Below are positions 1 to 64,000 of a stretch of DNA of 64,000 nucleotides, one piece after another. Positions within the stretch are counted from its first letter, which is position 1. Each line of letters starts with the position of its first letter. Source of the DNA: Callorhinchus milii (Eukaryota); the NCBI RefSeq assembly GCF_018977255.1, contig NW_024704742.1:74960001-75024000 (forward strand). Reading direction: 5' to 3'. The notes beneath the pieces are model-generated. The model was not told the origin of the DNA. It worked only from the letters and a program-made list of their open reading frames with translations, and ran no database searches. A program made the translations under genes and the position numbers.

Positions 1-1049
1 ACCGAGGACCGAGCCCTGAGGAGCACCACAAGAGACGGTGCAGGGGCTGGGGGAGAAGCCATTTATGGAGACAGGACAGGATTTGGTTTATAATAATAAT
101 CCTTGCATTTGACATAGCACCTTATCGCATCTTCAAGACGTCTCAAAGTACTTCACAGAATATACTGTAAACTGAATTGATTGTATATTTTGTGGGTAAA
201 ATGTGACAGCCAATTAATTGTGCATGCACTTAACTTACAGCCCATGTCAACATCGATATAAACTTTGGCACACTTATGTTGACAGGTAATTATCCTCACT
301 TGTGATACATGAATCAGTGAGTGAGGTAATGATTAGGTGAGTGATTACAGGTTAATGTGTGGGACATGTGAGTGTACATGGCATTTGTAAGGTTAGTTTG
401 CACTATAAAGTAGTGTGATGTGCAAAGAAGAATTTAGAATGTGTGAAGGATTGCAGACCATTATTGCTCAATCAGAGCCATCAAAAGAAATGGAGGAAGC
501 AGCTAAGTATTTGGCCAAGCTGGAAGTGCTATCCCAAAAAGATCAAGTGTTATGTATGGAACAGTGTACTCTTAAATAATAGTGTTTTAAGTTCAAATTA
601 TCACATGGGTTCCAGAAAATGCTTCTAATTATAGCATTTTATATGAAATACATGTAAATAAATGTTTCTGCAATTTACAACCACCATTCATGTTTCTGTG
701 TTGTTCAGTCATTTGTTGACAATGTTGACAAAATTCTCACGTTTCCCAGTATGTCAATATAAATGGCTAGGACTGGAACGTAATATGCCATGAAACTCTT
801 TATTCTCTTATGCCACCTGTTTTTTTTGTGTAACAGGCTCCTCCTTGTTTCCCTTCCAGCTGTGTCCTTCTCCTCCCCTCATTGTGGCTGCAGGCTGCGG
901 TATTGCAAGGTGCTAGCTGGGGGGGATTGTATTGTAGAGACAACAAACCATCCTGATAATGGTTTCATTCACATTAATCTTTACGAAATTTAAATGTAAA
1001 CAAAACAAACATAATAAAATCTTAGATGGAGTACAGAAGGATATGGTCT

Positions 1050-1460
1050 TCCACAAAAGATGGGGTCAACTTCCCCATGTATGTGGATGACAGCCAGATT
1101 TACTATTTCTCCTACAGCTGTGACCCTATGCTCTGTCCTCTTGCTTGTCAGACATCAAAGCTTGGGTGAGTGCCAACTTTGTGCAGCTGAATATTGATAA
1201 GACAGAATCCATCCTCCTTGGCTCCAGTCAAAGTCTCTCAGCTGTGACTCCAACCTCCCGGGTCTGTCCCTCAGATGTACTGAACCTGTGCGTAACCTCA
1301 GGTTCAATCCCCAGCTATCCTTCCTGACCAGGACCATTTCTCTTTACCTCCACCTCTGACCATATCTCACACCTAATGCAGCCGAAACCTTTATCCACAC
1401 ATTCATCACTTTCCATCTTCAATTGTCAAATGCTCTCCGCACCAAGCTCCTCAGCTGCTG
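1050..1460 (+). mobile_element. Degenerate L2 LINE RT fragment
   Basis: YADD-like region followed by SDIKAWVSANFVQLNIDKTE. Confidence 0.8.
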
Positions 1461-2419
1461 CTAATAATCTTCTTCACTGATAGTTACACTTCCAATTTTT
1501 GCATCATATGCAAACTTAGAAATTGTGTGCAGTGTATATCCTGAAGAGCTTTGAGACAATTTCCTGACATAAAAAAAATTTTCACCAGTGATTAATGTGA
1601 AGTGCTTGGAGATGTTTTGATGTGATAAAGCCCTACATCAAATGCAAATATTCCCATGAGGATGATTTTTGGGGTCTGTAGGTGTCTGACACAAACCGAT
1701 CACCTTGGAGTGTATCCAAAACAGATTGGAGAGTTCCACATTTGCCATATATGCTTGGATATTTTCCCATGTATGGAAATGGAATGCACACACTCTCCCT
1801 GGAGGGATGCGTCCTACTTACCTAATTCTGGAGAGTATTAGGCACAGGTTGGCAAGAGCCAAGGACCCAGTTGGGTACTGCTGGAGTCTGACCAACTGAA
1901 ACCAGACAGCATTCTATTTCATGCTGAGCTGTGCTGCCCAGCAGGAAGATTCAGGATGTTCCTGCCATCCTCCTACTATAAACTTAAAACCATAACTGTG
2001 TCTCATGTCAAATAGCCAGCTGTCTATTTTTCTTTTGGGGGGAGGAGACAACTGGGGTCTCCTTAGAGTTTAATTAGCTCCAAAGTGTTGTGCAATGGAA
2101 CGTCAGAATGGAGTCTCTGTGGTGGTCTCCATAATCTGGTTCCTGAAGTAGGCAAGTCCAGGGTGTTACTGATGACAGATCAGCCAGCCTGGCTCATGGT
2201 AGGACATGGAGAGGCAGACCAGTCACTGAAATCAGGGATTCTTTCCCACTCTGCTCCTGTTAACCCTGGCCCCAACCTTTCTAACCTCCCCTAATTCTCA
2301 CTCGTTTATCTTGCCATTTTGTTACGCTCTCTTTCAACCCCTCTATTTGTTTCTTTATTGAGTGGTTCTTCATAGAATTATTTACACTGCACAGCGCACA
2401 AACAAGCTTTTCTGCCCAA

Positions 2420-2810
2420 CCAGTCACGTGTGGCATCCCTCAGGGCTTTGTCCTTGACCCTCCTTTTCAAAATCTACATGCTCCCCCTTGGCAACATCAT
2501 CCACAGACATGGGGTCAACCTCCACATGCATGCGGATGACACTGCATTCATGTGGGTAGGGGCCGGGGTGTGAGCGGGAGATGGGGTAGTAGACAGAAGG
2601 GCTAGGGCAGTTGAGTGGATCACCTCAACTTTGGATTCAAGGAAGTCCAGCATCGCCTCACAGTTGGCATTGGAGGTGAGGATGGGTGAGGCATGAGAGG
2701 GTGGGCGGAGGAGCCAGTTGGTGATGGAGAAGAGGAGCCTGAGGTTGTGCTTGGCCTCCAAGATAGTCTTGGAGTAGAATGACGATTTAGCGGAGGCAAA
2801 GCAGAGTATA
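2420..2810. mobile_element. Two abutting L2 fragments in opposite orientation
   Basis: Plus: PQG..L.P.LF.IYMLPLG...HMHADD to about 2540; then minus-strand L2 ORF2 (SKTILEAKHNLRLLFSITN). Confidence 0.7.
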
Positions 2811-3010
2811 ATATTGAGCAGTGAGAGGATTACCAGGGACATTGTACAGAAGTTTGATGTTTTCATTAGGAACCAGAAAAGTAGGAAAAAGCAGGAGTGG
2901 TTTTGTTTTATATAAGATTCCATACCAAAATTTAGAAGCTTTGAAAATTCACAGGGCAACAGATCAAAGTTGGCTTTCAAGAAAATGAACAAAACTCTTC
3001 AAATAAGACA

Positions 3011-3016
3011 TTTATT
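3011..3016 (-). promoter_or_regulatory. AATAAA polyadenylation signal of the SPINK-like gene
   Basis: tttatt on plus strand about 70 nt past the stop codon. Confidence 0.65.
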
Positions 3017-3086
3017 AAAGATTTCAATGTACCACAGAAGTTGCTGTTAATAACAGATGGCAAACATTATGGATTTCGAAAATCAA

Positions 3087-3183
3087 TTACAAGCCACCAA
3101 TCCACTTGGGATCATCAAAGTGGATTCCATCAGGGATTTCACATTTTCCAACCTTGAAGATAGCAACATCTGTCTTCAATACC
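3087..3183 (-). CDS. SPINK-like terminal exon (W)VLKTDVAIFKVGKCEIPDGIHFDDPKWIGGL*
   Basis: Acceptor cgtag| in phase 2; supplies the sixth Kazal Cys (I-x3-G-x-C); stop TAA 3089-3087. Confidence 0.88.
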
Positions 3184-3479
3184 CTACGGAGTTTTTTTAA
3201 AAAAGTCTTGTGTATACAGTAGCATCTAGTTATAAGGCTGGTTTCACTCCACATGCTCACAGCCTGCTGCTGTCTCACTTTCTAAATAGAAAAACACGAG
3301 TGGAAGAGCAGCACTATTGGTGACCAAAAGATACATATTTCCAAATATCACAGCGTTTTTTATTTTTAAACATAGAACATGTATAAAATCTAGTACTGTG
3401 AGATTTGAAAGTTTGGTGGATTGAGAAGCTGAGTTTTTCCAAAATAATCACTTCATTAAAGAGTTCTCTGATTTCTTAC

Positions 3480-3589
3480 CAATTGTGAAGGCACAGCAGG
3501 CACTCATCGGAGTAGGTTTCAGCATCTGTTCCACATACTGGGTTGTATTCTCGAGTACAAACTGGTAGCCTGAATGTTGCACAGTTCGG
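3480..3589 (-). CDS. SPINK-like exon 3, Kazal core [36 protein letters not shown]
   Basis: Kazal signature C-x7-C-G-x-D-x2-T-Y-x2-E-C-x2-C; acceptor tttag|, donor |gtaaga; 110 nt, phase 0 to 2. Confidence 0.93.
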
Positions 3590-4627
3590 CTAAATCACCA
3601 AAACAGAGACCATTACAAACGTGACCATCAATAAATACACATGATATTAAAAACAAGAGCATTTGGAATAAAGCAATGAGATTTTGAATGCAATTAAACT
3701 AGAAGTTACTCACAGTTCAACATTTACATATGCTGCAACTGCACATATTGAAAAGCCTTTACTGCAAGAAGCAGTTCATCTTCCAGCAAAGATAAACCTC
3801 ATCCAGAAACTACCATTGGCAGTACAATTTCTGGCCACCCCTCCTTTTTTTTTACACACACACATGTGATACTCTAATGCTTTAATTTTTACATACACTT
3901 AGATCTAAATCATTGAATATTCACCAGATACTGCTGATATAATTGGAAACTTTCAATTCAGGATTAGATAATAGAAAACCAGACTACCTTTTAACCTCAC
4001 TCCGATTCATGGTTGGTTTCTGATAACTCTCTATATACACAGTGAATGTTTCCAATCACTGCTGTGCTGGTCGTATTGCTTTGGCCCCCGTACTCTATTC
4101 TAAATTTTTGTTGCTTTGACTACAGCTCTTCTCACACATGTATCACATGTACATTTGGGTTTAGGAATTGTTGTTGATACTGCTAATTGTTCTGCACTCA
4201 AACCAAAAAAAACATTTAATGAGGAGCAAAAGATCTCAGATTAAAGTGATAAACAAATGTATATTCTCCATCGATCCTAAAACAATATCCTGTTTCATCC
4301 ACCTATTTATACATTTATTCCAGGAAATAGGATTCCTCTAAATAAGGAAAATTGTAAAGTAGTGCATTTAATTCTTTAATCAATCAAAAATTAATTTAAT
4401 AAAAAAATTCTGTGTCCACCGCCTTGGGACGTCTTCCTGACGTGAAAGGTGCTTTACAAATGTAATGTTAACAATAGCATCTTGCATTTATATAGTGCCC
4501 TTCACACAGAGCAGCGTCTCAGAGCACTAACAAAAGGAGGCACAGTACTCTTCTCCCATCCCTCTTAAGTTTATTAACACTTTTAACCACAAAATGAAAC
4601 TTATTTATTATATATACACACACTTAC

Positions 4628-4680
4628 AGGTTTACCAGTTTTCGCACCCATTATATCAGTTATGTGGTCAGTTGTAGATA
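4628..4680 (-). CDS. SPINK-like putative exon 2 (53 nt, (V)STTDHITDIMGAKTGKP)
   Basis: Acceptor ttgcag| and donor |gtaagt; open frame, phase 1 to 0, joining exon 1 to the Kazal exon. Confidence 0.65.
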
Positions 4681-5722
4681 CTGCAAGTACTTGAAATGCA
4701 AACAGACAGTTAAATTCCTACAGGTTTACTGTTCATTTACTATAAAAGCAAACTGTTGTCTAAAGTGAAATTAAAACAGAAAAGTCAAGGTTGAAGGTCT
4801 CAACGGCCAAAGGAAAAAGGTATTGGCAGAGGTGGGCAATGTTGTGGAAGTGAGGGAATGTCAAACAAGTGAACGCAGATGTTAGGACAGATGGGGGTCA
4901 AATATGAAACTGGTCGAGTTGTGATAACCAACAGGTGAATGGTCTGCCAACTGTAAGGATTATTATCATCATCAACAGACAAGACTGGGCAATTTAGGCA
5001 ATACTGGTGAGCAATAGATATTGTTAAAGCACATACCCAAGTAGGCAGGCACAAAAGAATTAAGAACTTCCCACATAAAGCTGGCAGCTAAGGCTCATTG
5101 AAAGATTAGGACAGATTATAGGGATGCTGATCCAAATTTGATCTCATCAGTATTGGTGACATGCAATATAGGTAAATGTGGCAAAGCAGCAATTCTGTGG
5201 CTCAGTGGCTTTCACATCTCAATTTCAACTTCCAGCCCTACACAAAAACCTCTTGTAGAATAAATGACCCAGAAAACGTGTGCCCAATAATAATTAAGAT
5301 CGTCCTGCAAAGGTTCAGAAATGGTGAATTTTAAAGCAAGTTTTCGTACAATAAAAAAATGAAACTTTAATTCCCGATCCTTCACCTGTTTAGGTTTTTC
5401 CTATTCCACTATTTCAACGGGGAAATAGTGTGCAGAATGGAGAAATGCATACTTGTGCATTGGAATAGCATTCAGCTTTTTGAATCACCATGTCCTCCAT
5501 AACAGCTTCACCTTTTCTAAACTAGTCCTATAGATTTACAAACATGAACTGATAACTTTGCTCTCTTCTCTTAATAATAAGTCATTTGGTGCCATTGCAA
5601 ATAAAATCACCAAATCTCAATATTGACTCAAATCATTCGCTCAGATAAGTGACTGACAATCACACTACTACTTGCTCCAAACTGGGTTTTCGGCAAACTT
5701 ATGCCCATGTTAGACCAATTAC

Positions 5723-5759
5723 CTGCAGCGAAGGTAAGTAGAGTCCCACACCAAGTCAT
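5723..5759 (-). CDS. Kazal-type (SPINK-like) inhibitor, putative coding exon 1 (MTWCGTLLTFAA, phase 1)
   Basis: ATG at 5759-5757, short hydrophobic stretch, donor CAG|gtaatt; phase fits the next exon. Signal peptide is short, so the true start is uncertain. Confidence 0.5.
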
Positions 5760-7149
5760 CCCCACAATGTTTCTTTGCTCTCACTGCCACTCGTCGCCTC
5801 ATTGATAGTCTCAGAGGCAGAAAAACCCGTGCTGTGAAATCTGCAGAACACCTGAAGCTTTATCTGCACTAATGGGCAATGACTGGATATAACTGGATCA
5901 TTTGCACTAACTCCCTGTACTCCAGTTTCCTTTACCCGTGAACCACACATACTCCTCCATTTCCTTGCAGTACCTATAATCAAACTGCACCAAAGAAAAC
6001 TCAGCTTCAATTTACTGTACGCTATCACCCTCACAAGTGTGTAGCTCACAAATAGGGTTTATCGTGTACCCAGAACACTACAAATTGCAATCTTACTTGT
6101 TTTTGTATCGGAATAAAAATAAATAATGGGAATAAAAGCACAACAGAATAGATATTTCTTCCTTATTAACGTGACTGTTTCACGTGATTTTATTAACAAT
6201 AATGTCAAAAATACTAGAGGAAAATAGAGAAATGCAAAACATTATTACATAACAAATAAACTAAACAGTCTCCTAATTCAGAACAATTTGTACTGATCAC
6301 AGCAGGTCAAATTGCTATTATGGAACATTTTCTACAATGAAAAATTGTATCCTTAATCCAAGTTTGTAAAGAACAATACATTTTCTCCCAAGACACAGAT
6401 GCATTAGAGAATGAAATCCACCTGATGCCAAGCCTATTTGTTGAGGTACTACATAAAGGCTTTCGCAAGGATTTTGCCTCATGGAAATATTGCCCCATGG
6501 AAGGAGAGATGGTTGGATGGTTGAAAGCAAACTGTAAGTAAATTTATTTCCACAGATCAGTGAGTCAGTGACAAGATGAGATCAATTTAAGATTGTTAGC
6601 AATGAGCAAATGTAAGGATGTTAGCAGAATGCCCTGCCAGGTTCTATCGTTGAGTCAAAACCATATTAGCTTTCAAAAGGGAACTAGATAAATATCTAAA
6701 ATGGAGTAAATTACAGGAATATAGGGAAAGGTCAGGTAAATTGGATTGAAAAAATAAATTTTCTTGATTAAATATTTCTTGATTTATGCCATAAATCAAG
6801 AAATATTCCATCAAGAAAGACTGGAAACAAAACATTGATTTAAACAAGCCTAGACTAGTGCAAATGTTCGGCGGGCCACTTTCTTGATTAGGGTTAGCCA
6901 CCGCTGCCCCAGCTATTGAGGTATTGCTAATAAAGAACAAAACAGCAATGTTTCTTTTTATATCGCTTTTGATTAATGCAAGAAATGGGTTAAGGAACAT
7001 CACAACGTTTACACATTACCAGATTAGTGGTCAGTATGAGTTACCAATCACCAACCGTTTCGTAGCATGCCCTCAAAATCATAAATTCCAATTAATTAAA
7101 AACTTCACAACCCACATTTTCTTTCTGCACCAAATTCTGCACTCCATGT

Positions 7150-7575
7150 GTCAGCGTGGCCTACTCTCGCCTCTGAGTCAAAAGGTCGTGAGTTCAAGCC
7201 CCCGTCGGGATTTGGAATCACATAATGTAAACCGATACTCCAATGCAGTGCTGGAGGAGTGTTGCATTGTCAGAGGTGCAGTAGACGTTAAACTGAGGTC
7301 CCGTCTGTCTGTTCCGGTGGATGTTCAAGATCCCGTGGCACTGTTCAAAAAGAGGAGGGAGTATCTCCCGGTGTCCTGGCCAACAATCCCCCAAATAAAA
7401 TGGGTCACTCACGCCATGGCTGTTTGTGGGACATTGCTGTGCGCAACTGGCTGCTGCATTTCGCCCACAAAAGACACAGTCAAACCAGTTGACCGTATAT
7501 CCTGTGAAGCGCTGTGAGACGCCTCAATGGCAATGATACGGTGCTATATGAAACGCAAGGTTTATTATTATTGTT
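7150..7575 (+). mobile_element. DeuSINE-domain SINE (SacSINE1/AmnSINE1-related) with L2-like tail
   Basis: tRNA-like head, Deu-type core (ggtggatgttcaagatcccgtggcactgttcaaaaagag...gtgtcctggccaaca), 3' tail ending in (TTA)n. Confidence 0.8.
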
Positions 7576-7599
7576 ATTATCATTACCCCCATCCCCGCT

Positions 7600-7790
7600 G
7601 CCTTGCCAGGCCCCGCTGGCCTCCCGCATGACCCGCGTGCCCTCGTTCCACCATCGGTGGCCGCGACACCATCGGCGGCTGCGCTTTCCGCTCCTTCGCC
7701 CCGAAAACTCTGGACCACTCTTCCTCGGCCTCTGCGCCCCTTCCTGCCCCGTCTTCAGGTCGCGGCTGAAGACCTTCCCCACCCACCGGG
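7600..7790 (+). mobile_element. CpG-rich L2 3' fragment inside the PPA2 promoter
   Basis: ccaccatcggcggctgcgcttt...ccccgaaaactctgga...tcttcaggtcgcggctgaagacct matches the TIGGRAFS..APKLWN..FK..LKT end of other L2 copies here. Confidence 0.7.
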
Positions 7791-7939
7791 AGTCCAGGCT
7801 CCGCCATCGTTGAGCCGCGGGGCCGCTGTCCTGCGCCGCCTGAGGGGCGCTGTGTGAATGCAGGTTGCGGCCTGTTCCCGGCGGAGCCCGACAGCGGGGG
7901 CGCTGTGACCCGGCGCCCCGCTCCCCGCTGCCCGAGCTC

Positions 7940-8072
7940 ATGGCAGGCCTCAGCTGCAGCCTCGGAGCCTGGTTTCCGCGCCGCCGCGGCCTCGGCCTCT
8001 TGTTGGGGGGCCTGAGCGGGCGGCGCGGGGCCCGGAGCGGGTGCGAGCGGAGAGAAGAGCGCGTTTACCTGA
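7940..8072 (+). CDS. PPA2: PPA2 coding exon 1, Arg-rich mitochondrial transit peptide (MAGLSCSLGAWFPRRRGLGLLLGGLSGRRGARSGCERREERVYL)
   Basis: ATG in CpG island; Arg/Leu/Ser/Gly-rich with no acidic residues for 35 aa; donor A|gtgagt in phase 1 matches next exon. Confidence 0.85.
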
Positions 8073-8159
8073 GTGAGTGAGTGAGTGAGTGAGCACCGCC
8101 TCACACACCACAGCGCTCACCGCACCTCAACACCAGCAGCGGCTCAGGGCCTGGGGGTG

Positions 8160-8785
8160 AGGGAGGGCCACACAGGGCCGCATCCCAGAGAGCTCCACCA
8201 TGGCGGAGCAGAGGGGGGAGGGGGGTGGGGGCGGCAGAGGTAGGAGAGGAGAGACTGCGGCCATGACCTGAAGGTGGGGCAGGAAGGGTAGAGGTAGAGG
8301 AAGAGTGTTCCAGAGTTCCAGGGAGTAGCGGCTGAAAGCGCGGCCGCCGACGGTGGAACGGAGGGCACGAGGGACGTGAAGAAGGCCGGAGCCGGTCGAG
8401 CGGAGGCAGCGGGTAGTGGGTCGGTCGGGGTGGGGTGGGTGGGGGGGGGTTTGGGTAAGTAGGTGAGAGAGGCGGTGTGTGAAGATGGGAGTGGTGGACC
8501 GTGTCGAAGGCGGTGGAAAGGTCCCGGAGGATGGGGAGGCAGAGGGAGCCCCGGTCACACACAGGGAGGTCATCGTTTGTGACTTTGACGAGTGCCGTAT
8601 CTGTGCAGTGGACAGAGCGGAAACCAGACTGGAGAGGTGAAGAGCGACAACACGTTCCAGAGCTTTGGCGAGGGAGGGAGGGAGGGCGGGAGGGCGGGTT
8701 GGAAATGGGACGGTAATTTGTCAAGTTCGAGGAGTCATGGGTGGGATTTTTGAGCAGGGGAATGATGGCAGTGGTTTTAAACCAA
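8160..8785 (-). mobile_element. L2 LINE, internally deleted
   Basis: [10 protein letters not shown]...[34 protein letters not shown], followed by the L2 3' end. Confidence 0.85.
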
Positions 8786-9406
8786 ACCAACCCGGCCTAA
8801 ACTAACTCAGCAACGACAACTTGCCTTTTAAATAGCCCTTCCTGAAGGGCAATGTCTCAAAGAAATTTCACGGGGTTGCGGTTTGTTCTCAGCAGGGGAG
8901 AGGGAGGTGGCCAGTTTAAAGATTTAAGACGGGCCATTAAGCCAAAGACTGGTTGATGGAGGAAGTTCCAGAGCTTCGGAGCCTAGAAACTAGTCTTGGC
9001 TGCTTATGGTGTTGCGGGGAGAATGGGGCATGTGCAGAAGCCTGAGTTAGCTGAAGTTAGGATGAGATCGAAGAGATCAGGGAATGGATGGATTCATAGG
9101 CAATGGTGACGACATTGACATGATCCGCTGGGAGTCAGTGGAGACTGATGAGGACTGGGGAACTCCTAATCAAGGAAATGGAAATTATTGAACCTCAAAT
9201 GTTGATAACATTAATAATAATCTTTGTATTTGATATAGCACCTTATCACGTCTACAAGACATCTCAAAGAGCTTTACAGAACATACTGTAAAATGAATTG
9301 ACTGTATATTGTTTGCATGAAATGCAGCAGCCAATTTCACACAGCAGAGTCCCATAAATAGTCGTGGATTGATGATATGTTGCTTTGTCTCACTTTACTG
9401 TTGTAG

Positions 9407-9471
9407 AGGATGCTACAGGGAGATATATTTCACCTTTTCATGATGTCCCACTCTATGCAGTAAACGATCAG
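9407..9471 (+). CDS. PPA2: PPA2 exon (K)DATGRYISPFHDVPLYAVNDQ
   Basis: YISPFHD[IV]PL motif of eukaryotic family I PPases; ag/gt boundaries; 65 nt. Confidence 0.95.
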
Positions 9472-9886
9472 GTCAGTTTCATTTGCTGTTGTTTTTACTG
9501 TAATACTGTATAGCTATAAGTTTACTGACTGGTTGTTTGTAGCATTGGGAAATGCCTTAGGTTTTATTCAGACGACTGAAATGACACCTGTATAAGGCTG
9601 TCATGTTTTGAAGAAAAACTCAAAAATGTGATGCCTATCTTTCTTGGAAGATTGGTAATAAACTACATAGACCTAGAGGGGAGATTTGTCCCAATGAGCT
9701 TAAACTGGTTGCAGCTCATTCACTGGATTTACCTTTGATCTTCCTTTGTTTTTTTACTGTTTTCATCAAGCCTGTTATCTGCATTAATTGGGACTGGTCC
9801 AAATGGGGATTTATGAACATTGTAGATAATTAACTACAATACGAACCAAAGTTATTCCATCAGTGGTTAAACTGGTGTCAGTAGAT

Positions 9887-10325
9887 GTCAGCCTGGCTTA
9901 GGTGGTGGCCCTCACCTCTGAATCAGAAGACTGATTCAAGCCTCACATTGGGTTCAGGCTGACATTCCAGTGCAGTGCTGCAGATTGTTGGACGTTCTGT
10001 TAGTAAGGATGTAACATTAAGAGACGTAAATCGAGGTCCCGCCCGCCTGCCTGTTCAGGTGGATGTTAAAGATCCCATTAGCACTATTCAAAAAGAGAAT
10101 AGAGTTTCTCTGGCGTCGTGACCAACAATCCCTCAAATAAAAGATTGGTTATTCACTTCATGGCTCTTTGTGCAACATTGCTATGTTCAAATTGGCTGCC
10201 GTGTTCTGCAAAATACACTGCCATTAAGCTCTACAAAAAAGTCACGTGAAGCACTTTGAGATATTCTCCGATCATGAAAGACACAATTGTATATTAAATG
10301 CAAGTATTATTATTGACACTATTAT
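9887..10325 (+). mobile_element. DeuSINE-domain SINE
   Basis: Same head, core and tail as 7150-7575. Further copies at about 14440-14790, 18958-19400, 23700-24090 (+) and 20470-20820, 24430-24775, 37680-37860, 56850-57150 (-). Confidence 0.8.
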
Positions 10326-12243
10326 TATTGCAGCCTTTTTCTCTCCTTGCTGTCACTTATTCTCTAATTTTCTCTTGAGCTTTTTTTCTATTTCTAATCT
10401 ACACTGTACTTATAGAAAATTGCTTAATTGACACCTGGTATTACTGGTTCACAGTCGTGCTGAGTGGCTCAATCAGTACCTGTACCCTCACATACAACAT
10501 TTGTTTTGTTTTCATCACATGCTTTACCTACAAAAAACAGTCAGTAGTGACAGTAATTACCTGTGAAACATTTTATTGTGCAAGCTCTTTCTTTATTACA
10601 GCAGAATTAATCTTTCACTCTTCTCAATATCTTTCAGAATTTTTAAGTCAGTTATTAGATCCCCTCTTCACTTTCTCTCCTCCAAACAAAACAGGCCCAA
10701 TTGTACAGTTGTATTTGAGGCAAGATTTGGGCAGGAGTTCAAGCTGCTTAGGACTATAAATGCAGTTTGCAAATTTGTTTCAACATCCTCACATAAATTC
10801 AATCATCCAAGAACATTTTAAGTGAAGGTTATTGTCATGTTCCCCGCATTTTTTTTACTGGCACCGCTTGCAGAGCTCTGCTCAATTTTGGTTAGTGTGA
10901 ATTTTTAACAGAAAGATGACTCCTGTTTCTCATTCCTGTTTACTGTGGAAAGTGTTAACAAATGACTTCCACTGATATCAAGTGGTTATTAATTACAAAT
11001 GGTATTGTCACATGTTGTATAGTTCACATTGAGAAGGGTTACAGGCGAACTTCAACTCCATTTAGATTGTAGCTTACCGAATAAAGAACAGATGACTCTT
11101 TACATATATTCTCTGAGTCTTGGAGCACGTTTATCCTATGAGACACCAGATAATTTAGCCAGTAATTCATCATCCCTTCGTTTTCTATCACTAGCTTCAT
11201 TTATACACACTGCACTTCTCCTGTGGGACAACCCTCTTTAATTCTGTAGTTTGTTCCTCCCTTAGATCTGGTAAATTGAAATGTTAAAAATATTTTTCCC
11301 ACATTCCTACTAGAATTGTATAAATTATGCTGAATGTACTTAAGTTCCGAGTTAGCCTCTGTGACTGTCTGATTCTGCTACCTGTTAACTTTCCTTGAAT
11401 CATCTAACTTTGGTATCTGACCCCTCTTGTGTGCCTTGGTTTCAATTAAGATATACTATGGGTAGTTTTTTTTATGAGCTGCAGGTTTTTAATGGTTGAC
11501 CCACTTTATTTAATTTGGGCCTGTTGCCAATAAATACAAGTTTACTGGGTTGATCATGTTAGCTTTATTTAAAAAGGTTTGATAAGAAATGTTTTTAAAA
11601 AAGGATTTGTGAGGTGCATTAGTTCGGGTAAATTTGCAAATTCAATGTGTGTTAAATCCAATTCCAGTTTATTTCCCATGCTTGTGTGTGGCCTTTAATA
11701 TGTAGTCATTCCTATTTAGCTGTATTTAACAATTGAAATCTCCAGTATCTCTCACATGTGAAGAAATTAAGTTGTCACAGCTTTCAGTTATTTTAGACAT
11801 GATAACTTTATTTTCTTTTGTTTACCCCATTCTTATATGAAATTTTCTTGTTTCCACTGTTTAAATGGATTGATATAAGAATGGTGTAAACCAATAAACC
11901 CAATAAATCTGTCTTTCTCAGATCATGATGTGTCTTTTGCATCTGCCCCTAACTGACCCTTTCAATTCCTTCCAGTTTCTTGCTTCCTTTTTCTGGTGCT
12001 GATTTTTTTTTCCTTCTTTCATTTCGATGGCATTAGAAAGAAGGCACAGGTAGAATTTTTCATTCTTTATACCACACAGTCATTAAAGGCCATTTCAATC
12101 GTGCAGTTTGTCAGGCGGAACCCACTAATGGAAAACGAAGATCCATTTGAAAATGAAACTCAACAATAGCTACATTCTATTTACATTTTAGCTTTCAATT
12201 TAAAAGCAACATAGTGATGTTAAATTTATAAAAGTTATTGGTT

Positions 12244-12655
12244 TTACCTACCTACCTGCCCGTACCCTCCGTTCCTCCGGCTCCGGTCTGCTCCACGTCC
12301 CCCGCCCCAATCGCCCTACTATTGGTGGTCGGGCCTTCAGCCTCTCAGCCCCGAGGCTCTGGAACTCCATCCCCCAGTGCCTTCGCCGCTTCCTCCCTTT
12401 CCTCCTTCAAGGCCGGTCTCAAAACCTTTCTCCTTGACCGTGCCTTCAGCTCCCCTCTCGACTCTCTTCCCCTTTCTCGCTCCCTCCCATCCCTCCCCTC
12501 ACCCTGACCATTTCCCCCTCCTTGCTCCCTCCCTTCCCTCCCCTCACCCTGACCATTTCCCCCCTGCTCGGGTCATGACCCAACTGTGCAGCGCCTTGGG
12601 ACGTCCTGACGTGAAAGGCGCTTTATAAATGGAATCTTGTTGTTGTTGTTGTTGG
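12244..12655 (+). mobile_element. Young L2 3' end with (TTG)n tail
   Basis: Nearly identical to about 49470-49877. Confidence 0.9.
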
Positions 12656-12814
12656 TTGGTCGCACTTGGAATACTGTGTGCAGTACTGGGAGTTAGACAA
12701 ACATTTACACGTGTAGGATTATTAGAATATCAAAAATGCTTTGCCACAAATGGCTGTTAGGCGAGGTTGTGATATTTAAGCCCTATGTCAGGACTTGGAA
12801 CTCATAGTCTAGGC

Positions 12815-14335
12815 CATTAAAAACCGCTATCATCACTCCCAACCTTAAAAAACCCTCCCTGGACCCTTCTCTACTCCATATCTCCAAACTCCCTTTTCTC
12901 TCCAAGGTCCTAGAATGACTTGTTGCTTCTCAGCTTTGCTCCTTCCTCTCCCGCCACTCCCTTCTCAAACCTCTCGAATCGAGTTTCCGTGCCACTCACA
13001 GCACAAAAACAGCTCTGGTCAAAGTGACAAATAACATTCTGCCCATCTGCGACCAGAGCTCTCTCTGCCTCCTCGTCCTACTCAACCTCTCTGCTGCTTT
13101 CGACACCATCGACCACTCTATCCTCATCCACTGCCTCTCACCTCAATCTCCACGGCGCTGTCCTTGACTGGTTCAGATCGTACTTCTCACACTGCCTGCA
13201 CTTCATCTCCTCAAACAGTTTCTCCTCTAACCCCCGATTGTCTCGTGCGGCGTTCCTCAAGGCTCTGTCGTTGGTCCTCTCCTCTTCAACATCTATATGC
13301 TCCCTCTTGGTGACATCATCTACAGACACGGGATCAACTTCCACATGTATGCAGATGACACCCAACTCTACCTCTGACTCCACCCTTGACTCCAGGACCA
13401 CTGCTGTGCTGACAGAAAATCTGTGAGACATCAAGTCCTGGATGAGAGCCAACTTTCTTCAGTTGAACGTCAACAAGACCGAGGTTCTCCTGATTGGCTC
13501 CTGTCAGCGCCTCCTCACCTCAGGCGCTGACAGCGTCACCATCCATGGTTGCACACTCCACCTCACTGAGCCAGTCTGGAACCTTGGGGTCTTGTTTGAC
13601 CTTCAACTATCCTTTCTAACCCACATCTGCGCCATGACCCACTCTGCCTTCCCGCAACTCTGCAACGCCGCCCGGCTCCGCCACTGTCGCACACTTCAGG
13701 CCACCGAAACCCTCAAACATGCTTTCATTACATCGAGGCTCGACTATGCAAACTCATTGCTTGTCGGCTTCCCCAACTCCTCCCTCCACAAGCTGCAGAT
13801 CATCCAGAACTCTGCAGCCCATGTCCTCTCCCACACCAGGCTCCATGACCCTATCACCCCCATCCTTGCCCAACTCCACTGGCTTCCCATCACACAGAGG
13901 ATACAGTTCAAGATCCTGGTCCTCATCTTCAAAGCCCTCCACGGTCTTGCTCCCCCCCCTACCTCTGCAACCTCCTAACCCCATCCTGTTCGCTCCCTCC
14001 GCTCAGTGGGCTCCGGCTTTCTTCACGTCCCCCGTCTTGCTCGCCCCACTATTGGCGGGCGGGCCTTCCACCACTCTGTCCCCACTCTCTGAAACTCCAT
14101 TCCGCAGTCCCTCCGTCTCGCCCCCTCCCTCGCCACCTTCAAGACCCATCTCAAGACCCTCCTCTTCGACTACAAAACAATACTGTGTTTTCGATCTCCC
14201 TGCTTCCCCTCCTGTTCTCCTCCCTCCCCCACCCTTATCCCCAGCTCTGGTCTGTAACTTTGTCTGTCTAGTGCCTTGGGAAGTCCTCCCGACGTGAAAG
14301 GCGCTATTCAAATGTAATTTTGTTGTTGTTTTTGT
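12815..14335 (+). mobile_element. L2 LINE, 5'-truncated, frameshifted RT
   Basis: YADDTQL, NFLQLNVNKTE, LHWLPITQRIQFKIL and (TTG)n tail. Confidence 0.92.
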
Positions 14336-14987
14336 TATGCTTCTGGAAGGGAACTACAAAAATTGCTTATGCGGCCTGGAGAAGTTTCTCAAATAGGGCA
14401 ACCGGCCCTCAGCATTCAAAAGGTTGGACCACTCTGGTCTAGGCTGACACTCTGGTGCAGTGCTGGGGTGTGCTGCATTGCTGAGGGTATCTTCCTTCAG
14501 ATGCTACATTAAATGTAGGTCCTGTCTGCCTGTTTAGGTGAACATTTAAGAACCCTTAGCATTACTCAAAAAGAGAAGGGAGTTTCTCCCCTTGTCCTGG
14601 CCAACAATACCCCAAGTAAAATCAAGTCATTAGTTTAATGGCTGTTCGTAGGACATTGCTGTGTGCAAATTGGTTGCCGTGTTAGCCTACAAAACAGTCA
14701 GGAAACTTCACAGTAAATCTTTCTTTGAGGGGTCCTACCAATGTAAAAGGCATTACATCAAATGCAAGGAGTATTATACATTATTATTAAAAGGGATAAA
14801 CATTTTAGAATAAACAATTTAAAAGGGCAAAACGTTGGAAATAGGGTTAGCTTCAGAGGAGAAATTGATACTTGCATAGGCCACTTCCTGTGCAATCATT
14901 TTTATGATTCTACAATTACAAACTGTTTGTCATAAATCAAAAGACATCACATGCGCACACTCATTCAGATGTTGTCTTATTTTGCAG

Positions 14988-15041
14988 GTTTTGTTCAATA
15001 TGGTTGTAGAAGTGCCCCGTTGGACAAATGCTAAAATGGAG
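14988..15041 (+). CDS. PPA2: PPA2 exon VLFNMVVEVPRWTNAKME
   Basis: Conserved VEVPRWTNAKME; tgcag| and |gtgagc. Confidence 0.97.
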
Positions 15042-15283
15042 GTGAGCATACTGTGGATGAAGGATGAACAATTTTCTTTCAACTGCTGTATTTATGTTTT
15101 ACAAAATGCATTAACAGTAACAAAACTGGCATTATACCCAAAAGAATGATTCTAGTGCATGTTACAGCTTTAATGGTCATTTGTTAAGGGGAGTCTTCCC
15201 ATCATTAGTCAGTGTTAAGAACATTTAACAAATCATCTGAATGTAGTAAATCAGAAGGTCTTAAGTAAATACTTAAATTTATT

Positions 15284-15581
15284 GGAGTCCTGTAGCTCAG
15301 TGGTTAGAGCACTCGCTTTGCAAGTGAGAGACCTGAGTTCAATTCCCGGCAGGGCGAAACCTTGGGCAAGTTTCCTTACTCCACACGCCTAAAAACAATA
15401 ATAAATTGGTCATTTTCAATCGACGACTGTCTGTGGGATATTGTTGTCCGCAATTGGCTGCCGCGTTCGCCCACAAATATACAGTCAATTCACTTTACAG
15501 TGTGTGTTCTGTGAAGCGCTTTGGGACGTCCTCCCGACATGAAAAGCGCTATATCAAATGCAAGGATTATTATTATTATTA
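15284..15581 (+). mobile_element. tRNA-Ala(TGC)-derived SINE, short subtype
   Basis: A-box tagctcagtgg, anticodon arm ctcgc-tttgcaa-gtgag, B-box gagttcaattc, L2-like 3' tail plus (TTA)n. Confidence 0.9.
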
Positions 15582-15746
15582 TGTAAATACTTAAGTAAAT
15601 ACTGTATTACAAAAGTACTCATGATTAATATAAAGACCATAGTATACTTTCAATGTCTACAATTTGGATCATATTTAATTATCACTCACCATAAGCATTT
15701 CTTTCAAACAAAGTGGGATAACATTATATTTTCTGATCTTTTCTAG

Positions 15747-15866
15747 ATTGCTACAAAGGATCCTCTAAACCCTATTAAGCAGGATATGAAAAAGGGGAAT
15801 TTACGATATGTTACTAATATCTTCCCTTACAAGGGTTACATCTGGAACTATGGAGCATTACCACAG
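15747..15866 (+). CDS. PPA2: PPA2 exon [40 protein letters not shown]
   Basis: Conserved PPase motifs; canonical splice sites; 120 nt. Confidence 0.97.
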
Positions 15867-17056
15867 GTTAAGAAAGGCCAAATATAATAAATATCCTTGC
15901 TCCTTTATTATGTGTGACCATTTTAGAGCTTCCCTGATGATTCCGTGTCTGGTTGCAATACTGAGCTACACAAACCTGGAAGGTCAGGGTTCAATTACCA
16001 GGTGTGCTCAGAGAACTGATAGGCTGGGTGACAGAAGGACTTTGAATTTGAATTCAAATGTCCCAGGATTTAAAATGGAGTAAATAAGCCAGAGCTTATG
16101 ATTGAATTTCTGGAAAGTGTCTGCATGTGGATTCTCCAGGTCTTTTTCTAATTTAAACTTTTCTAGGGTAATCCAAGTTGTTAGAGATGTGAAAGGTGAC
16201 ATAACAAGTACAAGACATTATTTTGTTCTTATAATCCTTTATTCAATTGAATTGTTGAAAATGTGCAGGCTTACAGGCCATTTCCCCACATTTCAATTTC
16301 CAAGAACCATCCCTTATTGGCTCCCTGGCCCATGACTCCCAAGACCACAGCCATCTTCAATTGCAAATCCCAAGGGACTGGAGTGACAGAGAGGAATTGT
16401 TGGATACCAAACTTGTGGTTGTCGACCCCATGTACACAGTTTCCTCATCTGTTATCTAATAGACAGTTGCCTTCATCTTGGTGGTTGGAGCTTTCCAAGA
16501 CAGCTTGTGATGTGCCACCCACATTGATGTTGTAGAAGTCCACGTCCAAAGCCTTGTACTAGGCTTACTTAGCACTGAAGGAGTTCCTCAAAAAAGGAGC
16601 TTGAAATTGTCCATGGTTTCCGGGATGATTTCATCCAATCTGCCATTGCTTTCAGAAACTCCATCTCGGAATCCCTCTGACTCCCTCCCTTCCTCACTTT
16701 GTTCAAGGTCTGTCTCAAAAGATGCAACTTTCTGATTGCATAGGTGAGACCTTGTTTTAACATCTCATGCAAAATGTGTTTCCTGTTTGGCAATAATGTA
16801 GAGTAGTAGGAATCTGTAAAAATACCATCCAACATTATAACTGTGTGTGATCACTAGCCAGCTTTCTTTCAAGAAGCTAGAGAGCTTCCTGTGGGCATTT
16901 CAGAATTTCTGTTAAGTAAATGTGCGGATCTTGCACAATAACTGAATCCGCATTATAACAAGATTTCATTGTATATTTGAAATTGCATCAGCTTGTCTTG
17001 TCTACAGATACCCCCGTTTAATTTAAAATTGATGCTAATAATGTTTTTCTCAACAG

Positions 17057-17143
17057 ACATGGGAAGATCCTCATCACAAAGATAAAACTACAAATTGTTG
17101 TGGTGATAATGATCCTATTGATGTCTGTGACATTGGATCAAAG
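17057..17143 (+). CDS. PPA2: PPA2 exon [29 protein letters not shown]
   Basis: Contains the family I PPase signature DNDPIDV; canonical splice sites. Confidence 0.97.
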
Positions 17144-17919
17144 GTTAGCTCATTCCTCGTGGTTTTGCTCTGGAAAATTGTGTGCATTATTGGTCATCTA
17201 ATTATACAATTATGTGATTGTCCTTAAGAAGCATATAGACTGTGACAGCATGGAAACAGACTATTCAGCCCATCTACTCTGTGCCTGGGTCTATACTCTC
17301 CTAATCCCTTCTTCTATACTCCTTTATTTCCTTCTTCCTCATGCATGCATCAAGTTTCCTATTCAATATGTTGATGCCAGGTTTTAGCCTGGTTCTACTA
17401 TTGTAGAATAGTGTTAAGATTAACTAAATTAAAGGTTAGATTGAGGAGTCATCCACCAGGTCACACACCTATCTGTTTGTCCTCCTTGGGAGAGCATTGG
17501 AGATACTGAAGAGCCTCCACAGATATAGCGTCCTTTGGGCTTTTATACAGAGCTGAAAGTTTTGAGAAATCAAAGGTTTTATAAGCAAGTTTAGCAGAAG
17601 GTGCAATTCAATTTGAAATCAGATATAATGAGACAAGGAATGAATCATCAAAGATAAGAGGATGTTATCTGTCAAATAAACTTCAGAGACATAAAGAATG
17701 CTGAAAAACGTGAAACAATCAAGATTTTCATTGCCTCTATATCAAAGGACATAGATTAGGTCTAGGGTTGGTTATTCAGCATTGAACTGCAAGAGGAATG
17801 CAGGTCAATACAGTGGCAAGATGTGATTTGATGGATTTAGAGTGAAATCATCAACAAGGGGAGGATACAGTTGGTCAGATATGGTGAAAATAATAGTAAT
17901 CATATTACAATGCAATTAT

Positions 17920-18450
17920 ACAAATTTACATTTATATAGTACCTTACACATCAAGAGATGTCCCAAAGCGCTTAGCAGTACTGGTGGAGCACTCGGGTTG
18001 AAGGCATGGACCGAGTGGGGAAGGTGGGAACCAAGGGGAGGTGGGGAGGGAAGAGATGAGTGAAATGGACACTGGAAGAGGTCTTGAGATGGATCTTGGA
18101 CAAGATTAGGGAGAGAATAAGTAGGATGGAGTTCCAGAGAATGGAGGCAGGAAGGCTGAAAGCCTGATGGTCAATGGTGGGGTGGTTAGGGTGGGGGACA
18201 TAAAGCAGGCTAAGCAAAAGGAGCAGCCAGGTCAGTAGGGTATGAAGGAGGTCACAGAGGTAGAGACTGTGGAGGGATATAAAATTGAGAACGAGGATCT
18301 TGAACCCAGTCTGCTAAACAAAGTGCGGCTGCTGCTGGTGGTGGAAATGGTAGAGTACAGTGGAGGGAAATTGCTTGCCAAGATTGCTGAGGTTAGAGAC
18401 CGAGAAGAAAACTGAGCCAAGGACGCCACCTTTATCTTTAACAGAGTTGA
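17920..18450 (-). mobile_element. Old L2 fragment
   Basis: TIDHQAFSL.A..LWNS..HLKT and GGVLGSV segments; L2-type tail. Confidence 0.7.
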
Positions 18451-18740
18451 ATTCTGAACCATCAGGATAGTAAGTTGGTAGAAAGGAGAGTTTCTGACAG
18501 TTTTGAGTCATTTTGCCAAATGATCAAAAAGAAGAATTTCATTTAATTTAATGGCAGTATTTAACAATAAAATGGACAATGATGACAAAGTGAATATATT
18601 ATTAAAAATGACCATGAACTCAGATTTTTGTAGATTTTTTTGATGATTTAATATACTTTTGCATGAAGCTATGAACCTTAGACTTCACTACACACGTGAA
18701 CTTTAACGGTGAACTATTTATTCTTGTATTCTCCATCTAG

Positions 18741-18867
18741 TTGTGTTCCTGTGGTGAGGTAATTCAGGTAAAACCCCTCGCAGCTTTGGCTCTCATCGAT
18801 GAAGGCGAGATGGACTGGAAGATTATTGCCATCAACAAGGAGGACCCAGACTCAGACAAGTTTAATA
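18741..18867 (+). CDS. PPA2: PPA2 exon [42 protein letters not shown]
   Basis: DEGE-x-DWK metal-binding motif; ctag| and |gtaagt; phase 0 to 1. Confidence 0.97.
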
Positions 18868-21221
18868 GTAAGTTCAGCGGTGCACAAAAGTCACCCTTTG
18901 AGTGTGGAAGCAGCAAAACCAAACTAAAACAAGGTTCAGTTTCTGTGTTTTAGATGTGTCAGTCTAGCTCAGTTGGAAGCACTCGCACCTCTAATCAGAA
19001 AGCCGTGGGTTCAAGATCCACTTCAAACTCGTAGTATAAGCTGACAGTCCAATGCTTGGAGTGCTTGGGAGGGGGAGGTGGAGGTGCATTGTCAGAGGTG
19101 CCATCCTTTGGATGAGACTTTAATCAAGGTCCATTCTACCTGTTCAGTTGGACATTCAAGATCCCCTGGTACTATTCGAAAAGAGAAGCAAGTTTCTCCC
19201 AGTGTCCTAGCCAACAATCCCCCAAATAAGATTGGTCACTCACTTCATGGCAATTTGTGGGACATTGACTTGGCAGTCCTGTTTGCCTACAAAGCACTGC
19301 ACTTTACAGTATGTCCTGTGCAGCACTTTGGGGTATTCTCCCAAGGTGAAAAGCACTTTACCAAATGCAAGGATTATATTATTGTTATTAATAATTATTA
19401 TTATGTGGCTACCTCTTCCAGGATACAAGCATGGCAAACAAATAAAACACGTACTGTTGGCACCTCAAATGTCTGCAAAAAATTGTAAAATAATCTTTGG
19501 AACTATTAAAATTTAACTTCTACTTTGTCATGGAAATAAAATATTGTATATACTATGGAAGCATCTGCCAAACCTTATTTAAATTTAAGTGCATCAGGCA
19601 CGGGAGCACAGAACAGTCATTTGGAACTGCAGTATTTGCAACTGCATTAATTCACTTCCAGTATTTGTTTCAATGTAGGCAGGGATTTAATAATTGAAAC
19701 ACATATTCCTGACGTTAGTATGTCTCTGTAGCATCCTGATACTTGTGGAATGAAACCAGTATTCACCAAATGCTTCCAAATCCCATTTGTTTTCAATGCG
19801 AGTTACACAAAGAAATTTGTATAAGAGTTTTGTGAGTACTGTACAGTATTGTGGGCTTCAGATGGGTAGTATGTGTTCAGCTGTTGCTAACCACAGCTGT
19901 TTTTCAAAGGCTGTACTGTCTCAACAATGAGCTACATGATATGAAGACTTTGAATTGCCAACCATGGTATTTCTTTTATCCCCAAATGATTGAAGCAAAG
20001 AAGGCACTTTGTCTGAACTTGTCGGTTTATTTGTGCCAATAGGGGGTGTCGAGCCATGATCATTGCCTGTTGTGCTCAGCTGGAGAACAAATGGAGAGCT
20101 CTTTAATGTGAGGTTGTGAAAGAATCAGGGCCTGGATATCAAAATGAATACAATATGACTTCTGTGGATTTACAGGAAATCATGCTGAGAGTTTCTTTTT
20201 TATGTCTGTATGCATAACAATGTATATATAATATATAAATATGGGCATGATCCACGACTTTTCCACACTGATTTAGGATCTTCTAAGCTGTTTGAAGGGT
20301 CATGCTCTCGCCATAAACTCAATTACTTGGTTTAATACCATTTAACGGGAAATCTGGCCGTGTTTATTATCTTTATATATATCACAATTCTATGGAATTG
20401 TAAATGTATTGACTTTACAATTGTTAGATTCCCCCCCCCCCCCGCCCAGACATGGCAAATCGTAATAAATAATCCTAATAATAATCTTCACATTTGTAAT
20501 AGCGCCTTTCAGGTCCGGTGGATATTGTTCCAAAGAGCTTCACGGGACTTACAGAGTGGAGTGTGTAATTGTCGATGAACGCAGCAGCCAATTTGTGTCC
20601 CACAAACAGCCATGGAGTCGGTGGTCAATTTTATTTGGGGGATTGTTTGTTGGCCATGACACTGGGGAAAACTTCCTTCTCCTTTTGAATAGTACATGGG
20701 ATCTTTAACATTCACCTGAACAGGCAGACAGGACCTCGGTTTAATGTCTCATCCAAAGCACGGCACCTCCAACTATGCAGCACGCACCAACCATCACATT
20801 AGAGTGTCAGTTCAGACTATGGGAGTCTGTCCCCTCCTTCCCCATCTTCAGATCCTGAAGATCTACCTCTTTAGCGGTTACACTCCCTCCGGCTTGGCAT
20901 GGTGCTCCACCTCTTTCAAGCCTCTGAGACGCTACCCTGCATGAGGGACGCTATATAAATAAAGTTGTTGTTGAAGGCACTTATGAGGTGAATGACCAAT
21001 TTATCCTCAGGATTGTTATCCAGGATACCCCTCATGAGAGCCTGTGTTAATACTGGGGAAGTGCTGCAATGTCACAGATGCTGTTCTTTGGATGGGACAT
21101 TATATAATATAATTATCCTTGCATTTGATATATCGCCTTTTTACTTCGATATGTCTCAAAGTGCTTCACAGGATATATTGTAAAGCAATGTGATTGTATC
21201 TTTTGCTCACAGCAGTGAGCA

Positions 21222-21249
21222 AACCAACCCAACCCAACCCAACCAACCC
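21222..21249 (+). repeat. (AACCC)n microsatellite
   Basis: aaccaacccaacccaacccaaccaaccc seen directly. Confidence 0.85.
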
Positions 21250-21550
21250 AGGAGTGAGTGTCCAATTTTATTTGAAAATTTTATTTACTCATTTTATTTT
21301 TATATTATTCAAAAAGAAAAGGTTATCCTGGTATCTCCTGATATCCTGGCCAACAATCCTCCAGATAAAATGATTATTCACCTCACGACATTTTGTGGGA
21401 CCCTATGTACAAGCTAGCTATTGCATTTGCCAATCTATAGTCACTACATTTTAAGCATTCCCCTTTGAATCACTGAGACATTATTATGTTATAGATGCTA
21501 TATTAAATGCAAGGATTATCATTATCAATAATCAATGTTTTATTTATTAG

Positions 21551-21678
21551 ATATTGATGACATCAGGAAGTACAGGCCAGGCTATCTGGAGGCCACACTC
21601 AACTGGTTTCGATTATACAAGATTCCTGATGGCAAGCCAGAAAACCAGTTTGGTTTCAATGGAGAATTCAAAGACCAG
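21551..21678 (+). CDS. PPA2: PPA2 exon (N)[42 protein letters not shown]
   Basis: [16 protein letters not shown] motif; phase 1 to 0. Confidence 0.97.
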
Positions 21679-22346
21679 GTATGTTTTGTAATAAATCTAG
21701 GACATTTAGATTTGTCACAACCATAAACATGCAACTATTGAAAAGACAAGGGAGTTTCTGCTCCCCAACAATCCTCAAAATAAATTGGTTGTTCATTTCA
21801 TGGTTGTTTATGGAACCATTATTAAGTGCAGACTGGCCGCTGTGTGTCTACAGTCACTACACTTAACAGCAATGACCTGTGAAACTCCGAGACTTGTCAA
21901 CGTTATAAATGCTGCATTAAATGTTAGGATTATAATTAAGCGCCAGTTTGCTGCCCGACCCTTGTGTAAACAAACAGGTAATCCTGATGGTTATCTATTA
22001 CTGACTTGCTTACACTGTATATGCAGGGAAATAACCTTGTGCACTTCTTGTAATGTTTACATTCATAGAAAGAACTACAACACTATTGAATCAATCTCTA
22101 CACTTTCAACCATTTTAAGCATCTGTTATTAATTCCCCAAACAGGTTTAAGAAAAAGCTATTCAAATAGTGCTTCTATACATACATATGTATATTATAAT
22201 GTATATGTACAATACATCATAACTGAAGGAATTGTACCCGTTTAGGAAATTATAAAAATATTTGTTAATAAATTAATGCAAACCAGCCAGAGCCATTATT
22301 ATGTAATTTCGAATTGTAAAATAGTGTTCCCTCTATATGTTTGTAG

Positions 22347-22432
22347 GCATTTGCAATTGATGTGATTAAGTCTACTCATGAATCCTGGCAATCTTTAATC
22401 TACAACAAGACTGAGAGAGGTGAAATTAACTG
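22347..22432 (+). CDS. PPA2: PPA2 exon AFAIDVIKSTHESWQSLIYNKTERGEIN(C)
   Basis: Similar to vertebrate PPA2 AFALEVIKSTH..W; tgtag| and |gtaagt; phase 0 to 2. Confidence 0.95.
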
Positions 22433-22599
22433 GTAAGTTTCATTTATTTAACAGTGCTGAGTTGCATTCCTATTCTGGTATTCATATTTTTATCTTATTT
22501 TGGAAAAAAGTATTTGTGGTGGTATTCAACATTCCTCTATGTCTTAGATTTAGACGGGTATTTGACAAATATATCTCTGCATTATATTAAAAGTAGTTT

Positions 22600-22870
22600 T
22601 CCTCCCCAATTGGCTAGATAACACAGACCAGGTGACGTTTTGTGTGTCAAATTAGCTGAACGAAATTGGGAGACGTTGTTATTTACAGTTCCTGCTCTTA
22701 CTCCATATTGACTCATGAGGGGAAAAACCCAGGTTTCCTGTTCCTGGTTGCTATCCATATGACCTCTGCTTGATGGTATGGACGATGGGTGAAGGGTTCA
22801 GGCTTGGCTGTGAGTACCCTACTGATAATTACTGACAATGATCCCACATCAACATCAGGATGAGGCTTTG
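22600..22870 (+). mobile_element. Ancient AmnSINE2-like SINE relic
   Basis: gaggggaaaaaacccaggtttcctgttcctggttgctatcca..gacc..ggcttggctgtga resembles the AmnSINE2-like shark repeat as I recall it; a second relic lies at about 62930-63080 (-). Confidence 0.5.
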
Positions 22871-22884
22871 CGTGAGTCTAGCAT

Positions 22885-23199
22885 ACAATAATGATACTTG
22901 CATTTGATATAGTGCTTTTCACATCTTCTAGACGTCTCAAAGCGCTTCACAGAATATACTGTAAAGTGAATTGACTATGTATTTGTGGGCGAAACGCTGC
23001 AGCTTTGCACACAGCAGTGTCCCACAAACAGATGTGGATTGAGTGATCAAATTGTTATTTTATTTATTTATTTCCTTGAGGGATTATTATCAGGCGTGTG
23101 GAGTAAGGAAACTTGCCCAAGGTTTCGCCCTGCCCGGAATCAAACCCAGGTCTCTCGCTTGCGAGGCGAGTGCTCTAACCACTGAGTTACAGGACTCCA
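22885..23199 (-). mobile_element. tRNA-Ala SINE
   Basis: Reverse complement of the 15284 family. Other minus copies at about 90-215, 9210-9370, 24865-25210, 25757-25920, 29494-29786, 34261-34620, 39625-39905, 59315-59470, 61878-62145, 63160-63265. Confidence 0.9.
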
Positions 23200-26100
23200 C
23201 GTAGTCTTTGTTCATATAGTCTTTGCTGACACTGCAGTGCTTTATAAATCTGTCCATAGCTCAGCATATGGCACTGCCTTTAGAAGAGAGGAGGAGGAAG
23301 TTAGCCAAAAAATGAAAACAGAGTAAAAATGACAATTCAACCAATTCATTTCAATTTTATAAGTCATTAGGTTTGTTATAATCCTCTTCTGAATTTTTCT
23401 CACTCTTGTTTGCCCATTCTCTAATTTTCTTTTTCACACTCTTTTAAATGCCTCTCTGCTAATGTCTCTATATCGCCGAATCAGAGACAGCTAATGGATT
23501 ATATAAAGGGGATGTCGAGATCAGCCTTTGGTTGCTGTTAACCTATTGATTAGATGCTCTCCCCTCTTGCATGAGGGATAATTTATTGATGCGTTTGCTG
23601 TGCGCCATTTTATATGCTGTAAATTTCTATGGTTCTACCATAGCTTCCATTTGAAGAAGTACATTGTTTCCTGGCAGAAGTTATTCTTTAATTACAGTTT
23701 AGCAAACTGGCTCAGTTGTCATCTCTGAGTCAGAAAATTATGGATTCAAGCTGCCCTTTGGAGCGTGTACCTCGTATAGTCTTTGATGTCACTTCAACAC
23801 TGCATTGCCAGAGATGCCATTTTTCAGATGGATCCTGGTGGATGTTAAAGATCCCATGACACTGTTCAAAAAAAGAAGGAAGTTTCTCCTGGTGTACTGG
23901 CCAACAAATCCTCCAAATAAAATTGGTCTTTCACTCCCTTGTTTGTTTGTGGGACACTGCTGTGTGCAAATTTGCTGCCGCGTTTGCCCACAAAATACAC
24001 CCAGTTACACCACTTTACAGTATATCCTTTGAAGCTTTTAGAGATGTCTTGTAGATGTGATAAGGAGCTATATCGAATGCAAGGATTATTATCAAAGCAT
24101 TAATTACATTTTTGTTTGTCTAACCGAGAGTATTGTAAACACACAGACATTGACAGTGTCAAGATGTAATAGTAGTATTAATAATAATAACAATTATCCT
24201 TGCATTTGATATAATCCCTCCAAAACAAAACAATAATAAATTGGTCATTTTCAATCAACGACTGTTTGTGGGACACTGCTATGTGCAATTGACTACCGTG
24301 TTTCACCCACAAATATACAGTCAATTCACTTTACAGTCTATTCTGTGAAGCACTTTGAGACGTCGAGAAAATGTGAAAAGCGCTATATCAAATTCAAGGA
24401 TTATTATATTATTATATTATGTCATTGAGATCTCTCAAAGTACTTCACAGGATATGCTGTAAAGTAGATTAACTGTGTATTTTGTGAGCGAAACATTGCA
24501 CATGACAATGGCACACCGGTTACACACACAATCAGCCAAGGAGTGACTAATTTATTTGGGGGATTGTTGAGCAGAACACTGGGAGAACCCACCCCCTTGT
24601 TTTGAACAATGCCATGGGATCTTTAACATCCATCTGAACAGTTAGATGGGACTTTGGTTTAATGTCTCATCCGAAAAACGCCAAGAATGCAACACACCTC
24701 CAGCACTGCATTGGAGTGTCATCTTAGCCTATGTGATTCCAAGTCCTGACGTGGGGCTTGAACCCACAATCTTCTAATTAGTGATAATTCTTCCCCTGTT
24801 TGGGTAGGCATTCCAACTTGTGTGGAAGGCTTTGTGGATGCTATGTGTAATAATAATCCCTGATTTGATATAACACCTTATCACTTTCTCAAGGGGTCTC
24901 AAAGTGCTTCACAGAGTATACTGTAAAGTGAATTGACTGTATTTTGTGGGCGAAACTTGGCTGCCAATTGCGCACAGCAGTGTCCCACAAACAGTCACGG
25001 ATTAAGTTACCAAATTGTTATTCTGTTTAAAGGATTATTACCCCCGGAAAAGCAATCTGTCAATCGAGTAACAACTGGGTTCCTGCTTGCTGCTAGGCGT
25101 GTGGAGTAAGGAAAAACTTGCCCAACGTTTCACTCTGTCAGGAATCAAACCCAAGTGCTCTCGCTTGCAAGGCGAGTGCTCGCAAGCTCGATATGCTGCA
25201 GGACTCTACTCAGGCTCCATACAGATTCAAGAAGCAGTGCAGAAGAAAGCAGCGAGGCTGATTCTTGATATCTGAAGGATGAGCTGTGAGGAACAAATAG
25301 ATAAGCTATAGCTCTTCAGCCTTGAAGAGATATTTCCAAAACGGAAATTTCAAGGTTACTTAAGATTCTTATGGGGATAGAAAAACACAGAACAATAGTT
25401 TCAGACTTGCCAGGAGTTTTAGGGAAGATAATTCACTATTTCTTTACACATTCAACTTTACTTTTTTTTACATTTTTGTAACTGAACTCTTATCAAATTT
25501 ATAAGGTTTCTCTACCAACGTTATCACAGCCAGGTGGAAAACCTGAGGCTGGCTTGTCAACACCCTTCACTTGACCTTCTGATCAACAGCATTTGTGCTG
25601 CTGTCTCTTGCCCACTCCTACAATGGTTACAGCCCTCTGAGAAGATATGCGGTTAGATTCAGTATTTTCTCTAGCATCTCAGTAGCTCTTTCCAAACGAA
25701 ATTGAGATGGCTCCTCCTCAGGATGTTAGTGGGGATTATTAATGTCAGAATGCCATTAATAATAATAATAATAATAATAATCCTTGCATTTGATATAGCG
25801 CTTTTCACGTCTTCTAGACATCCCAAAGCGCTTCACAGAATACACTGTAAAGTGAATTGACTGTATATTTGTGGGCGAACGCGGCAGCCAGTTGCGCACA
25901 GCAGTGTCCCACAAACAGTGATACAGTGGAAGCCGCTTTTGCGGGGTTAACCCCAGACGTAGAGTAAGTAGAACAAAATGCCCAGCCCCGATTCATTTAT
26001 ATTCTTACCTGTTTTTAATATGGTGGTTGATTTGGACAAATGGGACGAGGCTTAAGATTGATTGACAGTGGACTCCAGCCATTCGTAAGCGTCTGGAGAT

Positions 26101-27379
26101 GTGCTGTCAATCTTAGGAGGCGGAGGAACGGGGAAAAACAAGGGAGGGAATATCGCAATTGATTGACAGCTGAGCCGCTGAATGCACTCATTGATTGACA
26201 GCCCAGCCATTCACAAGTGGCTCCAGGCTGTCAATCACCTCAGCACTGCCGCTAGTTGATCCTGTTTCCATCTAATGGGAACGGCAGGAAGCTACTCCTC
26301 TGCTGGTATTTTGCAGCCAAACAAATGTAAACGTACTTCACTGAAATCTGTTCAGGTACAGGATTTTAGCTTGAACTCCTAGGTTAAAATACTTGTGTCC
26401 TGTTTGGTTAGTTAACATTGTTTCAAGTGAAACAACATTATTACATATTTTTATACGGTGTTGGTGATGCTCCTCTGCTGGGTGGGGAATGGTATTTTGG
26501 TTACCCTCGGACACCTCTTATACTGGATAAAACGGCCATCCTCCACGTGTCTGAACTTAGCCAGCGTCCACTATATTTTTATCTGCTTAGGAGAAAGTAC
26601 CAATGTAGGCATAGAACAAAACCTGAGGAGAATCTGACTGTATCAGTCTTCCCGTCGGTCACACACTCAAGTAGCCCACTCTCAGGTCATGCATTAAAAC
26701 TGGTATTGCGCCTTGCTTTCTTCATGGGGTGAAAAATGGGATGTGTATTATGTTAATATATCCAGTGGTGATTACTACTTTGCCAAAGTGTAGCCAGTTG
26801 ACAACTAAAGACTTAAACTGTTCCATGGGTGTGATCTCAGTTGATATTTGACCTCAGCTGACTTTTATCACAATGACTTCCAATGCACATTTGACAGTTT
26901 GTCAGTAAGAAACTGATTTTTAAGGTTATGCTGGTATCCCAAGAACTGATATAGAAGATGGCTTTGAGCCCAATTATTCTAACAGAGATGGAGGGTATAT
27001 TAAGTTCTCACAGATCTCTGTTTTCAACACAGTTTCTGCTATCATATTTAACCCATTACTTACCTCACCCTCTCTACACTTTTTCTCTTTAAACTTTTGT
27101 CTGCTATTTTCTGGTATTTTAAGAACTCGTTATTCTTTTAGTGGGGAGATGGTAGGATGGGTATTCTGAAAGGATGAAGTCAAATAGACTGATGAGGCTT
27201 CTTTACCTGAACCTTTCTTGTAATCTCTTAAGGATTGTTCTCTACCATCCTTTCTGCTCTTCAGTGTATCTTTTTAATCTTCCCTCCTTCATTCCTTGTC
27301 CTTATAGGGCAACAATCAGGCAGGATAGTGCAACATAATCTGTCTCTTCAATCTCCACTTCTTAACTCCTGGATTTACA

Positions 27380-28790
27380 TACAACAACAAAAACAACTTG
27401 CACTTCTATAGTGCCCTCCATGCAGGGCAGTGTCTCAGAGCGCTTAACAGTGGCGGAGCCTGGCTGTGAGCTGGTGGGGTAGATGACTGTAAGCACAGTC
27501 AAAAAGGAAAGTTTTCAGGCGGGACTTGAAAAGTCAGAAAGAGGGGGCAAGGCGGAGGGATTGAGGGAGAGTGTCCCAGAGTTTTGGGGCATAGTGGCTG
27601 AAAGCGTGAAGACCAGTGGTGGAGCAGAGGGTGCGAGGGACAAGCAGGATGCCGGTGCCAGTCGAGCGGAGGCACCGGGTGGTGGATTGGGGAGTGAGGA
27701 GGTCGGAGAGGTAGGGAGGGGCCAGGGCGTGAGGGGATTTGACCACAGTGTGAGTTTCTTGAAATCGATCCGTTTGGTGATGGGGAGCCAGTGAAGCCTA
27801 GTCAGAATTGGTGAGATGTGGGTATGGAGTTTGGTCCGGGTCAGTATGCGGGTGGCAGAGTTCTAAATGAGCTGGACCTTTTGAATAGCGGAGTTGGGGA
27901 GACCAGCGAGGAGAGCGTTTGAATAATCCAGGCAGGAGGTGACAAACGCATGCATGAGAGTTTGGGCTGAATTTGGGCTAAGGTACGGTCGAAGGCGGGC
28001 AATATGGTGGAAGTGGAGGAAGGCGATCCTGGTCAGGGACCGGATGTGGGGGAGGAAGGACTGCTAGGGGTTGAACCGGACGCCTAGATTGTGCACTGGT
28101 TCAGTGAGTCTGAGGGAGAGCCTAGGGAGGTTAAGGAGTTTAGATCTGCAGGTGTGAAGACGTTGATGGGAGCCAAGGAGTATGGCTGCCATCTTGTCCA
28201 CATTCAGCCGCAGGAAGCTTGCACTCCTCCGGGCCATGATATCCACCAGACAAGCTGATTGAACGTCAGTGAACCTGGAGTTGATACTGGAGGAGGCAAA
28301 GTAGATTTGTGTGTCATCCGCATACATGTGGAAGTTTACCCCGTGTCTGCGGATGACATCATCAAGAGGGAGCATAAGGATGAGGAAAAAAAGAGGGTGG
28401 CAAGAATGGAGCCCTGGGGTACCCCTGGGTGACGGGCAGGAGGAGAAACCATTTAAGAACATAAGAAATAGGAGCAGCAGTAGTCCATTCGGCCCCTCGA
28501 GCCTACTCTGCCATTTAATAAGATCATGGCTAATCTTCTAACGTAACCTAATTCCATTTACTCGCCCTATCTCCATATCCCTTAATCCCTTTAGTTTTTA
28601 AAAATCTATCAATCTCAGTCTGAATATGTTCAATGATTGAGCATCCACAGCCTTCTAGGGTAGAGAATTCCATAAATTTGCCGAGATGAAGTGGAGGCAG
28701 TTGGTTAAGTAGGACTTGAACCATCCGAGTGCGGTCCCATTAAGGTGGATGAGGGAGGAGAGGTGTTAAAGCAGGATGGCATGGTTGACC
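27380..28790 (-). mobile_element. L2 LINE interrupted by a CR1-type fragment (about 28455-28680)
   Basis: [27 protein letters not shown]; insert aagaacataagaaataggagcag...ccattcggcccctcgagcct. Confidence 0.85.
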
Positions 28791-29866
28791 ACGAATGCAA
28801 ACCTAAACAGTAAACTATACAGAGTGGAAATGTGGCCCATCCAATCTAACAACTTCTGCTGCTTTGAAAGCCGACCCCCTTCAGCTTCTTGAATTGCTGG
28901 GAGTAATCAAAAGTCCCTTTGCATAGTTTGTTAATGTCCACTTTATATCTTTGAGAATTGCTCAAACAAAAAAAATGTTTAATTCAGTTTGCGTTCACAA
29001 CCAATCTAACAATTCTTCTTTGATTTTGTTGTTTGAGCTCACTGAACAAAAGGAATGATATTATTATGTGACCTAGTGAAACTAACTTTGCAATGAACAA
29101 TGCAGAAAGGTTAAAATATTTTATGAACTTATTCATTTGGGTGAATAGAGCATAGCGAAGTGGATGGAGTAGTACATACATGGTGACTAGTTAATATTTT
29201 GTAAATGTGCGTTTCGCATACAAAATATACAGTCAATTAACTTTACAATATATTCTGTGAAGGGCTTTGAGCTTTTTGAAGACATGATAAAGTGCTATAT
29301 CAAATGCAAGGAATATTATTATTATTCACATTCAGGATTCAAACAATGTTTTAGCCTATTCGTGACGTAAATTTGAATTGTTGAATGTGATGCCTTAGCC
29401 TCAAAGAGCAGGAATTAGAAAAGGACTGATTGAAACGAACCACCTACTGAAGTTTTTTTTACTCTTTTCAATGTATCATAATCAAGCATTACAATAATAA
29501 TAATAATCCTTGCATTTGATATAGTGCTTTTCACGTCATCTAGACATCTCAAAACGCTTCACAGTATATACTGTAAAGTGAATTGACTGTACATTTGTGG
29601 GTGAAACGTAGCAGCCAATTGCGCACAGTAGTGCCTCACAAACAGTCGTGGATTGAGTGACCAAATTATTTTTTTTGAAGGATTATTATCACCGGGAAAT
29701 CAAATTGCCAATCGATTAACAAGCGGGTTCCTACTTACTACTAGGTAAACAGGCGTGTGGAGTAAGGAAACTTGCCCAACATTTCGTAGTTTGTGCACAT
29801 TATTGTAAGTTATTGCTTGTGCTTCATTTAATAACACTTTTAATCACTTTTTTTGCTTAACCTCAG

Positions 29867-29936
29867 CAAAAATGTGTCCATCACCGACAGTCCCTTCCAC
29901 TGCAGCCAAGAAGAAGCCGAAGCAATTGTCCGTTCA
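29867..29936 (+). CDS. PPA2: PPA2 exon (C)KNVSITDSPFHCSQEEAEAIVRS
   Basis: NV-x3-DSPF-x-C-x-QEEA; phase 2 to 0; strong splice sites. Confidence 0.93.
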
Positions 29937-30179
29937 GTAAGTAGGAACACAGTAAATAATGTGATAACTTATTTCTACTGTACTTCCATCCTTGGGGGGA
30001 GGGTGGGGTGGGGGTAATTCCTCAGGAGTTGAAATGGTCTATTTTGATTTCTTTGATGATGATTTCTTCAATCTAATTGAAAATAAACCAGAAAAATCCT
30101 TAGCATCTGGAAAGGAGAAACAACATACTGATGCTTTAGGTTTTCCAGTGACCTGGATACAGTAATAGTAGGGACTATT

Positions 30180-30710
30180 TCTAAATCTGTGGATGACCCT
30201 AAGCTAAGACCTGTTGCAGATTATGAAGAGGGTAGATAAAAAATGTAGAGATAGAAAGTTAAGTGAGTGGGCAGAACTATGATAGATGGAGTATAACATT
30301 GCAAAGTGTGAAGTCCAGACAGAATAACAGCAGTTGAGATTATGTTCTAAATGGAGAAGTACTAGGTGGTGTAAATGAGCAGAGACATAACTAAGGGTTC
30401 AAGTCCATACAAATAACATTCAAATCTAGTGTGCAGAGAAAAGCAGTCAATACAGCAAATGAGATGATTTATTGCAACGGAATTGGAATATAAAGGTAAA
30501 GAAGTGTTGCTCCTGTTATTTAGAGCATTGGTCAGACCTCAGTTGAATACTGCATTCTGTTTTGAGCACCCAAACTAGCCTTGGTGGATCTCCAGTAACA
30601 TTAGATTGCTGAGTTGATGGAATTGGGTATGATGAGAAGCTGTCTAGACTGGGGTTATATTCATTGGACCACAGAAGGTGAAGTAATTTGATTGAGGTAT
30701 TTAATCACAC
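30180..30710 (+). mobile_element. Degenerate CR1 LINE RT C-terminal fragment
   Basis: ADD-x-KL-like segment, W..EYNI.KC.V and LFRALVRPQL(EY) motifs typical of CR1. Confidence 0.8.
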
Positions 30711-30773
30711 CTCCTATACCTGAATCCAAATCATTTATGTATATGGTGAACAGGAGTGGTCCCTGTGGAACAC

Positions 30774-31095
30774 GTGTAGTCCTGTAGCTCAGTGGTTAGA
30801 GCACCCGCTTTGCAAGCGAGAGACCTGAGTTCAATTCCAGGCAGGGCGAAACCTTGGGCAAGTTTCCTTACTCCACACGCCTAATAATAATCCCTCCAAA
30901 ACCAAAAACAATAATAAAAATTGGTCATTTTCAATCTACGACTGTTTGTAGGACATTGCTGTGCGCAATTGGCTGCCGCGTACACCCACAAATATAAAGT
31001 CAATTCACTTTACAGTGTGTTCCGTGAAGCACTTTGGGACGTCCTCCCGACGTGAAAAGCCCTATATCAAATGCAAGGATTATTATTATTATTAT
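30774..31095 (+). mobile_element. tRNA-Ala SINE inserted in a CR1 fragment, possible AACAC target-site duplication
   Basis: Full head and tail; aacac at 30769-30773 and 31096-31100. Confidence 0.9.
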
Positions 31096-31214
31096 AACAC
31101 TACTTCCTACCTCTTGCCAGCCTGATATGAGGCCCTTATCTCCTACCCTTTGCTTTTGATTTCCTAGATATTGTTTAATTCATTCTGCTATCACGTCCAT
31201 GATTCTTCATGAGT

Positions 31215-32548
31215 TGAGGAACCCACAGCACGGAAACTGCTCAGGTCAAGGTCACAAACGACATCCTTACCATGTGTGACCAGGGCTCCCTCTGCCTCCT
31301 CGTCCTCATCGACTTCTCCACCGTCTTTGACACAGTGGACCACTCAATCCTCCTCCACCGCCTCTCCTCCCACATCAACCTTCAAGGTTCTGTCCTTGAC
31401 TGGTTCAGGTCCTACCTTTCACAATGTCTCCACTTTGTCTCAGCTAACGCTTCTCCTCCAGCCCCCACACTGTCTCGTGCAGCACTCCTTGGGGCTCTGT
31501 CCTCGGTCCCCTACTCTTCACCCTCTGCATGCTCCCCCTTGGTGACGTCATCTGCAGACATGGGGTAAATTTCCACATGTATGCGGATGACACCCAACTC
31601 TATCTCTCTGCCTCCACCCTGAACTCCAGGACTACTGGCGTCCTGACCGACTGCCTGTCCGACATCAAGTCCTGGATGAGAGCCAACTTTCTCTAACTCA
31701 ACGTCAGCAAGACCGAGGACCTCCTGATTGGCTCGCACCAACGCCTCCACACCTCAGGCGCTGGCAGCATCAGCCTCCACGGCTGTACACTCAACCTCAC
31801 TAAGCCAGTCAGGAACCTTGTGTCTTGTTTGACCCTGAACTGTCCTTTCTCCCCCACATCCGCACCATGAACGACACTGCCTACCACCACCTCCACAACA
31901 TTGCCAGACTCCGCCAGTGCCTCACCCCTCAGGCTGCCGAAATCCTCACCCACACATTCGTCACCTCAAGGCTCGATTACAGGAACTCCCTCCTCATCGG
32001 CCTTCCCAACTCTTCCCTTCACAAGCTGCAGATCATCCAAAACTCTGCAGCTCGTGTACTCTCACGCACCAGGCTCCGTGACCCCATCACTGCCACCCTC
32101 GCCGACTCCACTGGTTCCCCATCACCCAGAGGATCGAGTTCAAGATCCTCGTCCTCACCTTTAAGGCCATCCATGGCCTTGCCCCCTCCTACCTCTCTGA
32201 CCTGCTGACTCCCTACCAACCTGCCCGCTCCTTCCTTTCATCGGGCTCCGGCCTGCTCCATGTCTCCCACCCTACCATCGGTGGCCGGGCTTTCAGCCTC
32301 TCTGTCCCCACACTCTGGAACTCCATCCCACAGTCCCTTCGCCTCGCTTCCTCCCTTGCCTCCTTCAAGGCCAGTCTCAAGACCCTTCTCTTCGACCGTG
32401 CCTTTGGTCTCCCTCCCACCTCTCTGCCTTCCCTCACCCCTACACCACCCCTCCCCTATGCTCAGGCCCCGACACCTGACTGTTCAGAGCTTTGGGACGT
32501 CCTCCCAACAAGAAAGGCGCTCTATAAATATAATTTTGTTGTTGTTGA
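31215..32548 (+). mobile_element. L2 LINE, 5'-truncated
   Basis: HSTETA.VKVTND, FDTVDH, YADDTQL, SRLDY.NSLL and (TTG)n tail. Confidence 0.92.
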
Positions 32549-32559
32549 TTCCACATGCC

Positions 32560-34250
32560 CCTATTTCAGTTTTGAGCCTCTCATGGGGTACTTTATCTTA
32601 GTCTTTCTGGAAATCCAGATGCACTACATCCATAACATTTCTCTTGACTACTTTATCGGTTACAACAACAACAATAACTTGCATTTATATAGCATCCTTC
32701 ACACGGGGTAAGCATCCCGGAGTGCTTTACATCTTCAAAGAATTTGATAAGGTTGGTCAAGCAACTTTGACCTTCCTTTTGTAAATCCATGCTGGCTGCT
32801 CTTAATTATATTCTCCTTCTCCAGAGGGCAAGTTACTTCATCTTTTGTTATGGATTCCAATGCCTTGCCCACAACCGGTGTTAAAATGAGTTTCCTGGAT
32901 TAGCTCTATCACTTTTCTTAAAAATAAACATTACCAAGGCCATTCTCTAGTCCTCTGGCATGATTCCTTTCTCTACAGAGTTATTAAATATATATACCAC
33001 AGCCTGAGCTCTCTCCTCCCTAGTTTCTTTAAAGATCCATCTATTCTTTCTACTTTAAACTTGCTTAATACCAGTCCACTTTATTTAATGCCTCCTTTCT
33101 ACCTATTTTAATTGTTGCGTTTTGCACCCTTCCCCTGCTATTCTTACAAAATTTTCTTTATCAGTTTTCTTTTGAAAACTGAGGCAAAGTATTCATTTAC
33201 TATTTCTGCCATTTCCTTATTATCTGCTCTGAAGCTTATCTACTTCTACCCTTATGGTCCTATCCCTACTTTAACCGTTCTTTTAACATATCTATAGAAC
33301 ACCTTGCTCTTTACTTTTTATATTTTTTACTATGTTCTCATGATTCCTCTTTGCATTCCTAAACATCTTTTTAACCTCTTTCCTAAGTTTGCTATAGTGA
33401 CTCCTGGTTTCCTTTGTTATCTAATCTGTGCTTTTCAAATAGCTGCAGTTTTGTCTTCACATCCATGGCATCCCATTATTAGTTAATTTTCTCTTATTTC
33501 TAAATGGAATATGTTTCTGCAGCACCTTTTCTATTGTGCTTAAAAATCTTCCATTGTTGCTTAATGTCTTTCTTTTCCAATTTTTCCTTCCAGTCAACTT
33601 GGGCCAGTTCTTTCCTCATACAATTATAATTATAATTCTTCCAATCGAGTACCATGGTCTAGTCTATCTCCTTTACTATAATCATTTTGAACCTTATATT
33701 ATGATCACTATCCCCAAGTTGCTTCCGCACATTTAAACCCTGACCTGCTTTGGTTTATTTGCCCATAACCAGGGCGAGCAGCGATTCTCCTCTTGTTGGA
33801 GTTTCTACATACTGGGACAGGAAAGATTCCTGCACATATTGCAAAAAAAATCTCCTTCTCAACTCCTACTCTCTGACGATCTATCTAGGGATAATTGAAA
33901 TTGCCCATAATTATTTATTTATTATTTTTGCTCATCTCCCTTATGTCTGAATATTTCTTCTTTTACTACTTTTCTGCTGTTGGATGGCCTGTAGGTACAC
34001 CCGCAATAGTGTGGCTGTGTCTGTTTTATCTCTATAACCAGATGGATTGTGTCTTTATCCCCTCATTAATTATCTTTCTCCTTTTCAGTGTGATTATAGT
34101 CTCTGACCAATATTGCTACTCCACCTCCCCTTTACCCATCTCTGTACTTTCTAAATATATTGGATCCTGTTAGATTTAATTGCCAATCCTGTCCTGGTTG
34201 TAACTATGTTTTTGTTAATCTGCCTTTCTTTGTCACTGATTTCAAAGTAT
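32560..34250 (-). mobile_element. Degenerate CR1 ORF2 (endonuclease to RT)
   Basis: Reverse-strand CR1 hallmarks: QHGF.KG.S..TNL, DV..LDFQK.FD.VPH.RL, LN.YFASVF, LG.SDH. Confidence 0.8.
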
Positions 34251-35179
34251 TGATTGTGAGAATGATAATCCTTGCTTTATATAGAGCCTTATCACGTCTT
34301 TGAGATGTCTCAAAGCGCTTCACAGGATACACTGTAAAGCGTAGTGACTGTTTTGTGGGCAAAACACGGTAGCACAATTGTGCACAGCAGTGTCCCACAA
34401 ACAGTCGTGGATTGAGTGACCAATTTATTATTTTTTAAAAGAATTGGGAGGGATTATTCCCCCCGGAAAACTGATCCTACGGGTTCCTACTCACTGCTAG
34501 GTGAGTAGAGGCGTGTGTGTGCAATAAGGAAACTTGCCTAAGGTTTCATCCCGCATGGGAATCAAACCCAGATCCTCTTGCTTGCGAGACAAGCGCACTA
34601 ATCAATACGCTACAGGTTCACCTGCTTAGCAAGTGGGTTTCCCTCTCTCCCCGCCAAGCTCTGTCAGTCAAACCTAGGAGAGGAAACGTATTTCAAGAAT
34701 AAATTTGAAGAGGCACAAGTAGTTTACAAAGCACATCAGTTTCCAACTTTCTATGAGGTAAGATGTTCTTACTACAGAGGAGTGCCCCAGTTTGGAGAGG
34801 AAGGAGGAAGTGGTACGGGCAGGGGTATTGTCCTGTGACCCTGTTCTTTTTTGCTTTGCATCATAAGTCATTGAAATGTCTGTAGGGTGTTCACATTTCC
34901 CTAACTTGAAAGAAAACATGGCACCAGTCTTAAAAGGAGGAAAACTGCAATGTTTTTTAAAAGTTAGTATACTAACCAAATAACTGGTGGTTACATTGAT
35001 AATACCTCAATTTCTTCAGTGACTTTCTTTGAGCAAGCAACCATTACAATTACAGTAGCAATGTTGTTATGTACACATAGTGGACAAGCAAGTAGAACCA
35101 GTTTTGCTACTACAGTATATCAGATTGTATGGGCAAGGGTTACATTACTGAGTAACATTAATTGCACTTTGTCTTGCAG

Positions 35180-35219
35180 GCACCAGCATGTGGGGAAGTG
35201 AAAAGTATCCCAGAGGAAG
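35180..35219 (+). CDS. PPA2: PPA2 penultimate exon APACGEVKSIPEE
   Basis: ttgcag| and |gtatga; 40 nt, phase 0 to 1 bridges the flanking exons. Confidence 0.85.
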
Positions 35220-35778
35220 GTATGATGTTAATGTGCTCAGAAATTAATGTATATTTTCTTAAGCACAGTTTGTTTGGAGTATTGTTACACTATTACACCC
35301 TTCCTCATAGGAAATTCTTACAGCTGTGAACAATCTAATGTTTTAAGTAAAGTCGATTTTTAAAATGCTATGACCTTTATAAAACCGTAACTTCCAACAG
35401 GAAATATGGAATTCATTCATGCATTTTGCAAGAATTTAATTAATAGACTACTCTGATGTGTATGAAAGCATCTTGAACACCATGTAAGCTATTTCCTGAA
35501 GGGCTCTGGAGCAGGACATAGGCGTATGTTTTAAACCAAACTGTATTAACCCTTTTCACCACCAGCTGCCATTTTGCTAAACAAAATCTCATTTTTTTTA
35601 CAGTAAAATAGTCAGAATGTTTTGAAGTGAAAGGTGTAATTGCTATTGGAAGATTTGTACCATTTTGAATCGAAAAAAAAGTATTTTATAATACTTCAAT
35701 GACTGTACATTCTATTAAATTTAGGCTCATTCTGTGTGACAGAAAGAAATGATTTCAAATTGGTTTCTCTGTTTACAG

Positions 35779-35807
35779 TGAACAAATGGCATTTCCTTGG
35801 CAAGTGA
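35779..35807 (+). CDS. PPA2: PPA2 last coding exon (V)NKWHFLGK*
   Basis: C-terminus WHFLGK as in vertebrate PPA2; joined CDS is 939 nt with no internal stop. Confidence 0.95.
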
Positions 35808-36131
35808 ATATCGGACATCAAAGATTTGTGTTTTAATGCTGAGAACCGTGTACTGCCAAATCTATAAAAAAAAGAGCAGGACGTGAATGTGATGATCTTG
35901 ATACAGAGTGTGGATTCAGCTGGAAAACCATCATGATTTCTATTGCTTCAGTTAGCCAACAGGCATATTGCTCCACAGTCCTTACATATATGTACAATCT
36001 CTGTGCACAGATCTTGCTGTAAATGCTTAATTTCCCCCTCTAATTATTGTCAGCACATGATGTGTTCAGTAAATTTGTTTCCTCTACGTTTAAAGTCCTT
36101 CATTTCAACAGGATGCTAGTAACAAATGGAA

Positions 36132-36137
36132 AATAAA
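36132..36137 (+). promoter_or_regulatory. PPA2: PPA2 AATAAA polyA signal (second candidate at 36324-36329)
   Basis: First AATAAA hexamers downstream of the stop codon. Confidence 0.6.
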
Positions 36138-36544
36138 CAATTGGATAATTTGTAGCAGAAAAGGTCATGGTTTGATATTCAGAGCTGCTGTTGTTTGGAT
36201 CAGCACAGGTACAAATAGGGTAATGAATTGCATTGGAAGCTTATCTTAAACCTGTTCTGAATCTCAAGTAACACACCGTTCAAAGCAGAATGAGCATCTT
36301 GTTTGATTGTTTCACGAACCTTGAATAAAATTAAATGATCTGGGTTTGCATTGGTAAGAGAGGTGGGCAACTTGGCTCTGTCAAGAGCTGAGACCTGAGT
36401 CAGTGCTCTCACCTCTGGGTCAGGAGGGCTATGGGTTAAAGCACCAGCCTGAGCCCATGCTTCCCACTACCATCTCCTGACCCTGGAAGAAAATAACCCT
36501 CCAGTGCCTCTCTTCTGCCCTCAAGTCATCTGTACTCTTGCCCC

Positions 36545-36612
36545 TCTGACCCTCCTCCCCCCATGACCTTTCCTCCCCCCATGACCTTACCTCCCCCCAT
36601 GACCTTTCCTCC
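36545..36612 (+). repeat. 18-bp minisatellite (tcctcccccatgacctt-like, about 3.5 copies)
   Basis: Direct repeats visible; gives the RSWGEE repeat in ORF 36429-36620. Confidence 0.8.
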
Positions 36613-36759
36613 TTAGTCACCCTCCTTCATAACTCCCTCTCTAATATCCTCAACACACTTGCACCCATCACCTCTTGCCCTCCTACTCCCTCAAGTCCCC
36701 CTAGTACACCAGCCACCTTCACTCCCTCAAATTACTGGTACGTGCTGCTAAACGCACCT

Positions 36760-37620
36760 ACAACAACAACAACTTGGATTCATATAGCGCCTTCCATGCC
36801 GGATGGCGTCTCAGAACGCTTTACAGTTTCGGATCCCGGGACCGAGCCAGGGGGAGGGGGGGGGGAAGGTGACCAAAGGCATGGTCAAAAACAAAGGTCT
36901 TCAGCAGAGACCTGAAAATGGGAAGGGAGGGAGCGAGATGAAGGGAGTGAGGACGGCAGTTCCAAAGCCTCGGGGCATAGTGGCTGAAGGCACGGCAGCC
37001 GAGGGTGGAGCGGAGGACTCGGGGGACAAGTGCAGGGACGAGTGCAGGGACTTGAATACGAGGGTGAGGATCTTGATGCGACGTGATGCGACGGAGGTGG
37101 AAAAAGGCGGTGCTGGTGAAGGACCGGATGTGGGGGAGGAAGGATAATTGGGGGTCAAACCTGACGCCTAGGTTGCATACGGGTTCGGAGAGTTTTAGGC
37201 GGAGGTCAGGTAGGTGGAGGAGGTGAGAACCATGAGATTTTAGACATTGACGAGAGCCGGAGTATGGCTTCCATCTTGTCAACGTTCAGCTGAAGGAAGT
37301 TTGTGCTCATCCAGCCCCTGAAATCTGACAGGCATTTTGACAGAACATCAGGGTACTGGGGGTTGCAAAGAGAGGTGGAAAAGTAGAGTTGGGTGTCATC
37401 TGCATACATGTGGAAATGTACCATCCCCAAGAGGGAGCATGTAGATCAGAAAGAGGAGGGGGCCAAGGATGGATCCTTGGGGTACCCCACAGGTGACCGG
37501 GTGAAAGCGGGAGGAGAAGCCGTTTATGCAGATGTACTGCTGGCGGTTTGTGAGGTAGGACTCGAACCAGGCGAGTGCGGTCCCACTGAGGTGGATGACG
37601 GAGCAAAGGTGGTCTCAAAG
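36760..37620 (-). mobile_element. L2 LINE with internal deletion
   Basis: [33 protein letters not shown]; tail seen as (CAA)n on plus. Confidence 0.88.
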
Positions 37621-39049
37621 CACTTGTGTCCCAGAAACATTCATGAATTGAATGACCTTTTTTTCTCATCCATGGGTTATTGATTCTTTTTGAATAGATC
37701 TTTGCCATGAGATTTTTTACATCCACCTGAACAAGGAGACAGGATGAGTTTAACATGTCATCTTTCGGAGATGCAAACTCCCAAGTCCTGATCTGGGGCT
37801 TGCTTGGCTTCACAACGTTCTGATTCAGAGGTGAGATTTTACCAACTATGCCACCTTGACACCTTGCCTGAAATAATGTTGCAAAGCGCTTTAAAGATAA
37901 TTATTTAAGTGAAAGATTAATTTGATGAGAAATGTTAGCCAAATAAAATTCAATCTAGACCCAGTTTGTTTTGTTTCTTACAAGAGCTCACAGAAGAACT
38001 ATTCCAAAACTGAGGCTAAATTCAGGAATTTGTCAAGAAATAAATCTAGGTCCAGGTGATATTTCTCCCCCATAATGTCTACAGTTCCAGGAAGTTACAG
38101 TTAGAACACTCTTATGTGCGCATTGTAGGGGGAGTTTGGCGTATGTAAAGTTTATATCACAATTTTTCCCCTCTCCGTACACCAATTTATACCATGTACA
38201 ATACAAAATACATGATACAAAATACAAAGTAATGTACTGTTTAGTGTTTAGAATGGCCTGAATGAACTGTGAATGAACACAATTATAGAATGGCATGTAT
38301 AAATGCACATTTATTCATTCAGATAGGAAGGTAGGAAGGGATATTTTTGTATAATAGTTAAATGACAGGATACAGCTCAAGGCATTGGTAACAAAGATAG
38401 TCTTATAGATTAGAAGTTATTGGAATCAAAAGATTTGTTGACATTGCGCTTGGACCCCAATGGGCTTGTCTGACTGCTCCTGAAATTGGGCTTTCACTTA
38501 AGGGAAATGCTTAGAATAAGTTTCTTAAAATTCTGCAGTTGAAAGTTATGAAATTGTTTTCAACTGTGCAGTAAACTTTACAAATAAACAGACATTTCAA
38601 CAAATTCAAGTTAGTTTGAAGCGTTTATATTTTCTAAATCATTAAATTGAAAGTTACCTTGAAACATGCAGAAATCTTTAATGTAAAGGCTTAATGGGTT
38701 TCAGCTTTGCAATATGTTTGTTGAGTAACTGTCAATCATTCCTTTTTAGAGAATATTTACTGAGTATTAAATGAGCAGACGCCAGCCACTGCACTGTTGT
38801 AATAAACTTGCTGTGAGAAACTCCATGCAGCTACAAAAGCAGGGCCTGCTTTTGGGAGGATGAGGCCAGTTTCCACCTTTTCCGTTAATTATAAAAATGA
38901 AACAATAAGATGGAAGTGGCACAAATCGTTTCAGATTTGAACCTTTGGACAGTAGGGAAAAGCTACTTTGTCCACCTTTTTATATTTATACACCTCAGTA
39001 GATATTGATGTCTGCCTAAGAATAATCACCATTCTCACTGGAGCATAGG

Positions 39050-39570
39050 GTAGGCCAAGACATACCACCTGTCCTGTGGAGGAAAATAATTACTGATGGA
39101 TTCCATGCACTGGATGTATGAACATGTGGTTATGAACTCGGACTCCAGGTAATGCCATCCAGCCCCAAGCCTTGGAGTTTACTCATCAGCTACATGGAGG
39201 ACATCTGCCTTCAGCATAATGGAGAACCTTTACAGAATAGCTTCTGAAGTGCCGGCCACTTTGATGTTCTAGAGGTCCAAATCCAATATCAGGCTTACTC
39301 AGCACGAGGTGCTTAACCCAATCCTCAACTGAGGGGCTTTGGCAAATAGCCTGTGAAGCTACTCCTCCTCCAGGATGCTTGGTGACAGGTCAATGTAAGC
39401 CGAAGCCCTCCCTCCCTACAGCCGCTTCCCCATGTTTGCCACAAAGCCACCTCAGTGCTTGATCCTGGACTTCGCAAATGGGTTGGGGAAAGCTTTTCTG
39501 CTGCATCCACAGGAATTCAGATCCATAAAGGAGGACTGTTTGCACACAGGTCTTATATATTGCAAGTTTA
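39050..39570 (-). mobile_element. RTE-clade LINE 3' fragment
   Basis: KLAIYKTCVQTVLLYGSE motif characteristic of RTE ORF C-termini. Confidence 0.65.
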
Positions 39571-41121
39571 ATAATAATAGTAATTCTTACATTTGTCTCA
39601 GCGCTGTACCGTACTGTAATGTTAATAATAATATTAAAATGAATTGATTGTATACTTTGTGGGCGTAATGCAGCAGCCAATTGCGCATAACAGTGTCCCA
39701 CAAACAGTCGTGGACTAAGTGACCAAAATTTTATTATTTTTTAAAAAATGTTTTTGGAAGAGATTATTACTCCCCGGAAAAGCAATTTGCCAATTGACTA
39801 ACAAGTGGGTACCTATTTACTGCGAGGTAAACAGAGATGTGTGGAGTAAGGAAACTTCCCTGAAGTTTTGCCCTGCCCAGGAGTCGAACCAGCTCCTCTC
39901 GCTTGTGAGTATTCCAGGATGCTGCTGAAGACAGCAAAGTTTATTGGCAGGACTTGGAAGGGTAGACCAGTCAATGGGACTCCCTCCCATTCAGCTCCCG
40001 TTAACGCTGGAAACCAAAGTATTAATGCAGTGATGGCTACCCTTTATGATGGGATACATGGAACTCTCAGTTTGGTTTGGATAATCTTAACCATGGTGAT
40101 GGATTTCTGCATGTGGTATTAAATCTATTCGATGTAACGGTAGTCATCCAGGAGACAATGTTCATGACTATCAAGAAATTGAACATCAACCCATCACTAT
40201 TTGGGTTTGCAATCCCGGCTGACCCCAAATAGGTCCACAGAAGTTAGTCGATTGGCGGATCACTTTCCAGTAAAATAATAATAATTTGGTCACTCAATCC
40301 ATGACTGTTTGTAGGACACTGCTGTGCGCAATTGGCTGCCACGTTTTGCCCATAACATATACAGTCACTCCACTTTACAGTATATCCTGTGAAGCACTTT
40401 GAGATATGTCAATGACGCGATAAGGCACAATATCAAATCCAAGGATTATTATTATTATTTTTCTTGCGAATTGTTTTCATTAGTTGAGACTCAAAGTGAT
40501 TGACACTTACATCTGTCAGTGCCAGCTAATTCCCATTTTTGGGTTTTAGCGTTACAGATTGTATGTTCATAGAAGCATGAGATGATATTGCACAGAAACA
40601 GGCCCTTATACCCGTCATATCTGAGTTAGTGTCTTTCTCCATAAGACACCTAATCTAATTCCTGCTGACTCCCCATACCTTTTAATGTTGCTCTTCTTTC
40701 CAGAATTTATCTAATTCCCTTTTAAAATAATTTTTGTCTCGAAGATTGAAATATTGGCATTTGAGAAAATATATTATCTTTGCCAATGCAAAGGCTCAAA
40801 TTGTAGAGTACAGGAGGTGTGTGTGTAGTTGCTAGGCTGATTGGTGCTTGTTTTGGGGCAGATTGGTGTGTTCACCCACAAAACACACAATCACTGCACA
40901 TTACAGTATATCATGTGAAGCTCTTTGAGATGTCCCCTTGATGTGAAAGGAAGCTCATATGGTAATAATCTTCCAAAAATCCCAGGATTGCAAACCCAAA
41001 TAGTGATAGGTTGATGTTCAATTTCTTGATGGTCATGAACATTGTCTCCTGAATGACTACCATTACATCAAATAGATTAATACCACATTGTAGAATATGG
41101 GAGGCAAGGAAGGACTTCTAT

Positions 41122-41495
41122 CGGAGACCTGTATCTTAGTGGGTAGAGCGCTTGCCTTGCAAGCGAGAGGACCTGGGCTCAATTCCCGGCAGCGCGAAAC
41201 GTTGGGCAACTTTCCTTACCCCACACGCCTCTGTTTACCTAACAGTAAGTAGGAACCTAGTTGTTAGGCGATTGGCGGATCGCTTTTCTGGCTGTAATAA
41301 TCCCTTCAAAAAAAAAAGAAAAAGAATAATTTGGTCACTCAATCCATGACCGTTTGTGGGACACTACTGTTCCCAATTGGCTGCTGAGTTTCGCCCACAA
41401 ATTATACAGTCAATTAATTTACAGTATATTCTGTGAAGAGCTTTGAGACGTCTCGACCATGTGATAAGGCACTGCATCAAATGCAAGGATTATTT
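41122..41495 (+). mobile_element. tRNA-Ala SINE, long subtype
   Basis: Carries an extra internal block ctgtttacctaacagtaagtaggaacc...cgattggcggatcgctttt absent from the short subtype. Confidence 0.88.
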
Positions 41496-41799
41496 TATGA
41501 TAATTTGTCCTCAGAAGTAGATTATACCGGAACAGAGCTTCCCCAGGTCAGCCCTGATGTATTTCTATCACTATGGAGTCCCGTTTGCTCAACTCAGATT
41601 ATTACAATCTTGTTAGAAACCCCAAATTTAGGCCCTTGTTCTTCACAGTTTCATGTTTTGTGGTAACAAAATTTGGAATCCCCAATTATCATGTGCTAAC
41701 ATTTTCCATGTGTCAATCATGATGGCACCTTTTTTTAAACATTTATGTAGGGTTTTAGAAAATAGTTACAAAAAAATACAAAACGTGTCTCAAGTTGCA

Positions 41800-44445
41800 T
41801 TAAATAAATATAAATTTTATTAAAAACACCCACATTTCAGCATTATCAGGAATGATATAATAAACAGCTTTCAAATAACTTTCTGCTTTTTAGTACATTA
41901 CTTACAGTATTTATAACCAGCTTCGTTTATTTTTTCAACATATCCAATTGATCAGTAAAGAGCAAAGCTAAAGTAAAATACAGAATAGAACACATACAAA
42001 ATGCACACCAAAAATGATTTTAGTGTCAAACTCAGCTAAATAACCTACACTTCAGTATACATTAACCTCTAGCTTTTGAAGTGAACAATATACTGCTATG
42101 CGTCAATCAAGCTGAAATTTAATTCAAGTAATGTCGACACTACTCTGAAGCATTTTCAAGTATGGCTATCATTAACCTAATACCCTATACATGCACTTTA
42201 CATCTAACAGACATGTTGCTACTGAAGCTGGGTTCTATACAACACAGTTCATTTTTTCATTTAAAATACCACCCCCGTTCTCCCATGGAAATAACAAACT
42301 TGCTCCATTTCCTTTTTCCCTTTTATCAGCTCAGTGCATACATTATTGAAATTCTGAAGAAATAACTATAACACACTTTGCATTTCCACTTATAATTAAA
42401 ATCAAGCCACTGCTTTACTAACGCTCATTTAGAAGCATCAAGTACATGTACCCTCCCCCCCCTATACACGTAAAATCCAAAATAAGGGATTAAAACAAAG
42501 TGAATGTATCCCTGAAAATAAAAAAAATTAAAAAGGTGGATATTAAAACACAGGTGATGTATTGGCATAAGGAGAATATAAGAGTTGTATTATCCCTGAT
42601 CTTGTAGAACAAAAGATTGAGTTTCAAGTTATCAAGTATCAAAATGAAAAAGTATGTTTATGTCATAAAGACTAATTTTAAATTAAACAATGATGGTGTA
42701 CAAAACACTACCAACTACTAATTCATCATTTTCCTATTGCCTATTACAGGAGCTGAGGTATATGACAAGTAGGAACATATCCAACCCTTTGCATGTCCTA
42801 AACTCACATTTTAACCATAGCAGATTGAGTAGCACCATTCTGAAAAAAAGCTTAAAAAAAGTATTAGGAAAATATTACAGTATTAAAATAGTAAAAGCAT
42901 TAAGTAAAAAAAAGAAAAGAAAATTCTGTTTACAAATTTAATTTACTGTACACCTTTTCATCTTTTTTGTTTTTGTTTTATATTTACAAATCAATGATTT
43001 CAACATTACCACAGCAAGCCAGCTGCCTGATTTCTCCATTGTAATACAACTAACCCTGTTTCATCTGACCTGGTATGTTCTCAGTTCTCTGAACTCTCAA
43101 ACACACACTGCTTACATTGTAACTGGAAAACATTACATCTCCACCCGAACAAGAACATCTCATTGCAAATCAAATCTATTGAGTGAATATATAATTCATT
43201 TATAAATGTGTTAAATTGATCTAAGATAGCCATAGTATTATTGTCTAAAACATGCTGGGAGCTAAATGTTAATATGAAAGACTAAGCTCTAAATCCGTGC
43301 AATCACTTTAGTGACTTAGTATGGACTTTATACTTTAACATAACAAATATAGCTGCATACTGAATACCAAGCACCAGAATCAGTGTTTTATGTTAAGTTC
43401 ATTTAAGGTTTTCTCCTTGTATCCAGTAAATCCCAAACTGTAAGGTTATCAGTGACATTTAAAAAGTATGTATTAGCCCATTAGATGATTTTTGGCTAAG
43501 ATATTACTTTTTTGCATTACTAATTTACAATAAATCTCTTAATGCCTCTCTTTTCACCCTTTAAGTTGTCAATGATTAAAATATTCAAAGTGCTTTTGAA
43601 CACCAACATTTTACAAAATATTCTGCAAAAACTCATTTGAGGATCTTTACTACAGAATCAGAATTCATTGACCCTCCAAAATACTTTTCTACATTTTAAA
43701 TGTAGGCAAAAATTTTACACAGCAATTGTAACTTTAAGTTAAAAGACCCCCGAGATATAAGAGGGCACCTCAGCATCAATTCATGAACTGAGGGAGTTTA
43801 TTTATTATGAAACCATTTAATCCTGAATGACATTTGAGACTTTCATTAAAGATGTTAAAAGACCTCTAAAATGTAGCACCATGATATTAAAACTTTTCAG
43901 TGTTTCTTTTTCCTGACTAGTCAACAAAATCTGTTCTAATTTGACTGCAAACTGCAAATAATACATAGAGAAAGATAAAAACAATCTGTTAGACTTTGTT
44001 AATTGTTCCATATTAAAAACTACATGATGGAAATCTGTAGTTTAAATGTTGCCCTGGTAATTGTACAAATATTCAGCACCAGAGGTTTGTTATACCTCTT
44101 GCCCTGCTTCCAAAAAAGTAGGCTCATTAATGATAAAAGAGGTCACTCGTGTCTGGCATAAATAAATTAAATTAATTTACAGAATGTTTCTTCTGCTTGT
44201 ATCTATATTTCAGAATGACACTCTGAAACAGCACTTTTGCATAGGACACTTTTCGGCTTGATCCTAACTGTGAGCACTCTTTAAAAAAAATGAGCTAAGT
44301 ACAGGGTTTGGCAGAGGCTGCCTCCATTTGCTGGTGTTTTGCTCTTCCTCCAGTGCTGCATCAAACACTGTTTTTCTCATAGGGTATAGTGGAGCTGCCT
44401 TGCTAACAGCTGCACAGAATATGAGGTAACCCATTGAGTATGAAT
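41800..44445 (-). other. TET2: TET2 3' UTR (about 2.6 kb, AU-rich, no recognised repeats); AATAAA candidates at 41926-41931 and 41816-41821
   Basis: AT-rich stretch after the stop codon lacking the SINE/LINE copies seen elsewhere; many miRNA seed matches; polyA hexamers at the distal end. Confidence 0.75.
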
Positions 44446-45680
44446 CTATATCCAGCGATTGTAAGGCCCTGTAACCCGTGTAAAGGCATATGGAGATGCT
44501 GTAGTTACTGAGTTTGTTGTAAAAGTCATGGTCCTTTGAGTAAGAGTTTTGATAAAACGTAGCTGCGCTGCTTCTGCAAGTTCATGTGAATCTGTGACTT
44601 CCCGTTTTGATTTTTTGCTGTAAGATTTGGTAGGCACATAGTCCACACCTAGTCGTTCGGCTTCTTCTTCTCTTTCTCTGGCCTTTTCAGCCACCTTGGC
44701 CTCCCACATTGCTAATCCATGCTTTGCCTCATTCATGCTCTTGTGTTGGTAAAATACGAGAGATATCCTAGTTGGGTGATTTCTGTTGGGGTATTTCAGT
44801 GGGGTTGTTGCGTGTAGTTCACGCTTTGCACACTCAATAAGAACTGACCCATGAGATGGTGCTACTGCAACCCCTCCTATATCTGAATCCTGGAAGTTAT
44901 GCTCACTGTCTGACCAGATTTCCTGAGGCTCTTCTGGAGCACCTACATTATTCTGTGGAGGCATAGAAGAGATGATTTCTGGCACTCTGGAATTGATCAT
45001 GGGGGCAGGCAGCCCTGCTTGTGAGGTGTTTGCCATGTCAAAATTAATTGATGGAAGAAGTCTTGAGAGACCGTTAGCTCTCAGCATATTAAGTTCATTT
45101 TCTTTATTTTCTATCTGGAAAGAATTAGCAGGACGATGATCATGGGCTAAGTATGGGCTTGTGTATGCTGGGTATTGGCTGCTATGTGCAACAGCAGCAT
45201 GGTCCAGACTTGGATGACCTAAACTGGACACTGGTTTGGAAGCAGTATCCATAAGCTGTGGCTCAATTTGAGGGGATGATTCATAGTGAGGATATGCTCT
45301 AATTTGTGGGATTGTTGGTATTCTGTTATCAATCTGGCAATTACTGTAGCCATTGACTGGCATGCCATAGTCACCATAGTTCCAAAATCTACCCATACAC
45401 ATCTGGTTATTGCCATACCTGTAAGAGTTGGAAAATTGCTGGTAGAGAGTCTGAATTGGTGGCAGGGTAAGCTTGTTCACTGGAACCTGATAGCGGTACA
45501 TATCCATGTGGTGTGTGAGTGAGGGACAGTAAGAGCCCATATAATGATGGTAGTTGTCCATGGATGTGCTCCCATTGCACTGATAGCCTGGGTAAGCACT
45601 TGGTGGGGCTGACTGGTAAAAACCGGCCACTGGATGTCTAGGCATTGCATGTTGCTGAATAGCTGGAGGAATCCCAGGAC
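44446..45680 (-). CDS. TET2: TET2 last coding exon (low-complexity insert plus C-terminal [42 protein letters not shown])
   Basis: 399-aa ORF extended to acceptor tacag| at 45680 (phase 1); third Fe-ligand His and 2-oxoglutarate-binding Arg present; adjacency to PPA2 supports TET2 over TET1/TET3. Confidence 0.97.
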
Positions 45681-46274
45681 CTGTAGGAAATCAAAGCAAT
45701 AAAAATAAGTTTACATGGAATAAGATATGTAAACTGAAGTTCTGAAGTTAACATTATATGAACTGTAGCTTCTAGCTTTATGAGGAACAACTTCATAATC
45801 AATAATGGGATTCCTTTGTAACAGCAGGTCAGTTTGTTACCTACTGCAAAGCTGATCAACTGTTTCTATTCTACAATGTGTACGGAAACTGGAATCAATG
45901 GAGGCTGTAGTGCAAACATGAAGCTTTCCCACTGTTCACCTCATTCCAATCTGATGAAACTTCTTGAATAATTACCCTTTTGTTCCCCCTAATGTAGCTA
46001 ATTTTGGATCCACTTCAAAAGTTCCTTCCCCATTCCATGCCTTTCAAAGTTACAGAACAATGAGGTGAAAATTACAATGTGTGATGTGTTAGTTATCACA
46101 TAGTTAATAAAGTTAGTCAATGGGCCAGTCAATAACTCAGTCACAATAGTTGGACCTGAAGATAGATTGCACTGCCATTGAACGTGAAACCCATGGATTT
46201 GATGTCCAATGTCACAGTACCAATTTTCACTCTGAATCCCTTCATTTCAGAGGAAGTTGTCTGGTTTCCTTATA

Positions 46275-46640
46275 ACAACAATAACAATCCTTGCATTTGA
46301 TATAGCGCCTTATCACATCTTCGAGACGTCTCAAAGCGCTTCACAGAATTTACTGTAAAGTGAATTGACTGTCTATTTTGTGGGAAAAACGCGGCACTCA
46401 ATTCCGTCCAGCTGTGTCCCACAAACAGTTGTGGATTGAGTTGGGCAATTTCTTTTTGAAGGAATTACCCCCGGAAAAACGATACGCCAATTGACTAATA
46501 ACCGGGTTCTTACTTACTGTTAGGTAAACAGAGGCATGTGGAGTAAGGAAACTTGCCCAACATTTCACCCTGCCCATGAATTGAACCCAGGTCTCTCGCT
46601 TGCGAGGCAAGTGCTCGAACCACTGAGCTACAGGACTCCA
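46275..46640 (-). mobile_element. tRNA-Ala SINE, long subtype
   Basis: Reverse complement of the 41122 type. Confidence 0.88.
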
Positions 46641-46974
46641 CCATGAATCAACTAAGAATCCACTACGAACTGTTTATAGTTGACTGATCCACCACCTGTG
46701 CTGTCACCTTTTTGTACTTGATGTAACTAGAGGAGCCCCGCCTCATATTTATATTCCAGACTTCTTGTCACAAATCACCAGATGAAGAAGGCTCTTTGCC
46801 CATCTGATCTCATCTCTTGGAAATAACCACCCTATCATACTCCCACCAAAGCATCAACCTGCTTTTTAATTAGTGCAGTGTCCTAGACTCAACCATCCTT
46901 CCTGACAATGTGTTTCAGTCATTAATTCCAGTCATAAGAAACATAAATAATATCTGCTTGACTGCATCCTCTAC

Positions 46975-47150
46975 ATTTGCTGTCTTTAAGGTTCTAAAGG
47001 GGAAAGACAATACAGATCATGTCAGGCTGTTTCAACTTGTCCAGAATAGCAGAACCAGAGGACACAGCCTGCAATTGAAGAGGGGTAAATTCAGAACAAA
47101 TCTACGCAAACACTATTTCAGTGAGCGAATAGTGAAGCTGTGGAACCTGT
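46975..47150 (+). mobile_element. CR1 ORF2 C-terminal fragment
   Basis: RTRGHSLQLKRGKFRTNLRKHYFSERIVKLWN. Confidence 0.85.
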
Positions 47151-47830
47151 CCACTACCTACTTGAGCTCCTTCAGTTTGGTTTCTGCTCCGCCTATAACA
47201 CTGAGACAAGGTACATCAAAGTCCTAAATAATGTCTTCTCTCTCTGTAACCAGGCCTCCCTCTGCCCCCTTGTCCTCCTGGACCTCTTCACTGCCTCAAG
47301 CCTCCTCCTCAACCTCCTCTCCTCCCTCATCACCTCAGTCAGAATGCACTCTATTGGTTTGAGTCCTTTTTAACCCACCATCATCATTTTAGTCTCTGCA
47401 TATGATTTCTTCTCACACTCTTGAATAATCTCCTGCGGCTTATCCCAAAACATGATACTTGGCCCACTCCTTTTCCTTATTTATATGCTCGTACTTGCTG
47501 ATGTCAACTGCAGACATTGGATCAATTTCCACATTCATACGGATTGCACCCAAATCTACTTTGCCTCCTTCAGGTCCACTAACATTCTGCCCTTTTGCTT
47601 GTCAGAAATCAAGGCCTGGATGAGCACCAACTTTCTGCAGTTGAGTATTGACATGCAGAAGCCACATTCCTTGGTTCCCATCAATGGCTTCTCACCTGCA
47701 GCTCTGATATCCTTAACCTCCCTAGCCTATCCCTCAGACTCATTGCACCCGTCTGCAACCTTGGCATCAGGTTCAATCCCACATCTCTTTCCTTCTCCAC
47801 ATCTGGTCACTAACTAGGCTGCTCTTTTCC
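47150..47830 (+). mobile_element. Old L2 RT fragment
   Basis: ILGPLLFLIYML...EIKAWMSTNFLQL. Confidence 0.8.
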
Positions 47831-48399
47831 ACATTTGTCACATAGAGTTAGGTCATGAGGGATTTTGAATGTGAGGGTGAGGATCTTGAAATCAATCCTT
47901 TCGGAGATTTGGAAGCCAGTAGAGCCTGGTGAGGGCCTATTTTATCAATAGCATGATCACAGCAACTTGCACTTATATAGCACCTTGCTCTCAGAGCAAC
48001 TTCACAAAGGCCCTCACACTGATGTTGCTGGGCAGGTTGAGGGTTGAAGGGAGATAATCATAGGTGTGGAGAAAGAGGTAGGCTTTAGAAGGGTTTTGAA
48101 GACAGGTACTCAGATAGAACACTCTTCCTTTTGAGTTTCAGAGGCTTCTCCTCCTCCTAACAGAAATAAAACTTTCTATTTCTTAATCTATGTTTTTCCT
48201 TAAGACCACAAGAGCTCCTTCCCTCTCTCAGTCTTCCTTTACTCTTATAACAGACTTTTATAAAAAACAGTACTTGTATTCTTTTGAGTCATGGTGATGT
48301 AAATTTTGTTTCTTCATCTATTATCTCAATAAAATCAATCAAGAGTCAAACAGCTGTTAAAACTATAGACCATCTGGAATTCAGTATGTGAACCAGCAG

Positions 48400-50175
48400 T
48401 GGCTTCTTCCCCAGCCCTCAAGGCTCTGTCCTTGGTCTCTTTTTAATATTTACATACTTCTGCTTGGTGATGTCAACCACAGTAATGGATTTAGCATCCG
48501 CATGCATACAACAACAACAAGATTCCATTTATAGAGCACCTTTCACGTCGGGAGAACGTCCCAAGGTGCTGTACAGTTGGGTCAGGACCCGAGCAGGGGG
48601 GAAATGGTCAGGGTGAGGGGAGGGAAGGGAGGGGGCGAGGAGGGGGTAGAGAGTTGAGAGGGGAGCTGAAGGCACGGTCAAAGAGAAAGGTCTTGAGACC
48701 GGCCTTGAAGGAGGAAAGGGAGGAAGCGGCGAAGGCACTGGGGGATAGAGTTCCAGAGCCTCGGGGCTGAGAGGCTGAAGGCCCGGCCACCGATGGTGAC
48801 ATCATCCGCAGACATGGAGTTAACTTCCACATGTATGCGGATGACACCCAACTCTACCTTTCCTCCTCTACTCTCAACTCCACGACCACCGATGTCCTGA
48901 CAGCCTGCCTGTCCGACATCGAGTCCTGGACGAGAGACAACTTTCTTCAGCTCAACGTGCGAAAAACCGAGGCCCTCCTGATTGGCTCACGTCAGCGCCT
49001 CCGCACCTCAGGAGAACCACACCATCAGCATCCAAGGCTGCACTCTCCACCTCTCAAAGCCACTCAGGAACCTCGGCGTTTTGTTCGACCCTGAGCTGTC
49101 CTTTCTCCCTCACATCCACACCACAACTGGCACCGCCTTCCATCACCTCCGGAACATCGCCAGACTACGCCACTACCTCACCCCTCACGCTGCTGAAACC
49201 CTGGTTCATGCCTTTGTCACCTCAAGGCTGGACTATGGGAACTCTCTCCTCGCCGGCCTTCCCGCCACCTCCCTCCACAAGCTGCAGGTCATCCAGAACT
49301 CTGCAGCTCGTGTACTGTCCCGCACCAGGCTTCGGGACCACATCACTCCCACCCTCGCTCGCCTCCACTGGCTCCCCATCCCCCAGAGGATTGATTTCAA
49401 GATCCTCATCCTCACCTACAAGGCCATTCATGGCCTTGCTCCCTCCTACCTCTCCAACCTACTATCCCCCTACCTACCTGCCCGTACCCTCCGCTCCTCC
49501 GGCTCCGGTCTGCTCCACGTCCCCCGCCCCAATCGCCCTACCATTGGTGGTCGGGCCTTCAGCCTCTCAGCCCCGAAGCTCTGGAACTCTATCCCCCAGT
49601 GCCTTCGCCGCCTCCTCCCTTTCCTCCTTCAAGGCCGGTCTCAAAACCTTTCTCTTTGACCGAGCCTTCAGCTCCCCTCTCGACTCTCTTTCCCCTTCTC
49701 GCTCCCTCCCATCCCTCCCCTCACCCTGACCATTTCCCCCTCCTCGCTCCCTCCCCTCCCCTCACCCTGACCATTTCCCCCTGCTCGGGTCATGACCCAA
49801 CTGTGCAGCGCCTTGGGACGTCCTCCTGACGTGAAAGGCGCTTTATAAATGGAATCTTGTTGTTGTTGTTGTTGTTGTGGTAGGGCGGTTGGGGCGGGGG
49901 ATGTGGAACAGAACGGAGCCAGAGGAACGGAGGGTACGGGCAGGTAAGTAGGGGGATAGTAGGTCAGGGAGGTAGGAGGGAGCAAGGCCGTGAATGGCCT
50001 TGTAGGCGAGGATAAGGATCTTGAATTCGAGGCGAGGATGAGGATCTTGAATTCAGATGATATCCAACTCAATCTCTCTGTCTTCACCCTCGATTCTAGG
50101 ACCACTGCTGTACTGACCAATTGATTTCCTGTTGAACCTCAAGTCGTGGATGAGAACTAACTTTCTCCAGTTGAA
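48400..50175. mobile_element. Triple-nested L2 cluster (young + copy 48794-49877 inside a young - copy, inside an old + copy)
   Basis: 225-aa RT C-terminal ORF 48982-49659; junction sequences described under findings. Confidence 0.9.
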
Positions 50176-50344
50176 TGCCTTTATGTTTAATAATATTGTC
50201 ATGCATTGCTGTATTCCGTGGCATCGGGAAAACAAACAAACCTTTAAATGTTATGTAACTCAGGCATGTCACTGTTTAAAATGCAGCTGCAGTAATTGAT
50301 CAAAGGATTGATGGAAAATCTGGGATTATCTTTACTTAAATTAC

Positions 50345-50708
50345 CTGGCATTTGCTGGTTGGTTGGGGCATTCTCTGAGCTGGCCTGATTCAGGCGTGTT
50401 GCAGTCGCATGAGTCTTTTCTGTCTTAATGTTCTCCTGATTGATGAGTTTTTCTGCTGCCACTGCTGCTGCCTTCTTTGCCTCCTGCTTCTTCTGCCGTC
50501 CACTTTTGACAGGCTGAGCCAGCATTCTCACCATGCGGGGGAACGAGTTCAGAACCTGAATAGCACCTTGTTTGATTTTTGCCTCCTGAGCTTCAGTGCT
50601 TCCAAACTCATCGGTCGGAGAGATTTTGTACAGAGGCAGGACATGGAGCTGCTCATCATCTGGTATTTGACCAATATGCCGATTATCCTCTTTGGTAAGT
50701 GTACATAC
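50345..50708 (-). CDS. TET2: TET2 exon [10 protein letters not shown]...[10 protein letters not shown]...AIQVL...QMP
   Basis: [10 protein letters not shown] and DEFGS motifs; 364 nt, phase 0 to 1. Confidence 0.96.
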
Positions 50709-51174
50709 CTGTATATTTGGGGAAAATATACAACAATCACATCTGGCTTTTGTAATAAAATTATTTCATTGTCTGATCTAAAAAGCTCCTGAGCAGCAAA
50801 AATACAGGCTGTTTGTATGTACATTACTCTGTGCACCATGAAGATCATTTTGCAGTCTGTTTTGTGGAAGGTACCAGATAAATAGTGAAATATTGTGAAT
50901 TTGTGGCTTGGCAATCTGCTCCATTCTGCAGATCCCGATCAGTTTGTCTAATTTAATCAGCTCTCATTCACCTCTATGTAAGTACTCGAGTAACTCTGGT
51001 AAAGCACATCCTGTTGAAGTACAATAAAGCTCCAGGGAGAGAGTGCAATCCATACCAACAATCTCTCTGGGATTTCCATGTGTGGGTGGAATGCATGGAA
51101 TTCTCAATTTGGTTTGGATACTCTTAAGCATGGTGATGGATTTTCTCATGTGTCAGACATCCGGCTGACTCCCC

Positions 51175-51678
51175 CATAAAAGTCCCCTTATCATTTTAAA
51201 CACCTCGATTAAATAGCAGCTCAAACTTCTGAACTCCAGGGAATACAAAACAAGTTTATGCCCGAATCCTCATAATTTAACCCTTTCGGCCCCAATATCA
51301 TTGTTGTAATCTGCACTGTGCACCCTCAAAAGCCACTATATCTTTCCTGAGGTGCCCAAAACTGAAAGCAGTATTCCAGATGAGATCTGACCAAGGCTCT
51401 GTATAACTGAAGCATTACTTCCCTCGCTTTTATATTCCAATCCCCTTGAGATAAGGCCAACAATCCATTAGCCTTTTTGATTGCTCTTTGTACCTGTGTA
51501 CTAGCTTTTAGTGATTTGGGAACTTGGGACACCTAAATGTCTTTGCTCCTCCACAGCTCCTAGTCTTTGAACCATTAGGAAAATATTCTGATCTGGTTTG
51601 AGACTTCCTGCTCCCTTCTACACAACTTACTGTGCCTCCTAACTTAATGTTATCTGCAAACTTGGACATAGAACCCTC
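51175..51678 (-). mobile_element. CR1 RT C-terminal fragment
   Basis: FADNIKL, MLQLYRALVRSHLEYCFQFWAP. Confidence 0.88.
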
Positions 51679-51679
51679 T

Positions 51680-51879
51680 ACAACAACAAGATTACAATGA
51701 GGAGGGCCTCAGTCTTGTTCACATTCAACTGTAGGAAGTTTGCCCTCATCCAGGACTTGATGTCCGACAGACAGTCTATCAGGACAGCAGTGGTCCTGGA
51801 GTTGAGGGTGGAGGCAGAAAGATAGAGTTGGGTGTCATCTGCACACATGTGGAAGTTGACCCCATGTCTTTGGATGATA

Positions 51880-51912
<33 letters not shown>

Positions 51913-52670
51913 CCTTGCATTTGATATAGCGCTTTTCACGTCGGGAGGACGTCCCAAAGCGCTTCACAGAACACACTGTAAAGTGAATTGACTGTATATT
52001 TTGAGGGCGAAATGCGGCAGCCAATTGCACACAGCAGTGCCCAACAAACAGTCATGGATTGAAGTGACCAATTTATTACTGTTTTATTTTCTTGAGGGAT
52101 TATTATCAGGCATGTGGAACTTGCCCAAGGTTTCACCCTACCGGGAATCGAACCCAGGTCTCTCGCTTGCAAAGCAAGTACTCTAACTACTGAGCTACAG
52201 GACTCCAAGAAGGCAGGGAAGGTTTTTTCAGGAAGGGGGTGATTATAGCTGTTTTTAGGGGTTTGGGAACAGTGCCAGATGATAGGGAGAGATTGATGGT
52301 GTCGGAGAGTAGAGGGACGAGGAGGTGGAGCTGGGAGGTAAGGAGAGGGGTGAAGATGGGGTCAAGGGAGCAGGTGGTGTGTTTCATGCTGGATGTGGTG
52401 TTGAATAAAATTAAGAGAAATAAAAAAAACTGTTAAAGCTATTAATTAATGATTTCACCAAGGGGGGAGCATGTAGATATTAAAGAGGAGAGGGCCGAGG
52501 ACAGAGCCCTGGGGGACGCCAGATGTGACAGTGCGGGGGCTGGAGGAGAAACCGTTAGAGGTAACAAAGTGGAGACGGTGAGAGATAGGAATCAAACCAA
52601 GCAAGGGCAGGTCTGTGAAGATTAAGTAAAGAGGAGAGGCAGTGTATGAGGATGGAGTGGTCGACAGTGT
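51680..52670 (-). mobile_element. L2 fragments interrupted by a minus-strand tRNA-Ala SINE (51878-52207)
   Basis: [45 protein letters not shown] head ends near 52207. Confidence 0.85.
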
Positions 52671-52718
52671 TATACTGACAGGTCTGTAGATACCAGATTT
52701 CACACAGTGTACACACAG

Positions 52719-53045
52719 TGGAGTCCTGTAGCTCAGTGGTTAGAGCACTCGCTTTGCAAGCGAGAGACCTGAGTTCAATTCCAGGCAGAGGGCGAAACCT
52801 TGGGCAAGTTTCCTTACTCCACACAGAGCCTAATAATAATCCCTCCAAAAAACAAAACAATAATAAATTAGTCAGTTTCAATCTACGACTGTTTGTGGGA
52901 CATTGCTGTGCACAATTGGCTGCCACGTTCACCCACAAATATACAGTCAAATTCACTTTACAGTGTGTTTTGTGAAGCGCTTTGGGACGTCCTCCCGACG
53001 TGAAAAGCGCTATATCAAATGCAAGGATTATTATTATTATTATTA
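52719..53045 (+). mobile_element. tRNA-Ala SINE, short subtype
   Basis: Near-identical to 30774-31095. Confidence 0.92.
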
Positions 53046-53414
53046 TATATAGTGTGCTGGGCCCCACTACAAACCTGCTACTGTGGGCAGAGTGTCTCTG
53101 GTCGCGCGTGTGTGGCAGGGGGAGTGCTGGGATCGCGAAAGCGACACAAGCGTGAAATCGGCTGCGCATGGTGCTCGTGGCCTAAACCGAGCTCCTGCAC
53201 CAAATTCTCAGTAAGTGGTGTATTATTCAAATTTTCAGTATTTTAAACAAAACTACATGTTCAGGAAATGCATGCCTGCAGTTTAATCCGGGTTGTTTCA
53301 CAAAATGCGTCTCTCAAAAGCACCAATCAACCCTCTGCAATTTCCCCCAAATGACCCACAATTTTAAGCAAATATTTCCGCACTTTTCCATTGGTCAAGA
53401 TTATGATTAACACA

Positions 53415-54180
53415 TCTCCTCACCTATTTACTTTAATGTCCTGGGTGGAAATCTCCTGGGGTGGAGATTTGTCTATCTTAATTCCTATTATTTTCTCCAC
53501 TATTGTTTCACTTATATTAAATCTAATAAATTCTTCCCCTTGACTTATTTTTAGGTTACCTTTACCATTGGTATTTTGTTCTTCTCCACTGTGAAGACAG
53601 ATACAGTCTGCCATTTACTACAACAACAACAAAATTACATTTATAGAGCGCCTTTCATGTCGGGAGGATGTGGGAGGACAATTTACTATTGTCCATTATA
53701 GTCTCGTCTTCGTCTAATTTTAACTGGGCCCACATTTCCCTTTACCATACTCTTTCTCTTATTATATTTGTAAAAACTTGCTGTTAGCCTTCATATCCCT
53801 TGCAAGTTGTTTTTAAATATATATTGCCTTCGTGCAGCTCTTATTACTTTCTTTGTATCCTTTTGTTGCTTCATATAGCTCTCCCACTCTGCTGGATTAG
53901 CACTTTTTCTTGCATTTGTGTAAGGCTTTTTTTTTATCTTGATACTACCACTTACCTTCTTGTTAATCATGGTTGCTTTACTACAAAAGTGGAATCTTTG
54001 CCTTTTAGGAATGTACTTGTTTTCTATCATATCAATTATTTCTGTAAATACTTCCCACTGTCTGTCTATGGTTTACTCATTACCAGATCAGCTCAGTTAA
54101 CTACAGTCAATTCATTTCTCATCTCTTCGAAGTTTGCCTCACTTAAGTTTAAAATCCTGGTATGCAACTCTCCCTTCTCC
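53415..54180 (-). mobile_element. CR1 ORF2 central fragment
   Basis: KSP..D...Q-type and KYIPKR, IRAARR segments of the CR1 endonuclease-RT linker. Confidence 0.75.
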
Positions 54181-54640
54181 CATTGGGTCTTCAATGAGGT
54201 GAGAGAGGAAGTGAGCCCAGGATGCAGTTCCAAATTTACGTATAACACAAGTTTCTATGTCACAATAGCTTTAATATCTCATATTCTTTGATTTTTAATG
54301 GAGTTAAGATTGTAATTGTGAATATTTATTTATCAAAGTAATATTTCTGGGTCTCTGAAAAACATATGTTGTGCTTATTGTCACTGTGTTGTGGAGGGCA
54401 GAGGTGTTAATCTCTCTCGTCACCAGAAATTATGAACGAAAGCGATTCCCAAAGCTTGCACAACCCCTTCCACCATCATGACCTCTGTGCTCAGTTTCAG
54501 ATTGATGACACAATCAATATTATCCAATTTAATAAATGTAAAACACAATTACATAACTCCACAGTCAATTGTAGGATCTGGTCCAAGTGAACACCTTGAG
54601 ATAGTTGCAATGCAGTGGTTACTTGGCGAACTGTACTTAC

Positions 54641-54778
54641 CACTGTACTGCCATTTTGCATGTTGTGCAGATCTCTATGAGCATGAGCACAAAAATCCAC
54701 ACAAGCAGTCACTCCTGCGAATGGACGTCCTTCCTGCTTACCAAGCCTACAGTCTGGTGCTCTCTGCTCAAATTCAAT
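54641..54778 (-). CDS. TET2: TET2 exon [46 protein letters not shown]
   Basis: Contains the Fe(II)-binding HxD (HRD) motif; 138 nt. Confidence 0.98.
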
Positions 54779-55610
54779 CTGCGTTAAAAAAAAGAAAACA
54801 TTTACATGTAGCATAAAACATCAACCAATTGTTGTTTAATCTGTGGTCTATCTTTTCCGCCCCTTGTTTCATTATGTTTTCTGTGCATCCTGAAGGATGC
54901 ATCAGATTGTGTTGTAATTTTATCTATAAATACAGTCCTACATTCTTCCTGTTTCTTACAGTGTTTCCTGACAGAAAGAAGTAGGTCAGACGTACTGAGC
55001 AAATTCATAGCATCAACAATTCAGTAATGGGAAATATATTCAGATAACAACAACAACAAGATTAGATTTGAATAGTGCCTTTCACTTCGGGAGGACATCC
55101 CAAGGCGTTGGATAAGACAATTTTTGCAGTTATAATACCCTTAGATTCAAGTTCCAAGGTTGGCTGCAAATTATTAAAGGCAGCTAAATATGAGATACAA
55201 AGCGCACCATCAAAGTGGGGCTGTTATCTCCCACATCTGATGGGAGTCTCCTTCAAAAGCTTTTACCCTCAAAGCAGACATGGCTGGTATTTTGTGGCAG
55301 GCAATGAAGTAAGTGGTCTTGCTCCCTCAAGGAGTACAATTTAGGAAGTTGGTGCATTCCAAGGAAACAATTATTTTTAAAATCAATGTTAACCGGGCAC
55401 TTTCTATGGTGCTGGGATTTGTATCCAGTACCTCAGAACTGTCTTGGAGGAGCAAACATTAACACAAAAAAATGTGAGGACTGGCCTCCTACAGTGTCAT
55501 TAATTTCTATGGTTCTGCAAAATAAATGTAATATTAACATAGCAAAACTGATTTAAGTGAACTATCATTTCCAAGAGTTAAGATTTGAAGGCTCTTTTCC
55601 AACTCTTTGC

Positions 55611-55834
55611 AACTATACAAGGACTGTAATCGTATAGAGAGGAGAAGCTTGCTGGAAATACCTCTGAAGAAGAGACTGGGTATAACAATAGGTTAACACT
55701 CTGATTTATCATCTTGAGGATCAACTATACAAGGACTGTAATCGTATAGAGAGGAGAAGCTTGCTGGAAATACCTCTGAAGAAGAGACTGGGTATAACAA
55801 TAGGTTAACACTCTGATTTATCATCTTGAGGATC
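55611..55834 (+). repeat. Exact 112-bp tandem duplication
   Basis: 55611-55722 equals 55723-55834 by direct reading. Confidence 0.95.
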
Positions 55835-56130
55835 TGGGTTCAAATTCATCCAACTAATGGGGTGATAGTTTCCTCTGTTTGCTGGCTGCTAGTGTCCTAC
55901 AAAGAATGAGTTAAGAGTGGTCTAAACTCACTTCCTCTTCGTGAAAATGGACTCAGTACAAAAGATTCTCCTACGTCAGCACTGAATTTCAGTGTCCTTC
56001 AGATTGGCTGGAGTGTAAAAAAGGAAACATCACAGTAATGCAGCAGCAAGTGCGCTTCCAAAGTTGAGATTAAAATCTATTCTTGGGGCAGATTAGTGTG
56101 CATATACGATTGTACCAAAGAGTTTGAACC
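55785..56130 (+). mobile_element. LF-SINE-like ancient SINE relic
   Basis: Ordered blocks ctgggttcaaat / tggctg / cctac / aatgagtt / gtggtct / cacttcct follow the LF-SINE consensus as I recall it. Confidence 0.5.
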
Positions 56131-57920
56131 TCTCATCCATTTTACAATTTGATTACTGTATACATGCTTGAGAGAGATTTCCAACAATAGTTTGTCTCAA
56201 CTTCCACTTGTCTTTGTCACAAAAGATCCCTCCCGTGTCATAGAATCATAGAATTATACAGCACAGAAGGAGGCCATTCGGCCTATCGTGTCTGTGCTGG
56301 CTCTTTGAAAAGATAATGCTAGCTTCTCTAGCCTCTCCTGATAACTGAAGTCCCATATTCCTGAACTTCATATCATAAAGTTTTCCCATCAGTTTTCAGG
56401 AAAAAATTCCCCTTAATGTGCACAGTGCAGCCAGCATCATCTGATTGAGATCATAGGGGGAAAACCTTTATTTTTACGGTGGGTCAAACAAAGGGAAAAT
56501 TATATTTAATTCCTCTTCTTAATTATGGGCCATTCGAAGTTACGATTCGTAGTGTTAGAAGCTGGGAATAATCTAATTGAATGGAGGTCAAGAGGCATGT
56601 TTGGAAAAAAAAGTGTTGTACCGCTGATAACATTTTTTCATTGGAGTGTTTCCTACAGCATTTCCTGCAGCAGTGACAAGCACTTGAGATTATTGGACAA
56701 TTCCCTCAGAGCACTTGCCTGATATCGAGCTACAGTTGCCCAGTTACAACCAGTGGTATGCAATACATTATCAAGAGTACCAGTAACTTTCATCTGCTAT
56801 TTTATTGTAACATTTTTTTAGAGAATGGTTTACTATAAAGCTAGTGACTGTGTATTTGTAGGTGAATTCAACACAGAATGTCCCACAAACAGCCACAAAG
56901 TGAGTGACCAATTTTATCTGGGGGATTGTTGGCATGACACCGGAAAAAATTCCTTTCCCTTTTCAAACAGTCCATGCAATATTTAACATCTACCTGAACA
57001 TGCAGAAGGGAACTTGGTTTAGTATCTTATTAGAAAGATGGTATTTCCAACAATGTTGTGCTCCCAAGTGCTGTTGTGTAGTTTTCAGCCTAGATTTACA
57101 GTTCAAAGTTGCGATGTGTAGCTGAACCCACAACCTTCTGACTCAGAGGCAAGACACCTATTACAGGTATTTCATTCCATCAATAACTTCTTAAATTTGT
57201 ACCCTCTCAATGCCAACTTGCCAACCAATGAAACTCCCTTCTCTCTTTTTGAATAGTACAATGGGATCTTTAACACCCAATTGAACATGGGGACCTGGTT
57301 TCTAATGAGCGCTTCTGCAATGCAGCACTGGAAAGTCAATTCACCTGCAGCATCTTTATCTATTACCAAAAAAGAATCAGTCATGTATCTAAATTATGCT
57401 GAATATTGATTTGTTCTTAGTATCAGTGCAACATGATACTGTTGAGATAGGCGCACACTACTCACTCGAAGTTTGACGTGAGGAAATGTCTATATCTTCA
57501 AGTCTGCCTTCATGAGAGCCAGCTTGACTTTTCCAGGCATGTCTCCTTGAAACCCTGTTTACTGCTTCATACAGGCTCCTCCACAGAAACCAGCACATTT
57601 GTAAGCAATGCAAATGGTGGACACATCAAATGGTACTCACCTGAAACAATGGAAGCAGAAGAATCCCAAGCCATTCAGACTGGCTGATTTTATAGTTGGT
57701 AAGGAATTGCTTATAAATTGATTTAATGCTTCTCTAATTAAAATTTCTTAAACCTTTTTAAGCTGGCAAGTTGCTGTAGCAAATATGATAAAAGCTTAAA
57801 CAAGATCCCTTTAAAATCAATGTATTTCCAATTGTATTCATCAACCTTTGGAGTGGGGTGTGCATTGGGTGGTAGCTATCTGTCTACCTGTGAACTGAAC
57901 CAGGATGGAGATCTACTCAC

Positions 57921-58010
57921 CTGGTTGTTGAAAGCATCTGGGGCGAATTTTTTGTAAGTCGGGGCCAATAAGGTTGCAAGATTTTGTAAGTTTGACTCAA
58001 GCCTTTCCTC
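57921..58010 (-). CDS. TET2: TET2 exon [30 protein letters not shown]
   Basis: TET similarity; 90 nt; cag| and |gtgagt. Confidence 0.97.
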
Positions 58011-58249
58011 CTGGGCAAAAAAATATAAATCAGTGTCAGAAACATCTGAGCAATTTACAAAGTCAGTGTTGAAACTACTGTATCCTCTGTCCAGACAGCT
58101 CCTGGGACAGTTGTAATTCACAAATTTAAGTAAATTAATCTTAGGTTATTTCTTAAACAATTCAAATTTCTTATATGTAAATACAGACCTGGTAAGTATT
58201 CATAAATGGAATTTGCACTCTCTCCTTGGAGGGACACATCCTACTTACA

Positions 58250-58740
58250 ACATCAACAACAAATTCCATTTATATAACTCCTTTCATGTCAGAATGTCCT
58301 AAGGAGCTGGGCAGTCAAGAGTTTGCATCTGAGCTGGGGGTTGGTTTCAGGAGGGGCAAGACAATCGAAGGGTTTAAAAGTGAGGCCGAGGATTCTCTGT
58401 TTCCCATCCTCTGGTGGATAGGGAGCCAGTGGAGTTGCACAGGGTGGAGATGATAGGATCATAGAGCCTGATGAGGAAGAGGACATAAGTTGCAGAATTC
58501 TGAATGGTCTGCAGCTTGTGGAGGGAAGATTTGGCAAGCAGGGAGTTGGCGTAATCAAGACTGGACGTGTTTAAAAGCATGGATCAGAGCCTCGGCAGCC
58601 CAAGGGGAGAGGTAGTGACAGTCGCAGGCGATGTGAAGGTGAGGGAAAGCTGAGCAGGTCAGTGCAGTGTGGTTTAAAAGACAGTTGAGTCGAACAACCC
58701 ACCAAAGTTCTGCACTGGCTTCAGGAGGTGAAATGTAAAT
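58250..58740 (-). mobile_element. Old L2 3' fragment
   Basis: TSSLDYANSLL..SLHKLQTIQNSA. Confidence 0.8.
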
Positions 58741-58896
58741 TTGTGTAGATTGATGCTGTCAGCACCTGAGAAGGCGCTGACGGCAGCCAAGTGGAGAGCC
58801 GCTATCTTGTTGGCATTCAACACAATTGTTAGATGTATGCACCAACACATTCTCTGATTGAGTACCTTGGTATAAACGATGAGGGGAGATACTCAC

Positions 58897-59047
58897 TTCT
58901 TTGGGGTCATCACCAAGCAGCTTGAATTTCCTTGGGGCTTTACTTCTTGCAAATTTACATCCATTATAATACATACTCCAGGAGCAGCCAAATGAGAATG
59001 AAGCTCCGCAAGTTTCCTGGTCTAACCCTTGGCAAGCACATGTCCGT
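58897..59047 (-). CDS. TET2: TET2 exon [50 protein letters not shown]
   Basis: Hallmark [22 protein letters not shown]; 151 nt. Confidence 0.98.
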
Positions 59048-62000
59048 CTGTAAGAAATGGTCAGAGTGATGATGTTTTAATTTAAATCATTCTCATGGCC
59101 ACAGAAAGCATGTTACGCAAACAGTTACCTTTGCGCATCTGCATTTCCAATACCAGCAATGAATGTGTGTGTTTATCGTCCCTTTGCAGGCTTCTCCTTG
59201 ATAAATTGGAAGTTTCTTTATTTAGTTTTGGAGCTATGTCATATGTCAGCCTGGCTCAGTGGTAATACATCTTGCCTTTGAGTCAGAGTCAGTTCAAGGC
59301 CCACATTGGGACTTGAATAATAATAATAAGTCTTGCATTTGATATAGTGCCTTATCACATCTTCAAGACTTCTCAAAGCGCTTCACAGAATATACTGTAA
59401 AGTGAATTAGATTTATATTTTGTGGGCAAAACGCGGCATAGTAGTGTCCCACAAACAGTTGTGGATTGAAGCAGGCACAATGATGACTGTGAAACAGACA
59501 AAATGTTTACCATGCCAGTGTCACCCAAAGCTGAACTTCACTGTTGATACTAGTGCAGATTGAAAGTTCTAAGGTTGACAATGAATTGTTTTACAGAGTG
59601 CTTAATTCTGATATCCTAATAACTGTGATAGTATGTAAAACAATCATTCTTTTTGATAAAGCACACTATCCAATATTTGCACTAAATAAAGTGCACTATC
59701 AAAATCAATATTTAATTTTGTAAGAATAATAATCATTTAATTTGATAAACTGAGGCACCTTTCATACTTGGGGAACATTTCAAAGTATTTCACAAGATAT
59801 ACTGGAAAGTGCAATGACTGTATATTTTTCTAGGCAAAATAGAATATTTGATTTTTTGACATGAGCTGCAGCACTAATAAGGTTGGATATAGAAAGTTTC
59901 TAGCAATTACTTATTTGGGTTAACTTCTTAACAAGAAAAGTGCACACAATTTAAGCACCGCATACACAAAATAAAAATAATGAATTTTATTTGTTCAGAG
60001 TTTTGCAAAGATAGTGTTAAAAAGGTTGTAAAAAATACTGTACTCTTAAAACAAATTGTGGAAGTGTATCATCAGACATATTCAAAGGGAGGAGGTGGAT
60101 AAATTAGTAGATGTTGCAAAACAGAGAATATAAAAATATTTACTGCAGTCACTGGCACATGGTCTCACATTTAAATCAAAGTTATTTAACTACTCAGAAG
60201 GAAAATTCTGCATGCCAAAAATTGTGACCATTAAGGCAATTTCCAAAGTAAGCAAATATTTATTTTACACAAAATAAATAAGAGCATGTTATTCACTGAT
60301 AAAATGCAGCAACCTTTCTTTGAAAGCATTGGAATGTTATACAAACTCTTCTGGGCTCTGTAGTTCAGTTTCCTCTATCTTTGTACAATACTGAAAACTT
60401 CAGCACAAGATGACGATGCACCCGTCAACTTCTAGCTATTGTAAGTCTCACTTTCCTAACAGAAAAACAGTCAGCGTTGTAGGTAGCTGCCCATTAGGTT
60501 TGGAACCATGACTAATTTGAACTATGGGCGCACTTCATCTTATCAAAAACTTACAATTCCAAAGACATGGATGAAAGTACACATTTTTATTTGTATTTGA
60601 ATTGCTTAGCCCTCATGGCCCACACCAGCTCCAGACATTCCTGTCCTGATGTCTGGAGAGATATCTCAATAACATAATCCTGGCCCTAGGAGGGGCAGAG
60701 TCCATTTTACGTCATTTTGATGCTGACATCATGTTTATTCATCACAGTCCATCAGAGAGATATCTAAACATGGCAAGATTTGGTATTACTATAACGTTAA
60801 ATGTGATTATAGAATGCTGTTGCACAATTGAGTTAAGTCCAGTGGATCTTTCACTGAATGATTATTAAGAAAGTTACCTGGAATTGCTGTTTGGATCTAT
60901 CACTTTAATTGTCAAGATAGTGTGGTAATACAATTTAAAAAAATAAAGCTGGATATGTAGGAAATCTTTTCCACACTCCAAGAAAAGTTAGTTGGGAGAC
61001 AGAAAGTTACACACTGTAACTCCCACTGATCAGTTCTCTATATGATTGCAGAAGCACATCATTCATTTTATATTCTAGGCATCTTGTAGTAAAGACCAGC
61101 ATCCCATTTGCCTTATTAATTACTTTCTACAGTTTCAAACTAGATTTTAATGAACTGTGGATTTCTCAGCTCATCTACCCCTCCTGATGTTTCCCCATTT
61201 AAAACCTTCTCCCAAATAATATTCTTTTGTGTACTACCAAATAGCCTACCAATGGTATACTCCACCTGCCATAGTTCTGACAATTACTTAATCTGTCTAT
61301 GTCCCGTTGCACTATCCTCCTTCGGGGGACGGGGGGAGAGGTAAGTGGGAACCTTGGAACTGAACTGGCTCCAAATGACTACAGAATATCGGAATCGAGC
61401 CAGCCCTCTGTGGCGGTCAAGGTAGTCTGGTTCCTGAGCTAGACGGATCCGCAGTATTCCAGGGTACTGCTGATGACAGCACAGCCAGCCTGACAGGACT
61501 TGGAAGAGCAGACCAGTCACTGGGGACAGGGTATCATCCTACTCAGCTTCTGTTAACCTTGCAACCAAGGCCCTAATGGGTAGGGTGGTCCTAGCTGGAC
61601 AAGCAGCAGGAAAGCTTGTTGGACAGCAATATCAATGGAAACCTATGTGGTTTTAGCTGGTTAGACTCTAGCAGTACCCCAATGCACTCTCTGGGGTCCC
61701 CAAGCCTTGGCTCTTGCCAACCTGCACCTAATACTTTCTGGAATTAAGCAAGCAAGATGACTCCCTCCATTCCAACATTCTATCTCTGGGATTTCCATGT
61801 GTAAGTGGGATGCATGGAATTCTCACTTTGGTTTGGATACTCTTAAGCATGGTGATGGGTTTCCACATGTGTCAGACAATAATAATAATAATCCTTGCAT
61901 TTGATATAGCCTTTTCACATCTTCTAGATGTCCCAAAGCGCTTCACAGAATATACTGTAAAGTGAATTGACTGGATATTTGTGGGCGAACGCGGCAGTCA

Positions 62001-62548
62001 ATTGCACACAGCAATGTCCCACAAACAGTCGTGGATTGAAAATGACCAATTTTATTATTGTTTTTTGTTTTTTGGAGGGATTATTATTAGGCGTGTGGAG
62101 TAAGGAAACTTGCCCAAGGTTTCGCCCTGCCTGGAATTGAACTCACCTGACCAACAAAAATCTCCTTGTATTTTTTGCATGTCCTCTTCACAATTTGCTT
62201 AGTGTCATTCACAAATCGAGAAATAGTCCATTTCTGAATCAATGATATAAAGGATACCTCACACCCTGAACCTCACATCCTGTGCCTCAAATACTAAACC
62301 TCACGTATTATACCTCGCACACTATAATAATAATTAATAATAATCCTTGAACCTTATAGGTGTATAGGGATATAGCATCTCATCAGGTTGCCAAAATGTC
62401 TCAAAGATCTTCACGGTATTTATTGCCACGTGGAATGACTGTATATTGACTGTGTATTTTGTAGGAAAACTCAAAAGTCAGCATCTCACATGTGCCTCAC
62501 ACTCACACACCCTTTTTGCACAAATAAGAATGTTAGAATCTTTCTTAC

Positions 62549-62757
62549 TCTTCATTAAGTGCACATCTTCGGCTAGTGAGGGCACCATGCTTCCTCAGAG
62601 TTTGAGTCAGTTCCACATACAGTTTGTCAGCGAGTGTTATTGGAACTCCTTCCCACACGAGAATCAGAACGATGACCACTGCAGTGTCACAAGAATGACC
62701 AGCTCTCTCCCGCACCAGGCATAGCAGCTTCTCCTCTTCACCGCTTCGACGAATGAC
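62549..62757 (-). CDS. TET2: TET2 Cys-rich domain exon ([37 protein letters not shown]...RRCALNE)
   Basis: Strong TET similarity; 209 nt, the size I recall for human TET2 exon 6; canonical splice sites. Gene continues beyond the window end. Confidence 0.97.
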
Positions 62758-63369
62758 CTGAAGTTACCAATAAAAACAAAGGTTCAGCTATTTAAAATCA
62801 GGTCCCCATTCTGAATGCTTTTAGTCTATGTATTCAAAAGTCCAACTTAATTATATTTCATTCTTTAAAAAATCCCACAAAATCTCTTCTGAAAGCATTT
62901 AACTGCTTTTTCTTTCTAGTTTAGGTAAGGTTTAGCAGCCTTTGAAACCTCGCCAAAGTGGCCGTTATTCTTGCAAGAACCTTGTCAGTGAGCTTGTTAT
63001 TTGACAATATGGGGTGGGGGTTATTATTGCTAACCTCAATGCTGTCCTCCATCCGTATTCCACACACACAAGATTGGTTCAGATGAAGAAAGCCCTTCAG
63101 TTCATTTGATCTCATCCTTCCAGAACACACACCCTCCTATCACCAAATCAAGGTATATTAATAATCCTTGCATTTGATACAGCGCCCTATCACATCTTCG
63201 AGATGTCTCAAAGTGCTTCACAGAATATATTGTAAAGTGAATTGACTATATATTTTGTGGGCGAAAAAAGCTGATTCTTAAATGTGTTCAGGACTCTGGC
63301 CTCATTAAACTTTCCTGTAACCAGCACAATCCAGTTGGTGTCTGCCCTGAGTTTGCCTTTGCAACCCTA

Positions 63370-64000
63370 AACGTTGAACGTCAACAAGACCGAGGTATTC
63401 CTGATTGGCTCCTGTCAGACCCTCCACACCTCTGGTGCATCCATGGATGCACACTCCACCTTACTAAGCCAGTCCGGAACTTGAGGTCTTGTTTGACCCT
63501 CAACTATTCTTTCTAGCCCACATCCCATGCCATGACCCGCTCTGCCTTCCCCCACCTCCACAACATCACCCGGCTCTGCCACTGTCTCACACCGCAGGCC
63601 ACCAAAACCCTCGTACACGCATTCATAACATCCAGACTTGACTACGCAAACTCCTTGCTTGTCAGCCTGCCTAACTCCTCCCTCCATAAACTGCAGATCT
63701 TCCAGAACTCTGCAGCCCGTGTCTTCTCCCACACCAGGGTCTATGACCCTATCAGCCCCATCCTCGCCCGACTCCACTGGCTTCCCATCACACAGAGGAT
63801 ACAGTTCAAGATCCCGGTCCTCACCTTCAAAGCCCTACCTCTGCGACCTCCTAACTCCCTACCAAACTGCCCACTCCCTCTGTTCGGTGGGCTCCGGCCT
63901 GCTTCACATCCCCTGCCTCGCCCGCACCACCATTGGCGGGCGGGCCTTCAGCCACTCTGCCCCCACCTTCAGGAACTCTATCTGCAGTCCGTCCGCCTAG
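63370..64000 (+). mobile_element. L2 LINE 3' region, runs off the window
   Basis: LNVNKTE, SRLDYANSLL, LHWLP, TIGGRAFS. Confidence 0.9.

Follow-up and report, generated by a model that had tools for sequence, protein, structure and literature searches.

The DNA analysed here, referred to as the window, is a stretch of 64,000 nucleotides from Callorhinchus milii (contig NW_024704742.1, positions 74,960,001 to 75,024,000 of the forward strand). A SPINK gene, coding for a Kazal-type protease inhibitor, lies on its minus strand beside plus-strand exons of PPA2 type (Table 1). The four minus-strand exons of a preliminary description, made from the sequence, were all found with GT donors, AG acceptors and intron phases 1/0/2, and the AATAAA reported downstream of the reading frame starts at 3016. 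Four coding exons with phases 1/0/2 are the pattern of single-domain SPINK genes, and the gene beside PPA2 follows it. The gene belongs to the Kazal inhibitor family (Pfam Kazal_1, MEROPS I1). Exon 3 alone matched Kazal_1 with E 1.3e-13 and 51.2 bits, against a gathering cut-off of 21, and was the sole Kazal-like stretch (E 6e-19; the next had 0.71) when all 3687 six-frame stretches of the window were compared. Its best single-domain PDB match was SPINK2 (2jxd, E 6e-12). A match to Kazal clusters in the ESM Atlas (best 0.89) is taken as a lead only, and a general search against representative proteins gave multi-domain proteins only among the best 150 of 3201 matches. As described earlier, P1 of the reactive loop is Arg; a trypsin-like target may be predicted from this residue only if the domain folds.

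Table 1. Features of the SPINK locus and of the adjoining PPA2 start, in window positions.
Feature	Positions	Strand	Details
Exon 1, start of signal peptide (predicted)	5723-5759	-	37 nt, phase-1 donor CAG/GTAATT
Exon 2, 53-nt form of the preliminary description	4628-4680	-	same frame as 62-nt form
Exon 2, preferred 62-nt form	4628-4689	-	acceptor 4689, hydropathy
Exon 3: Cys1-Cys5, reactive loop with P1 Arg, helix	3480-3589	-	110 nt; Kazal_1, 2jxd, contig ends
Ancestral coding exon 4: strand 3, Cys6, 17-residue tail	3087-3183	-	97 nt, SPINK profile
Last exon in RNA-type contigs, all 3' UTR	3007-3281	-	X2 record 9, X3 record 17
AATAAA poly(A) signal	3011-3016	-	sequence; X3 record 17 end at 3007
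Polymorphic site	3508	-	P15' Asp (window, X3) or Asn (X1, X2, X5, both public models)
Polymorphic site	3520	-	Glu or Gln (X1, X2)
First coding exon of XP_007890236.1	3996-4010	-	5 codons, poor donor, no signal peptide
First coding exon of A0A4W3J8B9	4458-4487	-	10 codons, inside high-copy repeat
Candidate PPA2 exon 1	7940-8072	+	donor GTGAGT, in frame with exon 2 at 9407
CpG island at PPA2 start	7501-8500	.	GC 0.67-0.68, CpG o/e 0.73-0.93

Homologues were collected by an exon-3-seeded search together with the best 120 of 1070 matches from a profile containing this locus. From these 130 proteins 21 (multi-domain, long or incomplete) were dropped, leaving 109 single-domain proteins. The choice of the last exon was examined with a SPINK profile of 101 single-domain precursors, from which the two public models of the locus had been left out. 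Exon 3 joined to the acceptor at 3183 gave 80.9 bits, and the next best among 208 AGs and read-through of the intron gave 71.6. The exon beginning at 3183, best of 209 alternatives, is thus the true ancestral last exon, as had been proposed. When this acceptor is used, the gene encodes six Cys in the 1-5/2-4/3-6 spacing, and the Cys5-Cys6 interval is 17 residues, as in 105 of the 109 listed homologues. It can also be aligned to the last exon of P0161, a C. milii paralogue (7 of 14 identities), and its motif DVAIFKVGKC is close to DVQIFKMGRC of bird SPINK2. No candidate was found with the exon-4 frame as search query.

The acceptor at 3183 is weak and A-rich, with a pyrimidine tract of 0.60 and a run of seven purines, compared with a longest run of at most 3 in six PPA2 acceptors. 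The strongest acceptor lies 98 nt upstream at 3281, and its pyrimidine tract (0.80) is the highest of the 21 AGs in 3020-3440. Joining 3480 to 3281 creates a TGA across the junction, where exon 3 ends in TG and the new exon begins with A. The stop falls three residues after Cys5; strand 3 and Cys6 are lost and Cys3 is kept.

Contigs of four runs were aligned to the window: X1-X3, which come from one study and are only guessed to be RNA, and X5. X2 record 9 is 389 nt long and has a depth of 6.63; its first 187 letters lie on 3095-3281. An X2 piece with that depth starts exactly at the exon-3 donor, 3480, at distances of 29 and 41 from the sites 3508 and 3520. X3 record 17 lies on 3281-3007, carries 30 more letters past 3281 and terminates at 3007, four bases past the AATAAA. 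These two records explain all X2 and X3 depth in 2900-3353. A further piece from X3 stops at the exon-3 acceptor, 3589, as judged by a bin depth of 0.38 (expected 0.377 for 3589; 0.335 and 0.419 for its neighbours). X5 is unbroken across 2900-4105, and only unspliced pieces were seen in X1 at the SPINK gene. The skipped 198 nt, 3479-3282, would form a GT..AG intron.

Thus, only the 3281 form, with five Cys, was seen in X2 and X3. The junction 3480/3183 expected from the preliminary description is used by no contig; X2 and X3 both leave the genome at 3281. X1-X3 are of low depth and unstated tissue, and assemblies drop minor forms, so that 3183 may be used elsewhere. Of the 98-aa, six-Cys open reading frame described earlier, the coding capacity stood: a 98-codon frame with six Cys is encoded through 3183. 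Its product fared less well: splicing, so far as it was seen, goes to 3281 with a stop after Cys5, and the public models never reach exon 4. The exon chain through 3183 is therefore confirmed at the sequence level, and splicing of exactly that chain is not.

The 3480-3281 joint is deduced from contig positions, ends and depth, not read directly. If the breaks at 3281 arose in assembly or alignment, or from a variant in the genomes of those individuals, they would say nothing about the mRNA. Such an origin would suit runs that are only guessed to be RNA and a joint that is deduced, and contigs do break at SNP bubbles elsewhere too, e.g. at 7116-7145; but here the break falls on one and the same base in two runs, behind the strongest AG; its partner end coincides with the exon-3 donor, and another contig end with the exon-3 acceptor. 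We consider such an origin highly improbable.

At the 5' end the gene model was altered. For exon 2, the acceptor 4680 given earlier was replaced by 4689, a second AG nine bases upstream, in frame and with a better signal peptide. The 4689 form adds three hydrophobic residues and gives a 101-codon precursor. Its best 10-residue hydropathy is 2.73, compared with 1.89 for 4680; 14 of 101 listed homologues fall at or below the former value and 1 of 101 at or below the latter. Judged by the hydropathy window alone, the signal peptide is weak with 4680 and within the homologue range with 4689. After exons 3 and 4 are accounted for, 92 letters (62+30) of X2 record 9 are left. This is suggestive of a 62-nt exon 2 plus assembly overlap, and other readings fit too. 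The exon 1 donor has the best consensus among the top-scoring of 160 combinations, although the profile does not single out exon 1 (rank 5 of 160, 86.6 vs 86.8 bits). The contigs contain no RNA support for exon 1. X2 has no extra depth on 5624-5850 (5.0, where 6.14 would be expected if 39 record-9 letters lay there), a count that short contig pieces may escape, so that exon 1 is neither shown nor excluded by it. An out-of-frame ATG is present at 5802-5800 on the minus strand, 43 nt upstream of the SPINK ATG, with a frame overlapping exon 1; as read by hand, the X2 and X3 allele at 5793 would close this upstream frame after three codons.

The gene had been called hidden. In fact two public C. 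milii models, XP_007890236.1 and A0A4W3J8B9, map to the locus, which is already annotated, though wrongly, and the family is well known. An exon-3-seeded profile search gave nine candidates in all, the best of which, P0151, is XP_007890236.1 (41 aa, 'serine protease inhibitor Kazal-type 2-like', Callorhinchus milii), found under the 'eukprot' source only and not under NCBI or nr. A0A4W3J8B9 ('spink2.1', 47 aa) clusters with it. Both models contain exon 3 letter for letter except for Asn in place of Asp at one site; both lack a signal peptide and Cys6, and leave exons 1, 2 and the 3183 exon unused. XP_007890236.1 stops three residues after Cys5, whereas A0A4W3J8B9 reads into intron 3. The first exon of XP_007890236.1 was rejected as the true start on account of its poor donor and missing signal peptide; a change in X2 at 4010 removes its ATG. 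That of A0A4W3J8B9 was likewise rejected (no signal peptide, repeat); summed contig depth exceeds 10,000 in the bin 4262-4488, over this exon. No full-length six-Cys version of the locus was present among the nine candidates and the best 120 of 1070 matches. No paper on this SPINK locus, or on the conservation of its gene neighbourhood, was found in a literature search that was judged from listings and covered mostly freely accessible papers. What is new here is the corrected exon structure, by which two faulty public gene models are set right, and the evidence for a truncated spliced form.

C. milii also has ClTI-1-like/SPINK4-like paralogues with a single Kazal domain (P0156, P0161; V9L482, 'pancreatic secretory trypsin inhibitor'). 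P0156 and P0161 are intact, 81 aa long, have a strong signal peptide and end at Cys6. In P0163 and P0158, public models of C. milii paralogues, the last exons differ and Cys6 is missing at its place, which suggests that mis-modelling or variable splicing of the last exon is frequent in these small genes. The record of P0222, a SPINK of fish type, bears the label Enterococcus faecium and a contig of 433 nt, and is probably contaminated.

Several features of the exon sequences, read directly, depart from those of the homologues and are further signs of relaxed constraint. Both exon-3 polymorphisms alter the protein. At P15' the 109 listed homologues have Asn in 100, Thr in 8, Ser in 1 and Asp in none. 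Asp is unable to donate the hydrogen bonds made by the Asn side-chain amide. In the accessible part of PMC1236909 the P15' Asn is given as one of two conserved contact residues, and in that of PMC3082530, on a horseshoe-crab Kazal inhibitor, the amide of its side chain is bonded to the carbonyls of P2 and P1'. After the GxD motif comes an Ala, found in 0 of the 109 listed homologues, 105 of which have Gly there. The tail after Cys6 is 17 residues long, compared with 0 in 87 of the 109 and a maximum of 9, and a single change would turn the codon after Cys6 into TAA. A long tail together with such a codon is the pattern expected from a lost stop.

From these alleles, the homology and the contig ends, all observed directly, we favour the interpretation, to which we would give an even chance, that the locus is a SPINK2-like single-domain Kazal inhibitor gene of Callorhinchus milii losing its function. 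The gene would still be transcribed and spliced. Owing to the weak A-rich tract at the ancestral acceptor 3183, the spliceosome would take the stronger AG at 3281, and the stop at that junction would yield a product of 66-69 codons without strand 3 and Cys6 and with Cys3 unpaired. As the stop lies at the last junction, nonsense-mediated decay should spare the mRNA. Protease inhibition is probably covered by the intact C. milii paralogues, although with P1 Leu in P0156 and P0161 against Arg here they need not cover the same enzyme. We infer that the gene has become redundant and that its function is being lost. Several observations weigh against such decay. The exons contain no frameshifts or internal stops; all six Cys, the P1 Arg and the Cys spacing are retained; the canonical Asn allele at P15' occurs in both public models and, of the four runs, in X1, X2 and X5; and XP_007890236.1, which ends at the same residue as the 3281 form, has an end compatible with 7 of 21 nearby AGs and not with 3281 alone. 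In addition, Kazal domains with only two bridges are able to inhibit. If the decay reading is correct, the locus offers a small, clean case of gene loss through a decayed splice acceptor while the frame is still open.

The same observations can be read in favour of an ordinary working SPINK, a reading we consider possible but rather unlikely. The gene would then be spliced 5723/4689, 4628/3589 and 3480/3183 in pancreas, gut or male tract to give the 101-codon precursor, and the secreted protein would block trypsin-like proteases in a substrate-like manner through P1 Arg, the 3281 form reflecting leaky splicing elsewhere, in low-level or read-through transcripts of other tissues. An intact frame with six Cys in canonical spacing, an exon 4 motif still near that of bird SPINK2 and a signal peptide that is acceptable with 4689 would be expected of such a gene. 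The contigs over it are shallow (depth 3-11) and cover its introns as well, and at 6277-6690, on the side of the PPA2 island, the depth is 4-6 times higher; this distribution would fit read-through transcripts. A working gene is harder to reconcile with a weak acceptor at 3183 that no contig or public model uses, and with the Asp allele, the Ala for Gly and the long tail.

The SPINK gene stands head-to-head with PPA2-type exons on the plus strand, as had been reported, and the earlier estimate of about 2.2 kb between the two ATGs agrees with a candidate PPA2 ATG at 7940, 2181 nt from the SPINK ATG. We take the plus-strand exons from about 7940 to beyond 21600 to be PPA2 by their pyrophosphatase motifs. 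A 414-codon frame at 44446-45690 on the minus strand is convergent with them; by its motifs it is presumably the last exon of TET2, and TET2 and PPA2 are convergent in human too. The candidate PPA2 exon 1 is rich in Arg, Gly and Leu and resembles a mitochondrial leader. Its donor enters a (GAGT) repeat, so that GTGAGT donors occur several times in tandem, and inverted LINE-like fragments at 7600-7815 and 8190-8480 flank it in the CpG island. Inverted SINE-like copies lie at 7409-7584 and 9198-9372. Depth in X1-X3 reaches 21-28 at 6277-6690, compared with 3-5 over the SPINK introns, and in X5 it is 6; a minus-strand AATAAA is present at 6194 (6189-6194). The depth at 6277-6690 could come from a short divergent transcript of the PPA2 CpG island. 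A near-perfect hairpin, whose 29-nt arms have a complementarity of 93%, lies at 6760-6818 within high-copy sequence and resembles the remnant of a small transposon.

The comparison of the gene with SPINK1-type genes held in part: it is a single-domain SPINK with 1/0/2 phases, but in pairwise comparison SPINK2, not SPINK1, is closest. Among the 130 listed proteins the best non-self pairwise matches were bird SPINK2 (e.g. P0220), with E 2e-22, and in a tree of 42 rows and 52 columns the window gene fell in no supported set. Human SPINK2 is at 4q12 and not beside PPA2, and the human SPINK1 cluster is at 5q32. In the accessible part of PMC8040251, the distance between TET2 and ARHGEF38 is about 0.1 Mb in gar and in birds, and 0.4 Mb in human (table S1B, species order as in the paper's text), and ARHGEF37, at human 5:149.6 Mb, is a duplicate of ARHGEF38. 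That part of its supplement contains no SPINK or PPA2 row. A SPINK beside PPA2 as an old duplicate of the 5q cluster is thus a lead only; if other chimaeras and sharks also carry one there, this would help to place the ancestral SPINK locus.

A further explanation is that the short form works in its own right. The splice shift would then produce a minimal inhibitor with two bridges (Cys1-Cys5 and Cys2-Cys4) and a core of loop, hairpin and helix, in which Cys3 would be free or engaged in a dimer. The AlphaFold2 model of P0151 keeps loop, hairpin and helix with pLDDT 82 and has a TM-score of 0.80 to a SPINK2 variant (E 0.015); it was, however, derived from an alignment of full-length Kazals and is biased to that fold, and no Foldseek match reached E 0.001. 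The Asp allele would remove the Asn that holds the loop (PMC3082530, accessible part). We regard a functional short form as quite unlikely. Were it to inhibit, one splice shift would convert a classical Kazal domain to a minimal one in a vertebrate. The wider proposal is very unlikely in our estimate: a SPINK that changed its architecture by a splice shift to a minimal two-bridge core of the centipede type, secreted and inhibiting trypsin-like proteases, and whose PPA2-TET2 seat would go back to the vertebrate genome duplications as the old counterpart of the SPINK genes clustered near ARHGEF37 on human 5q.

Among known systems, SPINK2 (human 2jxd, bird SPINK2) resembles the gene in its P1 Arg and in its last exon; the long tail, the Ala for Gly, the Asp allele and the short spliced form set the C. 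milii gene apart from it. For the short form the nearest parallels are Kazal domains with two bridges. According to the available part of PMC6950245, ShSPI has 34 residues, two bridges and two strands, inhibits neutrophil elastase with a Ki of 12.6 nM and ends three residues after its last Cys, the C-terminal extent of the short form, although its Cys1-Cys2 loop is much shorter. EPI1a, in the part of PMC1236909 available, lacks Cys3 and Cys6 and is yet a stable inhibitor. ShSPI, EPI1a and LEKTI domain 6 share with the short form the absence of the 3-6 bridge. Atypical two-bridge domains lack both Cys3 and Cys6, whereas the short form keeps Cys3, here unpaired, and falls outside that class. ShSPI, EPI1a and LEKTI domain 6 are encoded in this reduced form, whereas in the C. 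milii gene Cys6 would be lost through a splice shift.
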